From an uncultured Actinomycetota bacterium (GTDB lineage Bacteria > Actinomycetota > Actinomycetes > Propionibacteriales > Nocardioidaceae), in assembly GCA_963781605.1 (NCBI GenBank), contig CAWAGO010000007.1:70597-134596 (forward strand): a stretch of DNA of 64,000 nucleotides, written 5' to 3'. The notes below the pieces were generated by a model. The model saw only the letters and a list, made by a program, of their open reading frames with translations, did no database searches and had not been told where the DNA came from. Positions 1-64,000 of the stretch are shown piece by piece. The position numbers and the translations under genes are program-made. Every line of letters begins with the position of its first letter. Within the stretch, counting starts at the first letter, position 1.

Positions 1-50
1 GAAGCGGTCTCAAACACCGTCCAGTGTGGGTTCGAATCCCACCCGGGGCA
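1..50 (+). tRNA. tRNA-Leu(CAA), 5' end truncated by the window edge; CCA not encoded
   Basis: Anticodon stem GCGGT/ACCGT around loop CTCAAAC (CAA at 11-13), 5-nt variable region, T-arm GTGGG-TTCGAAT-CCCAC, acceptor 3' strand CCGGGGC plus discriminator A50. Confidence 0.9.
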
Positions 51-51
51 C

Positions 52-1506
52 TCAGCGACTTTGACGGCGGTAGGCCGGGGTCACTTCATTGATGGCGTCG
101 CCCATGCGGTGGATGCGCAGCGCGTTGGTGGAACCGGGAATGCCGGGCGGGCTGCCGGCGATGATGACGACCAGGTCGCCCTGCTCGATCCGGCCGATCT
201 CCAGGAGCGCCTCGTCGACCTGGCGCACCATCTCGTCGGTGTGCTCGGCAGCGACGGTCTTGAAAGTCTCCACCCCCCAGGTCATGGCCAATTGCGACCG
301 AGTCGCGCTGTTGGGAGTGAACGCCAGGATCGGGATCGGGCCGCGATAGCGCGCCAGACGGCGGGCGGAATCGCCGCTCGACGTGAACGCGACGAGGAAC
401 TTGGCTCCCACTCGAGCGCCCACTTCGGCGGCCGCCTTGGCGATCACGCCACCCCGGGTCGCGGGGTTCCATTCGATGGCGGCTTGCCGGTCGGTGCCGT
501 GTCGCTCGGTGGAGGTGATGATCCGGGCCATGGTCTGCACCGTCTCGATGGGGTACTTCCCGACGCTGGTCTCCCCGGAGAGCATCACCGCGTCGGCACC
601 GTCGAGCACGGCATTCGCGACGTCGGAAGCCTCCGCGCGCGTGGGCGCCGGATTGTCGATCATCGACTCGAGCATCTGCGTCGCCACGATCACCGGCTTG
701 GCGTTGCGGCGGGCCAGCTCGATGATCCGCTTCTGGTGCACCGGCACGTCCTCGAGGGGACACTCCACCCCGAGGTCGCCACGGGCCACCATGATGCCGT
801 CGAAGGCACGCACGATCTCGACCATGTTCTTGAGCGCCTGCGGCTTCTCGATCTTGGCGATGACCGGGAGGTGAACACCCTCTTCGTCCATGATCGCTCG
901 CACGTCGTCGACGTCGGTCGCGCTGCGGACGAAGCTCAGCGCGATGAAGTCGACCGTCTGTCGCAGCGCCCAGCGCAGATCGGCCTTGTCCTTCTTCGAC
1001 AACGCGGGCACCGACACCGCGACGCCGGGCAGGTTGATGCCCTTGTGGTCGCTCAACCGTCCCCCCACCACGACGCGGGTGTGGACGTCATCGCCGTCGA
1101 CCTCGGTCACCTCCAGACGCACTTTGCCGTCGTCGATGAGGATCGGGTCGCCGACCGCGACATCGCCGGCCAGACCGGCGTACGTCGTTCCACAGATCCG
1201 CTGGTCACCCTCGACCGCGCGCGCCGTGATCGTGAACTCGTCATCGGGAGCGACCTGAACCGGTCCATCGGCGAAGGTCTCCAGGCGGATCTTCGGGCCC
1301 TGCAGGTCGGCGAAGATCCCGACCCCGTGGCCGGTTGCGTCCGAGGCCTCGCGAACCAGGCGATAGGCCCGTTCGTGGTCCTCATAGGAGCCGTGACTCA
1401 TATTGAGCCGGGCGACGTCCATCCCGACATCCACCAACTGGCGCACCGCTGCGGGGCTGCTCACGGCGGGACCCAGGGTGCAGACAATCTTCGCTCTACG
1501 CATCAT
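52..1506 (-). CDS. pyk: Pyruvate kinase (probable leaderless start at ATG 1503)
   Basis: RRAKIVCTLGP, ARLNMSHGS, IMVARGDLGVE, ATQMLESM motifs; TAGGCT -10 element 6 nt before ATG 1503. Confidence 0.98.
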   Translation of the reverse strand: MMRRAKIVCTLGPAVSSPAAVRQLVDVGMDVARLNMSHGSYEDHERAYRLVREASDATGHGVGIFADLQGPKIRLETFADGPVQVAPDDEFTITARAVEGDQRICGTTYAGLAGDVAVGDPILIDDGKVRLEVTEVDGDDVHTRVVVGGRLSDHKGINLPGVAVSVPALSKKDKADLRWALRQTVDFIALSFVRSATDVDDVRAIMDEEGVHLPVIAKIEKPQALKNMVEIVRAFDGIMVARGDLGVECPLEDVPVHQKRIIELARRNAKPVIVATQMLESMIDNPAPTRAEASDVANAVLDGADAVMLSGETSVGKYPIETVQTMARIITSTERHGTDRQAAIEWNPATRGGVIAKAAAEVGARVGAKFLVAFTSSGDSARRLARYRGPIPILAFTPNSATRSQLAMTWGVETFKTVAAEHTDEMVRQVDEALLEIGRIEQGDLVVIIAGSPPGIPGSTNALRIHRMGDAINEVTPAYRRQSR

Positions 1507-1559
1507 CCGAGCCTACGGCGGTTTTATCGTTCCAACCAAAAATCCGTCGAGAAAGCATT

Positions 1560-3026
1560 TCAGACGGTGAGCGGCCGGGCCGTCGGCGGGATCGGGGACG
1601 GCAACGCCGTCGACCCCGTGAGGTAGGTGTCCACGGCCGCGGCAGCAGCGCGTCCCTCCGCGATCGCCCAGACGATCAGCGACTGACCGCGCCCGGCGTC
1701 ACCGGCGACGAACACGCCGTCGACCGAGGTGGCGTACGCGTCGTCACGGGCGATGTTGCCGCGCGCGTCGAGGTCGACTCCGAGCTGGTCGACCAAACCG
1801 TCCCGCTCGGGGCCGGTGAAACCCATCGCGAACAACACCAGGTCGGCGGGGATGTCCCGCTCGCTGCCCTCGATCTCGGCGAAGCCTCCGTCGCGGAACT
1901 CGACGTCGACCAGCCGCAGGGCCCGTACCTGGCCCTCGTCGTTACCCACGAATTCCTTGGTGGACACCGAATAGACGCGATCCCCCGCCTCCTCGTGCGC
2001 GGAACTCACGCGGAACGTCATCGGGTACGTCGGCCACGGCTGTCCGGCCGGGCGGTCGTGCGGAGGCTCGGGCAGGATCTCGAGTTGGGTGATGCTGGCG
2101 GCGCCATGACGGGTCGACGTGCCCAGGCAGTCGGCGCCGGTGTCGCCACCGCCGATGATCACGACGTGCTTTCCGGCGGCTGAGATCTGGTTGTCCACCG
2201 CGTCACCCAGGGCAGAACGGTTGGACTGCGGCAGGAACTCCATCGCTTGGTGCACGCCATCGAGCTCACGACCCGGGACCGCGAGGTCGCGCGGCACCGT
2301 CGAGCCGATCGCCAACACCACAGCGTCGTACCGGTCGCGCAGCGTCGCGGCGCCGAGGTCGGCACCCACGTCCACGCCCGCTCGGAACACGGTGCCCTCT
2401 TTGCGCATCTGGGTCAGCCGGCGGTCGAGATGCTTCTTCTCCATCTTGAACTCGGGGATGCCGTAGCGCAGCAACCCCCCGATCTTGTCGGCTCGCTCGT
2501 AGACCGCCACCGTGTGGCCCGAGCGGGTGAGTTGCTGGGCGGCGGCGAGTCCGGCCGGCCCAGAGCCGATCACGGCCACCGTCTTGCCAGAGAGCCATTC
2601 GGGAGGTTGCGGCCGCACGTAGCCCGACTCCCAGGCTCGGTCGATGATCGCCACCTCGACGTTCTTGATGGTGACCGGATCCTGGTTGATCCCCAGCACA
2701 CAGGCCGTCTCGCACGGCGCCGGGCAGAGTCGCCCGGTGAACTCCGGGAAGTTGTTCGTGGCATGCAGGCGATCCATCGCGCCGTCCCAGTCGCCACGCC
2801 AGACGAGGTCGTTCCACTCCGGGATGATGTTGCCCAGCGGGCACCCCTGATGGCAGAACGGGATACCGCAGTCCATACAGCGCCCGGCCTGGGTGTTGAT
2901 GATCGGGAGCAGCGCGCGGCCCACCCCATCGGGGTAGACCTCGTGCCAGTCCTGGACGCGCTCGTCGACGGGGCGTCGAGCAGCGACCTCGCGTCCGTGG
3001 GTCAGGAATCCTCGGGGGTCAGCCAT
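1560..3026 (-). CDS. gltD: Glutamate synthase small subunit
   Basis: [18 protein letters not shown] Fe-S motif, [31 protein letters not shown]; overlaps the gltB stop. Confidence 0.98.
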
Positions 3027-6000
3027 GAAGCACCTCCATGATCCGGGCGGCGGCTTGGTCCTCGGTCAGCCCCTCCGCCAAGGCAGCGGCGCGGGCCTCG
3101 AGGACGCGTCGGTAGTCACGCGGCATCACCAGACTGAATCTGCGCACGTTGGTCGGCCAGTCGGCGAGCAGGGCCTCGGCGACCGTTGAACCGGTCTCTT
3201 CCTGGTGTCGGGTCACCAGTTCCTTCAGCTCCTCGGCGGCGTCGCCTTCGACGGCGTCGAGGTCGACGAGCTCGCGGTTGACCAGCGTCTGGTCGATATC
3301 GAGCACGAACGCCACACCGCCCGACATGCCGGCCGCCAGGTTGCGCCCGGTCGGACCCAGGATGACCACCCGGCCCCCGGTCATGTATTCACACCCGTGG
3401 TCCCCGACGCCCTCGACGACCGCAGTTGCACCGGAGTTGCGCACGCAGAACCGCTCGCCGACCTGGCCACGGAGGAAGATCTCCCCCGACGTCGCGCCAT
3501 AGCCGATGACATTGCCGGCGATGATGTGCTCCTCCGCAGCGAAGCCCGCCGAACGGTCGGGTCGCACGACGACCCGTCCCCCGGACAGCCCCTTGGCCAC
3601 GTAGTCGTTGGCATCTCCGTCGAGTCGGAGGGTGATGCCACGCGGCACGAAGGCTCCGAAGGACTGCCCCGCCGACCCGGTGAAGGTCACGTCGATGGTG
3701 CCGTCGGGCAGGCCCTCGCCCCGATAGCGCTTGGTGACCTCATGCCCCAGCATCGTGCCGACCGTGCGGTTGACGTTGCGCACCGTGAGCTGGGCCCGCA
3801 CCGGTTCCCCGCGCTCGAGCGCAGGGGCGGACAGCGTGATCAACTCGTGGTCGAGTGCTCGGTCAAGACCGTGATCCTGCTCGTGGGTGCAGTACAGGTC
3901 CTGGTCGGCGAACTGGGCCGGAACGTCGGGCCGGTGCAGAATCGGCGCCAAGTCGAGCCCGGAGGCCTTCCAGTAGTCGACCGCGTCGGCCACGTCGAGG
4001 GCTTCGACGCGCCCGATAGCCTCCTCCAACGTGCGGAAGCCGAGCTCCGCAAGGAGTTCACGCACCTCCTGGGCGATGTACTCGAAGAAAGTGACCACGA
4101 ACTCCGGCTTGCCCGAGAACCGCTCGCGCAGCACCGGGTTCTGGGTCGCAACGCCGACGGGGCAGGTGTCGAGGTGACACACCCGCATCATGATGCAGCC
4201 GGACACCACCAAAGGCGCGGTGGCGAAGCCGAACTCCTCAGCACCCAGCAGCGCCGCAATGACGACGTCGCGCCCGGTTTTGAGCTGTCCGTCGGTCTGG
4301 ACCACGATCCGATCCCTCAGGCCGTTGAGCAGCAAGGTCTGCTGGGTCTCCGCGAGACCCAGCTCCCAAGGGCCGCCCGCATGCTTGAGCGAGGTCAGCG
4401 GTGACGCGCCCGTGCCGCCGTCATGGCCGGAGATGAGCACCACGTCGGCGTGCGCCTTGGACACGCCGGCAGCGACCGTTCCAACTCCGACCTCCGAGAC
4501 CAGTTTCACGTGCACCCGTGCCGAGGGGTTGGAGTTCTTGAGGTCGTGGATCAGCTGGGCGAGGTCCTCGATGGAGTAGATGTCGTGGTGCGGAGGCGGG
4601 CTGATCAGCCCGACCCCCGGCGTCGAGTGCCGGGTCTTGGCCACCCAGGGATAGACCTTGTTGCCGGGCAGTTGCCCGCCCTCGCCGGGCTTGGCCCCCT
4701 GAGCCATCTTGATCTGGATGTCGTCGGCGTTGGTGAGGTATTCCGACGTCACGCCGAAGCGACCGGAGGCGACCTGCTTGATCGAGCTGCGGCGCTCGGG
4801 GTCGTGCAGGCGGTCGGCGTCCTCGCCGCCCTCGCCGGTGTTCGACTTGGCGCCCAACCGGTTCATTGCGATGGCGAGTGTTTCGTGGGCCTCACCGCTG
4901 ATCGACCCGTAGGACATCGCGCCTGTGGAGAACCGCTTGACGATCTCGCTGATCGGCTCGACCTCGTCGATGTCGATGGGAGCTCGGCCGGTCGCCTCGC
5001 CGTCGCGGAAGCGGAACAACCCACGCAGGGTCATCAGCCGCGACGACTGGTCATCGACGCGCGCGGTGTACTGCTTGAAGATGTCGTAGCGCTGGGTGCG
5101 GGTCGAGTGCTGGAGTCGGAACACCGTCTCCGGGTCGAACAGGTGCGGTTCGCCGTCGCGACGCCACTGATACTCCCCACCGATGGTGAGTTCGCGGTGG
5201 CCAGGCGAGATGCCGCCACGCGGATAGGCCAGGGCGTGCCGACGAGCGACCTCCTCCGCGATGACGTCGAGACCGATCCCGCCCAGTTTGGAGGTGGTGC
5301 CGGTGAAGTAGCGGTCGACCACGCTCTGCGACAACCCGAGCGCTTCGAAGATCTGGGCACCGGTGTAGGACGCGACCGTGGAGACCCCCATCTTCGACAT
5401 CACTTTGAGCACCCCCTTGCCCAACGCCTTGATCAGGTTGGCGACCGCCTGCTCCTCCTCGACCGTGACGTAGTAGCCGTCGCGGGCCAGGTCCTCGACC
5501 GTCTCCATGGCGAGATAGGGGTTGACCGCGGCCGCTCCGAAGCCGATCAGGAGAGCGACGTGGTGAACTTCGCGGACGTCACCGGCCTCGATCAGCAGGC
5601 CGACCTGGGTGCGGGTCTTCTCCCGCACCAGGTGGTGGTGCACCGCGCCGGTCAGCAGCAGCGACGGGATCGGTGCCAGCTCGGCGGTCGAGTGGCGATC
5701 GGACAGCACGATCACTCTCGCGCCCTCGGCGATCGCGCGCGACACCTCTGCGCAGATCTCGTCGAGCCGTGCCTCCATCGCCGCGCCGCCGCCGCCGACG
5801 TCGTACAGACCGCGTGAGACGTGGGTGATGAAGCCGGGCATGTCGCCGTCGCGGTTGATATGCCGGACCTTGGCGAGGTCGTCGTTGGAGATCACCGGGA
5901 AGGGCAAGACCACCTGACGACACGAGGCTGGGGTCGGCTCCAGAAGGTTGGCCTCGGGGCCGATCGAGCCATAGAGCGAGGTGACCAGTTCTTCGCGAAT

Positions 6001-7572
6001 CGCGTCGAGGGGTGGGTTGGTCACCTGGGCGAACAGTTGAGCGAAGTAGTCGAAGAGCAGTCGCGGCTTCTCCGACAACGCCGCGATCGGGCTGTCGGTG
6101 CCCATCGATCCGAGCGGCTCGCCACCGGTGTTGCCCATCGGGCTCAGGATGACGCGCAGTTCCTCCTCCGTGTAGCCGAACACCTGCTGGCGTCGGGTCA
6201 CCGAGGCGTGGGTGTGCACGATGTGCTCGCGTTCGGGGATGTCGGCCAGGTTGACCAGCCCGGCGTGCAACCACTCCGCATAGGGGCGCTCGGCCGCCAA
6301 CTCGCTCTTGATCTCGGAGTCTTCGATGATCCGGTGTTCCTCGGTGTCGACCAGGAACATCCGGCCGGGCTGCAGACGGCCCTTGCGGACGATCCGGGCT
6401 GGGTCCAGGTCGAGAACGCCGACCTCGGATGCCAGGACGACGAGCCCGTCGTCGGTGACCCAGTAGCGCGACGGCCGCAGGCCGTTCCGGTCGAGCACTG
6501 CGCCGATCTGTGAGCCGTCGGTGAACACCACGCACGCGGGGCCGTCCCAGGGCTCCATCACGGTGGAGTGGAACTTATAGAACGCCCGTCGAGCGTCGTC
6601 CATCGCGGCGTTGTTCTCCCACGCCTCGGGGATCATCATCAAGACCGAGTGCGGCAGGCTGCGCCCGCCGAGGTGGAGCAGCTCCAAGACCTCGTCGAAA
6701 GAGGCCGAGTCCGAGGCACCGGGCGTGCAGATCGGATAGAGCCGCTCGAGATCGCCGGGGATCAGGTCCGATTCCAGGAGTGCCTCGCGGGCGCGCATCC
6801 AGTTGCGGTTGCCCATGACCGTATTGATCTCGCCGTTGTGGGCGATGAACCGGAACGGATGCGAAAGCGGCCAACTCGGGAAGGTGTTGGTGGAGAAGCG
6901 GGAGTGGACGACCGCCAACGCCGACGCGATCCGCTGGTCGACCAGGTCGGGGAAGAAGTGATCGAGCTGGTTGGTGGTGAGCATCCCTTTGTAGACCAGC
7001 GTCCGGGAGGAGAACGACGGGAAGTAGACGTCCGTCTCCTTCTCGGCGCGCTTGCGCAGGCAGAAGGCACTTCGCTCCAGAGCCATCCCTGCCATCCGCT
7101 GGGTGGCCCCACCCACGAAGAGCTGCACGAAGGCCGGCATCACCCCTCGGGCCGTCGCGCCGAGGACGTCCGGAACGGTGGGCACCTCGCGCCAGCCCAG
7201 GACGGCCAGGCCCTCTTCCGCAGCAAGTTCTTCGATCCGCTGACGGCTCTTGGCCACCTGCTCAGCGTCGCCCGGCAGGAGAGCCGTGCCCATGGCGTAG
7301 GAGCCCTGCGACGGCAGCTCGAAGTCGACCACCTCGCGGAGGAAGGCATCGGGGATGGCCATCAGGATCCCGGCACCGTCACCGGAGTTGGGCTCGGCAC
7401 CGGCTGCGCCGCGGTGATCCAGGTTGCGCAGCGCGGTGAGCGCCTGCGCGACGATGTCGTGGCTGGCGACCCCCGTCAGAGTGGCCACGAAGGCGACGCC
7501 GCAAGCGTCGTGTTCGTGGCGGGGGTCGTAGAGGCCCTGAGCTGCGGGCGGCGGGAATGCGTGCACGGGCAT
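3019..7572 (-). CDS. gltB: Glutamate synthase large subunit (start ATG 7572 or GTG 7566)
   Basis: [10 protein letters not shown]-terminal nucleophile, [32 protein letters not shown] 3Fe-4S motif; GGGAGA SD upstream. Confidence 0.98.
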
Positions 7573-7723
7573 TCTCCCGTCGTCTCGGCGCCCGGCGGCG
7601 GGCCGGGCGGTGGTGAGCTGGATCGAACACATGACGCTGGGACGACGTTGGCCCATGGACGCGTTTGCAGGCTATCACCCACCGGATCGGCCCCGCCGGG
7701 CTCGAGTCAGTGGCGAGACGGTG

Positions 7724-8635
7724 TCAGTGACAACGACGGCGCCCCTTGTCGAGGGTCTCGCCGTCGATGCTCTTGAACTTCCATCGAAACGACGACGGCC
7801 GGAGCTTGAGCAGCAGCACGCCGAACTCCTTGTTCTGAACGTAGGCAGACCCGGCGCGTTTCTTGAAGCCGTAGTGCGACGCACCTCCGGCGCCGGACAC
7901 GAAGGAGGTGATGCCTCGGGCACGGTCGACGCGACCGTAGGCGCGCATCGGCCGGAACCTCTCGTAGAGGTGGTCATGACCGGACAGCGCCACGTCGACG
8001 CCATGTTTCATCGCGACCTTCCACGCTTTCGCCATGACCGGGTTGTCGCCGTGCAGCCCGCTTGAGTAGCGAGGATGGTGAAAAGCGATCAGCGAACAGC
8101 GGGTCGGGTGCTTGGTCAGGGATCGATTGAGCCACTTCCGCTGGGCGGCACAGTTGGCGACGGTGCAGTTGCTGTCGAGGCGATAGATCCGCCAAGCGCC
8201 GACCCGCGAGGCGCCATAGGTGCGCCCGGAGATCCCGAAGTACTGCTTGAAGCCGGCGGCTCCGGATGTGCCGTACTCGTGATTGCCCACGACCGGCAAG
8301 GTGATGTCGCGAAGGGCGCCCCAACTCTTGTCGTACGACGCCCGGAAGTCGGCCAGCGAGCCGGCCGGATACTGCAAGTCACCGAGTGCAAGGACCGCGT
8401 CGGGCGACAGGCTCCGCACCAACCTGGCCGTCGCGGCCTGCTGGCAGGCGTTGCTGGTCACGGCCGACCCCGGCTCGCAGGCGATGTCGCCGGCAGAGAC
8501 CAGTCGGGCGCGGTTGGCCGGCGCGGCCAGGTCGGAGGAGCCCGCGGAGGAGTCGATCCCCGCACCTCCCCCACAGCCGGTGAGGATCAGCGAACAGAGG
8601 ATCGTCGTTGCAGCAATCCGGGGGGCCGTTCTCAT
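7724..8635 (-). CDS. Calcineurin-like metallophosphoesterase (purple acid phosphatase-like), predicted lipoprotein
   Basis: GDIA, LGDLQY, VVGNHEY, FHHP, GHDHLY motifs; N-terminal signal with lipobox LTGC; ATGA overlap with the lgt stop. Confidence 0.9.
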   Translation of the reverse strand: MRTAPRIAATTILCSLILTGCGGGAGIDSSAGSSDLAAPANRARLVSAGDIACEPGSAVTSNACQQAATARLVRSLSPDAVLALGDLQYPAGSLADFRASYDKSWGALRDITLPVVGNHEYGTSGAAGFKQYFGISGRTYGASRVGAWRIYRLDSNCTVANCAAQRKWLNRSLTKHPTRCSLIAFHHPRYSSGLHGDNPVMAKAWKVAMKHGVDVALSGHDHLYERFRPMRAYGRVDRARGITSFVSGAGGASHYGFKKRAGSAYVQNKEFGVLLLKLRPSSFRWKFKSIDGETLDKGRRRCH

Positions 8636-9519
8636 GCCAACTCCTCGGCCGGTCGTCGATCATCGTAGACCACTTCTTCGCGGCCAGGCCGGAACTTCGT
8701 GGCCCAGGCGAAGTACGCCGCCGCGAGCACGAACAAGACGATCGAGGTCCAGACGTTGAGTCGTAGGCCGAGGATGTCGTTCATCTGCACGGTGTCGATC
8801 CGCAGGTTCTCGATCCAGCCCCGTCCTGCTGTGTACGACATCACGTAGAGGGCCGCCACGCGCCCGTGCCCGAGTCGCAGGCGGCGGTCGAGCAGGATCA
8901 CGAAGGCGAAGGCCGCCAGGTTCCAGCCGAACTCGTAGAGGAAGGTGGGGTGGAAGGTGGCGAACTCGGCGTAGCCATCGGGCCGGTGGGCGGGATCGAT
9001 CTCCAGGGCCCATGCGACGTCGGTGGGACGACCGAACAGTTCCTGGTTGAACCAGTTGCCCCAACGGCCCAGCGCCTGCGCGACCAGGACCCCCGGCGCG
9101 ATCGCGTCGAGCATCGGCAGCAAGCGAATGCCGCGGCGTCGCGCACCGATCATCACGCCGACAGCTCCGAGCGCCACGGCCCCCCAAATACCGAGCCCGC
9201 CGCGCCAGATATACAGCGCGGAGATCGGATCGCGCCCCTCGCCGAAGTAGAGCTGATAGTCGGTGATGACGTGGTAGAGGCGTCCTCCGACCAGACCGAA
9301 AGGCACCGCCCAGAGCGCGATGTCGCCGACATCGCCGGCGGTGCCGCCGCGCGCCACCCAACGGCGTTCGCCCAGCCAGATGGCGACCAGGATGCCGGCG
9401 ATGATGCAGAGGGCATAACCCCGGATCGGCACCGGGCCCAGATACCAGATTCCCTGGCCGGGACTGGGAATCGATTGAGCCACGGCCTGAGCAACGGCCA
9501 GGGTGGGGGCGGCGAACAT
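8632..9519 (-). CDS. lgt: Prolipoprotein diacylglyceryl transferase
   Basis: GGRLYHVITD, IWRGGLGIWGAV, GRWGNWFNQELFGRPT, HPTFLYE. Confidence 0.97.
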   Translation of the reverse strand: MFAAPTLAVAQAVAQSIPSPGQGIWYLGPVPIRGYALCIIAGILVAIWLGERRWVARGGTAGDVGDIALWAVPFGLVGGRLYHVITDYQLYFGEGRDPISALYIWRGGLGIWGAVALGAVGVMIGARRRGIRLLPMLDAIAPGVLVAQALGRWGNWFNQELFGRPTDVAWALEIDPAHRPDGYAEFATFHPTFLYEFGWNLAAFAFVILLDRRLRLGHGRVAALYVMSYTAGRGWIENLRIDTVQMNDILGLRLNVWTSIVLFVLAAAYFAWATKFRPGREEVVYDDRRPAEELA

Positions 9520-9553
9520 GTGGGTGCGAGGTCCTCTCGGATGGTGTGGTGCC

Positions 9554-10183
9554 TCAGGAGCTCAGCAACACACCGATGTCTTCGGCGAAATCGGCGGCCG
9601 AGGTTCCCTCGGTCCACACCACTGTCCCTCGACCGCGGTCATCGATGCCAATCACCGGTGTGCTGTGGTCTACTTCGTAGCCGCCTCCGGTCAGCTTCTC
9701 ACCCTCGGCGATGAAGATGCCGAAATCCTCGCCCGCCGCGACAATCTCGGAGAGGTCGCCGGTGAGCCCCACGAATTCGGGGTCGAACTGGTCGAGATAG
9801 GACCGCAAGGTCGCGGGGTCGTCGCGCGCTGGGTCGGTCGTGACCAGCACGACGCCCACTTGGGACGCTTGCTCCTCCGGCAATCGGTTCACGGCGGCAG
9901 CCAGCGACGCCATGATGATCGAGCACACGTCGGGGCAGTGGGTGTAGCCGAAGAAGAGCAGGGTGAGGGGCCGGTCGAGATCGTGGGCCAGCGAGAAGGC
10001 CGCGCCGTCGGTGTCGGTCAGGGCGAGATCGCTCACCGTGAAGGGGTTGCTCAACGCCGATCCGTGGAGCCCGCCGTTGCCGTTGCCGTCGGTGGGGGCG
10101 GTGGTGGTGCAGCCGCCGAACACCACCAGTGAGCAGGCGAGAAGAGTGGCCACCAGGAGTCGGCCTGGTCGCCGATCAGCCAC
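9554..10183 (-). CDS. SCO1/SenC copper chaperone family lipoprotein
   Basis: FFGYTHCPDVC (CxxxC), TTDPARD, YEVDHS; lipobox FGGC; likely GTG start 10183 overlapping the trpA end. Confidence 0.92.
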   Translation of the reverse strand: MADRRPGRLLVATLLACSLVVFGGCTTTAPTDGNGNGGLHGSALSNPFTVSDLALTDTDGAAFSLAHDLDRPLTLLFFGYTHCPDVCSIIMASLAAAVNRLPEEQASQVGVVLVTTDPARDDPATLRSYLDQFDPEFVGLTGDLSEIVAAGEDFGIFIAEGEKLTGGGYEVDHSTPVIGIDDRGRGTVVWTEGTSAADFAEDIGVLLSS

Positions 10184-10979
10184 GGCGTACCCCTTCGGCC
10201 AGATCACCGACCAGGGCAGCCAGAGCCCGCAAGCCCGCCGCCCGGTCCGCGCCGGCTTCCAGTAGCACTCGCACCAGCGCCGAGCCGACGATCACGCCGT
10301 CGGCGAAGCCGGCTACCTCGGCTGCCTGGTCGCCGGTGCTCACGCCGACGCCGACCCCGATCGGCAGGTCGGTCACGGCGCGCGTGCGCCGCACCAACGG
10401 CGCCGCGAGGTCGGATGTCGTGGCTCGGGCCCCGGTCACACCCATCACCGCGGTGGCGTAGACGAAGCCACGGCAGGCGGCCGCGGTCATCGCGAGCCGA
10501 TCGTCGGTCGAGGACGGTGCCACCAAGAAGATCTTGTCGAGCGCGTGTTCATCGGCTGCCGCGATCCAATCGGCGCCGCTGTCCGGGGTGAGGTCAGGGG
10601 TGATCAGCCCGGCCCCTCCCGCTGAGGCGAGGTCGGCTGCGAATCGGGCCACCCCGTAGCGGTCGATGGGGTTCCAGTAGGTCATCACCACCGCAGGGGC
10701 GCCCATGCTCGACACCGCCTCGACCGTGTGCAGGACGTCGCTGGTGCGGGTCCCGGCCTCCAACGCGACCTGGGCGGCCGCTTGGATCGTGGGGCCGTCC
10801 ATGACCGGATCGCTGTAGGGCAGGCCCACCTCGATGATGTCGCAGCCGGAATCGACGAGCACCTTGATGGCCTCGATCCCGCCCGCGACATCGGGGAATC
10901 CGGCCGGCAGATAGCCCACGAGCGCCCCGCGGCCCTCCTGCTTCGCCGCCGCGAAGGCGGTGGCGACCGTCGCGCTCAC
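10176..10979 (-). CDS. trpA: Tryptophan synthase alpha chain
   Basis: [33 protein letters not shown]; GTGA overlap with the trpB stop. Confidence 0.97.
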
Positions 10980-12202
10980 TCCGCTTTCCCGTCGCCGGAC
11001 AGGCCGAACCAATCGATGGCGGTCTCCATGTCCTTGTCGCCACGACCGCTGAGATTGATCAGCACGGTCGCCTCCGGGCCGCGGTCCCGAGCGAGTTCGC
11101 GGGCCACGTCGAGAGCACCCGCGATCGCATGCGCAGACTCGATGGCAGGGATGATGCCCTCGGTGCGGCTGAGCAGTGCCATGGCGTCCATCGCTTGGGC
11201 GTCGGTGATGGCCCGATAGGTGGCCCGGCCGCTCGCCGCGAGGTGGGCGTGCTGCGGGCCGACACCCGGATAGTCCAGGCCGGCCGAAATGGAGTGGGAC
11301 TCCGACGTCTGGCCGTCGGCGTCTTGCAGGACGAAGGTCCGGGCTCCGTGCAGGATTCCACGTTCTCCCGCCACGATGGTCGCGGCGTGCCGCCCCGTGG
11401 ACACGCCGTCGCCCCCGGCCTCGAAGCCGTAGATCGCGATGTCGTCGTCGAGGAAAGCGGTGAACAACCCGATCGCGTTGGAACCGCCGCCGACGCAGGC
11501 GGCGATCGCGTCGGGCAATCTGCCGTAGGCGTCGAGGCACTGCTGCCGAGCCTCGTCACCGATGCCGCGGGTGAAGTCCCGCACCATGCTGGGAAATGGA
11601 TGGGGTCCGGCAGCGGTGCCGAAGAGGTAGGCCGTGTGGTCGACCGAGGCCACCCAGTCGCGCATCGCCTCGTTGATGGCGTCCTTGAGTGTGGCGCTGC
11701 CGGACGACACGGGCACCACTTCGGCGCCGAGCAGATTCATCCGAGCCACGTTGAGAGCCTGGCGTCGGGTGTCGACCTCGCCCATGTAAACCGTGCAGTC
11801 GAGGCCGAAGTAGGCGGCCGCGGTCGCGCTGGCCACGCCGTGCTGACCTGCGCCGGTCTCGGCGATCACCCGCTTCTTGCCCATCCGGACCGTCAGCAGC
11901 GCCTGACCCAGCACATTGCGGATCTTGTGAGCTCCGGTGTGGTTGAGGTCTTCGCGCTTGAGCAGGATGCGCGCGCCGACACGTTCGGACAGGCGGCGGG
12001 CTTCATAGAGTTGGCTCGGGATCCCCGCATAGTCATGGAGGACGTCGTGGAAGGACGCGACGAAGCCGGGGTCTGCCATCGCCTCACCCCACGCCGCGTC
12101 GAGTTCGTCGAGAGCTGCCACCAGCGCTTCGGGCATGAACCGACCACCGAAGTCGCCGAAATAGCCCCGCTCGTCGGCATCGAAGGATCCGGTCACGGTC
12201 AT
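10976..12202 (-). CDS. trpB: Tryptophan synthase beta chain
   Basis: [16 protein letters not shown] (PLP lysine), [28 protein letters not shown]. Confidence 0.98.
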
Positions 12203-13008
12203 CGGGCGATCTCCTGTTCGCGGGTCAGCAGGGCGAGGGTACGGACGGCCGCCTCGGGGTCGCCGTCCTTGACCAGGGCCTCCCCCACGAGCACCGCACG
12301 AGCACCCTCGGCGAGAAAGCGGCGGGCGTCGCCCGCACCCGAGATGCCGGACTCGGCCACGAGCACCGTGTCGGGACCAGCCAGAGGGGCAAGGCGTCCG
12401 AAGGTGCTGGGGTCGACGTCGAGAGTCTTGAGGTTGCGGGCGTTGACGCCCACCAACTCGGCGCCCAACGTCAGGGCACGCTCGGTCTCCGCCTCGTCGT
12501 GCACCTCCACCAAGGGGGTGAGCCCCAACTCGCGGGCGGCGTCATAGAGGCGCCGCAGTTCGTCACCGTCGAGCGCAGCGACGATCAACAGCACCAGATC
12601 GGCCCCGGCGGCCCGGGCCTCGAGCAACTGGTAGTCGGTGACCACGAAGTCCTTGCGCAGCAGCGGCGTCTCCACAGCTGCGCGCACCGCCACGAGGTCG
12701 GCCAGGCTGCCGCCGAAGCGTCGCTCCTCGGTGAGCACGCTGATCGCGGTTGCGCCTCCTCGGGCGTAGGCGCGTGCGAGCTCGGCCGGGTCGGGGATGT
12801 CGGCGAGCGCACCCCGGCTCGGGCTGCGGCGCTTGACCTCGGCGATCACGCTGCACGTCGTCGCATTGCGCAGCGCAGGCATCGGGTCACGGGGGCGAGG
12901 AAGGTCGCGCATCTGGGCGAGGAGGTCCGCCTCGGAGCGGTCGGCCCGGCGGCGGTCGAGATCCTCGCGGACACCGACAATGATCTCGTCGAGCACGCTG
13001 GTGGACAC
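12199..13008 (-). CDS. trpC: Indole-3-glycerol phosphate synthase
   Basis: [36 protein letters not shown]. Confidence 0.97.
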
Positions 13009-13072
13009 GACACCAGCCTCTCATGCGTCACCAATCACCCGGTCTCGGGCCGCCCGCAGATATGGTCTCGCC

Positions 13073-13483
13073 ATGAGCGATCGTCCCCCTCCGCCGCCAC
13101 CTCCGCCCGGGGACGGCTCGACGCCCCCTCCCGAGGGAACGCCCCCACCCCCGCAGGGCTATGGGCAACCTCCCCCACCCGGCTACGGTTACCCGGCTCA
13201 CGTCGGCAGCGCGAGTCCCTCCCCGTCGCCCCTGGCGATCGGTTCGCTGGTCACGTCGATCATTGGGCTGTTGTGTTGCAGCGGCTTTTTCGTGCTGAGC
13301 ATCGCCGCGGTCGTGATGGCCGTCTTCGCCCGCAAGGAGATCGGTGAGTCGGGTGGCCTCAAGACCGGCGACGGTCTGGCGATAGCCGGTCTGGTGATCG
13401 GCGGCCTCGGGATTCTGCTCGGGGTGGTGACGTGGGGGCTCCGCCTCACCGGGGCGATCAACTACGGCTTCTCGCCGTTCTGA
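13073..13483 (+). CDS. DUF4190-type membrane protein with a Pro/Gly-rich N-terminus
   Basis: MSDRPPPPPPPP...GYGQPPPPGYG, then two TM helices separated by ARKEIGESGG..TGDGLAIAG; TATGGT -10 element 6 nt before the ATG. Confidence 0.8.
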   Translation: MSDRPPPPPPPPGDGSTPPPEGTPPPPQGYGQPPPPGYGYPAHVGSASPSPSPLAIGSLVTSIIGLLCCSGFFVLSIAAVVMAVFARKEIGESGGLKTGDGLAIAGLVIGGLGILLGVVTWGLRLTGAINYGFSPF

Positions 13484-13495
13484 TCTTCGAACAGG

Positions 13496-13900
13496 TCACG
13501 GGGTGAGGACACTCATGCCGGGCAGATTCCGCAGCACGGTGTAGGCGATCATCAGCCCCACCCACGCCTGATAGAACCGAGCATCGGCGAGCCAGCGGGG
13601 CAGGAAGTCCACTCCGCGCCAGGCGGCCCGGATCCAGCCGATCATGAAGCTCACCCACAGTGGAATGGCGACGATCAGCAGAAGATTCGACGACACGGCC
13701 GACATCACGTCGAGATTGGTCAGATCGTTGACCGCACGCAAACCCCCGCAACCGGGGCAGTAGATTCCGAACACCGCCAGCGTGGGGCAGAGCCCCCACG
13801 ACCCTGGGGCGTGCGGGTCGCGGAGATGCAGCGCCAGGGTGGCCGCGCCGACCGCCGACAGGCTCACGGCCGGGCCCAGCAATCTCTTGGCCCGATTCAC
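13496..13900 (-). CDS. DUF2752-type membrane protein
   Basis: CPTLAVFGIYCPGCGGLRA motif plus hydrophobic helices. Confidence 0.85.
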   Translation of the reverse strand: MNRAKRLLGPAVSLSAVGAATLALHLRDPHAPGSWGLCPTLAVFGIYCPGCGGLRAVNDLTNLDVMSAVSSNLLLIVAIPLWVSFMIGWIRAAWRGVDFLPRWLADARFYQAWVGLMIAYTVLRNLPGMSVLTP

Positions 13901-13930
13901 GTTCGGGCTCGCTATCGCTGGAGCACGGGT

Positions 13931-14131
13931 TCAGTGACCCCCGGCGCCGAGGCTGGTGCGGTTGAGCACCAGGAACAGCGGGAACGCGATCACGGCCATC
14001 ACGACACCGACCCAGAACAAGGTCATCACGATGGGGTCCAGCATCAGCGCGACTGCACCGACGACGAAGCCGGCCGTGGCGAGCACGACGCCGGTCCATG
14101 CTGCCGGGGTATTGCCGTGGTTTGCGGACAT
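13931..14131 (-). CDS. HGxxPAAW-family small membrane protein
   Basis: MSANHGNTPAAWTG followed by two TM helices; usual neighbour of actinobacterial trpC. Confidence 0.85.
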   Translation of the reverse strand: MSANHGNTPAAWTGVVLATAGFVVGAVALMLDPIVMTLFWVGVVMAVIAFPLFLVLNRTSLGAGGH

Positions 14132-14208
14132 GCGCGGTCTCTCCTGTGCTCGATCTCTGCTGGGTCGGAGAGGCATAGCCCCTCCTCAGCTGGGAGTCTA
14201 TCGGCGGT

Positions 14209-14799
14209 TCACTGCGTTGGGTCACGTCCCTCGTCCATCGCGCGCCACCAGTCGGGACCAGGGTCCGCCGCATCTGTGGCGCGACCACCCGTCTCGCGGT
14301 CATAGCGTTCGCCCATTTCGGGCCACGCGCCGACCCATCGAACGGCGAGCCCGGTGGCAGTGACAGCGCCCAGCGCGCCGACCACTGCCAGGAGGTACCA
14401 CCCAGTGGTGGAGAACTGGACGGTCGCCGGGTAGCCCGCCTCCGTCAACGCCTCGGTGGCTCCCACCCGTAACCGGCCCGGAGCCGGAAAAGTAACCAGG
14501 GCAGCCACGACGGCCGCGACCAGTCCCATCAGTGCCAGGGCGCGTCGCAAGCGCCCGCGAGTCACGATCAAGGCACCCCAGCCGGCAAGGATGACGAGGG
14601 AGAGCGCAGTTGCCGCCGGCGAGCCGCCGAGCTCAGCCGCAACGACCCGGTCCCATCCTGGCGTCGTGGGCGCGGTGGCCTCGTCGACCGACAGCCAGGG
14701 TCGGGCGGCGGCGAAGGCGAGAGAGCCCGCGCCGAGCGCCCCCAGCAACCACACCGGGCCCATCGCTCGCCACCTGGGCAGGGGCACCTCCGCCTCCAT
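14209..14799 (-). CDS. Trp-biosynthesis-associated membrane protein (TIGR02234-like)
   Basis: Four hydrophobic segments, ...WPEMGERYD... and WRAMDEGRDPT C-terminus; TGATG overlap with the hisI stop. Confidence 0.85.
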   Translation of the reverse strand: MEAEVPLPRWRAMGPVWLLGALGAGSLAFAAARPWLSVDEATAPTTPGWDRVVAAELGGSPAATALSLVILAGWGALIVTRGRLRRALALMGLVAAVVAALVTFPAPGRLRVGATEALTEAGYPATVQFSTTGWYLLAVVGALGAVTATGLAVRWVGAWPEMGERYDRETGGRATDAADPGPDWWRAMDEGRDPTQ

Positions 14800-15146
14800 C
14801 AGGGGGTGACCTCCCATCGGTCCGCGTCGAAGCAGGTGCGATTCCCGGTGTGGCAGGCGGGCCCCTCTTGCGACACCAGCAAGAGCAGAGTGTCGCCGTC
14901 GCAGTCCAGACGCACCTCGCGCACCCACTGCCGATGGCCCGAGGTCTCCCCCTTGACCCAGTACTCGCCTCGCGAACGGCTCCAATAGGTGGCCCGACCC
15001 GTGGTCAACGTGCGGTGCAACGCCTCGTCATCCATCCACGCCAGCATCAACACCTCGCGGGTGTCGTCGGCCTGAACGATGGCGGGAACCAGCCCGTCGG
15101 GGGTACGCCGCAGCCGTGCGGCCACAGCAGGATCGAGCGACGTCAT
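14799..15146 (-). CDS. hisI: Phosphoribosyl-AMP cyclohydrolase
   Basis: [40 protein letters not shown]. Confidence 0.97.
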
Positions 15147-15153
15147 AGGGCCA

Positions 15154-16956
15154 TTATCCGCCTGTCGCACTGTGCGCCACCCACGACGCGTGCAGGCGGG
15201 CATAGACGCCGTGCTGCTCAACCAGTTCGCGATGGCTACCGCGCTGCACCACCCGGCCCGCGTCGACGACGACGACCTCGTCGGCCTGCTCGGCAGTGGA
15301 CATCCGGTGAGCGATCGTCACCGATGTCCGCCCGCGCATGAGTCGGTCCAGCGCTCTGCCGATCCGCATCTCCAGGGCCGGATCCACGGCGCTGGTGGCC
15401 TCGTCGAGAACGAGCAGGTCCGGGTCCGCGACGTGGGCTCGCAACAACGCCACCAACTGGCGTTCTCCTGCCGACAGCGACTCGCCGCGCTGTCCCACTC
15501 GCGTGTCCAGATTCTCCGGGAGACCCTCCAGCCAGTCGTCCAGGCCCAGGTCGCGCGCCGAGGCGCGGATCTCCTCATCCGTTGCACCCACCCGGCCGTA
15601 GCGGACGTTGGCCCGAACGGTGTCGTCGAAGAGATAGCCCTCCTGAGGGACCAGGACGACCGCCCGGCGCAGGGACGCGTTTCTGATGGTTCTGAGATCG
15701 TGGCCCCCCACCAGCACGCGTCCTTCGGTCGGGTCCATCAGACGCGTCAGCAACTTGGCCATCGTGGACTTGCCCGATCCGGTCTCCCCCACCACTGCCA
15801 CCCGGCTGCCCGCGGCCAGGTCCAGGCTCAGCTCGCGCACGACCGGCGGCCCCTCGGGGTAGGCGTAGTCGACCTCTTCGAACCGCGCCCCCAGGGGTCC
15901 GCGGCCCAGTTCGACACCGCCCTCGACGGGATCGTCGAGATCGGCCGGGGTCTCGAGGATGCCGATCACCCGGCGCCATCCCGCAAGGGCATTCTGGGCG
16001 TCGGTGAGGATCTGGGTTCCCATCTGCACCGGACCGACGAAGAGCGTCACCACGAATGCGAACGCGATGATCTCACCGGCGCTGAGCTTTCCGGCGACAC
16101 CCAGCAGGACGCCCACCACGATCACGCCCGCGTTGGCCAGACCCCCGGAGATCCCACCCAGGGAGAAGGAGAAGGCCGTGAAGGCCTGCGCGCGGGTCGC
16201 GGCCCGGAGGTGGCGGGCCACCGCTTCGTCGATCCGAGCCTGGGTACGGGACTCGATCGCGTAGGAGCGCACCACGTCGGCGCCTACCACCGTCTCGGCG
16301 ATGGCCGACAACAGCACGCCCACCTGGCGGCGCACGGTCCTGTAGGCCGCGGACAACCTGAGTTGGAAGAACCGCAACGATGCGAACAGCGGAGCGAAGC
16401 ACAACCAGACGACGAGGGCGAGTTGCCACGAATACACGACCATGACGACCGTGGCAACGAGCATCTGTCCGATCGACACGATGGCGAGGAGGCCGCCGAA
16501 CACCAGGAACTGGCTCACCTGGTCGACATCACTCGTCACCCGCGACACCAGGGCGCCCCGGCGCTCGGTGTTCTGGGTCAGCACGGGCAGGTCGTGCACG
16601 TGCCGGAAGGCCTTGATCCTCAAGGTGGCCAGGCCCCGCTCGGAGGTGCGAAACAGCCGCGAGGTCATCAGGAACGACGCCGCGCCGGTCACCACGATGG
16701 CGAGGGCGGCGGCGATGCCGACGACGACGACATAGCCGATGTCCGGCCCGCCCGGCGCCGCCAGGCCGCGGTCGAGAGTCTGTTGGACGGCGATCGGGAC
16801 GACCACTTGGCCGCAGGCGGCGACGATGGCGAGGGTCAGGGTGCCCCACACTCCCTCGGTGAGCTCCGGGGACAGCGCGACTCCGCGACGGATGGTGGCC
16901 CAGGCCCCGATCTCGTCGCCCGTGCGCATGCTCGCACCGTCGACCCGCTCAGTCAT
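15154..16956 (-). CDS. ABC exporter half-transporter (TMD+NBD), subunit with canonical Walker B and H-loop
   Basis: Six TM segments; [23 protein letters not shown]. Confidence 0.95.
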
Positions 16957-18733
16957 GCGGTGCCTCCGAGGGGGTCGTCGTCTCGTAGGCGGTCACCAGC
17001 CGGGCATAGTCGGCATTGCGGGCCAGTAGTTCCGAGTGTGGGCCGCGATCCACGATCCGCCCGCCCTGGAGGAAGAGCACCTCGTCGACGAGAGCGATCG
17101 TCGCCAAGCGGGTCGCCACCACGACCAGGGTCGGCGGAGACGATCCGCGCAGTCCCGCGAGGATGCGTGCCTCGACCTCGGGGTCGACCGCCGAGGTGGC
17201 GTCGTCGAGGATCAGCAGTCGCGGATCACGCACCAGGGCCCGCGCCAGACAGATGCGTTGTCGCTGGCCGCCGGAGAGAGACGTCCCGCGCTCCCCCAGC
17301 CGGCTGTCCAAACCCTCCGGGAGACTGGCAACGAAGCCGTCGGCCTGGGCGGTTCGCAGCGCAGCCCAGATGCGTTGGTCGTCGACGTCGGCTCCCAGCG
17401 TGACGTTGCCGCGCACCGTGTCGTCGAACAAGAACCCCGTCTGGGGGACGATCGCGACGGAGCCTGCGAGGGCGCCATGGCGTAGGTCACGGAGATCGAC
17501 CCCGTCGATGCGGACGGCACCGTCGGTGGGGTCCATCAGGCGCGACAGCAGCGACACCAGCGTGCTCTTGCCCGAAGCGGTGGCGCCCACCAATGCGATC
17601 CCCCGCCCCGCGGCGAGGTCGAGGTCGAGGTCAGTGAGCACCGGCTGGCCGGCTCCCGGATAGGAATAGCCGAGCCCGTCGACGCGCACGGTGGCGCCGC
17701 CGGCATGGTCGTCCAGGCTCCGTGCGCCGAAAACGGTGGACCCGGTCGCGTCGAGGACCGCCTGCACTCGGCGGAAGCCGACCACGCTGCGAGGGAACTC
17801 GCCGAGCAGCCAGCCGATGGCTCTGATCGGAAAGGCCACGATCATCAACAGATAGGCCACCGTCACCACGTCGCCGGCCGCCGACTGCCCGGCGGAGACG
17901 CGCGCCGCGCCCAGGGCGAGCACCAGGAGGACGCCGACGTTCGGAAGGCCCGCGACCAGCGGTTCGAAGGCCGCGCGGGCGCGTCCCGCCGCGGTATTGG
18001 TGGCCCGCAGCTCATCGGCCGTGGCGGCGAAGCGCTCGGTCTCCTCGACCTCGCGTCCGAGGGTCTTGACCACCAGCGCGCCGTCGAAGCTCTCGTGGGC
18101 GACCTCGCTCAGCTGTGCCCGTAGGTGCTGGGCGCGGGTGAACAGCGGCGAGGACACCCGCTGATAGAGCAGGTTGGCGGCGATCACTGCGGGGAAGACC
18201 ACGAGTCCGATCACGGCCAGGACAACGTCGGCGAGCAGCATCTGGGCGATGGCCACCACCATGGTGACCACCGTGCCGAGGGCCATCGGCAGCGCAGCAA
18301 TCGGCGCCCAGAGCGCCTCGACGTCAGAATTGGCATTCGAGAGCAACTGCCCGGTCGGGTGGCGCTGATGCCATTCGAGAGGGAGCTCGAGATAGCGACG
18401 CGTCACCGCGCGGCGGTCCTCAGCCTGGAGGCGGTATTGCATGATGCCGGCGCCCAGTCGGCGGGCGATGATCGATGCGGCGCGGAGAATGGCGACCCCG
18501 ACGAACATCGCCACGACCGCCCACAGCATCTCCGGTTCGGCCTGCCCCGTGCGCAGCGCGGGCACGACCGCGTTGTCGGTCGACCAGCCCAGGACCCAGG
18601 CGTCGGCCACGGTGAGGGCGCCGAAGAGGACACTCCCGACCGTCGAGACGATGAACACCCGAGGCTGGCGACGGATCCCGTGCCCCAGGACTCTGAACCC
18701 CAGCGCCATCGTGGAGGAGTCGGGGGCAGTCAC
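16949..18733 (-). CDS. ABC exporter half-transporter (TMD+NBD), degenerate-site subunit
   Basis: GATASGKS, LSGGQ, LLILDD, no H-loop His (VATR); TAGATT -10 element 7 nt before GTG 18733. Confidence 0.95.
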   Translation of the reverse strand: MTAPDSSTMALGFRVLGHGIRRQPRVFIVSTVGSVLFGALTVADAWVLGWSTDNAVVPALRTGQAEPEMLWAVVAMFVGVAILRAASIIARRLGAGIMQYRLQAEDRRAVTRRYLELPLEWHQRHPTGQLLSNANSDVEALWAPIAALPMALGTVVTMVVAIAQMLLADVVLAVIGLVVFPAVIAANLLYQRVSSPLFTRAQHLRAQLSEVAHESFDGALVVKTLGREVEETERFAATADELRATNTAAGRARAAFEPLVAGLPNVGVLLVLALGAARVSAGQSAAGDVVTVAYLLMIVAFPIRAIGWLLGEFPRSVVGFRRVQAVLDATGSTVFGARSLDDHAGGATVRVDGLGYSYPGAGQPVLTDLDLDLAAGRGIALVGATASGKSTLVSLLSRLMDPTDGAVRIDGVDLRDLRHGALAGSVAIVPQTGFLFDDTVRGNVTLGADVDDQRIWAALRTAQADGFVASLPEGLDSRLGERGTSLSGGQRQRICLARALVRDPRLLILDDATSAVDPEVEARILAGLRGSSPPTLVVVATRLATIALVDEVLFLQGGRIVDRGPHSELLARNADYARLVTAYETTTPSEAPHD

Positions 18734-18763
18734 TTCAGCCAATCTAGGGCGCGGCCCCAACTG

Positions 18764-19525
18764 TCAGCGGACGGGGTGGCCGGCGTCGGCCAGCGCGACC
18801 TTGACTGCTCCGACGCTGAGGGTCCCGAAGTGGAACACGGACGCCGCCAACACCGCATCGGCACCGGCGTCCACAGCGGGTGGGAAGTGCTCGGCGGCCC
18901 CGGCTCCCCCCGACGCGATCACCGGTATGTCGACCTCGCGGCGCACTGCGGAGATCAGCGCCAGGTCGAACCCGGCCAGGGTGCCGTCGGCATCCATGGC
19001 GTTGAGCAGGATCTCCCCCGCTCCCAGTTCGGCAGCGCGGACCGTCCAGGCCAGCGCGTCGAGACCGGCCGACTTCCGACCGCCGTGGGTGGTGACCTCG
19101 AAGCCCGAATCGGTGCCCTCGGCCCGGCGAGCGTCGACCGACAGGACGAGAACCTGGTTCCCGAACCGGTCGGCGATTTCGGAGATCAGGTGTTCGCGAT
19201 GGATGGCGGCGGTGTTGACCGCCACCTTGTCGGCTCCTGCGCGCAGCAGGCGGTCGACGTCGTCGACCGATCCGACCCCGCCGCCGACCGTGAGCGGGAT
19301 GAAGACCTCCTCCGCGGTGCGCGAGACGATCTCCATCGTGGTCGCCCGGCCCTGGTGCGACGCGGAGATGTCGAGGAAGGTCAGTTCGTCGGCGCCCTCG
19401 GCGTCGTAGCGACGGGCCAGCTCCACCGGATCGCCGGCATCGCGAAGCCCTTCGAAGTTGACGCCCTTCACGACTCGACCGGCGTCGACATCGAGACAGG
19501 GGATGACCCGGATGGCGAGACTCAT
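18764..19525 (-). CDS. hisF: Imidazole glycerol phosphate synthase cyclase subunit
   Basis: [42 protein letters not shown]. Confidence 0.98.
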
Positions 19526-20256
19526 CGCTCGCCTCGGGTGAGCTCGAGCGCATCGCTCAGGGTGAATCGCCCCTCATACAACGCGGTGCCGGCGATGGCG
19601 CCTTCGACGCCGAGCGGGACCAGCTCCATCAATGCGCGGATGTCGTCAAGCGTCGTGACTCCACCGCTCGCGACGACGGGTCGGTCAGTGGCAGCGCACA
19701 CGTCACGCAGCAGGTCGAGGTTGGGGCCCTCGAGCATGCCGTCCTTGTTGACGTCGGTGACGACGTACCGGGCGCAGCCCTCACCGTCGAGGCGAGCCAG
19801 CACGTCGTAGAGGTCGCCACCGTCGCGGGTCCAGCCTCTCGCGGCCAGGGTGCGACCGCGGACGTCGAGCCCCACGGCGACGCGGTCGCCGAACTCGGCG
19901 ATGGCCGCGGCGCACCATTCGGGGTGCTCCAGCGCGGCGGTGCCGATGTTGACCCGGCGGCAGCCGGTCGCCATCGCTGCGGCCAGCGACTCGTCGTCGC
20001 GAATGCCGCCGCTCATCTCCACGTCGATATCGAGGGTGCCGACGATCCTCGCCTGGAGCTCGCGGTTGTGCCCGCGCCCGAACGCCGCGTCGAGATCGAC
20101 GAGGTGGATCCACTCCGCGCCGGCCTTCTGCCAGCGCAACGCCGCCTCGATCGGGTCGCCGAACCGCTTCTCCGATCCGGCGACACCTTGAACCAGTTGC
20201 ACGGCTTGGCCCCCGGCGATGTCGACGGCGGGCAGGAGCTGTAGGTAGTCGGCCAC
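19522..20256 (-). CDS. priA: Bifunctional HisA/TrpF phosphoribosyl isomerase A
   Basis: [24 protein letters not shown]; no trpF in the adjacent trp cluster; TAGGCT -10 element 6 nt before the GTG. Confidence 0.93.
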
Positions 20257-20617
20257 GAGACAAGCCTAGGAGAGGCTCACTACGGCGCCGCCGGGGAGGT
20301 GGCCGGTCGTGAACGCTGAAGGCGACCGTCGGCCCGGGATTCGCGCAGCAGGGGAAGGTCGCTCTCGCGGCTCGCGGCCACTCTGGTCGTGCCCCGAGAT
20401 GCTGCCCTTTGCCCAGAATGACGCTGCTCGAGACCGATCGAAAGTTTTTGGGCCTTCGAATTTCTCGTGGCCGTTGAGCCGGCCGACCCTGCTCCCGTCC
20501 GTGCGCAGCGAGTTTGGGTCGCACGACGAGCTCGTCGCCGCCGGTGGGTCGATTGCCACCCTCTGGGAGTCGTGGCACGTGAGGGCTGCCGGTGGCGGCC
20601 GAGACGTCGTGCTCCGA

Positions 20618-20947
20618 TCAGGGCAGGTAGCCGGCCGGTGGCCGGTGCGTGCCAACCACAGGAGCCTCGACGCCGCGGCGGATCTCGGTCCTGCAGACGG
20701 GCTGTTCCCAGCCCGACACTGTGTTCCATCCTGCGCGGGCCAGGTAGCAGGGTCGTTCAACGAGGAAGACGGAGCCCGAGCCGCCCGGTTCGGGGGAGTC
20801 GCTCGAGGGTGCCTCGACCGGTTGTGCCTGCGCGCCGATCAGGGGGGCGATGAAGATGGCGGTCACGGCAGCTGCGCCGATCATGCCCGCGATCGCGCTG
20901 GGGTACCACCAGCGATCAGAGTCGGAAGCGATGTTGTAGCGGTTCAT
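20618..20947 (-). CDS. Small secreted or membrane-anchored hypothetical protein (109 aa) with a two-Cys loop
   Basis: AAGGAG SD before ATG 20947; hydrophobic segment ending AQA, S/G/P linker, PCYLARAGWNTVSGWEQPVC. Confidence 0.75.
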   Translation of the reverse strand: MNRYNIASDSDRWWYPSAIAGMIGAAAVTAIFIAPLIGAQAQPVEAPSSDSPEPGGSGSVFLVERPCYLARAGWNTVSGWEQPVCRTEIRRGVEAPVVGTHRPPAGYLP

Positions 20948-21005
20948 GGTGCACTCCTTGGATTCGCGGCCGATCGGCCACTGGTGGGTCAGTTCTCCAG
21001 CACCC

Positions 21006-21049
21006 CGGTACCTGTCGGGCTTTGCCTGGGTATCCATCGGGTATCCGTC
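21006..21049. promoter_or_regulatory. 11-bp-period direct repeats, candidate SARP operator
   Basis: CGGTACCTGTC / GGGCTTTGCCT / GGGTATCCATC / GGGTATCCGTC in exact 11-nt register between the divergent genes. Confidence 0.55.
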
Positions 21050-21087
21050 TCGTTGACGCCGCCTTTCGGCAGGAGGACGGTGGGCGC

Positions 21088-24000
21088 ATGGGCATCACCG
21101 TTCTCGGCCCGGTGACCGTGGACGGCTCGGGACGTCTGGGTCCGCGCGACCGCGTCGTACTCCAGGCTCTGGCCACGCGCCAGGGCCAGCCCGTGAGCTC
21201 CGAAGAACTCGTGGACGCCTTGTGGGGCGACCATCCCCCGGCATCGGCCGCCAAGAACCTGCAGTCCTGCGTGGTGCGGCTCCGTAAGGCCCTGGGGCCT
21301 GACGCGATCGAGACGACCTCCCACGGATACGCCCTGGTGGTGCCGTCGGCTCGCGTCGACGCTCAGGAGTTCGAGACGCAGGTGACGCGCGCCCGCGACC
21401 TGTTGCGGTGGGTGAGAGCGACCGGGTTGCCTTCCTTCTGGAGCAGGCACTCTCGCTTTGGCGGGGTCCCGCGTTCCCCGACCTTTCCGACTGGCCACCC
21501 GCCCGGCGAGAAGCAGGCCGACTCGACGAGCTGCGGCTCGAGGCGCAGGAGATGCAGGTCGATGCGATGTTGCGCAGCGGGCGGCCCCGGGAGGTGCTGG
21601 CGCAGGCGCACGCGATGGTGCGTGCCGCGCCGCTGCGCGAGCGCCGCTGGGAGCTCCTCGTCCTCGCGCAGTACCAGACCGGCGCCCAGGGCGAGGCTCT
21701 GCGTTCCCTGCGTCAGCTCCGTGCCGTCCTGACCCAGGAGCTCGGGGTCGACCCAGCTCCAGAGATGGTCGCCCTGGAGCAGTCGATCCTGAAGCAGGAC
21801 TCCAGCCTCCTTGTCCCTGAGCCCCGCGGGCGGACGGCGCAGTGCCCCTGGCAAGGTCTCAAGGCGTACGACGTAGGTGACGCCGAGCGGTTCTTCGGCC
21901 GCGACCGCGACGTGCAGTCGGGTCTGGACACGCTCGCAACGGCTCTTTTGTAGCCTTCGTCGGCCCCTCCGGCTCCGGCAAGTCCTCGATCATGCGCGCC
22001 GGCGTGCTAGCTGCCCTACGCGACCGCGGACACAGGATCGTGGTGATCACGCCAGGCCGTCGGCCGGTCGAGGCGCTGACCGCGTTACCTGGCAACGCCG
22101 ACGCTCGCACCGTGCTCGCCGTCGACCAGACGGAGGAAGTCTTCGCGCTGTGCGAGGACATCGAGGAACGTCGCGAGTTTCTCGAGCGGCTCGCCCAGGA
22201 AGCGGGTCGGCGGCCGGTCCTCCTGACCCTGCGCAGCGATCGCCTGGCGCAGGTCACCGAGCACGCCGGTTTCAGTCGCCTGGTCGAGCGCGGCCTGCAG
22301 CTCGTCGGCGCCCTGGACGAGGACGCTCTGCGCGCCGCCATCACCGGTCCAGCGCAGCAGGTCGGGCTGATCCTCGAACCTGGCCTCGTGGACCTGCTCG
22401 TCAGGGAGGTGAGCGACGATCCTGGTGCCCTGCCACTGCTATCACACGCCCTGCTCGAGACGTGGCTACGTCGCGAGGGCAACACCTTGACCGTCGACGG
22501 CTACCACGCCTCCGGAGAGATCCACGGTGCAGTGGCGCAGTCCGCCGAGCAGCTCTACGGCCGGGTGGACCCCGAGCAACGACACCTGTTGCGCGACCTC
22601 GTCCTGCGGCTGGTCTCACCCGGCGCCGCTGGTGAAGCGGTCCGCACCCAGGTCCCGCGCCGACTGATCGCGACCGACAGCCACCACGAGCAGCTGATCG
22701 GGATGCTCGTCGACGCGCGGCTGGTGACCAGCGACGAAGGGGTCCTCGAGATCACCCACGAGGCCATGGCCCGCGCCTGGCCCCGACTGCGCGGCTGGCT
22801 CGAGGACGACATCGAGGGCCAACGGATCCGCCACCACCTCAGCGGCGCGGCCGACGCCTGGGACACCCTCGGGCGCCCCGACAGCGAGCTCTACCGCGGT
22901 GTCCGACTGACCCGTGCGCTGGACTGGCAGTCCCGCACCGAGTCCGCACTCACCGACACCGAGCACGACTTCCTCGCCGCGGCCAAGGCGGCCTCCGACG
23001 CGGAGGAGCAGAGCGCCGCCGAGCGAGCACGTGCGCAGGCCCGGCTGATCCGCCGGCTCCGGATCGTGCTCAGCGGCGCCGCCGTGCTCTTGGTCCTAGC
23101 CCTTGTCGCCGGCGGTACCGCAGCCATCCAGTCCGAGCGCGCCGATCGCAACGCCGCGGAGTCTCGCGGCGCCGCGGAAGCCGCCCGCCAAGCTGCGGTC
23201 TCAGCCGATGCACGGCGGGTCGGAACCCGGGCCCAGCTCTCCGACGACATCAGCCTCTCGCTGCTGCTCGCGACCGCGGGTGTCCGTCTGGACGACTCGC
23301 CGGACACCCGCGCCAACCTGCTCGAAGTGCTGGCCAAGCAGCCGCTGCTGGTGCGGTCGGTGCCGCCCGAAGGTGACTACTTGGACATCATGGACGTGAG
23401 TCGCGACGGCCGCTGGATCGCCTCGGCAGACGGTCAGTACCGGATGCACCTCTATGACGCCTCGAACAACCAGCTGCTGCGCAGCTACGACGCGGGCCCA
23501 CCTCCTGAGGACGGGCAGGCGTTCATGATCGGCGGCGTTCAGCCCCGACAGCCGGCAGCTCGCCGTGATCCTGACTGGCCCCTCCACCGAGCCGGTGCGC
23601 TTGCTGGACCCGGACACCATGGAACGGGCAGCGAAGCTCGACTTTCCCGGCGGCAAGACGGTGTGGGGGGTCGACCTTCAGTTCAGCGCCGACGGTCGCC
23701 ACCTGGCCGCAACCGTGCACACCGGGCCGTGTCGAGGAGGAACTTGAGACACCCGGCTACGCACTGGTCTGGGACCTCCGATCTCCATCCAGCCCACCAG
23801 AGCGGGTGCCGACCGGCACCGCCTTTCAGTTGATGGCGCTCAGCCCGGATGGCCGAACCCTGTACACCAACTGGCCTCTGACGGCGTACGACGTGGCGAC
23901 GGGCAAGCGGATCTGGCGACGCGAGGAAGTCGACGTCGTTCCCGAGTCTCGAAGTCAACGCAGAGGGGACCCTGCTCGCACTTCCGGCAGGGTTCAGCCC

Positions 24001-25345
24001 CACGCAGAAGAACGCGCTCCTGGTCAATGCCTCCACTGGGGCGACGGTCCATACGCTGCGTGGACACTGGGCTGCCGACGACATTCGGTTTTCGCACGAC
24101 GGGACGCTCGTGGGGTCGGTCTCCAAGGATGGTGAGCTCATCGTCTGGAACGCCGCCACCGGCCGGCCGCTGGAACGCTGGGACACCTTCGACCCGTGGG
24201 GTGTCGGCTTCAGCCCGGACAATGACCTGGTTTACGGCGGCGGCGCCGACTCGATGCTCCGCACCTGGGACCTGTCCATGGACGGCACCTATCTGCAGCA
24301 GACGGACCCACGGTCGGCGACGCACGAGGAGTTCACCTACGCCGACGTCTCCCCGGACGGTCAACAGGTGGCCTATCGCTGGCTCGACGACAAAGGCACT
24401 GGATGGGTCAGGTTCGTCGACACCCTCACAAGGCGAAGCGACACCAGCGACCCGCGTTCCGGTAAGTGAAGGCGCGTTTCCCATCGGCACCTGGCATCCC
24501 GAGGGTGGACAATACGCCGCATTCTGCAGGGAGTGCGCGGGGTCCGGCATCGTCAGAGTCCTCGATTCCGCTACAGGCCAGCTGATCTCGGAACGGCGCA
24601 TGGCTGGGTGGCGACAATGAGCGTCTGGTCGCTGGCCTACGTCGACGAGGGTCGCAGCCTGCTTGTGGGTGACTCGGACGCGCCGGACCCGGATTGTCGA
24701 TGCCGAGACCCTTCGTACAGCGGGGGGACGCGTTCGACATTGCCCGCGGGCTGCTGCTCCACCCCGGTCGGGGACGGGAGCGCCGCGATGTTCTTCGAAT
24801 TTTCCAGCGACGGCACCTTCGAGCACTGGCGGGTGATCGACGTCAATACGGGAGAGGTCCAGTCCGAGGGGGACCTGGACCTGCGGGTGTATGCGTCCGC
24901 AGCCTCCCCCGACGGTTCGGCCGTGGCCGTCGCCGGAGACACCGGCGAGATCGTTGCGATCGACGTCGGGACCGGAGACGAAGAGCGGCGGTCCATCGGT
25001 CTCGGTGCCGAGGTGCTCTGGCTCAACTACTCCGACGACGGGGACCGGCTCGTCACTGGCGCGGCCGACGGCGGGGTCAGCCTCTGGGATGCCACCACCC
25101 TGGACCTGCTGGGCACCGTGTACCCACCCCACCGCGGGGATCCGGTTCCTGCTGGAGCGCAGTTCATCGGCGACAGCCACGACGTGGCCATCGCGTCGTA
25201 CGACGGCGGCGTCTACCGGTGGGAGACCGACCCCGATCGAACCGTCGACTTCGCCTGCCAGATGGCCGGCCGGAGCCTGACCGAGGACGAGTGGGCGGAG
25301 TTCCTGCCCACCCAGCCCTACCGGGAGGTGTGCCCCGAGCTCTAG
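21088..25345 (+). pseudogene. SARP-family (wHTH+BTAD) - STAND NTPase - TM - WD40 protein of ~1400 aa, interrupted by about 9 single-base frameshifts (real decay or sequence error)
   Basis: AGGAGG SD; VLGPV...LVDALWG..PP.SA.KNLQ..VVRLRK (wHTH); APLRERRWELLVLAQY..G.QGEAL (BTAD); CPWQGLKAY; VGPSGSGKSS at 21962; VLAVDQTEEVF; PGALPLLSHALLETW; HEAMARAWPRL; TM RIVLSGAAVLLVLALVAGG; repeated SPDG/VWD/LWD blades; terminal ACQMAGRSLTEDEWAEFLP. Confidence 0.88.
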
Positions 25346-25555
25346 CCGAAAGCTCGGTTGCGGATCTGGAGCCGGGGACGCATCGATAGTCCCCATGCTG
25401 TCCGCTGCGCCTCGCAAGGGGGCTAAGACCAGCGTCCGCTGAGCTGGGCCTGCTGACTGGACTTCCGTGATGACATAGTGGTGCAGCGGGGCGTCATGGG
25501 CGACAAAGTGAACGACTTCGACCGGGTCGCCGCGCTGCACTTTGACGCGTTCGCA

Positions 25556-25585
25556 TCAGCTGCGGCAGGATTCAGCCGCAGCTGA
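25556..25585. terminator. Perfect 11-bp hairpin between convergent genes
   Basis: TCAGCTGCGGC-AGGATTCA-GCCGCAGCTGA; no clear U-tract. Confidence 0.45.
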
Positions 25586-25809
25586 CTGATAATTGCTAAG
25601 CACTCCCGCGCGACGCTCGAGATGCGTCTACCCGCCTGTCGGTTCCACTCATAGCCGATGAGAGGACGTCCGGCGCAGCGGAACGGGGAGCCCCCGACCT
25701 GCCCTTCCCCATGGCTACCCGGCCTGCTACGGGCTTGGCCTCGCCCAGAAGACCACCGACATTCCGGGCAGCATCAGGACCGGCGCCCCAAGCACGCAGC
25801 GGATCCGGG

Positions 25810-26322
25810 TCATGGGCGGGCCACCACCGGCCAGCGCGCAAAGAGCTCGCGGCCACCGACTGCTAGGAACGCCGCGAGCGTCCAGAGTCCGACCGAGATC
25901 GACAGGTAGTGGGCACCGTCGTACAGGTTGTGATGGTCAGGGTCACCGACCGCGTATGCGATAAAAGGCAGAGCCGCGAACCAGAGCGCAGCGAGGACCG
26001 GAGCCAACCAGATCGGCCGCCGGTGAGCGAGCGCCCACCCTCCGACAAGCGCGCTGAGAAGAAACACCCCGAGGCCCATCGGGGCTCCCAAGAACGGAAC
26101 CGCGAGGAGGGCCGCAAGCCGCCAGAGCTTGGAGCGGCCGGTTAGGCGCGCGCCTCGTACCAGTCCCAGCCCCAGCCCGCCGATCGCGGCACTGACGATG
26201 ATCGCTAGCGTGCCGGACCAGCTGAACGCCTCCGGATAGACGACGATCAGTCGCATCCACAGCCGCGCGAGCGCGCCGACCCAGGCACCCAGCAAGAGCC
26301 CGAGCGTGCCCCAGGCGAGCAC
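25810..26322 (-). CDS. Hypothetical integral membrane protein (about 5-6 TM); upstream SD and ATG separated from it by an in-frame TGA
   Basis: Very hydrophobic 170-aa ORF; GGAGG-ATGATG at 26355 is in frame but stops at TGA 26328-26326. Confidence 0.7.
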   Translation of the reverse strand: MLAWGTLGLLLGAWVGALARLWMRLIVVYPEAFSWSGTLAIIVSAAIGGLGLGLVRGARLTGRSKLWRLAALLAVPFLGAPMGLGVFLLSALVGGWALAHRRPIWLAPVLAALWFAALPFIAYAVGDPDHHNLYDGAHYLSISVGLWTLAAFLAVGGRELFARWPVVARP

Positions 26323-26559
26323 GGGTCAGGCCACCAGCGCTGGCGCGGACATCATGGCCTCCGACGCGATCGTCGAGAAAGTTGAACTCCTGTGTGGAGC
26401 GGGATAGACGCCGAGTGTGAGGACGGCGACCATACGACATTGTCAGCGTCGGCGACGAGTGCAGGCAAGCGATAGGCGTCGGGGCAATGTCAGCACTCAC
26501 ATGCTTGTTGGGAACGTGATCCGCACCGTGCGGAGGTGTCCCATTTCGCCGCTTATGAC

Positions 26560-28032
26560 CTACCCGGCCCATTCCACCCTGGGTCCGCAGTACATCTCCA
26601 CTCCCTTCGGGGCGGTGACCATGATCTCGGCCTCGGACGGGTCGAGCCGGCGAGTGCCGTCCTGGTCGACCAGATAGACCAAGCCATGCGGGGTCTGCCA
26701 GAGGTGGCGGCCTGGCCCGGCCATGCGCGTGCGATAGCCCCCGTGGGTCTTCCAGCGGTGATGTCGTCGTCGGAGTGGCCCAGAGTTGTGGGTGCCAGTC
26801 TGGCCAGGTGGACCGTTCGGATCGTAGGGCACGGCGTGATCGAAGTCGACTCCGGCGCGGGTCGCTGTTCGCGGAGAGAACGGGAAGCAGTCGCCACCAC
26901 TCAGGGTCCACACCTGGTCCTTGACGATCTCGGGGTGCTCGTAGGCGTCGGATCGCGGTCGCAGCCGATGGTCGACCACCGGAGTGACGGTGACATCGGC
27001 GTGACCCAGGAGCTCGGCCAGCTGGGCGACCTGAATCGGCCCCACGCCCTCGACGCGGGCCACGCCACGGCCAGTGCGCAGCGCTTCATCGGTGATATGC
27101 AAAAACAACTGGCCGCGCCCGCGCAGGGACGCCAGCTGGCGAGCCGACATCGTGGCGAGCCGTTTCGTCGTATCTGCCAGGTGTGGCGGCGCCCACGCTG
27201 GTGCCGACGGGTGGCCGCTCTCGTCTCGGGCCCCCTTCTCGTTCTCGTCGTCGGTCGGGGTCACGGTGTGTTCCAACAGCAACTGCAGCAGGTCAGCGGG
27301 GCGCGCCAGCCAGCCCATCGCCTCCGAGCGAAGCTCGTCGCGGTTGTTGTCGTGCCCGCGGGTCGGCAACAAGATGTCGGCCACGTGGTCGACCATCGCG
27401 TCGATCCACGCGGCGTCGCCGGCGGTGACGCGGGCGATGACATGGCGGTAGCCGAACTCATCCGCGCGGGAGAGCGAGACATAGCGTTGGTGACGGGACA
27501 GCTCCCGCTTGTTCGCGTGCGTGACCGGATCGGCCTCGACCACCTTGCCCCGGACGATCTCGAGGACGGTGGCCGGAGCGTGCCGACCGATTGCCCGCGC
27601 CACCGCGCGATCGACGAGCCCGATCCGCTCGGCCGGGAGCTCCCTCGACAGCACCGCCGCCTTGCGTGCCACCCACGGCTCACACTCCCCCGCACGCACT
27701 CTGGCCCAGGTGCGAGGAAGGCGGTGCACCAGATCGAGCGCGTCGGCAATCAACGCCCGGGTGGTCAGTGCATGGGTCTCGCGTGCCATCGCCAGCTCGG
27801 GTATGGCGTACTCGCGCAACTCGGGTGTGCCCTCGCCCCCCGGCGAGACCATCGGGTCGCGCCCGTGGTCGGGGTGGCCGTGGATGACCGCCCACTGAAC
27901 CGCCAACTCAAGCTCGGCCACTTCAGCGAGCCGACGGGCCCGCAACGCCACCTCGGCCGCCGTCAGAAGCCCCCGGGCGGACAGCTCGTCGACCACTCCG
28001 GTCGGACTAGCTTCAAGGGGTGCTGCGGTCAT
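26560..28032 (-). CDS. DUF222-type / HNH endonuclease-signature protein
   Basis: N-terminal helical region (LDLVHRLPRTWARV...WVARKAA) and C-terminal DFDHAVPY...TGTHN.GPLRRRHHRWKTH...LWQTPHG. Confidence 0.85.
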   Translation of the reverse strand: MTAAPLEASPTGVVDELSARGLLTAAEVALRARRLAEVAELELAVQWAVIHGHPDHGRDPMVSPGGEGTPELREYAIPELAMARETHALTTRALIADALDLVHRLPRTWARVRAGECEPWVARKAAVLSRELPAERIGLVDRAVARAIGRHAPATVLEIVRGKVVEADPVTHANKRELSRHQRYVSLSRADEFGYRHVIARVTAGDAAWIDAMVDHVADILLPTRGHDNNRDELRSEAMGWLARPADLLQLLLEHTVTPTDDENEKGARDESGHPSAPAWAPPHLADTTKRLATMSARQLASLRGRGQLFLHITDEALRTGRGVARVEGVGPIQVAQLAELLGHADVTVTPVVDHRLRPRSDAYEHPEIVKDQVWTLSGGDCFPFSPRTATRAGVDFDHAVPYDPNGPPGQTGTHNSGPLRRRHHRWKTHGGYRTRMAGPGRHLWQTPHGLVYLVDQDGTRRLDPSEAEIMVTAPKGVEMYCGPRVEWAG

Positions 28033-28037
28033 GCCTC

Positions 28038-28059
28038 ATTCTATCGAACACCTGTTCGA
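28038..28059 (-). promoter_or_regulatory. LexA (SOS) box directly upstream of a TAGAAT -10 element of a leaderless promoter
   Basis: Perfect TCGAAC-N4-GTTCGA at 28044-28059; minus-strand TAGAAT at 28043-28038, 5 nt before ATG 28032. Confidence 0.85.
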
Positions 28060-28111
28060 CACGCAAGCGCCATCCGCACCCTGTGGAGCCTCCCGAAGTA
28101 GCGCCCGGCGG

Positions 28112-28173
28112 ACTCCGATTCGTCTGCGCCGCTGAGCGTGAAAAAACCCGTTAACCCGCAGACGAATCGGAGT
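28112..28173. repeat. Perfect 17-bp inverted repeat with a 28-nt spacer, overlapping the hisH 3' end
   Basis: ACTCCGATTCGTCTGCG (28112-28128) and CGCAGACGAATCGGAGT (28157-28173). Confidence 0.85.
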
Positions 28174-28825
28174 GGGGGCCGGGTCGGAGCAGCGTGGCCA
28201 CCCAGTTGCGCAGGAGGACCGCGCCGGCGTCGCCGGACTTCTCCGGGTGGAACTGGGTGGCGGTCAACGGGCCGTTCTCGACTGCCGCGACGAAGCGATC
28301 ACCGCCGTGTTCGGCCCATGTCACCAGCGGCGCCCGGGTGCGGGTGGTCTGCAGCGTCCATTCGCGCACGGCGTAGGAGTGCACGAAGTAGAAGCGTTGG
28401 TCCTCTACCCCGGCGAACAACGTCGATCCGCTCGGGACCTGCACGGTGTTCCAGCCCATATGCGGCACGACCGGCGCGTGGATCCGCTCGACGGTTCCGG
28501 GCCATTCGCCGCAACCCTCGGTGGTGACGCCGTGTTCGACGCCGTACTCGAACAGTGTCTGCATGCCCACACAGATGCCCAGCACCGGTCGCCCGCCGGC
28601 GAGCCGCCGGCCGATCACCTCGGGCCCGTGCACCGACGCCAGCCCCGCCATGCAGGCCGCGAAGGCCCCGACCCCGGGGACGACCAGTCCGTCAGCCTCA
28701 CTCGCCGCACGACGATCCGCGGTGAGAGTGACCTCGGCTCCGGCCCGTTCGAGGGCCCGGACAGCCGATCGGAGGTTGCCGGAGCCGTAATCGAGCACGA
28801 CCACCCGCGGCGCCCCTGAGGTCAC
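28151..28825 (-). CDS. hisH: Imidazole glycerol phosphate synthase glutaminase subunit
   Basis: DYGSGNL, PGVGAF, GICVGMQ, YFVHSY, QFHPEKS. Confidence 0.98.
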
Positions 28826-29421
28826 AAAGCGCCCTTCGTGGAGGGCACTCCGCCTTCTCGCGGGTCCACGGCCGCGGCGTCGCGGAAGGCGCGGGCGAAG
28901 GCCTTGAACTGGGCCTCGACCAAGTGGTGCGGGTCGCGCCCTGACAACACCCGAACGTGGAGCGCGATCTGTGCGTGGAACGCGATCGTCTCGAAGACGT
29001 GGCGGGTCAGCGACCCTTGGTAATCGCCGCCGATGGCGACGTAGATCTGCCCTTCGGGCTCGCCCGTGTGGACGCAGTAGGGCCGCCCGGAGAGGTCGAC
29101 GACGGCCTGCACGAGTGCCTCGTCGAGCGGCACGGTCGCGTCACCGAAGCGTCGGATCCCTTGCTTGTCGCCGAGCGCTTCACGCAACGCCTGACCGAGC
29201 ACGATCGCGGTGTCCTCGACCGAGTGGTGAGCGTCGATGTGGGTGTCGCCTTCGGTGCGAACGACCAGGTCGACCAGCGAGTGACGCGCGAACGCGTTGA
29301 GCATGTGGTCGAAGAACCCGACTCCTGTCGCGACCTCGCCGCGGCCGGTGCCGTCGAGGTCGACCTCGACATGGACGCTGGACTCTTTGGTCGACCGGTC
29401 CAGGATTGCCCTGCGGCTCAT
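28822..29421 (-). CDS. hisB: Imidazoleglycerol-phosphate dehydratase
   Basis: [30 protein letters not shown]; ATGA overlap with the hisC stop. Confidence 0.98.
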
Positions 29422-30497
29422 GCGGTTTCCTCCATCACCTCGGTGAGCGCGTCTTTGAACGCATCCATCTCCTGCGCGGTGCCGATCGAGACCCGCAGCC
29501 ACTCCTCCGGCCCGGTCTCGCGAATCAACACGCCGCGGTCGAGCAGACCCTGCCAGATAGCGCGCCGATCAGCGAACCGGCCGAACAAACAGAAGTTGGC
29601 ATCGGTGTCGGCCACCTCCAGCCCCCGCGCTCGCAGCCAGGCAACGGTGGCGTCCCGCTCGGCGCGCAGATCGTCGACACGCGCCAGCAACTCGCTCGCA
29701 TGCCGGAGTGCAGCCACGGCGGTGGCCTGGGTGACCGCAGACAAGTGGTAGGGCAGTCGCACGACGCGAAGGGCGTCGCAGATCTCGGGAGCGGCGGCGA
29801 GGTAGCCCAACCGGGCGCCGGCCAACGCGAACGCCTTGCTCATCGTCCTCGAGACCACCAGGTTGCGGTGCCGCGGCAACAGGGTCAGCGCCGACGGCGT
29901 ACCGGCGCGGCGGAATTCGCCATACGCCTCATCGACCACGACGATCGCGTCGCCAGCGGCTTCGCACAGAACCGTGACCAGCTCGAGCGGCAGTGCGGTA
30001 CCGGTGGGATTGTTGGGCGACGCCACCAACACCACCGAGGGGCGGACCTCGCCGATCAACCGCTCGGCCACGTCAGGATCGAGCGAGAAGTCCTCGGCTC
30101 GGCGTCCGACCACCCATTCGGTCAGCGCGTTCCGGGCGTATTCGGGGTACATCGAGTAGGTCGGGGCGAAGCTCAACGCCGAGCGTCCCGGCCCGCCGAA
30201 CGCCTGCAGCAACTGCGCCATGACCTCGTTGGAGCCGTTGGCCGCCCAGACCATGTCGGGGGTCACCCCGTGGCCGAGATAACCGGCCAGGGCGCAGCGC
30301 AGGTCGACGAACTCGCGATCGGGATAGCGGTTGAGGCCGGTTGCGGCGACCGCGACCGATGCCGCGATGTCCGCCACTACTGCCGGCGACGGAGGGTACG
30401 GGTTCTCGTTGACGTTGAGCTGGACCGGGACGTCGAGCTGAGGCGCACCGTAGGGCGCCACACCGCGCAGATCGTCCCGCAGCGGCGGGAAGGTCAT
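29418..30497 (-). CDS. hisC: Histidinol-phosphate aminotransferase
   Basis: [45 protein letters not shown]. Confidence 0.98.
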
Positions 30498-31804
30498 GAG
30501 TCGAACCGCACCCGCACCGCCGCCGCATGGGCGGGAAGGTCCTCGGCCTCGGCCAGGGCGATCACGTGGTCGGCAACCTGCGCGAGCGCGTCACGGTCGT
30601 AGTCGACGACGTGCACCGACTTGGTGAACGCGCGCACGGACAGCCCCGATGAGTGGCAGGCGCAGCCGCCCGTGGGAAGCACGTGATTGGACCCGGCACA
30701 GTAGTCGCCCAAAGAAACCGGGGCGTGCCGACCGACGAAGATCGCCCCTGCGTTGCGCACCCGTCCGGCCCGCTCGGCGGCGTCGACGGTCTGGATCTCC
30801 AGGTGCTCGGCTGCGTACGCGTCGACGACCTCGAGGCCCTGCTCCAGATCGTCGATCAGGACGATCGCGGACTGCTCGCCGGAAAGGGCCGTGCGCACTC
30901 GATCGACGTGCCGGGTGAGCGAGACCTGCTTGTCGAGTTCCGCCTCCACGTCGTCGGCCAGAGTCAGCGAGGTGGTGACCAACACCGCTGCCGCCAAGGG
31001 GTCGTGCTCGGCCTGGCTGATCAGATCCGCCGCCACGCAGGCGGGGTCGGCGGTCTCGTCGGCCAACACCAGGATCTCCGTCGGGCCCGCCTCGGAGTCG
31101 ATGCCCACCGCGCCCTTGAGCAGCCTCTTGGCCGCGACGACATAGATGTTGCCCGGCCCTGTGATCAGGTCGACAGGGCGGCAGGGACCGGCGCCATAGG
31201 CGAACATGGCGATCGCCTGGGCCCCTCCGACGGCGTAGACCTCGTCGATCCCGAGCAAGGCGCAGGCGGCGAGGATGGTGGGGTGCGGGAGTCCGTCGTG
31301 CTCCGCCTGGGGCGAGGAGGTCAGGGCGATCGACTCGACTCCGGCCACCTGCGCCGGAACGACGTTCATGATCACGCTCGACACCAGGGGCGCCAGCCCC
31401 CCGGGTACATACAGCCCAACCCTGCGCATCGGCACCGCTCGCCGCGTCACCGTGGCGCCGGTCGCCAAGGGCGTGACGAGGTCCTTCTCGAGCTCGGTCG
31501 AGCAGGTGATGCGCAGCCGGGCGATGGACTCCTCCAACCCGGCCCGAACGTTCGGATCGAGCTCGGCCAACGCCGCAGTCAAACGCTCTCGCGGCACAGC
31601 GATCTCGGACTGCTCCACGCCGTCGAAACGAAACGAGGCCTCGACCACGGCGGCAAAGCCACGCTCGCGCACGTCATCACAGATCGGGCGCACGATCTCC
31701 AGGGCGGTGTCGACGTCAAATCCGGCTCGGGGGACCGCCGACCGGTAGTCGATAGGCGCATCAGCGGCCTCGCTAGCGCCACGCAGGTCGATTCGCCGGA
31801 TCAT
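30494..31804 (-). CDS. hisD: Histidinol dehydrogenase
   Basis: [51 protein letters not shown]; TAGAAT -10 element 7 nt before the ATG. Confidence 0.98.
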
Positions 31805-31842
31805 GGCGCCGATTCTAGTGGGGGGCGGCTAGGGTCGAGCAT

Positions 31843-32532
31843 GTGAGTGACGGCGCTGGACACTCCTCGGTCGGGCATCTGCCGATGTTCCCGCTCAACA
31901 CCGTGATCTACCCGGGGATGAGCATTCCGCTGCACGTCTTCGAGGACCGCTATCGGGCCTTGATCCATCAACTGCTTCGCGAACCCGATCCCGGCCATCG
32001 CTTGTTCGGATCGGTCGCCATCCGCGAGGGCTATGAGGTGGGTGAGCACGGGAACCAGTCGTTGTATCGCGTGGGGTGCCGACTGCAGTTGACCGACGTA
32101 GCGGGCAACCCCGACGGCAGTTTCGACGTCGTGGCCGTCGGGCGGGACCGAATCCGCCTCGACCGACTGGACACCTCGGCTGCCTACCCGTCAGGGGAAG
32201 TCACGGTGGTGCCCGATCGCGACGACCCGGTCGACGCCGAGCTCATCGACCGCGCCCGAATGACCTTCGGACGGTTCTTGGAGTTGGTGGGTCAATGGCA
32301 GGAAGAACCATTCGATGCGGGTCTCCCCACGGCCGCGGCACCCCTGTCGTGGACCTTGGCCGCACTCACCCCTCTGCCGATGCACGAACACCAGAGCCTG
32401 CTCGAGGCCGACAGCGTCGCCGAGCGGCTGGTCCTGATCACCGACTTGTTGCGCGAGGAGATTCGCTCCATCCGGGCAGTGCCGTCGTTGCCTGCCAGCG
32501 GGCTGGCCCGCACCCGCTGGTCCCCCAACTGA
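31843..32532 (+). CDS. LON peptidase N-terminal (substrate-binding) domain protein
   Basis: LPMFPLNTVIYPGMSIPLHVFEDRYR, VGC..Q, G..RIRL, QSLLEA...ERL; no protease domain. Confidence 0.9.
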   Translation: MSDGAGHSSVGHLPMFPLNTVIYPGMSIPLHVFEDRYRALIHQLLREPDPGHRLFGSVAIREGYEVGEHGNQSLYRVGCRLQLTDVAGNPDGSFDVVAVGRDRIRLDRLDTSAAYPSGEVTVVPDRDDPVDAELIDRARMTFGRFLELVGQWQEEPFDAGLPTAAAPLSWTLAALTPLPMHEHQSLLEADSVAERLVLITDLLREEIRSIRAVPSLPASGLARTRWSPN

Positions 32533-33002
32533 TGGCCGGCACCCCGGCGACACGCCTGCTCGCCGCTATGGGCGTCGACTTCACCGTGCATGCCTACGAG
32601 CACGACCCACGGGCAGACTCCTACGGGCTGGAAGCGGCGACCAAGCTCGGCGTCGACCCGGCCCGGGTCTTCAAGACTCTGGTGGTGAGCGGCGGCGGCG
32701 GGCTGGGGGTGGGTGTGGTGCCCGTCGATTGCCAACTCGACCTCAAGGCGGTGGCCCGGGTGCTGGGCTGGCGTCGCGCCACGATGGCCGACCCGCGGGT
32801 CGCTGCCCGCAGCAGCGGGTACGTGGTCGGCGGGATCGCTCCGCTGGCCCACAGGCGACCGCTCCCCACCGTGATCGACGACTCCGCGGAGCGTTGGGAG
32901 ACCGTCTTCGTTTCCGCAGGCCAGCGAGGCCTCGACGTGGAACTCGCTCCCCAGCATCTGGCCGAGGCCGCTGGGGCGTCGTTCGCCCCCATCGGCCGTT
33001 GA
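32532..33002 (+). CDS. ybaK: YbaK Cys-tRNA(Pro) deacylase
   Basis: MAGTPAT, VFKTLV, GYVVGGIAP, VSAGQRGLD; TGATG overlap with the upstream stop. Confidence 0.9.
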   Translation: MAGTPATRLLAAMGVDFTVHAYEHDPRADSYGLEAATKLGVDPARVFKTLVVSGGGGLGVGVVPVDCQLDLKAVARVLGWRRATMADPRVAARSSGYVVGGIAPLAHRRPLPTVIDDSAERWETVFVSAGQRGLDVELAPQHLAEAAGASFAPIGR

Positions 33003-33005
33003 CGA

Positions 33006-34571
33006 TCAGTCGGTGCTGACCCGCATCTGATAGCGGATCAGGTCGCCATCGATCCACGACGAACCGCCCACTGCCGCAAGTGGCTCGACGTTCTCCAACT
33101 CACTGCTGCCGGCACCGAAGTCGCTGGCCCATGAGCCGACTGCGTTGAGGTCGACGTAGAAGATGGAGGCTGCCGAGTCCACCTCGGGGACGGCGTCGGT
33201 GAACTGCTTGCTGTCTCCCAGGGATCCGCCGGCGACGAGGGTGCTCCGATAGTCGCTGTTCGGACCGATCGCCACGAGGTCTCCCTCGGTGTCGCTGTCC
33301 AGGATCTGGCCCAGCCCCCCGGCGCCCGGGACGCCACGCAGCTGGTCGAGCACCGATTGGATCCCCGCAGCGTCACCTTTGACGAGCAGTCCGGCCGGGA
33401 TCCCCGAGGGGTCAGAGGAGTTGGCGAGCGCTTCGGCGTCCAAGTCGGAGCTGACCACGAGGGCGGTCGCCTCTCCGAGCAACGTCTCCAGATCGTCAGG
33501 GAACGTGAGCCCGAACTCGCTCTCCATCTCAGCTACTCCCCGGTCGACGGTGTCCTGTCCCAGACTCGTCGCCAATTGGTCGAGCACCTGCTGACCCCAG
33601 CCCGGCTTCATCGACCAACTGAGCACCGCCGCCGTGTCGGCGGGTAGGCCCGCCGCCAGCGTTCCGGCCTGGGTGCCGACCACGTCGGCGATGGTGTCGT
33701 TCGGGAGAGTCGCGGCCAGCGACATCTCCGCGCCGGCATCGGCGAACCGCACGGTGAAGGCTGCGCCCGGGAGGGACTCGAGTTGCTCGAACTGGGTACG
33801 CATCTCGTCGGTCAGGTTTCCGGACAGCTCAGGCTGATCGGCCATGGTCGAGAGGCTCTCGCCCAACGACGGCGACACATAGCCGGAGACGAACCCACGA
33901 TCTCCGGCGGCGTCGAGAAGCCGGGTGTGGTCGGCACTGTTGGCGAGCGAACCCGCAGCGCTCGCCACCGCCTCGGCGTGGTCGAGTGTGTCGCTGACCA
34001 GGAGCCAGCCGTCCTTGGCGACGGCGCCGACATCGGAGCATCCGTTCAGGGCAGCGGTCGCGGCGTCCTCATCTCCCGTCTCCAGGACGACAACGGCGAC
34101 CGGCTCGTCCGCGGCGACGTCGACGGCGGCGACCGCCACGCTCGAGCCGAGCCACGGCTCGATGTCGGCGGCGTAGTCGAGGTCGCAGCCGAGTTCACTG
34201 GAGAGTTCATCGAAAAGGCTTTTGCGAAGGTCGTCCTCGAGGGCGACATCGAGCTCGTCGGTGAAGGCCGGGAACTTGCGCAGCATGCGAAGCGCTTCGA
34301 TCTTCTGCGCGCCACTCGGGTCGAGGTCGACGCTCACATAGGCCAAGGTGGTCGCGGGCAACGCCTCACTCGGTTGCGCGCCGGCGGCGAAGAACGACAC
34401 CGCGGCCCATGCTGCGGCACCCCCCACGGCCAGCACTCCCGCCCCGACACCTGCCGCGATAGCGGTGGTGGCACGGCGCCCGGGACCTCGGCCACGCGAG
34501 GTCACAGAAGCGCTGGAGTCGAGATAGTCAGGGCCGAACGGCTGCTCGCCGGGCGGGAAAGATGTGGACAC
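33006..34571 (-). CDS. DUF3352-like membrane-anchored exported protein
   Basis: N-terminal TM anchor, then ALPATTLAYVSVDLDP..AQKIEA and a long acidic extracellular region. Confidence 0.7.
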   Translation of the reverse strand: MSTSFPPGEQPFGPDYLDSSASVTSRGRGPGRRATTAIAAGVGAGVLAVGGAAAWAAVSFFAAGAQPSEALPATTLAYVSVDLDPSGAQKIEALRMLRKFPAFTDELDVALEDDLRKSLFDELSSELGCDLDYAADIEPWLGSSVAVAAVDVAADEPVAVVVLETGDEDAATAALNGCSDVGAVAKDGWLLVSDTLDHAEAVASAAGSLANSADHTRLLDAAGDRGFVSGYVSPSLGESLSTMADQPELSGNLTDEMRTQFEQLESLPGAAFTVRFADAGAEMSLAATLPNDTIADVVGTQAGTLAAGLPADTAAVLSWSMKPGWGQQVLDQLATSLGQDTVDRGVAEMESEFGLTFPDDLETLLGEATALVVSSDLDAEALANSSDPSGIPAGLLVKGDAAGIQSVLDQLRGVPGAGGLGQILDSDTEGDLVAIGPNSDYRSTLVAGGSLGDSKQFTDAVPEVDSAASIFYVDLNAVGSWASDFGAGSSELENVEPLAAVGGSSWIDGDLIRYQMRVSTD

Positions 34572-34635
34572 CGAGCTTCTCCTCAGATGGAACGGTCACG
34601 ACCAGGTGCGCGCCGACCATCTGACCGAACCCGCC

Positions 34636-35154
34636 CTACGACTGTAACTGGCGCAGCCGCGTGCCGGGGCGAGAACTGACAACCCGACGCCCACTCAAAT
34701 AGATCACGACCACGCCGGCCAGTGCGCCCATCGGCGCCGCGAGGTAGGGGCTGAGGCCGACCACCTGCAGGTCGCTGGGGATGGGCGTGAAGTCGCTCTC
34801 CCCCTTGGCCAAGGGTCGCGGATCGGGCGGACCCAACCATCCGCCGACCGCGGCGGTGATCGCGCCGGCCAGCAGCGCGCCGACGACGACCCCGCCCAAC
34901 ACCCACAGTTCGTTGCCGCGCACCAGCGCCGCGCACAGGATGCCCAGAACGAGGCCGGTCACAGCCGTGATGATCACGAAAAGACCGGTGCCCGAGAATT
35001 CGTTCCCGGCGCCGTCGCTGTCGAGGAACCACTCGCCGTTGACGGCGGCTCCGGTGGGCGGAGTCCACCACCACTCCCAGAGGACACCGCCGATGACGCC
35101 CCCCACCGCGAACAGGGCCAGGATGAGGAGCAGTCGCGCCACCAGGCCCCTCAT
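34636..35154 (-). CDS. Hypothetical membrane protein (about 4 TM), coupled to dnaE
   Basis: ATG overlaps the dnaE stop (ATGA); hydrophobic helices, WWWTPP and WLGPPDP motifs. Confidence 0.75.
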   Translation of the reverse strand: MRGLVARLLLILALFAVGGVIGGVLWEWWWTPPTGAAVNGEWFLDSDGAGNEFSGTGLFVIITAVTGLVLGILCAALVRGNELWVLGGVVVGALLAGAITAAVGGWLGPPDPRPLAKGESDFTPIPSDLQVVGLSPYLAAPMGALAGVVVIYLSGRRVVSSRPGTRLRQLQS

Positions 35155-38100
35155 CCGGCCAGGCACCCGGGCCCGAGCAGTTGTTTGAGGTCGGCGAACA
35201 AAGCAGGGGTCGGCGTTACTCGCAGTCGATCGTCGAGTCTCATCAGAGTCGTGCCTTGGCGAGCGAGAAGCCGCAGGTGAACCTCGGTGACCCCTGGGTG
35301 GGTCGCCAACACCTCGCGCAACTGCTCCACCACCGGAGTGGTGCAGCGCGTCGAGGGCAGGCTGATCACCACCGGTCCACCGCTGCCCTGGGTGACGTCG
35401 GGAACGGTCACTTCCTGACCGCGCAACTCGGGCTGATCCTTGTCGCGGGACAGGCTTCCGCGCACTCGGACGATGGCGTCCTCGGTGAGGTAGGGGGCGG
35501 CGAGTTGATAGCTGCTGGGGAACAACAGCACCTCGATCGCGCCGTCGAGGTCCTCCAGCGTCAACGACGCCCACGCGTCGCCGCGCTTGGTGATCTTGCG
35601 CTGTACGGACGTGATCAGGCCGCTGATCGTGACCGATGAGCCATGCGGCCGATCCTCGTCGAGCATCAGTTGGCCGATCGTGCAGTCGGTGCCCTGCGAG
35701 AGCACGTGCTCCAGGCCCATCAACGGGTGGTCGGAGACGTAGAGACCCAACATCTCCCGCTCATGGCCGAGCAGGGTCATCTTGTCCCACTCGTCGATGT
35801 CGGGGACGGTCACCGAGATACCGAACCCGCCGCTCTCGTCGCCGTCGTCGAGACCCGCGAACAACGAATCCTGGCCGATCGCTTCGTTGCGCTTGATGTC
35901 GACATACTGATCGACGGCCGCCTCGTGGACGGCGACCAGCGGGCGCCTCTTGTGCTTGAGGTCGTCGAACGCGCCGGCCTTGATCAGCGACTCGACCACC
36001 CGCTTGTTGCACACGACCGCGGGCACCTTGCTCAGGAAGTCGTTGAAGTCGGAGAAGGCGCCCTCGACGCGGCGAGCTTCGACGACCTTCTCGACGACGT
36101 TGCCGCCGACATTGCGGATCGCGGTCAGTCCGAAACGGATGTCGTTGTCGACCGGGGTGAAGGTGGCCTCGGACGAGTTGACGTCGGGCGGCAGCACTTG
36201 GATCTTCATCCGACGGCACTCGTTGAGATAGATCGCCATCTTGTCCTTGTCGTCCTTGACCGAGGTCAACAACGCCGCCATGTACTCGGCCGGATAGTTG
36301 GCCTTGAGATAGGCCGTCCAATAGGACACGAGCCCGTAGGCCGCCGAGTGTGCCTTGTTGAACGCATAGTCGGAGAAGGGCAGCAGAATGTCCCACAGCG
36401 TCTTGATCGCGGATCCGGAGAAGCCTCGTTCGGTCATGCCGGCCGAGAAGTTGGCGAACTGCTTGTCCAGCTCGGACTTCTTCTTCTTGCCCATCGCGCG
36501 ACGAAGTAGATCGGCCTGCCCGAGGGTGTAGCCGGCCAACTTCTGGGCGATCGCCATCACCTGCTCCTGATAGACGATCAGGCCGTAGGTCTCTCCGAGC
36601 ACGTCCTCCAAGGCGTCGGCCAGTTCGGGATGAATCGGCTCCACCGGCTCGCGGCCGGTCTTGCGGCGCGCGTATTTGTTGTGCGAGTCGGCTCCCATCG
36701 GCCCGGGGCGGTATAGGGCACCCACGGCCGAGATGTCCGCGAAGCAGTCGGGTCGCATCGACCGCAGCAGGGCTCGCATCGGACCGCCGTCGAGTTGGAA
36801 GACGCCGAGCGTCTCACCCCGCGCCAGCAATTGGTAGGTCGCGGGGTCATCGAGGGTCAGGTCTTCGAGCACCACCTCCTCGTTGCGGTTGAGGCGGATG
36901 TTGATCAGCGCATCGTCGAGGACGGTGAGGTTGCGCAACCCCAGGAAGTCCATCTTGATCAGGCCGAGACGCTCGCAGGTGGGGTAGTCGAACTGGGTGA
37001 TCATCGCGCCGTCTTGGGGGCGCTTCATGAGTGGGATCACGTCGATCAACGGCTCACTCGACATGATCACGCCGGCCGCGTGCACCCCCCACTGCCGCTT
37101 GAGGCCCTCCAGACCCATGGCGGTGTCCACGACCTGCTTGACGTCGTGGTCGGTCTCATAGAGCGAGCGGAACTCACCCCCCTCGCCGTAGCGGTCGTGC
37201 GAGGGCTCGAAGATCTGCTTCAGCGGCACGTCCTTGCCCATCACCGCCGCCGGCATCGCCTTGGTGATCCGGTCGCCCATCGCGAAGGGGTAACCCAGGA
37301 TCCGCGATGAGTCCTTCACCGCCTGCTTGGCCTTGATCGTGCCGTAGGTCACGATCATGGAGACCCGATCCTCGCCGTACTTCTCCGAGACGTAGCGGAT
37401 CACCTCACCGCGCCGGCGCTCGTCGAAGTCGATGTCGAAGTCCGGCATCGAGACGCGGTCGGGGTTGAGGAATCGCTCGAAGATCAGACCGTGCTTCAGT
37501 GGGTCGAGGTCGGTGATCCGTAGGGCGTAGGCGCACATCGATCCTGCGCCCGAACCGCGGCCCGGGCCGACCCGGATACCGTTGTCCTTGGCCCAGTTGA
37601 TGAAGTCGGCAACCACCAGGAAGTAGCCCGGGAACCCCATCTGGGTGATCACGCCGACCTCGAAGTCGGCCTGCTTGCGAACGGCGTCGGGGATGCCGTG
37701 GGGGTAGCGCATCAGCAACCCCTGCTCGACCTCCTTGACGAACCAGGAGTCCTCGTTCTCTCCCTCAGGACAGGGGAAGCGAGGCATGTAGGTGCCGTTG
37801 CCCTCGGTGAACTCCACCTGGCAACGCTCGGCGATCAGCAGGGTGTTGTCGCAGGCCTCCTTGAGGCCGAACTTGTGCTCCCACAGCTCGCGCATCTCGG
37901 CCGGGGACTTGATGTAGTAGTCGTCGCCGTTGAACCTGAACCGCTTGGGGTCGGCCATCGTCGAGCCGGAGGAGACGCACAGGAGGTGTTCGTGAGCCCC
38001 CGAGTCCTGGCGATGGACATAGTGGGAGTCATTGGTGGCGACGGGAGGAATCCCGAGATCCCGGGACAGGCGGAGCAGTCCGTCACGGACCCGGGTCTCG

Positions 38101-38693
38101 ATCGAGAGTCCGTGGTCCATCAGCTCCAGGAAGTAGTTGTCCTTGCCGAGGATGTCTTGGAAGTCAGCCGCCGACTGCCGAGCCTTGTCGTAGTCCCCGA
38201 TCCGCAGCCAGGTCTGCACCTCACCGGACGGGCAGCCGGTGGTGCCGATCAGGCCGTCGGAGTATTCGTCGAGCAATTCACGATCGGCGCGCGGATTGTA
38301 GAAGAAGCCCTCGAGCGAGGCGCGCGAGGACAATCGAAACAGGTTGTGCATGCCGGCCGTTGACTCCGCCAGCAACGTCATGTGGGTGTAGGCACCCGAG
38401 CCGGAGACATCGTCGTCGCCTCCGTCGTTCCACCGCACCCGTTTGCGCTCGCGCCGGTCGGTGTTCGGGGTGAAGTAGGCCTCCATCCCGATGATCGGCT
38501 TGATGCCGGCGGCCGTGGCCTGGGAGTAGAAGTCGTAGGCGCCGAAGACGTTGCCGTGATCGGTCATCGCGATCGCATCCATACCCAGTTCGGCGGTGCG
38601 TTCGAACATGTCGCCGAGGCGTGCGGCGCCGTCCAGCATCGAGTACTCGGTGTGAACGTGGAGGTGGACGAAGCCGTCGGACCGGGCAGTCAT
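35151..38693 (-). CDS. dnaE: DNA polymerase III alpha subunit (DnaE1)
   Basis: FVHLHVHTEYSMLDGA PHP domain, RGSGAGS, PDFDIDF, KMDFLGL, C-terminal OB fold; 1180 aa, no intein. Confidence 0.98.
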   Translation of the reverse strand: MTARSDGFVHLHVHTEYSMLDGAARLGDMFERTAELGMDAIAMTDHGNVFGAYDFYSQATAAGIKPIIGMEAYFTPNTDRRERKRVRWNDGGDDDVSGSGAYTHMTLLAESTAGMHNLFRLSSRASLEGFFYNPRADRELLDEYSDGLIGTTGCPSGEVQTWLRIGDYDKARQSAADFQDILGKDNYFLELMDHGLSIETRVRDGLLRLSRDLGIPPVATNDSHYVHRQDSGAHEHLLCVSSGSTMADPKRFRFNGDDYYIKSPAEMRELWEHKFGLKEACDNTLLIAERCQVEFTEGNGTYMPRFPCPEGENEDSWFVKEVEQGLLMRYPHGIPDAVRKQADFEVGVITQMGFPGYFLVVADFINWAKDNGIRVGPGRGSGAGSMCAYALRITDLDPLKHGLIFERFLNPDRVSMPDFDIDFDERRRGEVIRYVSEKYGEDRVSMIVTYGTIKAKQAVKDSSRILGYPFAMGDRITKAMPAAVMGKDVPLKQIFEPSHDRYGEGGEFRSLYETDHDVKQVVDTAMGLEGLKRQWGVHAAGVIMSSEPLIDVIPLMKRPQDGAMITQFDYPTCERLGLIKMDFLGLRNLTVLDDALINIRLNRNEEVVLEDLTLDDPATYQLLARGETLGVFQLDGGPMRALLRSMRPDCFADISAVGALYRPGPMGADSHNKYARRKTGREPVEPIHPELADALEDVLGETYGLIVYQEQVMAIAQKLAGYTLGQADLLRRAMGKKKKSELDKQFANFSAGMTERGFSGSAIKTLWDILLPFSDYAFNKAHSAAYGLVSYWTAYLKANYPAEYMAALLTSVKDDKDKMAIYLNECRRMKIQVLPPDVNSSEATFTPVDNDIRFGLTAIRNVGGNVVEKVVEARRVEGAFSDFNDFLSKVPAVVCNKRVVESLIKAGAFDDLKHKRRPLVAVHEAAVDQYVDIKRNEAIGQDSLFAGLDDGDESGGFGISVTVPDIDEWDKMTLLGHEREMLGLYVSDHPLMGLEHVLSQGTDCTIGQLMLDEDRPHGSSVTISGLITSVQRKITKRGDAWASLTLEDLDGAIEVLLFPSSYQLAAPYLTEDAIVRVRGSLSRDKDQPELRGQEVTVPDVTQGSGGPVVISLPSTRCTTPVVEQLREVLATHPGVTEVHLRLLARQGTTLMRLDDRLRVTPTPALFADLKQLLGPGCLAG

Positions 38694-38824
38694 CGGTTGC
38701 GCTCTGCTCCCCTGCGGGTGCTGGAAACCCTCCGCGAAGGAGGATGGTGCGGACAGGTGGACCGGGGAAGATCGCTAGCCTACGCGACCCCGCCGACGCA
38801 CTCGCGGACGCCGGGCAGCGATTC

Positions 38825-39311
38825 TCAGGTCGGGCGTCCCGTCGAACGACGAGGGGCCGGTTGCCACCGGAGCCTGAGGTCGGGCTCGCGTTCCTCGTTG
38901 CCGCTTCCGTCGCTGCGCTCGACCACGACCAGACCGTGCCGCGCGTAGAACCGGCGCGCGGGACCGTTCATCTCGAAGACCCAGAGCTCGAACCCGGCCG
39001 GGCAACGAGTCTTGATCAGATCGAGAAGCATCGAGCCCACGCCGGTTCCCGCAGCCTCGGGGGCGACGTAGAGGGCCTCCAGGAAGCAGTCGTGCAGATG
39101 AGCGAAACCCAGGAGACGCTCGTCGGGGTCGAGGGCGAGCCAGACCTCGCGAGCGCTCCAGGTCCCACGATGCGACCCACGCTCGGTCATCTTCGGCCGT
39201 GTGCACAGAAGGCGGCATCGCGGCAACTGCCCGGGTTCGGGTGAAGAGCATCGCCACAGCGTCGAGGTCCTCGATCTCGGCGAGGCGAACCGTCAGGTCA
39301 GTGGTCGGCAT
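38825..39311 (-). pseudogene. GNAT N-acetyltransferase with one +1 frameshift near 39158 (possibly a sequence error)
   Basis: [12 protein letters not shown]...WVASWDL joins (S)AREVWLA...LEALYVAPEAAGTGVGSMLL...WVFEMN..ARRFY.RHG if one base is removed. Confidence 0.8.
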
Positions 39312-40236
39312 CGCGAATGACCGCGAGCGCGTGCGCCAAGTCGTCGGGGTACGGCGAGGAGAACTCGACGAAATCCCCTGACTCGGGATGCTCGAAGCCG
39401 AGGCGGACTGCATGCAACCATTGCCGCTCCAGGCCGACTCGGCGCGACAGCACCGGATCGCCGCCGTAGGTCAGGTCGCCCACGCACGGGTGATGCAGCG
39501 CCGACATGTGCACCCGGATCTGGTGGGTTCGCCCGGTCTCGAGCTTGATCTCGAGCAGACTCGCGAAGCGGTGGGCTTCGAGCATCCGATAGTGCGTGAC
39601 GCTGGCGCGGCCCCCCGACATCACTGCGTACTTGTAGTCGTGCTTGGGGTGCCGGGCGATGGGCGCGTCGATCGTTCCTTCCCACGGGTCGGGATGACCC
39701 TGGACCAAAGCGTGGTAGGTCTTGTCGACCGTCCGGTTGCGGAATGCGTTCTTGAGCACCGAGTAGGCGTGCTCGGACTTCGCGATCACCATCGCGCCAC
39801 TCGTGCCGACATCGAGGCGCTGCACGATTCCTTGACGTTCGGGTGCGCCTCCGGTGGCGATCCGAAACCCGGCCGCGGCGAGATGCCCGACGACGGTCGG
39901 CCCGGTCCATCCCATCGAGGGGTGGACGGCCACACCCACCGGCTTGTCGATCACGACGATGGCGTCGTCGTCGTAGAGGATCGAGATCCCTTCAACCACT
40001 TCGGGAACCACGGCCAGGGGGTCGTCTCGACGCGGGATGTCGACGTCGAGCAGCGACCCTGGCACCACCCGCTCGCTCTTGGCCACGGCGTTGCCGTTCA
40101 TCGTCACGTGGCCCGCGGCCACGAGTTCGGCGGCCCGAGTGCGGGAGAAGCCGAACATCCGGGCCAGGGCCGTGTCGATCCGCTCGCCTGCCATCCCCTC
40201 GGGGACGCTCACGACGCGTGAGTCGTGCCCGCTCAC
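39298..40236 (-). CDS. RluA/RluD-family pseudouridine synthase with an S4 domain
   Basis: [10 protein letters not shown]4 domain, [23 protein letters not shown]. Confidence 0.96.
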
Positions 40237-40787
40237 GTCTCGGACGCTGCCTCTTCGCGGGTTCCGTCGAGGCGCACGCCGCGCAACGTCTGGACGACGA
40301 TGACGCCCGCCGCGACGTTGATGCAGATGTCGGCGACGTTGAAGATCGGCCAGTTCGGAAGCTGCAGGAAGTCGATGACATGCCCGCGGAACGGGGCCGG
40401 GTCGCGAAGCAGGCGGTCGGTCAGATTGCCGGCCACGCCACCGAGCAGGATGCCGAGGCCGAATCCCCAGAAGAGGCTCTTGACTCGGCGGGCCAGCACG
40501 AGGATCACGACCACGGCGGTGATCGCGACGCAGGTCAGGAGCACGGTGAATTCGGTGCCCAGACTGAACGCGGCACCGGGGTTGCGCGTCAGATGCAGGG
40601 TGAGCAGATCGCCGATGAGAGGGACGTCGTTGTCGACCAGAGCGCGCAGCGCCCAGGATTTGGACCCTTGGTCGACGAGATAGGCCACCACCGCAGACCC
40701 GGCGAACCAGGTCAGGGCACGCCGAGCGGAGTGGGTGCCCCGGGCCGTCTGTTCGTCGCTCAGCGACGCTCCTCGCGCTGTTTGCAT
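40233..40787 (-). CDS. lspA: Lipoprotein signal peptidase
   Basis: [28 protein letters not shown]. Confidence 0.96.
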
Positions 40788-41532
40788 GTCAAGCACAGTG
40801 TGGCACGCGAAAAAGCCATCACCCTCATCTTGCCGATGGGCTGACCACAGGACTCGCAGATTCCATAGGTCCCGTTCGCGATCCGCTCGAGGGCACGATC
40901 GATCTGGGCAATGGTCTCGCGCTCGTTGTTCACCACGACGAGCTCTTGGTCGCGCTCGAAACTGGTGGCTCCGAGATCGGCCTGATCGTGCCCGGCCCCA
41001 TCGCCCGCGTCGCGCATCAACCCCGCGAGGTCACGTTCTTGATCGCGAAGCAGCCCGAGAGCTCGTTCACGGTGGTCGTGGAGTTCAGCGACGACCTCGT
41101 CCAGTTCCGCTTTGGACCACTGGGATTCACCCTTCTTGACCGCGAGTCCGGCGGCCACCGATCGGGTGCTGGCTGTCTTCTTGGCAGTCCTCTTGGCTGG
41201 GGCTGCCTTCTTGGCAGTCCTCTTGGCTGGTGCTGCCTTCTTGGCTGGTGCTGCCTTCTTGGCTGGTGCCGCCTTCTTGGCTGGTGCTGCCTTCTTGGCT
41301 GCCTTCTTGACCGGGGCCGCCTTCTTGACCGGGGCCGCCTTCTTGGCCGGGGCCGCCGTCTTGGCGGGGCTGCCTTCTTGGCGTCTTCTTGCCGGGCTGC
41401 CTTCTTGGCCGCCTTCTTCGCTGGTGCCGCCTCCTTCGTCGGGGCTGCTCGACCTCTGCTCGCGCGCGCCACCACCTTCTTGGCAGCCGCCGCAGCAGAG
41501 CCGGCCAATGATCGTGTCGCCGAACGTGGCAT
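40760..41532 (-). CDS. TraR/DksA C4 zinc-finger protein with a long Lys/Ala/Pro-rich N-terminal repeat; frameshift near 41365
   Basis: DQADLGAT coiled-coil tip, CESC...CLTC; the SD-led start MPRSATRS at 41532 is in a different frame from the C-terminal part, and the frames join inside the AAPAKK repeats. Confidence 0.85.
41165..41420 (-). repeat. Coding tandem repeats, 18-nt units (AAPAKK) and 30-nt units ([10 protein letters not shown])
   Basis: Repeated GGCTGGTGCTGCCTTCTT-like units on the + strand. Confidence 0.9.
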
Positions 41533-41649
41533 GTGGTCTCCAGCCTCCTCGAGAAGACATAAGCAGGGTCTCCCCCGCGATTGCCGCCGAAGACTATCGG
41601 GTGGGGACACCGCCCTCAACGACGCCACCCCCCAACTGCTCACAAATCT

Positions 41650-41685
41650 AGATCGGGCCGCACCCCAAGGGGTGCGGCCCGATCT
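41650..41685 (-). terminator. Perfect 17-bp hairpin downstream of divIVA
   Basis: AGATCGGGCCGCACCCC-AA-GGGGTGCGGCCCGATCT, 13 nt after the divIVA stop. Confidence 0.8.
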
Positions 41686-41698
41686 CAAAGCCTGTCGG

Positions 41699-42475
41699 TC
41701 AGGCCTGTCGGTCTGCCTCTTCGTCGCCCAGGATGGAGCGCAGCCGCTTGGGGGCTGCACCGTCTCCGGCAACCGGCGGGGCCGACGATTCACTCTCGAC
41801 GTTGGAGTCGAGCGCCTGGAGCTGCTGGCTGAAGTAGCTCTTCAACCGCGAGCGGTATTCGCGCTCGAAGGAGCGCAGCCCCTCCACCTCGGCCTGAAGC
41901 TTGTCGCGCTCGCGCTCGAGGTCACCGAACATCACCTTGCGGCGCTCGGAGGTCTCGGAGTCGAGCATCTGAGCACGAGTGCGGGCATCCGCCTCGAGCT
42001 GATCGGCCTTGCTCTTGGACTCCGAGTCGAGTCGCTCAGCCTTGGTACGGGCTTCGCCGACGATCTTGTCAGCTTCGTCCTTGGCCATCTCGACCACTTC
42101 GTCGGCGTTGCGCGTGGCCAACTCGAGCAGCCTCGCCGCCGCGTTCGACGCTTGGGGCACCGTCTCGACCCGCAACGTCTGCGCGGCCGGCTCGGGAGCT
42201 GCGGCCGCAACCGGGACGGGCGCAGGCGCCGGCTCCGGTGTCGGTGTCGGCGGTGCTGCCTCGACCACCGGCTCAGGCGCGGCTTCGGCCGGAGCCGAGT
42301 CGCCGGACTGGACAGCGGCGAGCTTCGCGCGTAGATCGCTGTTCTCCCGCGTCAGCCGGGCCAGTTCGGCCTCGACCTCGTCGAGGAACTGATCCACCTC
42401 ACCCATGTCGTAGCCCTCGCGGAGCCGGACGGGAGTAAAGCGCTTGTTGCTCACGTCCTCAGGCGTCAGCGCCAT
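41699..42475 (-). CDS. divIVA: DivIVA/Wag31 polar growth protein
   Basis: MALTPEDVSNKRFTPVRLREGYDMGEVDQFLD followed by coiled coils. Confidence 0.95.
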   Translation of the reverse strand: MALTPEDVSNKRFTPVRLREGYDMGEVDQFLDEVEAELARLTRENSDLRAKLAAVQSGDSAPAEAAPEPVVEAAPPTPTPEPAPAPVPVAAAAPEPAAQTLRVETVPQASNAAARLLELATRNADEVVEMAKDEADKIVGEARTKAERLDSESKSKADQLEADARTRAQMLDSETSERRKVMFGDLERERDKLQAEVEGLRSFEREYRSRLKSYFSQQLQALDSNVESESSAPPVAGDGAAPKRLRSILGDEEADRQA

Positions 42476-42663
42476 GACCTCACCCATTCATCTCTTGGTT
42501 CGTTGGTGGTTGCTTGTGTGCTCATGCTAAGTCGCAGGACGGAGTGCCCGGCAACCGCGGTTGGTCGTTCCTGGCGGCGCCAAGAACTGCTGCGACCATA
42601 CTCTCATGTTGTTGTGAGAGTTGTGCAACCGAGCACTCAGCCAAGAAACGCGTCTTTCGGGCA

Positions 42664-43179
42664 TCAACTCTGATTGAAAAAGCCCCCCTCGGCGATCCGC
42701 TGCTTGTCCTCGGCGGCCACCGAAACGTTGGGGGGCGACAGCAAGAACACCTTGTTGGTGATCCGTTCGATCGTTCCTCGCGTCGCGAACACCAGGCCCG
42801 CGGCGAAGTCGACCAGCCGCTTGGCGTCGGAGTCATCCATGTCGGAGAGATTCATGATCACCGGCGTGCCGTCACGGAAGTTCTCACCCACGGTGCGCGC
42901 TTCGTTGTACGTGCGCGGCTGCAGCGTCGTGATCCGGGACAACTCAGCCACCGTCGATGTCGCTGTCGCCGTGGCCGTTCCCGACTTGCGACGGTGTTCG
43001 GTCAGGTCCGCGACGGGCGCCGGGCGCGACTCGCGGACTCGTCGGTCCGGGTTGCGTCGCACCGGCTGGGTCGCGACGTCGCGCCCCTCGGTGTCGAACT
43101 CATCGTCGTAGTCGTCATACCGGCCGGTGTCCTCGAGCAGGCCGAGGTATTCGCCGATCTTGCGCATCGCGCTGCTCAT
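42664..43179 (-). CDS. sepF: Cell division protein SepF
   Basis: [36 protein letters not shown]. Confidence 0.96.
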
Positions 43180-43243
43180 GACTGTCGTCCTCCGGAGGTC
43201 TCGCGTTCGGCCTGATGCTGCGGTAGCCGTCGTCTTGGTGACA

Positions 43244-43942
43244 TTACAGGTTCACGGGCCTCGGACCGAGGACCGCGGAGCCGACGCGCACGTGTGTCGC
43301 GCCGGCCACGATTGCTGCGTCGAGATCGCCACTCATCCCGGCCGACAACCAGCTCGCGTCGGGGTGGGTGGCCAGAAACCCGAGACGGATCTCGGCAAGC
43401 CGTTCGAAGGCGCTCGCGGGTGCCTCATCGGGTGGAGCCACCGCCATCAGTCCCCGCAGCGCGAGTCCGGGCGCTGCCTTCACCTGATCGCCGAGCGCAC
43501 CGAGTTCATCAGGCGCTGCACCCGCCCGGCCGGTGCTGCCCGGCGGGTCGAGGCTCACCTGAAGGAAGCAGTCGATCGTGTGGTCGCGATCCAGGGCGCC
43601 TCGACTGAGCCCAGCGATCAGCTTGGGACGATCGACCGAGTGGACCACATCGGCATAGCCGGCCACCGCTGCCGCCTTGTTGCTCTGCAAGCCGCCGATG
43701 AAGTGCCAGGTGAGGGGCAGATCGGCACAAGTCGCGACCTTCTCCTGAGCCTCTTGATGGCGGTTCTCGCCGACGTCGGTGACGCCCAGGTCGGCGAGGA
43801 TTCGGAGGTCGGTGATCGGGAAGAACTTGGTTACCACGATCAGCGTGACCGACGCGGGGTCGCGTCCGATCCGATCGCTCGCGACGTTGATGCGGTGGCG
43901 CACGGCCGCCAGGCGGGCTTGGATATCGGTCGCGCGACTCAT
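43244..43942 (-). CDS. yggS: YggS/PLPBP pyridoxal-phosphate homeostasis protein
   Basis: [42 protein letters not shown]. Confidence 0.96.
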
Positions 43943-44643
43943 GTCCGCCACACCACCCCAGCCTGCCGTCCCGCCAGCTCTCGATCGCGACGGTGGGAGT
44001 GCCAGCGAGGGTCTTCGCGCGTGCAACCGCCCACCGTGCGGACCTCGCAGTCGGTCGCTGCCAACTGCGCACGGACCCCCGCGCCAAGGTCGAGTGACGG
44101 AGTGCCCCACGAGGTCTCGGCAGAGGCCTCGGGAACCGCGGTGGCGACGGCTTCGCGCATCGCCTCCGGGACTTCGTAGCAAGCGCCACAAACCGAGGGC
44201 CCGATCCATGCGGTGAGCCGACCGGCCCCCCGACCGCGCAGCGCCACGACGGTCTCCGGAACTACCCCGGCGGCGACGCCGGCCCGGCCGGCGTGGACAG
44301 CAGCGATCAGGCCCGCGTCGGCATCGGCGATCAGCACCGGCACGCAGTCGGCGGCCCGCGTCAGGAGCGCGCGACCGCGCTGCGCGGTGATCAGAGCGTC
44401 GACGCGAGGGTTCCACGTCGCCGACCGCCACTCCTCGACGACCTGTACGTCCGCCCCGTGCACCTGGTGCATGATCAGCGGCTCGGCACCGCTGGCGTCG
44501 GCGATGGCGCGCAACGCCGCGGACCGCTCGCGTTCGGGCGCTCGATCGCCGAGATCGTGGCGTCGGTCGGTGAACGCCACCTGGACGGCACCGGCGGCGC
44601 CGTCCAGGTGATCGGTGTAAGCGAAGATCGACGAGTCGGTCAC
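43939..44643 (-). CDS. pgeF: PgeF/YfiH peptidoglycan editing factor (laccase-like fold)
   Basis: [28 protein letters not shown]; GTGA overlap with the ftsZ stop. Confidence 0.93.
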
Positions 44644-45878
44644 TTCAAGAAGTCGGGGACGTCCAGGTCGTCGTCGTCGAGGTCCTTGGGCGTGAAGGTC
44701 ACCGCGCCGGCCGAGGGCCGGGGCGCGGATTCGGCCGACTCGCGCGCACCCACGGTGACGGGCTGCTTCGCCGGCTGGTCAGACCCTGCGGAAGCGGAAC
44801 CGACCGAGGAGGCCGAGTTCTCTTCGGTGCGCGCCTTGGGTGTAAGCGACGCGGCGGCCGCACGGGTCTCGGCCTGAGACTGGACGGGGGGCTTGCGTCG
44901 AAGCGACGCCCCCTCCTCGCGACGCTTGGGCTGGCCACCATCGAACCCGGCCGCGATCACGGTGACCCGGACCTCGTCGCCGAGTGCGTCGTCGATCGTG
45001 GCGCCGAAGATGATGTTGGCATCGGGATGCGCCGAGTCGGACACCAGTGCCGCAGCCTCGTTGATCTCGAATAGGCCCAGGTCGGAACCGCCGGCGATCG
45101 ACAACAAGACACCGTAGGCGCCGTCGATCGACGCCTCGAGGAGTGGGCTCGACACAGCCATCTCGGCCGCCGCGACGGCACGGTCCTCCCCGCGCGCCGA
45201 GCCGATCCCCATGAGCGCGGATCCGGCATTGGCCATGACCGACTTGACGTCAGCGAAGTCGAGGTTGATCAAGCCCGGCGTGGTGATCAGGTCGGTGATC
45301 CCGGAGACACCTTGCAGCAGCACTTGGTCGGCCTGCTTGAACGCGTCGAGCACCGACACGTTGCGGTCACTGATCGACAGCAGTCGGTCGTTGGGGATCA
45401 CGATCAGGGTGTCGACCTCTTCACGGAGACCCGCGATGCCCTCTTCGGCGGCGGTGGCCCGACGGCGCCCCTCGAAGGCGAACGGCCGCGTCACGACGCC
45501 GATCGTGAGCGCGCCGAGTGACCGGGCGATGCGGGCGACGACCGGCGCACCACCGGTTCCGGTGCCACCGCCCTCGCCTGCCGTCACGAACACCATGTCG
45601 GCGCCCTTGATGACCTCTTCGATCTCGTCGGCGTGGTCCTCCGCCGCCCGTGAGCCGACGTCGGGGTTGGCCCCGGCGCCCAGCCCGCGGGTGAGTTCGC
45701 GGCCGATGTCCAGTTTGACGTCGGCATCGCTCATCAACAGCGCTTGCGCGTCCGTGTTGATGGCGATGAACTCGACGCCCTTGAGGCCGACCTCGATCAT
45801 TCGGTTGACCGCGTTGACGCCGCCACCGCCGATGCCGACGACCTTGATGATGGCCAAGTAGTTCTGCGCTGCTCCCAC
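44640..45878 (-). CDS. ftsZ: Cell division protein FtsZ
   Basis: [20 protein letters not shown] tubulin signature, NLDFAD, C-terminal DVPDFLK. Confidence 0.99.
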
Positions 45879-45905
45879 GCCGACGCGCCTTCCGCTCGTG
45901 ATCGA

Positions 45906-45943
45906 AACTCTAACCGTGAACCTGAGGGTTATAGTTATGTCAA
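45906..45943 (-). promoter_or_regulatory. ftsZ upstream element: TTGACA plus a 10-bp imperfect inverted repeat
   Basis: AACTCTAACC-N11-GGTTATAGTT (45906-45936, 1 mismatch); minus-strand TTGACA at 45943-45938. Confidence 0.55.
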
Positions 45944-46037
45944 CCTCAAGATGACTGGAACAGTAGGAACTACACGGTTGTAAGACAAGCCAACACGCCG
46001 CGGTCGCCCCAACGAAACGCTTCGCCGACGTGGTCGG

Positions 46038-46859
46038 TCAGCGGCGTTGGGCGAGGGTGGGTTGGCCGGGCGCCGAAACGTCGATGATCTTGTCTGGGGA
46101 GGCAAGCTCCTTGCTGGCCAGCAGCGCCGACACCACCTGAGCCTTCTCGGCCGAGGCGTCGGCGCTCCCCCACTTGACCGTGTGCCCACTGCGCAGGTCA
46201 ACGGTGATCTGGTCGACCGTCTCCACCTCGACATGGTCGACCAGAGCGGCCAAATCGACCGGCATCGCTGCCACGACCGCGGCCGCCTCACTCAACGCCG
46301 CGGTTCCGATTCCAGGCGCGGTCTCGATCCTGGGCAGCTGTGGCGGCGCCTTCCGGTAGGTGCGGAAGAGCACCCCGGAGGCGTCGATGCCACGGAGTCC
46401 ACCTGAGGTGCCGACCACCGCGACCGCCGTCCGCTCGACCACCGCTACCCGGACGGTGTCGGGCCACTCGCGAGTGAGGGTCACCGAACGGATCGGGGCC
46501 AGAGCGGCGATCCTGGCGCGCGCGGCGTCGAGGTCGAGCGTGGCCAACGGCTCGTTCTGGGGCAGCGCCGCCGTCGTGCGCACCTCACCCTGAGACAGCA
46601 GCGACGCCCCCGAGACGGTGACCGTGTGCAAGCGGAGATAGCTGCTCGCGAACACCAGCCACCCGCTGCCAACGATGAGCCCGATCAGGACAACGGCGGT
46701 CAACAGGTAGCGCCACCTGATCCACCGACGGCGCCATTGGCGGCGGGCGAAGCGCCGACGAGTGCGCCGCGCCGCCGGGTCGTCGCTGGTGAGCGCGGGG
46801 TCCGGCCCGTGACCCGGAACCTCCGGGGACCGGCGTGGTAGCGCCAGACGGTCAGGCAT
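46038..46859 (-). CDS. ftsQ: Cell division protein FtsQ/DivIB
   Basis: Basic N-terminus, TM helix, POTRA domain, REWPDTVRVAVVER; lies between murC and ftsZ. Confidence 0.92.
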   Translation of the reverse strand: MPDRLALPRRSPEVPGHGPDPALTSDDPAARRTRRRFARRQWRRRWIRWRYLLTAVVLIGLIVGSGWLVFASSYLRLHTVTVSGASLLSQGEVRTTAALPQNEPLATLDLDAARARIAALAPIRSVTLTREWPDTVRVAVVERTAVAVVGTSGGLRGIDASGVLFRTYRKAPPQLPRIETAPGIGTAALSEAAAVVAAMPVDLAALVDHVEVETVDQITVDLRSGHTVKWGSADASAEKAQVVSALLASKELASPDKIIDVSAPGQPTLAQRR

Positions 46860-48273
46860 CGTCAGGCTCCTGCAGCCGCGCCAAGAGGTCGGGGCCGACC
46901 GTGGTGATCGTGCCGGCCCCGAGTGTCAGCACGAGGTCTCCCCGGCGGACGATCTCGGCCAAGCGGGCCGGGGCCTCATCGAGACGAGGAACGTAGCTCA
47001 CCTGAGTGCGCCCGCGCGGCACCGCGTCGGCCACCAGCGCCCCTGTGATGGCCGGGTCCGGCTCCTCGCGGGCGAGATAGACATCGACCACGACCACCTC
47101 GTCCGCGGCGCCCAGCGCCTCACCCATGGCCGAGCCGAAGATACGAGTGCGCGACACCAAGTGCGGCTGGAAGGCGGCGACCAGGCGCCCCTTCCCCGCG
47201 ATGCCGCGGGCCGCCTCGAGGTCCCCGGCGATCTCGCGCGGATGGTGGGCGTAGCTGTCGAAGACGCGCACGCCCGCGGCTTCGCCTTTGAACTCCATCC
47301 GTCGCCCGGAACCGGCGAAGGCGGCGAGACCCTTGGCGAGCGCCTCGAACTCGAAGCCGAGCTCCAGGCCCATGCCAAGGGCGGCGACCGCGTCGAGGGC
47401 GTAGTGGCGGCCCGGGATGGCCAGTCGAACCTGACCGAGCAGCCGCTCACCCGCTGCCACGGTGAATCTGGATCCGCTGCCTTCGAAGGTGAGGTCGACG
47501 ATGCGCAGGTCGGCCGTGGCACTCTCCCCCACCGAGATCACCCGTCGTCCGCTGGCGCGGGCGATCTCGGCGAGCTGCGCCGCCCCGGGGTCGTCGATAC
47601 AGATGACCAAGAAGCCGGAGCGGTCCAGCGTCTCGACGAAGTCCTCGAACGCCGCGCGGTACGCGGCCTCGGTCCCCCAGATATCGAGGTGGTCGGCCTC
47701 AACGTTGGTGATGATGGCTGCGAAAGGTCGGTAGACCAGGAATGCCCCGTCGCTCTCGTCCGCCTCGGCGACGAACAGGTCACCGCCACCCGCGTCGGCA
47801 TTGCGACCCGTGGCCGAGAGGACCCCTCCGACGGCATAGGTCGGGTCCGCGCCGCAGGAGCGCAGGGCGACGGTGAGCAGGCCGGTCGTGGTGGTCTTGC
47901 CGTGCGTTCCAGCGATGGCAAGGACCCGATCACCGTGCATCACGGCGGCCAGACCCGCCGATCTGGGCAGCACCCGCAACCCGCGGCGCACGGCCTCGGC
48001 CACCTCGGGGTTGTCCTCACGGGCGGCGGTGGTGACCACCACCGTGTCGGCCTCTCCGACGTGATCGGCGGCATAGCCCAGGTGACAGGTGACCCCCAGT
48101 TCACGCAGCTGCGGCAGGAACGGGGTGTCGTTGTCGTCGCTCCCGGTGACCGTCATCCCGCGCATCGCCATGATCCGGGCGATCGCGGACAGCCCGGCTC
48201 CACCGATTCCGATGAAGTGCACCCGCCCGAGTTCCTCGGCCGTGGGCAGCGGGTGTGGCACGGGAACCCTCAT
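46852..48273 (-). CDS. murC: UDP-N-acetylmuramate--L-alanine ligase
   Basis: FIGIGGAGLS, GTHGKTTT, EADESD, DHLD, AAFQPHL. Confidence 0.97.
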   Translation of the reverse strand: MRVPVPHPLPTAEELGRVHFIGIGGAGLSAIARIMAMRGMTVTGSDDNDTPFLPQLRELGVTCHLGYAADHVGEADTVVVTTAAREDNPEVAEAVRRGLRVLPRSAGLAAVMHGDRVLAIAGTHGKTTTTGLLTVALRSCGADPTYAVGGVLSATGRNADAGGGDLFVAEADESDGAFLVYRPFAAIITNVEADHLDIWGTEAAYRAAFEDFVETLDRSGFLVICIDDPGAAQLAEIARASGRRVISVGESATADLRIVDLTFEGSGSRFTVAAGERLLGQVRLAIPGRHYALDAVAALGMGLELGFEFEALAKGLAAFAGSGRRMEFKGEAAGVRVFDSYAHHPREIAGDLEAARGIAGKGRLVAAFQPHLVSRTRIFGSAMGEALGAADEVVVVDVYLAREEPDPAITGALVADAVPRGRTQVSYVPRLDEAPARLAEIVRRGDLVLTLGAGTITTVGPDLLARLQEPDDA

Positions 48274-49358
48274 CGGACCTGCTCCTGGTAGGTCTCGACG
48301 ATCATGGCCGCGAGCTTGTCGTCGGCATCGAGGGGGATGAGTCCGGCCGCCGAATCACCCATGGCCGAGAGCCGGTCGGCATCGGCGAGCAGGGGGAGCA
48401 AGTGGTCGCGGAGCCAGGCGGTCGTGAGCACGGCGTCCTCGACCAACAGTCCCCCGCCCGCCGCGACCACCGGCGCCGCGTTGCGCCCCTGCTCGCCGTT
48501 GCCGATGGGGAGCGGCACGTAGACCGCGGGCAAGCCCAGGCCGGAGACCTCGGTCACGGTGTTGGAGCCCGCCCGGCACAACACCGCGTCGGCGGCGGCG
48601 TACGCGTAGTCCATGCGATCGACATAGTCGAGAACGACATAGGGCGCTTCGTCGGACCGGGGCGGGTCGGCGACCGGATTCTTGGGCCCGACCACGTGGA
48701 CGACTTGAATTCCCGCGGCGCTCAGGTCGGGAGCGACACCGAGAACGGCGGCATTGATCCGAGCAGCCCCCTGCGATCCGCCGGTCACCAACAACGTCAC
48801 GCGATCGGGATCGAGCCCCAGCGCCTGACGGGCCTCCGCGCGAAGATCAGCCCGGTCGAGGGTGGAGATCATTCGCCGAACGGGCAGCCCGACGTAACGA
48901 GCGTGGGGCAAGGGGGTGTCGGGAAAACTCGTCGCTACCCGCTGGGTCAGCCGGGCACCCAGCTTGTTCGCGATGCCCGGCAGCGCGTTGCCCTCGTGCA
49001 CCACGAGCGGCAGGTGCCGCCGACGCGCGGCGAGGTAGGCGGGCACCGAGACGTAGCCGCCGAATCCGACGACCACATCGGGGCGGACCCGGTCGACGAT
49101 CCTCAGTGCTTCGGTCCGGGCTGCCCAGGCGCGGCTCGGCGTCCGGAAGAGATCGACGCCCACGCGCCGCGGCAGCGGCACCCTCGGCACGATCTCCAGT
49201 GGATAGCCCGCTTCGGGTACCAGACGGGCCTCCAATCCCTGAGTCGTGCCCAGACAGACGATCTCGGTGGCAGGGTCGAGTCGCTGGAGGGCTGAGGCTG
49301 TGGCGAGCAACGGCGAGGTGTGTCCGGCCGTGCCGCCGCCTGCAAGGAGGACGCGCAT
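48270..49358 (-). CDS. murG: Lipid I N-acetylglucosaminyltransferase
   Basis: MRVLLAGGGTAGH, GFGGYVS, HEGN, GGSQGA, GNGEQ. Confidence 0.97.
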   Translation of the reverse strand: MRVLLAGGGTAGHTSPLLATASALQRLDPATEIVCLGTTQGLEARLVPEAGYPLEIVPRVPLPRRVGVDLFRTPSRAWAARTEALRIVDRVRPDVVVGFGGYVSVPAYLAARRRHLPLVVHEGNALPGIANKLGARLTQRVATSFPDTPLPHARYVGLPVRRMISTLDRADLRAEARQALGLDPDRVTLLVTGGSQGAARINAAVLGVAPDLSAAGIQVVHVVGPKNPVADPPRSDEAPYVVLDYVDRMDYAYAAADAVLCRAGSNTVTEVSGLGLPAVYVPLPIGNGEQGRNAAPVVAAGGGLLVEDAVLTTAWLRDHLLPLLADADRLSAMGDSAAGLIPLDADDKLAAMIVETYQEQVR

Positions 49359-49369
49359 CGCAACCGAGC

Positions 49370-50656
49370 CTACGACCTGACGGGCTGACGCCGAGGACGA
49401 CGCCGGACCTGGCGGCGCCCCGTCGCGCCGACTCCCGCCGTGCGGTCGCCGCGTCGGGCCGCCAATGCCGCCGCGGCCGCGGGCTCGCGGCGGGCGAACC
49501 CGATCATCAGGCCGAGCGCGGTCAGCGAAGGCAGCAGCGCCGACCCACCGTAGGAGACCAGCGGGAGCGGGATGCCGATCACCGGAAGCAGTGCCAGCAC
49601 CATGCCGATGTTGATCATCATCTGACCAAGCAACCAGGCCACGATCCCGAAGCTCGCATAGCGAACGAACGGGTCGGTGGCGTGGATGGCGATCCGGATG
49701 CCGGCGTAGGCGATCGTGAGGAACAACCCCACCACCAGCAGGGTGCCGAGCAAACCCAGTTCCTCGCCCAGCACGGCGAAGATGAAGTCGGTGTGTGCCT
49801 CGGGCAGCGTTCCCCACTTCTGTTGGCTGGCCCCGATGCCCTGACCGAACCAGCCTCCGCTGGAGATGCCCAGCAACCCGTGGGCCGATTGCCAGCCGGA
49901 GGAGTGGAAGTCGGCGAACGGATCGGTGAAGCTCAGCAGCCGATCCACCCGCTCCTTGGAGGTCGTGGCCAGATAGAAGGCGCCCACGGAGATCACCGAG
50001 AGCGCGAGCGCGAAAACGCGCAGCGGAGTGCCGACCACCCATAGCAGCGCCAACACGATGGCGAACAACACCAGCGACGTGCCGAGGTCGCCCGTGGCCA
50101 GAATCAGCCCGACGACGACCACCGAGCCGGGAAAGATCACCGGCACCAGCACATGGTGGAGCTGACCGAGTAGCCGGTCCTTCACGGCGTAGACGTGCGC
50201 GGCCCAGACCACGAGCACCAGTTTGGACAACTCGGAGGGCTGAATCGCGACCGGCCCGAGCGAGAGCCAGTTGGCCTGGCCGTTGCGCATGACACCCAGT
50301 CGAACGGTGATCGCGAGCAAAGCGATGGTCGCCACGAGCGCCACCCACGACAGATGGCGGATCAGCCGAATCGGCAGCCGCGAGGCGATCCATGCCGCTG
50401 GGACACCGATCATCACCCAGAGCAACTGTCGCTTGACGACGGCATAGGAGTCGCCGTCGTGGGTGAGGTAGGAGTAGACGCTCGAGGACGACAGGACCAT
50501 GATCAGTCCGATCACGAGCAGCAGGGTGCTGGCGCCGAGCAGCAGGTAGTAGGCCGTCAGCGGGTGCTGCAGCGAGGAGCGCAATCCTCCGAAGACCGCT
50601 GAGAGAGGAGCCCGCTGCTTCGCCGAGTCAGACCGCGGGGGCAGGGTCGCAGTCAT
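49370..50656 (-). CDS. ftsW: SEDS peptidoglycan glycosyltransferase FtsW
   Basis: QPSELSK, LPEAHTDFIFAVLGEELG, LPLVSYGGS. Confidence 0.97.
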   Translation of the reverse strand: MTATLPPRSDSAKQRAPLSAVFGGLRSSLQHPLTAYYLLLGASTLLLVIGLIMVLSSSSVYSYLTHDGDSYAVVKRQLLWVMIGVPAAWIASRLPIRLIRHLSWVALVATIALLAITVRLGVMRNGQANWLSLGPVAIQPSELSKLVLVVWAAHVYAVKDRLLGQLHHVLVPVIFPGSVVVVGLILATGDLGTSLVLFAIVLALLWVVGTPLRVFALALSVISVGAFYLATTSKERVDRLLSFTDPFADFHSSGWQSAHGLLGISSGGWFGQGIGASQQKWGTLPEAHTDFIFAVLGEELGLLGTLLVVGLFLTIAYAGIRIAIHATDPFVRYASFGIVAWLLGQMMINIGMVLALLPVIGIPLPLVSYGGSALLPSLTALGLMIGFARREPAAAAALAARRGDRTAGVGATGRRQVRRRPRRQPVRS

Positions 50657-50675
50657 CGTCTGCTCCCCTCCCAGG

Positions 50676-52157
50676 TCAGTCCGTGTTGTCGGCTCCTGCG
50701 CCGCCGCCGCGGTGCCGCACGGCCGCCGCGAAGGCGTCGCCACGCTCGCCGTAGTTGGCGAACATGTCCATGGAGGCACAGCCGGGTGCCAACAAGACCG
50801 TGTCTCCCGGGCGGGCGAGATCGGCGGCGCTGGCAACGACGCGCTCCATGACTGCCCCAGTCTCGCCGTCGCCGATCTCGATCACGCGCACATCGGGCGC
50901 GTGTCGCGCCAACGCCTCGGCGATCAATCGGCGGTCACGGCCGAGGAGCACGACGCCGCGCAGCCGTGAGCCGACCTGGGTCACCAACTCGTCGAACGAC
51001 GCACCCTTGGCCAGCCCACCCGCGATCCACACCACTGGGTCATAGGCACGCAGCGACGACATCGCGGCGTGGGGGTTGGTGGCTTTGGAGTCGTCGACAT
51101 AGGTGACCTCGTCGATCACTCCCACCTGGGCGATGCGGTGCCCGTCGGAGCGGAATCCTCGCAACCCATCGCGGACCGCGGCTGGCAGGACTCCGTGAGC
51201 CCGCGCCAACGCCGCCGCGGCCAGCGCGTTGGCCACCATGTGCGGCGCTTGCGACGGCAGGTCGGCCAGGGTGCACAGCTCGGCCGCGGCATCGCGGCGC
51301 TCCTCCACGAAGGCTCGGTCGGCCAGGACGTCGTCGACCACTCCGACCATGCCCACCGACGGGACCCCCAGCGTGAAGCCGATAGCTCGGGCGCCCTCGA
51401 CCACGTCCGCCTCACGAACCAGCCGCTCGGTCTCGGGATCGGCGACGTTGTAGACGCAGGCGCGACTCACTCCCTCGTAGATCCTCCCCTTGTCGGCGGC
51501 GTAGGCCGACATGCCCGTGGGGCCCGCATACCAATCGAGGTGGTCCTCGGCGAGGTTGAGCACAGCGGCGGACTCGGCCGCCATCGACTGGGTGTAGTGC
51601 AGTTGGAAGCTGGAGAGTTCGACCGCGAACACGTCGTACGGGGTCGGGTCCATCACCGCTTCGACGATCGGCCTTCCGACATTCCCGATCGCGGCAGAGC
51701 GGAGCCCAGCCGCTTGGAGGATGGCATCGAGCATTTGGACCGTCGTGGTCTTGCCGTTGGTGCCGGTGACCGCCAACCAAGGCGCGGGCGCCTGTGGGTC
51801 TCGCAGACGCCAGCCCAACTCGACCTCCCCCCAGATCGGGATGCCTCGGGCGGTCCCTTCGGCCAGCAGGGGCGCGTCCGGGCGCCACCCGGGCGAGGTG
51901 ACGATCACGTCGACGCTGTCGGGCAAGGTGCGCGCGGCGCCCGGGTCCAGCCGTACCCGGGCGCCCAAGGTCGCCAAGAGCTCGGCCTTCTCGGCCTTCT
52001 CCGGAGAGCTCTGGGCATCGACAGCGAGCACGTCCGCGCCGAGAAACAAGAGATTGTCCGCGGCGGCGAAGCCGGAGACCCCAAAGCCCGCGACGACCGC
52101 CCGCACTCCTTCCCAGGAGTCGAGGCGGCCGAGCTCCAGCGGTGACCGACCGGTCAC
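50676..52157 (-). CDS. murD: UDP-MurNAc-L-Ala--D-glutamate ligase
   Basis: GFGVSG, TSPG, GTNGKTTT, ELSSFQL, DDSKATN; GTGA overlap with the mraY stop. Confidence 0.97.
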   Translation of the reverse strand: MTGRSPLELGRLDSWEGVRAVVAGFGVSGFAAADNLLFLGADVLAVDAQSSPEKAEKAELLATLGARVRLDPGAARTLPDSVDVIVTSPGWRPDAPLLAEGTARGIPIWGEVELGWRLRDPQAPAPWLAVTGTNGKTTTVQMLDAILQAAGLRSAAIGNVGRPIVEAVMDPTPYDVFAVELSSFQLHYTQSMAAESAAVLNLAEDHLDWYAGPTGMSAYAADKGRIYEGVSRACVYNVADPETERLVREADVVEGARAIGFTLGVPSVGMVGVVDDVLADRAFVEERRDAAAELCTLADLPSQAPHMVANALAAAALARAHGVLPAAVRDGLRGFRSDGHRIAQVGVIDEVTYVDDSKATNPHAAMSSLRAYDPVVWIAGGLAKGASFDELVTQVGSRLRGVVLLGRDRRLIAEALARHAPDVRVIEIGDGETGAVMERVVASAADLARPGDTVLLAPGCASMDMFANYGERGDAFAAAVRHRGGGAGADNTD

Positions 52158-53224
52158 GACTGGACGACCCACTCGGCGTAGAAGATGCCGAGCCCGGTGG
52201 CCACGCACAAGCCGGTGATGATCCAGAACCGGATGACGACGGTGACCTGCTCCCAGCCGAGCATCTCGAAGTGGTGATGCAACGGAGCCATCCGGAAGAT
52301 CCGGCGGCCGCCGCTGAGTTTGAAGAAGCCCACCTGGATCATCACCGAGAGCGTCTCCAGCACGAACAGTCCGCCCAGCACGATCAGCAGGCCCTCGGTG
52401 CGCGTGAGCACCGCCAGGGCAGCAACCGCGCCGCCCAAAGCCAACGATCCGGTGTCACCCATGAAGATCGCGGCCGGGGGCGCGTTCCACCACAGGAAGC
52501 CGAAACAGGCCCCGGTGATCGCGGCAGAGACGATGGCCAGGTCGAGCGGATCGCGAACCTCGTAGCAGTTGGCCGACGGCAGGCCCGCACAGAACTGGTT
52601 GTTCTGCCAGATGTTGACCAGCGTGTAGGCGCCGAAGACCATCACCGATCCGCCGGTGGCCAGGCCATCGAGGCCGTCGGTGAGGTTGACGGCGTTGCTG
52701 AACCCGGTGACCAAGAAGAAGATCACCACGATCGCCAGCACGGTGGGCAAGGCGAGCCACTCGATGTCGCGGGTGAACGAGATGGCTCGCGAGGCCGGTA
52801 GCCGGTTGTCGTCGGAGAGCAGGCTCGGTGAGAGTGCGAACCACCCGAAGACGACGGCGATGGTGGTCTGCCCGATGAACTTCGCCTTCGAGCGCAGCCC
52901 CAAGCTGCGCTGCATGTAGACCTTGATGAAGTCGTCGAGGAATCCGACGAACCCGAGGCCGACGAACACCAGCAGCAACAACCACGCCGAGGCCGAGGGC
53001 CACGATTGGGCGAACACCTTCGCGGAGAAGTAGCCGATGAGCGCGGCTCCGATGATCACGATGCCGCCCATCGTGGGGGTTCCACGCTTGGTGTGGTGGC
53101 TGGTCGGACCGTCCTCTCGGATCTCCTGGCCGATCCCCTTCCGGGTCAGCACATGGACCGCGAACCGGGTGCCCAGCAGCGAGATGAGCAGCGACAGCCC
53201 CCCGCCAAGCAGGATCGCCTTCAT
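52154..53224 (-). CDS. mraY: Phospho-MurNAc-pentapeptide transferase
   Basis: KRGTPTMGG, NAVNLTDGLDGL, FMGDTGS, APLHHHFE. Confidence 0.98.
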   Translation of the reverse strand: MKAILLGGGLSLLISLLGTRFAVHVLTRKGIGQEIREDGPTSHHTKRGTPTMGGIVIIGAALIGYFSAKVFAQSWPSASAWLLLLVFVGLGFVGFLDDFIKVYMQRSLGLRSKAKFIGQTTIAVVFGWFALSPSLLSDDNRLPASRAISFTRDIEWLALPTVLAIVVIFFLVTGFSNAVNLTDGLDGLATGGSVMVFGAYTLVNIWQNNQFCAGLPSANCYEVRDPLDLAIVSAAITGACFGFLWWNAPPAAIFMGDTGSLALGGAVAALAVLTRTEGLLIVLGGLFVLETLSVMIQVGFFKLSGGRRIFRMAPLHHHFEMLGWEQVTVVIRFWIITGLCVATGLGIFYAEWVVQS

Positions 53225-54612
53225 CGGATGGTCCCCTCACGATCGTCTATGACTTGCTGAGCCAGCACTTCGAGAGCTGCGCCACGTGAGGCCTTCACCA
53301 GCACCGCGGCTCCCGGTGCGACATTGTGGCGCACCCACGCCGAAGCGTCGTCGCGGCTGTCCGCCAGCACGACTTCCACGTCGCCGGGGCCGTCGCCATC
53401 GTGCACTCCCTCGGCGATCTGTGCCGCGGAGCGGCCGACGAGGACGAGCGTGTCGATGCCGAGCCGCGCCGCGGCCCGCCCAACGGATCGGTGACCCTCC
53501 TCCGACTCCTCGCCCAACTCGCGCATCTCCCCCAGGACCGCGACACGTCGACTTCCCCGGCCACCGATCGCGGCCAATGCCTCGAGGGCGGCTCGCATGG
53601 AATCGGGGTTGGCGTTGTAGGCGTCGTTAACCACGATCGTGCCGTCGCCACACCGGTGTACCTCCATGCGCCACCGCGAGGACAACCGAGCGTGAGTGAG
53701 CGCTTCCGCGATCATCGTCGCGTCCAGGCCGGCCGCCAGCGCGAACGTCGCGGCCGCCGCCGCGTTGAACACCTGATGCGCTCCGGTCGCCTCCAGCCGG
53801 AGGGGGTACCACTCACCGTCGAGTCGGAGATCGAGGGCCGGTCGGCCCAGATCGTCCAATCGCATCGATCGCCACGTGACATCGCCTCGCTTGCCGAAGG
53901 TCAGCACCCGAGCGCTGGTGCGTGCGGTCATCGCCATCGTCAGCGGATCGTCGGCGTTGAGGATCGCGACTCCGTCGTCGGGGAGGCTCTCGATGATCTC
54001 GCCCTTGGCTCGCGCGATGGCCGCCTGGTCGCCGAACTCGCCCACGTGAGCGGTGCCGATGTTCAGCACACCGGCGATCGTCGGCCGTGCGATCTCGCAG
54101 AGGTAGGCGATGTGGCCCAGACCGCGCGCTCCCATCTCGACCACCAGGAAACGGGTGTCGAGCCCCGCCCTGGCAACCGTCAACGGAACGCCGAGTTCGT
54201 TGTTGTAGTTGCCGGCCGTCGCGACGGTCGGTCCGGCTTGGGCCAATACCTGAGCGAGGTAGTCCTTGGTGCCGGTCTTGCCCTGGGAGCCGGTGAGAGC
54301 GAGCACGGTCGTCGACGGCAGGCGGTCGACCACGCCCCTGCCCAGGCGGCCGAGAGCGGCGACCGGATCGGCGACCACGACGGTTGGCGCACTCGTCGGT
54401 CGAGTGCCCATCACGGCGACGGCCCCCACCGCACTCGCCGCGTCGGCGAAGTCGTGGCCGTCCGCCCGCTCACCGGCCACCGCGACGAACAGCCCGCCCG
54501 GCGGCACCCGACGACTGTCGAGGGACGGCTCAGCGGTGACCATCACTGCCGGATCGCCGACGACGTCGCCCCCGGTGAGAGCGGCGATCTCAGCGAGCGA
54601 CAGCGGGATCAT
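53221..54612 (-). CDS. murF: UDP-MurNAc-tripeptide--D-Ala-D-Ala ligase
   Basis: GSQGKTGTK, NNELG, VEMG, NDAYNANP. Confidence 0.97.
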   Translation of the reverse strand: MIPLSLAEIAALTGGDVVGDPAVMVTAEPSLDSRRVPPGGLFVAVAGERADGHDFADAASAVGAVAVMGTRPTSAPTVVVADPVAALGRLGRGVVDRLPSTTVLALTGSQGKTGTKDYLAQVLAQAGPTVATAGNYNNELGVPLTVARAGLDTRFLVVEMGARGLGHIAYLCEIARPTIAGVLNIGTAHVGEFGDQAAIARAKGEIIESLPDDGVAILNADDPLTMAMTARTSARVLTFGKRGDVTWRSMRLDDLGRPALDLRLDGEWYPLRLEATGAHQVFNAAAAATFALAAGLDATMIAEALTHARLSSRWRMEVHRCGDGTIVVNDAYNANPDSMRAALEALAAIGGRGSRRVAVLGEMRELGEESEEGHRSVGRAAARLGIDTLVLVGRSAAQIAEGVHDGDGPGDVEVVLADSRDDASAWVRHNVAPGAAVLVKASRGAALEVLAQQVIDDREGTIR

Positions 54613-54619
54613 CGAGGGG

Positions 54620-56167
54620 TCACCGGAACAACACCGCCACTTCCTCGGCCGCCACCGAGCGGTCGTCGAACGGAAGGATCTGGTCGCCGACCTGTTGCCC
54701 GATCTCGTGCCCCTTTCCGGCGATCAATACGACGTCGCCCGGCCGAGCGGAGCCGATCGCTGCCTTGATCGCCTCGCGGCGATCTCCGATCTCGCGCACT
54801 TCTGCGCTCCCGGCCTCGGTCCCGGCGAGCACGGCTGCCCGGATCTGGGCCGGGTCCTCGCCTCGAGGGTTGTCGTCGGTGACGATGAGGAGGTCGGCCA
54901 ACCGGGCGGCGATCTCGCCCATCAGCGGTCGTTTCCCCGGGTCACGCTCTCCCCCGGCGCCGATGACGACGATCAGAGAGCCCTCGGTGAGGGGGCGCAA
55001 GGCATTCAGCGCCGCCTCGACCGCGTCCGGCTTGTGCGCGTAGTCCACGACCACGGTGAAGTCCTGTCCCGCGGCGACCAGCTCGAGTCGGCCAGGAACC
55101 CCCGGCCCGTCGGCCAGCGCCCGGGCGAGCATCTCGACATCGCAGCCGACCTCGGCGCAGGCGGCGAGGGCAGCCACCGCGTTGGCGACATTGAAGGCGC
55201 CGGGCAGGGGCACGGTGACCGGCACAGCCAGAGGCACCCCCTGATCGCTCGACCCTCGCAGCACGCCCGTGGAGCCGGTGGGCCCGGTCGCGACATCGGT
55301 GATCGTCCAATCGGCGACGACGCCGTCGCGCGTCGAGAACGTGGCCATCGGGATGGTGGCCTCCTCGAGAAGCCGGCGTCCGAACTCGTCGTCGAGGTTG
55401 ACCAGCCCTCTGGACGCGCGACCCGGGGAGAACAGCGAGGCCTTCGCCGCGAAGTAGTCGTCGAGATCGGCATGGAAGTCGAGGTGGTCGCGGCCGAGAT
55501 TGGTGAAGACGGCCAGGTCGAAGACCACCCCGTCGACGCGGCCGAGCACCAAGGCGTGGCTGGACACCTCCATGGCACACACCTCCACGCCGACCTCCAC
55601 CATGCGTGCGAACAGCCCATGCAGGTCCGGTGCCTCCGGTGTGGTCAGTGCGGTCTTGACGTCCACCCCATCGATGCGGGTACCGACCGTCCCGATCGTC
55701 GCCGCGACTACGCCGGCGCGTTGCAGGGCACTCTCGGCCAGCCGGGTGGTCGTGGTCTTGCCCTGGGTGCCGGTGACGCCGATCAGCCGCAGCGAGCGGG
55801 CCGGGTGGCCGTAGATCTCGGCCGAGAGTTCGCCCAACAGTCCGCGCGGCTGGTCCACGACGATGGTGGGCACGTCGCCCGGAATCTGGGTCCGGCCGGC
55901 CGGATCGGTCAGGACGGCGACGGCCCCGGCCTCGAGCGCCCGGCCGACATAGCTCGCGCCGTGGCTGCGGGAGCCGGGGAGTGCGGCGTACAGATCGCCG
56001 GGGAGGACGCGATCGGAGGCGAGGCTGACGCCGCTGACAGCAGGATCACCGACTCCGACGGTCGACGACTGCGGACTGCGCTCGGTCACCCACCGAGCCA
56101 GATCGGCGAACGCCGAGACCCGGGGATGCCGAGGCCGCATCGACGCACGCGGATCCTCACCAGCCAC
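54620..56167 (-). CDS. murE: UDP-MurNAc-dipeptide--diamino acid ligase
   Basis: GTQGKTTT, TTPE, EVSSH, DYAH, DNPR; TAACCT -10 element 6 nt before the GTG. Confidence 0.97.
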   Translation of the reverse strand: MAGEDPRASMRPRHPRVSAFADLARWVTERSPQSSTVGVGDPAVSGVSLASDRVLPGDLYAALPGSRSHGASYVGRALEAGAVAVLTDPAGRTQIPGDVPTIVVDQPRGLLGELSAEIYGHPARSLRLIGVTGTQGKTTTTRLAESALQRAGVVAATIGTVGTRIDGVDVKTALTTPEAPDLHGLFARMVEVGVEVCAMEVSSHALVLGRVDGVVFDLAVFTNLGRDHLDFHADLDDYFAAKASLFSPGRASRGLVNLDDEFGRRLLEEATIPMATFSTRDGVVADWTITDVATGPTGSTGVLRGSSDQGVPLAVPVTVPLPGAFNVANAVAALAACAEVGCDVEMLARALADGPGVPGRLELVAAGQDFTVVVDYAHKPDAVEAALNALRPLTEGSLIVVIGAGGERDPGKRPLMGEIAARLADLLIVTDDNPRGEDPAQIRAAVLAGTEAGSAEVREIGDRREAIKAAIGSARPGDVVLIAGKGHEIGQQVGDQILPFDDRSVAAEEVAVLFR

Positions 56168-56215
56168 GGGCGCAGGTTACCGCCTGAGGAAGGACTCCCC
56201 CACCTCCGGCGGTGT

Positions 56216-58012
56216 TCATCGCTTGGTCCACTCCACCGGGAGTTGGGATGGCTTGGCGCCAGTTGGGGGCACCCGATAGCGCCGGAGCGCATATCCCATG
56301 ATCTTGGCGAAGGCCGGGCCGCCGATGGAACCGCCGCCGCCGTCGACACCGGGAGCCTGCACCACCACATAGACCGCGAAGCGCGGATCATCAGCGGGGG
56401 CGAACCCGCCGAATGACACCGTGTAACTCCCGTCGTAGCACCGGCAGTCGGGAGCGACGCGTTGCGCGGTCCCCGTCTTGCCCGCCACCCGATAACCGGG
56501 CACGGCCGCCCGCGGCGCGACACCGTCCTCAGGGTCGATCACCCGCTCCATCATCTTCATCGTCTGGTTCGCCGCCCGATCGCTGACGACCCGGCTCGGG
56601 GTCACGGTGTCCGTGCCGACAGGGTCGCCGCTGTCGGTCTCGGCGGCCCCGGCGATGAGACTGGGCGGAACTCGGACGCCGCCGTTGGCGATGGTGCTGA
56701 TAGCGGAGGTCATCTGCACCGCGTTGACCGACAACGACTGACCGAAGGAGATCCGATCCTTGGTCTGCGGCGTCAGCAGCGCTCCGGCAGGGAGGATGCC
56801 GGCGCTCTCGCCGCGCACGCCGATGCCCACGGACTTTCCGAGACCGAAGGCAGTGAGGTACTTGCGCAGGCGGAGCGCGCCGATCTGATCGGCGGCGAGC
56901 ACGGTGCCGATATTGCTCGACTTCGCCAGCACTCCCGCGAAGGTGAGCTTGAGCGGCCCGTGGTCGAACCAGTCGTTGATCACCCGGTCCTGCCGGGGCA
57001 GTTCGGGCGGCACTCGTAGCGGCGTTCTGGGAGTGATGCGGCCACTGTCGATCAGCGCGGCGGCAGTCAGGATCTTCTGCACCGATCCGGGCTCGTAGAT
57101 GTCGCTGAGCGCCCGCGACCCGAGGTCGACCTCTGGAGAGTCAAGCGGCGCGGTCGCGTCGTAGGTCGGATAGTCCGCGATGGCCAGCAGTTCACCAGTA
57201 CGCACGTCTTGCACGATCACGATGCCGGACTCGCCGCGCACGTCCTCGACCGTCTGCCGCAACACCCGTTGCACGAACCATTGCAGATCCATGTCGATCG
57301 TGGTGGTCAAGTCGTGGCCGTCCTCGGCACGCTGAACCGTGTTCTCGCCGAGCGGCAGTCGATTGCTCTTGCTGTCGGCCTGGAAGCGGGCCACGCCATC
57401 TGTGCCGGACAGTCGTTTGTCGAAGGTGCGCTCCAGGCCCGCCAGCGCCTCGTCGGTGCCGACGAAGCCGATCAGGTTGGCCGCGACGTCCTTGGCGGGG
57501 TAGTCGCGCACCGGGTCGGGGCGCGTGCTCACCCCCTTGAACCCCAGGTCGGCCGCGCGGGAGAGCACGTCGGTGGCCACCGTCGAAGGCACCCGCCGCG
57601 CGACATACTCGAATCGGCTGCCACCTCGGGTACCGCGCAGTTTCTTGAGCGTCGTGACGTAGTCGATATCGAGTTCGCGCGACAGGAACGTCGCCAACTC
57701 GGGGGCGACCGGCTCAGTCTGAACCGGGTCCGCGACCACCATCGCGCCGGCGACGGAGGCGGCCATCGGGAAGCCGTTGCGGTCGAGGATGTCGCCGCGA
57801 GCGGCTGGGAGCACGACCTCGACGGAACCTTGGGACGCGGCTAGCGCGGCGTAGGAATTCGGATCGACCGCTTGAAGCTGCACCAGCCGGGCCCCGAACA
57901 ACGACAACACCATCGCGATCACGATGAACCCGGCCCGCAGCCGAATCATCGGCGCACCGCGGAGAACTCCACGCGGGGCCCCGCGGGCTGCGCGAGAGCG
58001 ACGCCGGGTCAT
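56216..58012 (-). CDS. ftsI: Class B penicillin-binding protein FtsI/PbpB
   Basis: RGDILDRNG, EPGSVQK (SxxK), SSN, KTG. Confidence 0.96.
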   Translation of the reverse strand: MTRRRSRAARGAPRGVLRGAPMIRLRAGFIVIAMVLSLFGARLVQLQAVDPNSYAALAASQGSVEVVLPAARGDILDRNGFPMAASVAGAMVVADPVQTEPVAPELATFLSRELDIDYVTTLKKLRGTRGGSRFEYVARRVPSTVATDVLSRAADLGFKGVSTRPDPVRDYPAKDVAANLIGFVGTDEALAGLERTFDKRLSGTDGVARFQADSKSNRLPLGENTVQRAEDGHDLTTTIDMDLQWFVQRVLRQTVEDVRGESGIVIVQDVRTGELLAIADYPTYDATAPLDSPEVDLGSRALSDIYEPGSVQKILTAAALIDSGRITPRTPLRVPPELPRQDRVINDWFDHGPLKLTFAGVLAKSSNIGTVLAADQIGALRLRKYLTAFGLGKSVGIGVRGESAGILPAGALLTPQTKDRISFGQSLSVNAVQMTSAISTIANGGVRVPPSLIAGAAETDSGDPVGTDTVTPSRVVSDRAANQTMKMMERVIDPEDGVAPRAAVPGYRVAGKTGTAQRVAPDCRCYDGSYTVSFGGFAPADDPRFAVYVVVQAPGVDGGGGSIGGPAFAKIMGYALRRYRVPPTGAKPSQLPVEWTKR

Positions 58013-58632
58013 CGGCTATTCCTACCTGCCGACGCACCCTCCTGGGCCGAGGCGCGACTTGTGTCGCGTGACTTCTGTTTCGACGCGCGCTTGTTCTTGT
58101 TCTTCGCCTTCTTGTTCTTCTTCGCCTTCTCGGGTTCCGCCACCACGGTGCGGACCTTGATCATCGGTGTCAGGCCGAGCGGCCTGGCCCGCGGAAGCGG
58201 ACGAATCCTTATGCCGTCGGCGCTGGTCGCTGCGCTCGGCTCACCCACGATCGCCCCGTCGGACAGCCGCAGGAACGCGGGTCGCAACACGGGGACCATT
58301 CCCAGCGACTGAGCTTGCTCGGCGACCCGCTGCGGGTCGCGCAGGACATCGAGTTCCATGGTCAGCGTCTGCTGACGAGCCGACAGCGAACGCGCCTGCT
58401 GCTCGAGCGCGGTGGCGGCGAAGGATGCCTGTTGCATGGAGGTGTTGAACAGCAACAGCCCGACCACCCCGCCCAGCACGATGAGACTGAGCAGCATGAT
58501 GAACGGCACCCGTGGCGCAGAAGAACGGGTCAGCGGGACGACGGTCAACTGCACTCTGTCGCGCGCACTCGAGGTGACCCTCGTTCGAAGTGACGCCGCC
58601 GCGCTGCGGGCCGGACTCGTCGTACTACTCAT
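58009..58632 (-). CDS. ftsL: FtsL-like cell division protein with a Lys-rich C-terminal tail
   Basis: Single TM helix, coiled coil, A..LGMVP; lies between rsmH and ftsI with coupled start and stop codons. Confidence 0.75.
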   Translation of the reverse strand: MSSTTSPARSAAASLRTRVTSSARDRVQLTVVPLTRSSAPRVPFIMLLSLIVLGGVVGLLLFNTSMQQASFAATALEQQARSLSARQQTLTMELDVLRDPQRVAEQAQSLGMVPVLRPAFLRLSDGAIVGEPSAATSADGIRIRPLPRARPLGLTPMIKVRTVVAEPEKAKKNKKAKNKNKRASKQKSRDTSRASAQEGASAGRNSR

Positions 58633-59594
58633 CAGGCGACTCCTCGTTCCGCACGAATACGTTCGATGGCACGCAGCCGGACGGAGGCTGCGCGCGGGTT
58701 GTGGGCGATTTCGGTGGCGTCGGCCTTCTCAGCCCCACGGGTGACCAAGCGCATCCGGGGCTCATGCCCCTCCGGCACGAACGGCAGGTCCTCCGGGACA
58801 TCGGTGGCCACGGCGTCGGCGAAGGCTCGCTTCACGATTCGGTCCTCCAGCGAGTGATAGGACTCCACAACCACGCGGCCGCCCACGGCGATGGAATCGA
58901 GGGCGGCCGGGATGGCACGACGAAGCACCGCGAGTTCGTCGTTGACCTCCATCCGCAGCGCCTGGAAGGTCCGTTTGGCCGGGTGTCCACCCGTGCGCCG
59001 CGCCGGTGCGGGGATCACGTCATAGATCAGTTCCACGAGGCGTGCCGACGTGGTGAACGGGGCGTGGTCGCGTTCGCGCACCATCGCCCGCGCCAGGTGC
59101 CGGGCGAACTTCTCCTCGCCGTAGTCCCTCAACACCCGAGCCAGCTCTGCGGCGGAATAGGTGTTGACGACGTCGGCGGCGGTGATCCCCCGCGAGGAGT
59201 CCATCCGCATGTCCAACGGCGCGTCGACGGAGTAGGCGAAGCCACGCTCGGCGAGGTCGAGTTGAAGAGAACTCACGCCGAGGTCGAAGAGCACCGCGTC
59301 GATTACCTCGAGTCCGCTGTCGGCAACGACCTGGGGGATCTCGTCATAGACCGCGTGGACGGGGACAAAGCGATCGCCGAAGTCGGCGAGGCGCTGGGCC
59401 GCCCGCTCCAGAGCAGCCGGATCGCGATCGATGCCGATCACTCTGGCGACCGAGCACTGACGCAGGACCGCCTCGCTGTGGCCACCCAGTCCCAGCGTGG
59501 CATCGATCAGAACGGCCCCATCCGCTTCGAGCGCCGGCGCGAGGAGGGCGACGACCCGGTCCAGCAGTACCGGGACGTGACGAGCGTCGGCCAT
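58632..59594 (-). CDS. rsmH: 16S rRNA m4C1402 methyltransferase RsmH (MraW)
   Basis: [45 protein letters not shown]. Confidence 0.98.
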
Positions 59595-59597
59595 GGC

Positions 59598-59744
59598 TCA
59601 GTGCGCCAGTGCCGACAGCAGAAGAAGGGAGACCGCCAAGCCGCACGAGGTGGCCGCCGAGAAGGCCATCACCGCCACGGCGTCGCGCGCCAGGTGACGC
59701 ACGCGACGAGGGGCGCCGATCGCCGGTTGCGCTGACGTGCTCAT
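59598..59744 (-). CDS. 48-aa single-TM small protein, below the ORF-track cutoff
   Basis: Translated by hand: MSTSAQPAIGAPRRVRHLARDAVAVMAFSAATSCGLAVSLLLLSALAH*; stop lies 3 nt before the rsmH ATG. Confidence 0.7.
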   Translation of the reverse strand: MSTSAQPAIGAPRRVRHLARDAVAVMAFSAATSCGLAVSLLLLSALAH

Positions 59745-59804
59745 CGTCTCGACCCTGCTCTTCTCAACTGAGTGGTTGCGGATTCATGGCCCGATCGGTT
59801 CGTC

Positions 59805-59903
59805 CGACGAGGTCCCTGCCCGCTCCCTGGAGGGAAGTCGCCATCTGGGGCCGGGGAAGGTGTCCCAGAGGGCGGCCAGTGGAGCGGGCTCGAGACCTCG
59901 TCG
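59805..59903 (-). ncRNA. mraW RNA motif-like structured element
   Basis: Hairpin TCTGGG/CCCAGA with CTTCCCC in its loop, enclosed by a 10-bp stem CGACGAGGTC/GACCTCGTCG; actinobacterial position upstream of rsmH/mraW. Confidence 0.7.
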
Positions 59904-59937
59904 TACGACGCGATCACGGTGGTGCTGGGTGGAGCGG

Positions 59938-60381
59938 TCAGACAGGTGGGTTCCATGGACCGGGGAAGAGGTCCTCGCTGAGATCGGCGAATTCGGTCTC
60001 CTGGCGCTGGGTGTACTGCTCCCAAGCGCCGGGGTCCCAGATCTCCACGGTGTTCATCGCGCCGATCACCCTCACGTCCTTGGTCAAGGAGGCGTACTCC
60101 CTGAGGACACTCGGGATCGAGATACGGCCCTGCTTGTCGGGTTCTTCGTGGCTGGCGGCCGCGAACAACATGCGGATGTAGCCGCGCACCTCGGGCTTGG
60201 TCGCCGGAGCGAGCCGGAGCCGTTCGGTGAGCTGCTGGAAATCGGCGGCGCTCCAGACCGTCAGGCATCGCTCCTGCCCTCTTGTCACCACGAGCCCCTC
60301 CGCGAGTTGATCCCTGAACTTCGCTGGCAGGAAGAGCCGCCCCTTGTCGTCCAGCTTCGGGGTGTAGGTGCCCATGAACAT
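59938..60381 (-). CDS. mraZ: Transcriptional regulator MraZ
   Basis: [14 protein letters not shown] and DKQGRI repeats; GGAGG SD. Confidence 0.97.
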
Positions 60382-60421
60382 CGGACCACCTCCCCTTCAC
60401 GGGCTTCGCCGAGCAATTCTT

Positions 60422-60457
60422 CCCCACTGCGCTCCACCTTACCCCACTTCGCTCCAC
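60422..60457 (-). promoter_or_regulatory. MraZ-binding direct repeats
   Basis: Four minus-strand GTGG(A/G)G units at exact 10-bp period upstream of mraZ. Confidence 0.85.
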
Positions 60458-60609
60458 CGTCAACCATTTCCCGCGTGTGGCGCCCGCTCCGAACGGCGCC
60501 CGCTCGGACAACCACGCGGAATTGCCCCGATCGCCTACGGTGGGGGGAAGTGGTGGACCTCTCGGTCCACCAGCCACTCCGTGGGGAGCGTGGAGAGAAA
60601 GGAAGCGGC

Positions 60610-61584
60610 GTGAGCGTCGACGTCCACTGGCCAGCTGAGCTGGAGACCCTGTCCCGCGTCACGACCGCGGTCGGCGACAACGTTCAGAAAGTGATCGAGG
60701 GCAAGCCCGAGGTGGTGCGCGCCGCCCTCGTGGTGATGCTGGCCGAAGGTCACCTCCTCATCGAGGACGTGCCCGGGGTCGGCAAGACGATGTTGAGCAA
60801 GGCGCTGGCGCGAAGCATCGACTGCTCGGTGCGCCGTATCCAGTTCACCCCGGACCTGCTGCCCTCAGATGTCACCGGCGTCTCGATCTTCAATCAGAAC
60901 AGCCGCGACTTCGAGTTCCGCCCCGGCGGCATCTTCGCCAACATCGTCGTCGGCGACGAGATCAACCGCGCCTCGCCCAAGACGCAGTCGGCGCTGTTGG
61001 AGTGCATGGAGGAACGCCAGGTCACCGTCGACGGCACCACCTATCACCTCGAGACACCCTTCATGGTGATCGCCACCCAGAACCCGATCGAGATGGAAGG
61101 CACCTACGCGCTCCCCGAGGCACAGCGGGACCGGTTCATGGCACGGGTGTCGGTCGGCTATCCCGTCGAGAGTGCCGAGATCGCGATGCTGGCCTCGCAC
61201 ACGGCCAAGAACCCGCTCGACGACTTGGAGCCGGTGACCGACGCCGCGGAGATCCGCAAGCTGATCGGCACCGTGAGCGGCATCTTCGTCGCACCCGCCA
61301 TCCAGCGGTATGCCGTCGAGATCACCACCGCGACCCGTGGCTCCAACGAGTTGAGCCTAGGCGCCTCTCCGCGGGCGACGTTGCACCTGGTGCGGGCGGC
61401 CCAGGCCGCGGCCGCGATGGCCGGCCGCGACTACGTCATTCCCGATGACCTGTCGGGGTTGGCGGTCTCGGTGCTCGCCCACCGGCTGCTGCCCAGCGCG
61501 GACGCAGCGATGCGCGGGCGCAGCACCTCGACGATCGTCGACACGCTGGTGGCAGGGATTCCGGTTCCCGACGGCCGCGGCTGA
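60610..61584 (+). CDS. MoxR-family AAA+ ATPase
   Basis: EDVPGVGKT, RIQFTPDLLPSD, DEINRA, TQSALLE, LPEAQRDRF; AAGGA SD before GTG 60610. Confidence 0.96.
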   Translation: MSVDVHWPAELETLSRVTTAVGDNVQKVIEGKPEVVRAALVVMLAEGHLLIEDVPGVGKTMLSKALARSIDCSVRRIQFTPDLLPSDVTGVSIFNQNSRDFEFRPGGIFANIVVGDEINRASPKTQSALLECMEERQVTVDGTTYHLETPFMVIATQNPIEMEGTYALPEAQRDRFMARVSVGYPVESAEIAMLASHTAKNPLDDLEPVTDAAEIRKLIGTVSGIFVAPAIQRYAVEITTATRGSNELSLGASPRATLHLVRAAQAAAAMAGRDYVIPDDLSGLAVSVLAHRLLPSADAAMRGRSTSTIVDTLVAGIPVPDGRG

Positions 61585-61588
61585 CCCG

Positions 61589-62851
61589 ATGAAACGCAGC
61601 CATGCCCTGCGGACGGCTCTGGGGTCACTGACGACGAGGGGCCGGGCCTTCGTCGCTGCGGGGTTCACCGCGATCGGTTGCGCGGTGGTCCTTGGCCAAC
61701 CGGCTCTCACTCGGGTGGGGGTGCTGATGGCGGTGATCCCGGTTCTCGGAGCCATCGTCGTCTCGCGCCACCGCTACCGGCTGGCGCTGGTGCGCACCGT
61801 GGCGCCGCAACTGGTCCAGGTCGGGCAGCCGGTGCACGTCGAGCTCAGTCTCGGCAACGAAGGCTCGCGCGCCCAGGGCGTCCTCCTGCTGGAGGAGCAA
61901 CTCCCCTACGCGCTCGGCTCCCGACCACGCTTCGTCCTCGATCCGCAACCCGACCGCCGACACCGGGTGACCTACACCGTGAGCTCGGAACTGCGCGGTC
62001 GCTTCGAACTGGGGCCCCTCAGCGTGCGCCAAACCGACCCGTTCGGCATGGTCGAGCTCGGTCGCAGCTTCCAAACCACCTCGGCGATGACGGTGACGCC
62101 ACGGATCGTGCCGCTTCCACCGGTCTCGTTCGGAGGCGTCTGGTCGGGGTCGGGCGACAACCGCCCACGAGCCTCGTCCACCGGCAGCGCCGAAGACGTC
62201 ACCGTTCGTGAGTACCGCCGTGGCGACGACCTGCGCCGTGTCCACTGGCGTAGCTCCGCACGCGTCGGTGAGCTCATGGTGCGCCGTGAGGAGCAGCCCT
62301 GGCAGTCGCGGGCCACCTTGGTTCTGGACAACAGAGCCAGTGCGCACCGAGGCGTCGGCGCCGCTTCGTCCCTGGAGGCCGCCGTGACCGCGGCCGCAAG
62401 CATCGCCGTCCATCTGAGTCGGCGTGGCTTCCTCGTCCGGCTGGTGACCGCCAGTGGCGACTCGCCGGCCGCTCTCTGGCATGCCCGTGACGACGAGTCC
62501 AACACCGGCGCGTTGCTCGAGGCACTGGCCGTGCTCGCTGCCTCACCGCAGGTCAGCCTCGATGCAGGGTGGGTGGCTGACGGCGGCCACGGCGGTCTGC
62601 TCATCGCGATCCTGGGCGCCATCGGCGACACCGACACGATTCCGCTGCGCCGGATCCGATCGGCGTCCCCCACAGCGCTGGCGCTGACCCTCGATGTCAC
62701 CCGCTGGTCGCCGACGGGGTCGCCGGCGTTGGATCCGACGAGTCTGCTGACGCCTCAAGGTTGGCGGGTCAGCAGATGGGGCCCTGGGGAACCGCTCGAG
62801 ACACCATGGCGCGGCCTCGGACAATCCTCACGCTCCGCGGTGACGGCGTGA
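61589..62851 (+). CDS. DUF58 domain protein
   Basis: N-terminal TM pair, RG.FELGP..V..TDPFG, VREYRRGDDLRRVHWRSSAR, LVLD. Confidence 0.92.
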   Translation: MKRSHALRTALGSLTTRGRAFVAAGFTAIGCAVVLGQPALTRVGVLMAVIPVLGAIVVSRHRYRLALVRTVAPQLVQVGQPVHVELSLGNEGSRAQGVLLLEEQLPYALGSRPRFVLDPQPDRRHRVTYTVSSELRGRFELGPLSVRQTDPFGMVELGRSFQTTSAMTVTPRIVPLPPVSFGGVWSGSGDNRPRASSTGSAEDVTVREYRRGDDLRRVHWRSSARVGELMVRREEQPWQSRATLVLDNRASAHRGVGAASSLEAAVTAAASIAVHLSRRGFLVRLVTASGDSPAALWHARDDESNTGALLEALAVLAASPQVSLDAGWVADGGHGGLLIAILGAIGDTDTIPLRRIRSASPTALALTLDVTRWSPTGSPALDPTSLLTPQGWRVSRWGPGEPLETPWRGLGQSSRSAVTA

Positions 62852-64000
62852 GCGGCCCGGACATGGCTGCTCGGGCGACCGCTCTCGCCCTCGGCGCCAC
62901 GTGGCTGGCGACCTGGTCGTGGAGCGGTTTGACCGAGGCCGACAGCCGCTTCTTATTTCCCTTGCTAATGATCGCGGGCGTGGTGGGGGCGATCGGACTG
63001 GGTGGCCGCCGATTCGGCTATCACGTCGTGGCGGTGGCGCTCGTTCAGATCGCCGCCAGCATCACCACGCTGACCCTGCTCTATGCCAGGTCGCTGCCTA
63101 CCCCCGACGGAGTAGCTGCGCTGCGCGAGATCCTCCAGCTGGCGATCGACTCGTCGCGGAGCTACGCGGCACCGGTCCCCGCCACCCAGGACCCCGGCGT
63201 GCATCCGCTGCTGCTCGCCGGTGGCGCCGCCTGCCTGATCGTCTCCGACACCATGATCTCGCTTCGCAAGCCGACGTTGGTCGGCCTCCCGATGCTGGCG
63301 GTCTACTCGATCGCGGTCAGTCTCCTCGGCACCGGGGTGGGCTGGCTGGTCTTCGCGATCCCTGCGGCCGCGTACCTCGCGCTCATCGCCGAGAGTGAGA
63401 ATCGGCAACTCAGCCACTGGGGTCGCCGGTTGGGGCCCCGCCGACGGCCTGCGGCCGTGCTCATCGGTGGCCTGGCGCTGGTGGCCACGCTCCTGCTTCC
63501 GGCCCTCGTGCCGGTCTTGCGTCTCGACGCGTTCGGGTTCGGCCGCGGCGAAGGCCAGGGCAACATCCAAGTCACCAACCCGATGACCGACCTGCGGCGC
63601 GACCTGGTGCGCGGCGAGGATCGGCCCGTGGTGTCGGTTTCCACGACCGATCCGGAACCGACCTATCTGCGCATCGCCGTGCTCAGCCGCTTCAATGGCG
63701 ATCAGTGGACCGCCGGGGACCGGGAGATCCCTGTCGAGCAGGGTGCCCGGGGCCCGCTGCCGCCGGTGAGCGGGCTTCGCCCGCAGGTCCCGCGCGGCGA
63801 GTTCAGCTACGACCTCCAGATCGACGACAGCTTCGAGTCTCGGTGGCTGCCGACCATGGCGCCGCTGGTGACCATCGACGCGCCCGGCGACTGGCGTTAC
63901 GACATCACCACCATGGACTTCGTGGCGGCCGGTGATGACCTGACGACCCAGGGCCTCGGCTATTCGATGACCGGAATCAAGCCGCGTCCGACGGCACAAC
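62848..64000 (+). CDS. Transglutaminase TgpA-family membrane protein (DUF3488-like N-terminus), 3' end truncated by the window edge
   Basis: GTGA overlap with the DUF58 stop; frame stays open to the window end; multiple TM helices, then NPMTDLRRDL and YLRIAVLSRFNGDQW; catalytic domain lies outside the window. Confidence 0.8.
   Translation, partial: MSGPDMAARATALALGATWLATWSWSGLTEADSRFLFPLLMIAGVVGAIGLGGRRFGYHVVAVALVQIAASITTLTLLYARSLPTPDGVAALREILQLAIDSSRSYAAPVPATQDPGVHPLLLAGGAACLIVSDTMISLRKPTLVGLPMLAVYSIAVSLLGTGVGWLVFAIPAAAYLALIAESENRQLSHWGRRLGPRRRPAAVLIGGLALVATLLLPALVPVLRLDAFGFGRGEGQGNIQVTNPMTDLRRDLVRGEDRPVVSVSTTDPEPTYLRIAVLSRFNGDQWTAGDREIPVEQGARGPLPPVSGLRPQVPRGEFSYDLQIDDSFESRWLPTMAPLVTIDAPGDWRYDITTMDFVAAGDDLTTQGLGYSMTGIKPRPTAQ

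Follow-up and report, generated by a model that had tools for sequence, protein, structure and literature searches.

A putative transmembrane SARP-nSTAND1-WD40 regulator and its divergent exported-protein gene in an uncultured actinobacterium

The stretch of DNA analysed here (64,000 nucleotides; hereafter, the window) carries, between positions 20618 and 25345, a long, frame-broken regulator gene and a short gene that diverges from it, and the question raised by this locus is whether the two constitute a signalling system and what each of them would contribute to it. The answer favoured here, with a probability of roughly 0.6, is that the module is a self-contained one-component transmembrane signalling unit, with the small partner as its dedicated output.

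The regulator gene (positions 21088-25345, plus strand) encodes approximately 1,418 amino acids when some 11 single-base indels are read through. The preliminary description, made from the sequence alone, had proposed a protein of about 1,400 residues with wHTH and BTAD domains, a STAND NTPase, a membrane helix and WD40 propellers; a frameshift-aware alignment to intact orthologues (1,401-1,431 aa) has now repaired the frame, yielding 1,418 aa with zero substitution stops, and Pfam profiles for Trans_reg_C, BTAD, nSTAND1 and WD40 all match. The order of the domains is an OmpR-type wHTH, a BTAD, an nSTAND1 NTPase, one membrane helix and two seven-bladed WD40 propellers. The SARP module (21133-21791, plus strand) consists of the wHTH (~21133-21318; Trans_reg_C, E 2e-10, 41 bits, cut-off 26.2) followed by the BTAD (~21417-21791; E 4e-34, 118 bits, cut-off 22.1), which is the succession that characterises SARPs, and the SARP domains of AfsR and EmbR in the PDB match it at E 1e-30. 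These Pfam matches were obtained on the ORF pieces, as were those of WD40 type. The NTPase (21846-22882, plus strand) belongs to nSTAND1 (PF20703; E 3e-81, 274.4 bits, gathering cut-off 27.1), and its Walker A (GPSGSGKSS) and Walker B (DQTEE) motifs are intact in the rebuilt protein and conserved across the alignment. The NCBIfam equivalog of AfsR, NF053617, scores 150.9 bits, well short of its cut-off (1,430 bits), and covers the SARP part only (residues 5-298), and the defence models of PADLOC give only weak P-loop matches (mad8, 28.6 bits; mad3, 25.2 bits).

The arrangement of this protein across the membrane was evaluated with 66 intact relatives, while a comparison set of 93 related regulator genes in Actinomycetota served for the control region and the gene pairing. 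The protein has a single strongly hydrophobic helix, as had been claimed, IVLSGAAVLLVLALVAGGTAAI (23063-23128, plus strand; Kyte-Doolittle 2.4), and this helix is conserved: its hydropathy is 2.2-2.9 over 19 residues among 13 aligned proteins, and in the 66 intact relatives, scanned from residue 550 to residue 800, hydrophobicity is highest at residues 657-665 (median 2.56). Lysine and arginine residues are more numerous on the N-terminal side of the helix than on the C-terminal side (5.5 vs 2.2, in the same 66 proteins). Furthermore, the number of cysteines is even in the part following the helix in 63 of 66 proteins (37 of 66 for the cytoplasmic part), which supports placing the propellers outside. 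Hydropathy, positive-inside flanks and cysteines thus predict a ToxR-like layout, with the wHTH, BTAD and NTPase on the cytoplasmic side and the sensor outside, and the topology suggested in the preliminary description stands as a prediction. The extracytoplasmic part (23129-25342, plus strand) begins with a stalk of three helices, continues with the two seven-bladed WD40 propellers and closes with a tail of two helices at the C-terminus; this tail has an invariant cysteine pair, whose motif, ACQMAGRSLTEDEW...VCP, is found in 58 of the 66 intact relatives. The propeller fold was modelled with AlphaFold2 on the closest intact orthologue, L001 (identity to the window protein after the helix, 61-72%), and this part (pLDDT 93.1, pTM 0.91) forms a helical stalk and approximately 56 strands that build 14 four-stranded blades, that is, two seven-bladed propellers. 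Foldseek recognises the L001 model as tandem WD40 propellers, with probability 1.0 to 2ymu, Pwp2, Aip1 and the WD40 part of Apaf-1.

The partner gene (20618-20947, minus strand) has AAGGAG as its ribosome-binding site and encodes 109 aa; its start codon lies exactly 140 bp from that of the regulator, in agreement with the divergent Cys-loop gene first described. The product, which has one Cys loop, is predicted to be exported or anchored in the membrane, and it consists of an N-terminal tail (MNRYxxxSDSDRWW), a hydrophobic helix, AQA, a linker, the loop (RPCYLARAGWNT..WEQPVC) and a C-terminal ..YLP. Its homologues form 46 clusters of 102-139 aa (mostly 103-110 aa), in which C67/C85, W13/W14, W74, N75, Y4 and S10 are invariant; no family was matched in Pfam, NCBIfam or PADLOC. 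The hydrophobic helix, of approximately 22 residues, is long for a signal peptide, the conserved tail that precedes it is not basic, and in the AlphaFold2 model residues 6-39 form a single long helix, with the remainder at low confidence. Given this tail and this helix, the protein may remain anchored in the membrane rather than being cleaved free; the small exported Cys-loop protein of the preliminary description is therefore retained, but its release as a mature peptide of about 68 aa stays hypothetical.

The 140-bp control region between the genes (20948-21087) has an architecture that was found conserved in 26 loci and then in 93. It holds three GGTAY boxes on the plus strand, phased at 11 bp: box 1, the palindrome GGTACC (21007-21012), lies 46 nt upstream of a TTGAC, and boxes 2 and 3 (GGTATC-N5-GGTATC, 21029-21045) begin at 21029 and 21040, in tandem, 24 and 13 nt upstream of it. 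GGTAY occupies -46 in 55, -24 in 78 and -13 in 74 of the 93 related loci, where approximately 0.2 per offset would be expected by chance, and boxes 2 and 3 hold 1.4-2.3 bits per position. The SARP-style 11-bp repeats that had been noticed between the two starts are hence a family-wide feature, and the boxes are candidates for the heptameric direct repeats, in an 11-bp register, to which SARPs bind at their target promoters; in the 3.4-Mb genome, the box-box-TTGAC arrangement occurs only at the two regulator loci, which points to a dedicated regulon. The TTGAC belongs to the regulator's own putative promoter (21053-21081, plus strand), with TTGACG at -35 (21053-21058), a 17-bp spacer and GACGGT at -10 (21076-21081), and it is found 34-37 nt ahead of the start codon in 93 of 93 related loci; the -10 has a conserved A (+24) and a conserved T (+28). 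These distances, together with a -10 that ends 6 nt before the ATG, imply a leaderless regulator mRNA, its start of transcription being deduced from the sequence. On the side of the small gene, a GAGAAC motif lies 9 nt beyond box 1 (minus-strand side), and the corresponding GTTCT element, at -61 to -57, is less well conserved across the related loci. A good -10 for the small gene was not found in the control region, as GAGAAC lacks the usual final T and the element is weakly conserved. The proposal that the regulator controls the small gene is consistent with the boxes shared between the two genes, but these are registered to the regulator's leaderless promoter, so that autoregulation is at least as well supported.

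The pairing of the two genes is conserved. At least 73 of the 93 related loci have a divergent gene for an exported protein at a fixed start-to-start distance of 130-170 nt, and approximately 10-20% lack such a partner. A paralogue in the same genome (contig C8; 40% identical, 1,405 aa, intact) has the divergent exported-protein gene and the same layout of boxes and promoter. The co-occurrence anticipated for the two genes is thus observed, although what is kept is an exported partner and not a fixed partner family: the partners include Cys-loop proteins, lipoproteins, an approximately 80-aa helical type and larger secreted proteins. Cys-loop relatives are the largest sequence group (34/73, with the strict motif in 17), the cysteine count is even in 66/73 partners and exactly two in 42/73, and some partners are secreted proteins or lipoproteins of 200-470 aa. 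The sensor part of the regulators evolves fast (mean identity 34%, vs 61% for the cytoplasmic part). The family, which is omitted from current SARP classifications, amounts to more than 3,300 proteins in public data; the module is patchy (4 of 81 genomes of the order) and multi-copy, with several copies per genome. The copy in the window is part of an accessory block located within the his operon.

The regulator gene is not intact in this assembly, which counts against the module explanation. Its breaks (21404-24748, plus strand, from the frameshift-aware alignment) lie at ~21405, 21940, 23533, 23725, 23935, 24434, 24610, 24625, 24686, 24718 and 24745. It is somewhat unlikely that they mark a true, recently decayed pseudogene and a module that is dead in this strain. 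Such decay would explain why the indels are crowded into 4.26 kb when the long ORFs nearby (1,550 and 1,207 aa) are intact and so is the C8 paralogue, and the indel-to-substitution ratio of ~3 to 25, taken against a relative of ~98.5% identity, would fit neutral change. However, the cytoplasmic part retains approximately 85% identity to orthologues, with no stop arising by substitution; the genome has approximately 159 frameshift-like frame switches, in clusters; its only glnA1-type glutamine synthetase gene is broken three times, in pieces that are otherwise perfectly conserved; a P450 gene is likewise affected; and breaks of this kind recur at many related loci in long-read MAGs. The breaks at 21405, 21939, 23533, 23731 and 23932 are missing from contigs of close relatives, which come from three unrelated metagenome runs, and a metatranscriptome contig lacks the one at 21942. 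Since this near-identical DNA is unbroken and glnA1 is broken three times, the breaks are most likely assembly or sequence errors and not gene decay.

If the gene is functional, the role of the partner has to be considered, which the preliminary description had left as either ligand or output. In an autoinducing receptor-ligand pair, the released Cys-loop protein would bind the propellers of its own receptor and turn both genes on; the result would be a peptide loop for quorum sensing or kin recognition that diversifies in the manner of pherotypes. The exported partner and external sensor, the box cluster common to both promoters, the fast sensor evolution, the variable partners, the several module copies per genome and the predicted disorder of the partner ectodomain, which would suit a short linear ligand of the propeller, all agree with this idea. 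It is nevertheless unlikely: when regulators are compared at equal identity of their cytoplasmic domains, their sensors are equally similar whether the partners come from one family or from different ones, and regulators that are 90% identical in the cytoplasmic part can carry unrelated partners. The divergence of the sensor does not track the type of partner, which leaves a ligand unsupported, and the 200-470-aa partners, the loci without one and the tail that suggests anchoring point the same way. It is doubtful that the whole family is an unrecognised class of actinobacterial cell-surface receptors, in which transmembrane NLR-like STAND transcription factors would act in private circuits, each with a cognate partner, an exported disulfide-loop protein that would be expressed from the divergent promoter they share and sensed by propellers of the same or a neighbouring cell, sensor and partner diversifying into strain-specific pherotypes. 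Another way of looking at the small protein is as a co-component that, like ToxS, TcpH or VtrC, pairs with the helix or stalk of the regulator and stabilises, inhibits or completes the sensor. Its invariant tail residues (Y4, S10, W13, W14), its long predicted helix and the precedent of fast-evolving co-component cassettes (PMC9214523) fit this role; yet many of the partners are lipoproteins or carry an ordinary signal that looks cleavable, the gene is divergent and not co-transcribed, the predicted fold is unlike the lipocalin-like VtrC/ToxS and some regulators have no partner, all of which makes the role improbable. Finally, a cytoplasmic conflict or immune sensor, whose hydrophobic segment would not be a membrane helix and whose propellers would sense an invader protein and trigger transcription of a toxic small protein, draws on the definition of nSTAND1 in conflict systems (PMC8195603), the patchy, multi-copy occurrence, here in an accessory block, and the fast-evolving sensor. 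The hydropathy and conserved position of the helix, its positive-inside flanks, the even-cysteine rule, the lack of PADLOC matches beyond the P-loop and the export of the partners render it very unlikely. The partner as dedicated output fits better than the partner as ligand.

For the favoured signalling unit, the analysis itself supplies the order of the domains, the predicted topology, the propeller fold and the conservation of boxes, promoter and gene pairing, and from these we infer DNA binding, the direction of regulation, the signal and the role of the partner along the following lines. The regulator would be a single-pass membrane protein whose SARP head and nSTAND1 switch are cytoplasmic and whose tandem propeller, stabilised by disulfides, is outside. 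A cue at the cell surface would alter the association state of the propellers, the NTPase would then drive oligomerisation, by analogy with other STAND proteins, and the clustered SARP heads would bind the three boxes. Boxes 2 and 3 abut the -35 and would control the regulator itself; box 1 is positioned as a SARP site relative to the -10-like element of the small gene and would control the latter, whose product might also feed back on the receptor. The boxes could repress the regulator promoter instead of activating it, since a promoter with an invariant consensus -35 may not need activation, and their sequence, being common to all paralogues, makes cross-talk possible instead of private signalling. 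Known STAND proteins rely on direct contact between sensor and NTPase for inhibition of the latter; a membrane between the two would prevent this contact, so switching would have to differ. Parts of the scheme have precedents: in AfsR, a SARP dimer engages the promoter and inhibition is relieved when ATP binds to the NOD (PMC10936776), and membrane-bound wHTH factors with small partners are known in ToxR/ToxS and VtrA/VtrC (PMC9214523).

A literature search gave no characterised member of this SARP-nSTAND1-TM-WD40 form, as had been supposed, and we regard the family as a new form that unites traits of SARP-STAND regulators of AfsR type with those of membrane transcription factors of ToxR type. 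AfsR of Streptomyces coelicolor, a "large SARP" (SARP - NB-ARC/NOD - TPR), is likewise an NLR-like transcription factor, with an N-terminal OmpR-type wHTH and BTAD, a STAND-type NTPase and a repeat sensor, and it also has direct-repeat boxes in an 11-bp register and a small adjacent gene, afsS, as dedicated target. However, the NTPase is NB-ARC there and nSTAND1 here, the sensor is TPR there and here a double propeller that a membrane helix is predicted to place outside the cell, the boxes of AfsR overlap or replace the -35 while here they lie upstream of an intact one, AfsS is cytoplasmic while the partner here is exported, and the equivalog score is far too low (151 vs 1,430 bits). ToxR/ToxS, TcpP/TcpH, VtrA/VtrC and CadC of Proteobacteria share the cytoplasmic N-terminal OmpR-type wHTH, single membrane helix and extracytoplasmic sensor, as well as a small single-pass or exported partner encoded next door and fast-evolving ectodomains (PMC9214523), but they lack BTAD and NTPase, have small alpha/beta or lipocalin-type sensors instead of 700-aa propellers and a co-transcribed instead of a divergent partner, belong to a different phylum and are related in sequence only in the wHTH. 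The double propeller and one-helix divergent partner also separate the module from the VtrA-VtrC superfamily, with its homologous periplasmic domain and lipocalin-like partner from the same operon. The nSTAND1 conflict NTPases of Kaur, Burroughs, Iyer and Aravind are of the same clade, often with C-terminal repeat sensors, patchy and multi-copy, but the members described carry TIR, caspase or trypsin effectors (PMC8195603), as opposed to a SARP head and an extracytoplasmic sensor. The closest solved sequence relatives of the blades are a Nostoc WD40 propeller (2ymu, E 8e-50) and PkwA (5yzv, E 8e-27), a WD40 Ser/Thr kinase of Thermomonospora curvata; these are bacterial WD40 sensors attached to signalling domains, but their output is a kinase or none, and neither has a SARP or STAND module. 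By analogy only, Rgg/SHP and other RRNPP pairs of Firmicutes also have a regulator gene, a divergent gene for a small exported peptide and a shared control region; there, a TPR domain in the cytoplasm binds the peptide after its re-import, and these pairs, which are not homologous to the window module, have neither a membrane helix nor an NTPase.

The usual view is that STAND/NLR proteins sense inside the cell and that SARPs are soluble proteins that activate antibiotic clusters. In this family, a membrane anchor is predicted to carry both an NLR-type switch and a SARP head, and a disulfide-bonded double propeller of 700 residues would lie outside. Such an architecture would link a surface cue directly to a promoter without a kinase or second messenger, and it raises the question of how a STAND NTPase switches when its sensor is across a membrane. 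With its leaderless promoter, its three phased boxes and its partner gene at a distance of 140-150 bp, the conserved geometry makes the scheme directly testable in cultured strains of Nocardioides or Kribbella.

The Nocardioides-type genome that holds the window (approximately 69% G+C, 3.4 Mb in 16 contigs) carries at 21088–25345 on the forward strand a regulator gene that is read as open reading frame pieces in shifting frames. The Pfam domains found on these pieces are Trans_reg_C (E 2e-10), BTAD (E 4e-34), nSTAND1 (E 3e-81; 274 bits, cut-off 27) and WD40-type propeller matches. Many Nocardioides genomes carry intact orthologues of 1,401–1,431 aa, and isolates whose module is intact include Nocardioides astragali CGMCC 4.7327, N. 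pini STR2 and N. ganghwensis. The preliminary description had read the gene as a winged helix-turn-helix (wHTH) and BTAD head followed by a STAND NTPase and WD40 repeats, and had called for the frameshifts to be repaired; a frameshift-aware protein-to-DNA alignment with three intact orthologues bears this reading out, yielding a single protein of 1,418 aa with intact Walker A (GPSGSGKSS) and Walker B (DQTEE) motifs, about 11 single-base indels and no stop codon due to substitution. The rebuilt regulator is approximately 85% identical to its closest orthologue in the cytoplasmic part (before the membrane helix) and 61–72% in the C-terminal part. Among relatives the mean identity is 34% in the sensor part, after the helix, versus 61% in the cytoplasmic part; the sensor evolves much faster.

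The frame breaks can be explained in two ways. They are concentrated at the regulator, while the neighbouring frames of 1,550 and 1,207 aa and a 1,405-aa paralogue on another contig of the same genome (C8) are open, which taken alone could suggest decay, that is, a true pseudogene in this strain. Against this stands the finding, by a hidden Markov model of codon-position G+C, of approximately 159 frameshift-like same-strand switches with no stop codon nearby, which are clustered across the genome, for example at C8:394–403 kb (where a P450 gene is included), C5:245 kb and C4:411–417 kb. The only glnA1-type glutamine synthetase of the genome, which lies outside the window at C16:66900–68340, is broken by three frameshifts over three frames even though every piece is perfectly conserved, which indicates patchy indel errors in the assembly. 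The same pattern of breaks is seen at many related loci in long-read metagenome-assembled genomes. Furthermore, the module (regulator, divergent partner gene and the region between them) is present at 95–99% identity in contigs of three unrelated public metagenome runs (air, organism-labelled and freshwater sediment) that have the frame-restoring state at 21405, 21939, 23533, 23731, 23932 and further sites, and a metatranscriptome contig is likewise restored at 21942. A comparison of the background indel rate in both flanks, using the contigs of relatives, gave no information because only the module is common to them at 90% identity or more. Taken together, these observations make patchy consensus errors the most likely explanation, with a probability of about 0.7, and a genuine pseudogene a less likely possibility.

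The arrangement of the protein in the membrane was evaluated from several features. In 13 aligned proteins, including the 40%-identical paralogue, a single segment has a mean Kyte-Doolittle value of 2.2–2.9 over 19 residues, and the next-best does not exceed 1.6; in 66 intact relatives, searched between residues 550 and 800, the strongest hydrophobic stretch is at residues 657–665. Lysine and arginine residues flanking the helix average 5.5 on the N-terminal side versus 2.2 on the C-terminal side in these relatives, a positive-inside pattern that implies an N-in orientation. Exported proteins of Actinobacteria that carry disulfide bonds generally have even cysteine counts; the number after the helix is even (2, 4 or 6) in 63 of the 66, and that of the cytoplasmic part in 37. 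All 13 aligned proteins keep a pair of cysteines in the C-terminal tail, and the tail motif is found in 58 of the 66 intact relatives. The AlphaFold2 model of the post-helix part of the closest intact orthologue, L001 (63 aligned sequences; pLDDT 93.1, pTM 0.91), has a stalk of three helices, approximately 56 strands, which make 14 blades and hence two propellers of seven blades each, and a tail of two helices. Foldseek relates it to tandem WD40 propellers (Nostoc 2ymu, Pwp2, Aip1, Apaf-1), and the solved structures whose blades come closest in sequence are 2ymu and the actinobacterial kinase PkwA. These features predict that the regulator is a bitopic membrane protein whose SARP head and NTPase face the cytoplasm and whose propellers lie outside the cell, in agreement with the single helix and the two or more propellers initially proposed.

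The control region that separates the regulator from its divergent partner measures exactly 140 bp between start codons. It contains the boxes GGTACC, GGTATC and GGTATC at 21007, 21029 and 21040, which lie 46, 24 and 13 nt upstream of the TTGAC (-35) of the regulator promoter at 21053. In a set of 93 distinct relatives of the regulator gene (Nocardioides, Kribbella, Marmoricola, Oryzobacter, Jiangellaceae, Nitriliruptorales and Acidimicrobiia), TTGAC is always found 34–37 nt ahead of the start codon, and 74 of them have GGTAY at -13, 78 have it at -24 and 55 at -46, where chance would give approximately 0.2 occurrences per offset; a few loci have it at -35 or -57, so that the boxes always keep an 11-bp register. 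The SARP-style 11-bp repeats noticed between the two starts are thus conserved throughout the family. SARP and OmpR-type heads recognise direct repeats with such phasing, and the head of this regulator would presumably bind these. In a position-wise profile the -10, recognisable by its conserved A and T, follows the -35 after 17 bp and ends 6–7 nt before the start codon, from which a leaderless regulator mRNA is predicted. On the strand of the small gene, a GAGAAC element is situated 9 nt from the first box, about the distance of a SARP site from a -10; it is a poor -10 and weakly conserved. Genome-wide, GGTAY-N6-GGTAY has 9 matches versus 14 expected by chance, and the box-box-TTGAC layout is limited to the two regulator loci, which suggests a regulon made up of the module alone. 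A public metatranscriptome (X25) contains contigs that match stretches of the regulator gene (21500–25320) at approximately 90% identity, which suggests that relatives may be transcribed in nature, DNA carry-over being also conceivable; these pieces come from the regulator gene of a relative, and none of the small gene was found there.

The partner gene (20618–20947, reverse strand) encodes 109 aa and has an AAGGAG ribosome-binding site, so that the divergent small gene of the preliminary description stands, at the spacing it gave. A longer frame of 139 aa, from an ATG at 21037, was rejected: the start at MNRY fits 34 of 46 homologous clusters (103–110 aa), and the extension would run over the boxes. 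At least 73 of the 93 loci have a divergent gene with an N-terminal hydrophobic segment that starts 130–170 nt from the regulator start, which confirms the co-occurrence of the pair at a fixed spacing; several of the other 20 are visibly frameshifted assemblies of partner-type genes. Of these 73 partners, 56 have at most 170 aa, and the cysteines after the signal or anchor number exactly two in 42 and are even in 66.

The partner family is not fixed across loci. The Cys-loop type of the window, with the motif C[FY]xxR..W[NH]..PxC, matches strictly in 17 of the 73 and in degenerate form in more, within a 34-member single-linkage cluster that also takes in an approximately 80-aa helical type; other partners are lipoproteins, in a 14-member cluster, that have LDFGD repeats or short Cys loops of another kind, and larger secreted proteins. 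These small proteins belong to no family in Pfam, NCBIfam or PADLOC, and for the small protein of the window AlphaFold2 with 42 homologues predicts the N-terminal helix alone (pLDDT 52.7). In the partner alignment (A3), the extreme C-terminal motif [DG][YH]LP is conserved in Cys-loop partners, and the juxtamembrane tail YxLxxDSxRWW is present in 16 of the 34 cluster members. The N-terminal tail is unusually conserved and non-basic (Y4, S10, W13 and W14 are invariant) and is followed by a long hydrophobic helix, which suggests that the Cys-loop partner may remain anchored; of the proposed exported mature peptide of approximately 68 aa, the export-type N-terminus holds and the release is doubtful.

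Regulator-like proteins number more than 3,300 at E 1e-10 or better, under names such as 'BTAD domain-containing putative transcriptional regulator', 'nSTAND1 domain-containing NTPase' and 'SARP family activator/WD40 repeat protein'. Full-length copies were found in only 4 of 81 sampled genomes of the order, where one genome can have as many as four. The second module of the present genome is intact (C8:80018–84663, locus L026) and comprises the 40%-identical regulator, four GGTAY boxes, TTGAC and a divergent Cys-loop protein of approximately 93 aa (..RPCFMVRANWNDALDGPQPRC). Tandem partner-regulator modules occur at L002, L063, L068 and L025/L102, where the partner type differs for each regulator and the box sequence is identical; cross-regulation between paralogues therefore seems possible. 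In the window, the module belongs to an accessory block (20257–28150) that splits the his operon, with priA/hisA (19522–20256) at one flank and the upstream his genes on the other side, and that also includes, both on the reverse strand, genes for a 170-aa multi-pass membrane protein (25810–26322) and a DUF222/HNH protein (26560–28032). No his genes adjoin the module at the other loci. The block retains a 3' remnant of approximately 80 nt of an ABC-transporter ATPase gene (20506–20590, forward strand; 81–84% DNA identity, ..SEFGSHDELVAAGGSxAxLWxSWH), which suggests that it was transplanted from a context flanked by such a gene. A whole transporter gene lies on that side in just 8 of the 93 loci and was not considered part of the module.

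The small product had been proposed as either ligand or output of the regulator. When regulator pairs are matched for cytoplasmic identity, their sensors are equally alike whether the partners are related or not, and unrelated partners can accompany regulators whose cytoplasmic parts are approximately 90% identical. This leaves the partner as the specific ligand of the propellers without support and fits a dedicated output that can be swapped and that may feed back.

Among characterised regulators AfsR comes closest, the shared features being a SARP head, a switch of the STAND type, a sensor made of repeats, boxes in 11-bp register and a small target gene next to the regulator. By score, NTPase clade and sensor type the window regulator falls outside the AfsR family, and AfsR is soluble whereas this protein is predicted to span the membrane. 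The pairs ToxR/ToxS and VtrA/VtrC follow the same logic, in that a wHTH factor sits in the membrane and a small partner is encoded beside it, although homology stops at the wHTH. Searches of the literature on nSTAND1 and on SARPs with WD40 and transmembrane parts found no study of this architecture, and the 2024 SARP review, which distinguishes small, medium, large and SARP-LAL forms, makes no mention of a membrane-spanning or WD40 form, in line with the earlier statement that no such system has been characterised. The module is real, widespread and uncharacterised. Its topology, fold, promoter and box geometry and gene pairing are supported by computation, and it is read as a union of the AfsR type of SARP-STAND regulator with the membrane transcription factors of the ToxR type; we infer that the head would bind DNA, that a signal would be passed across the membrane by a switching mechanism, and that the partner would be a dedicated, exchangeable output of the regulator that may feed back.
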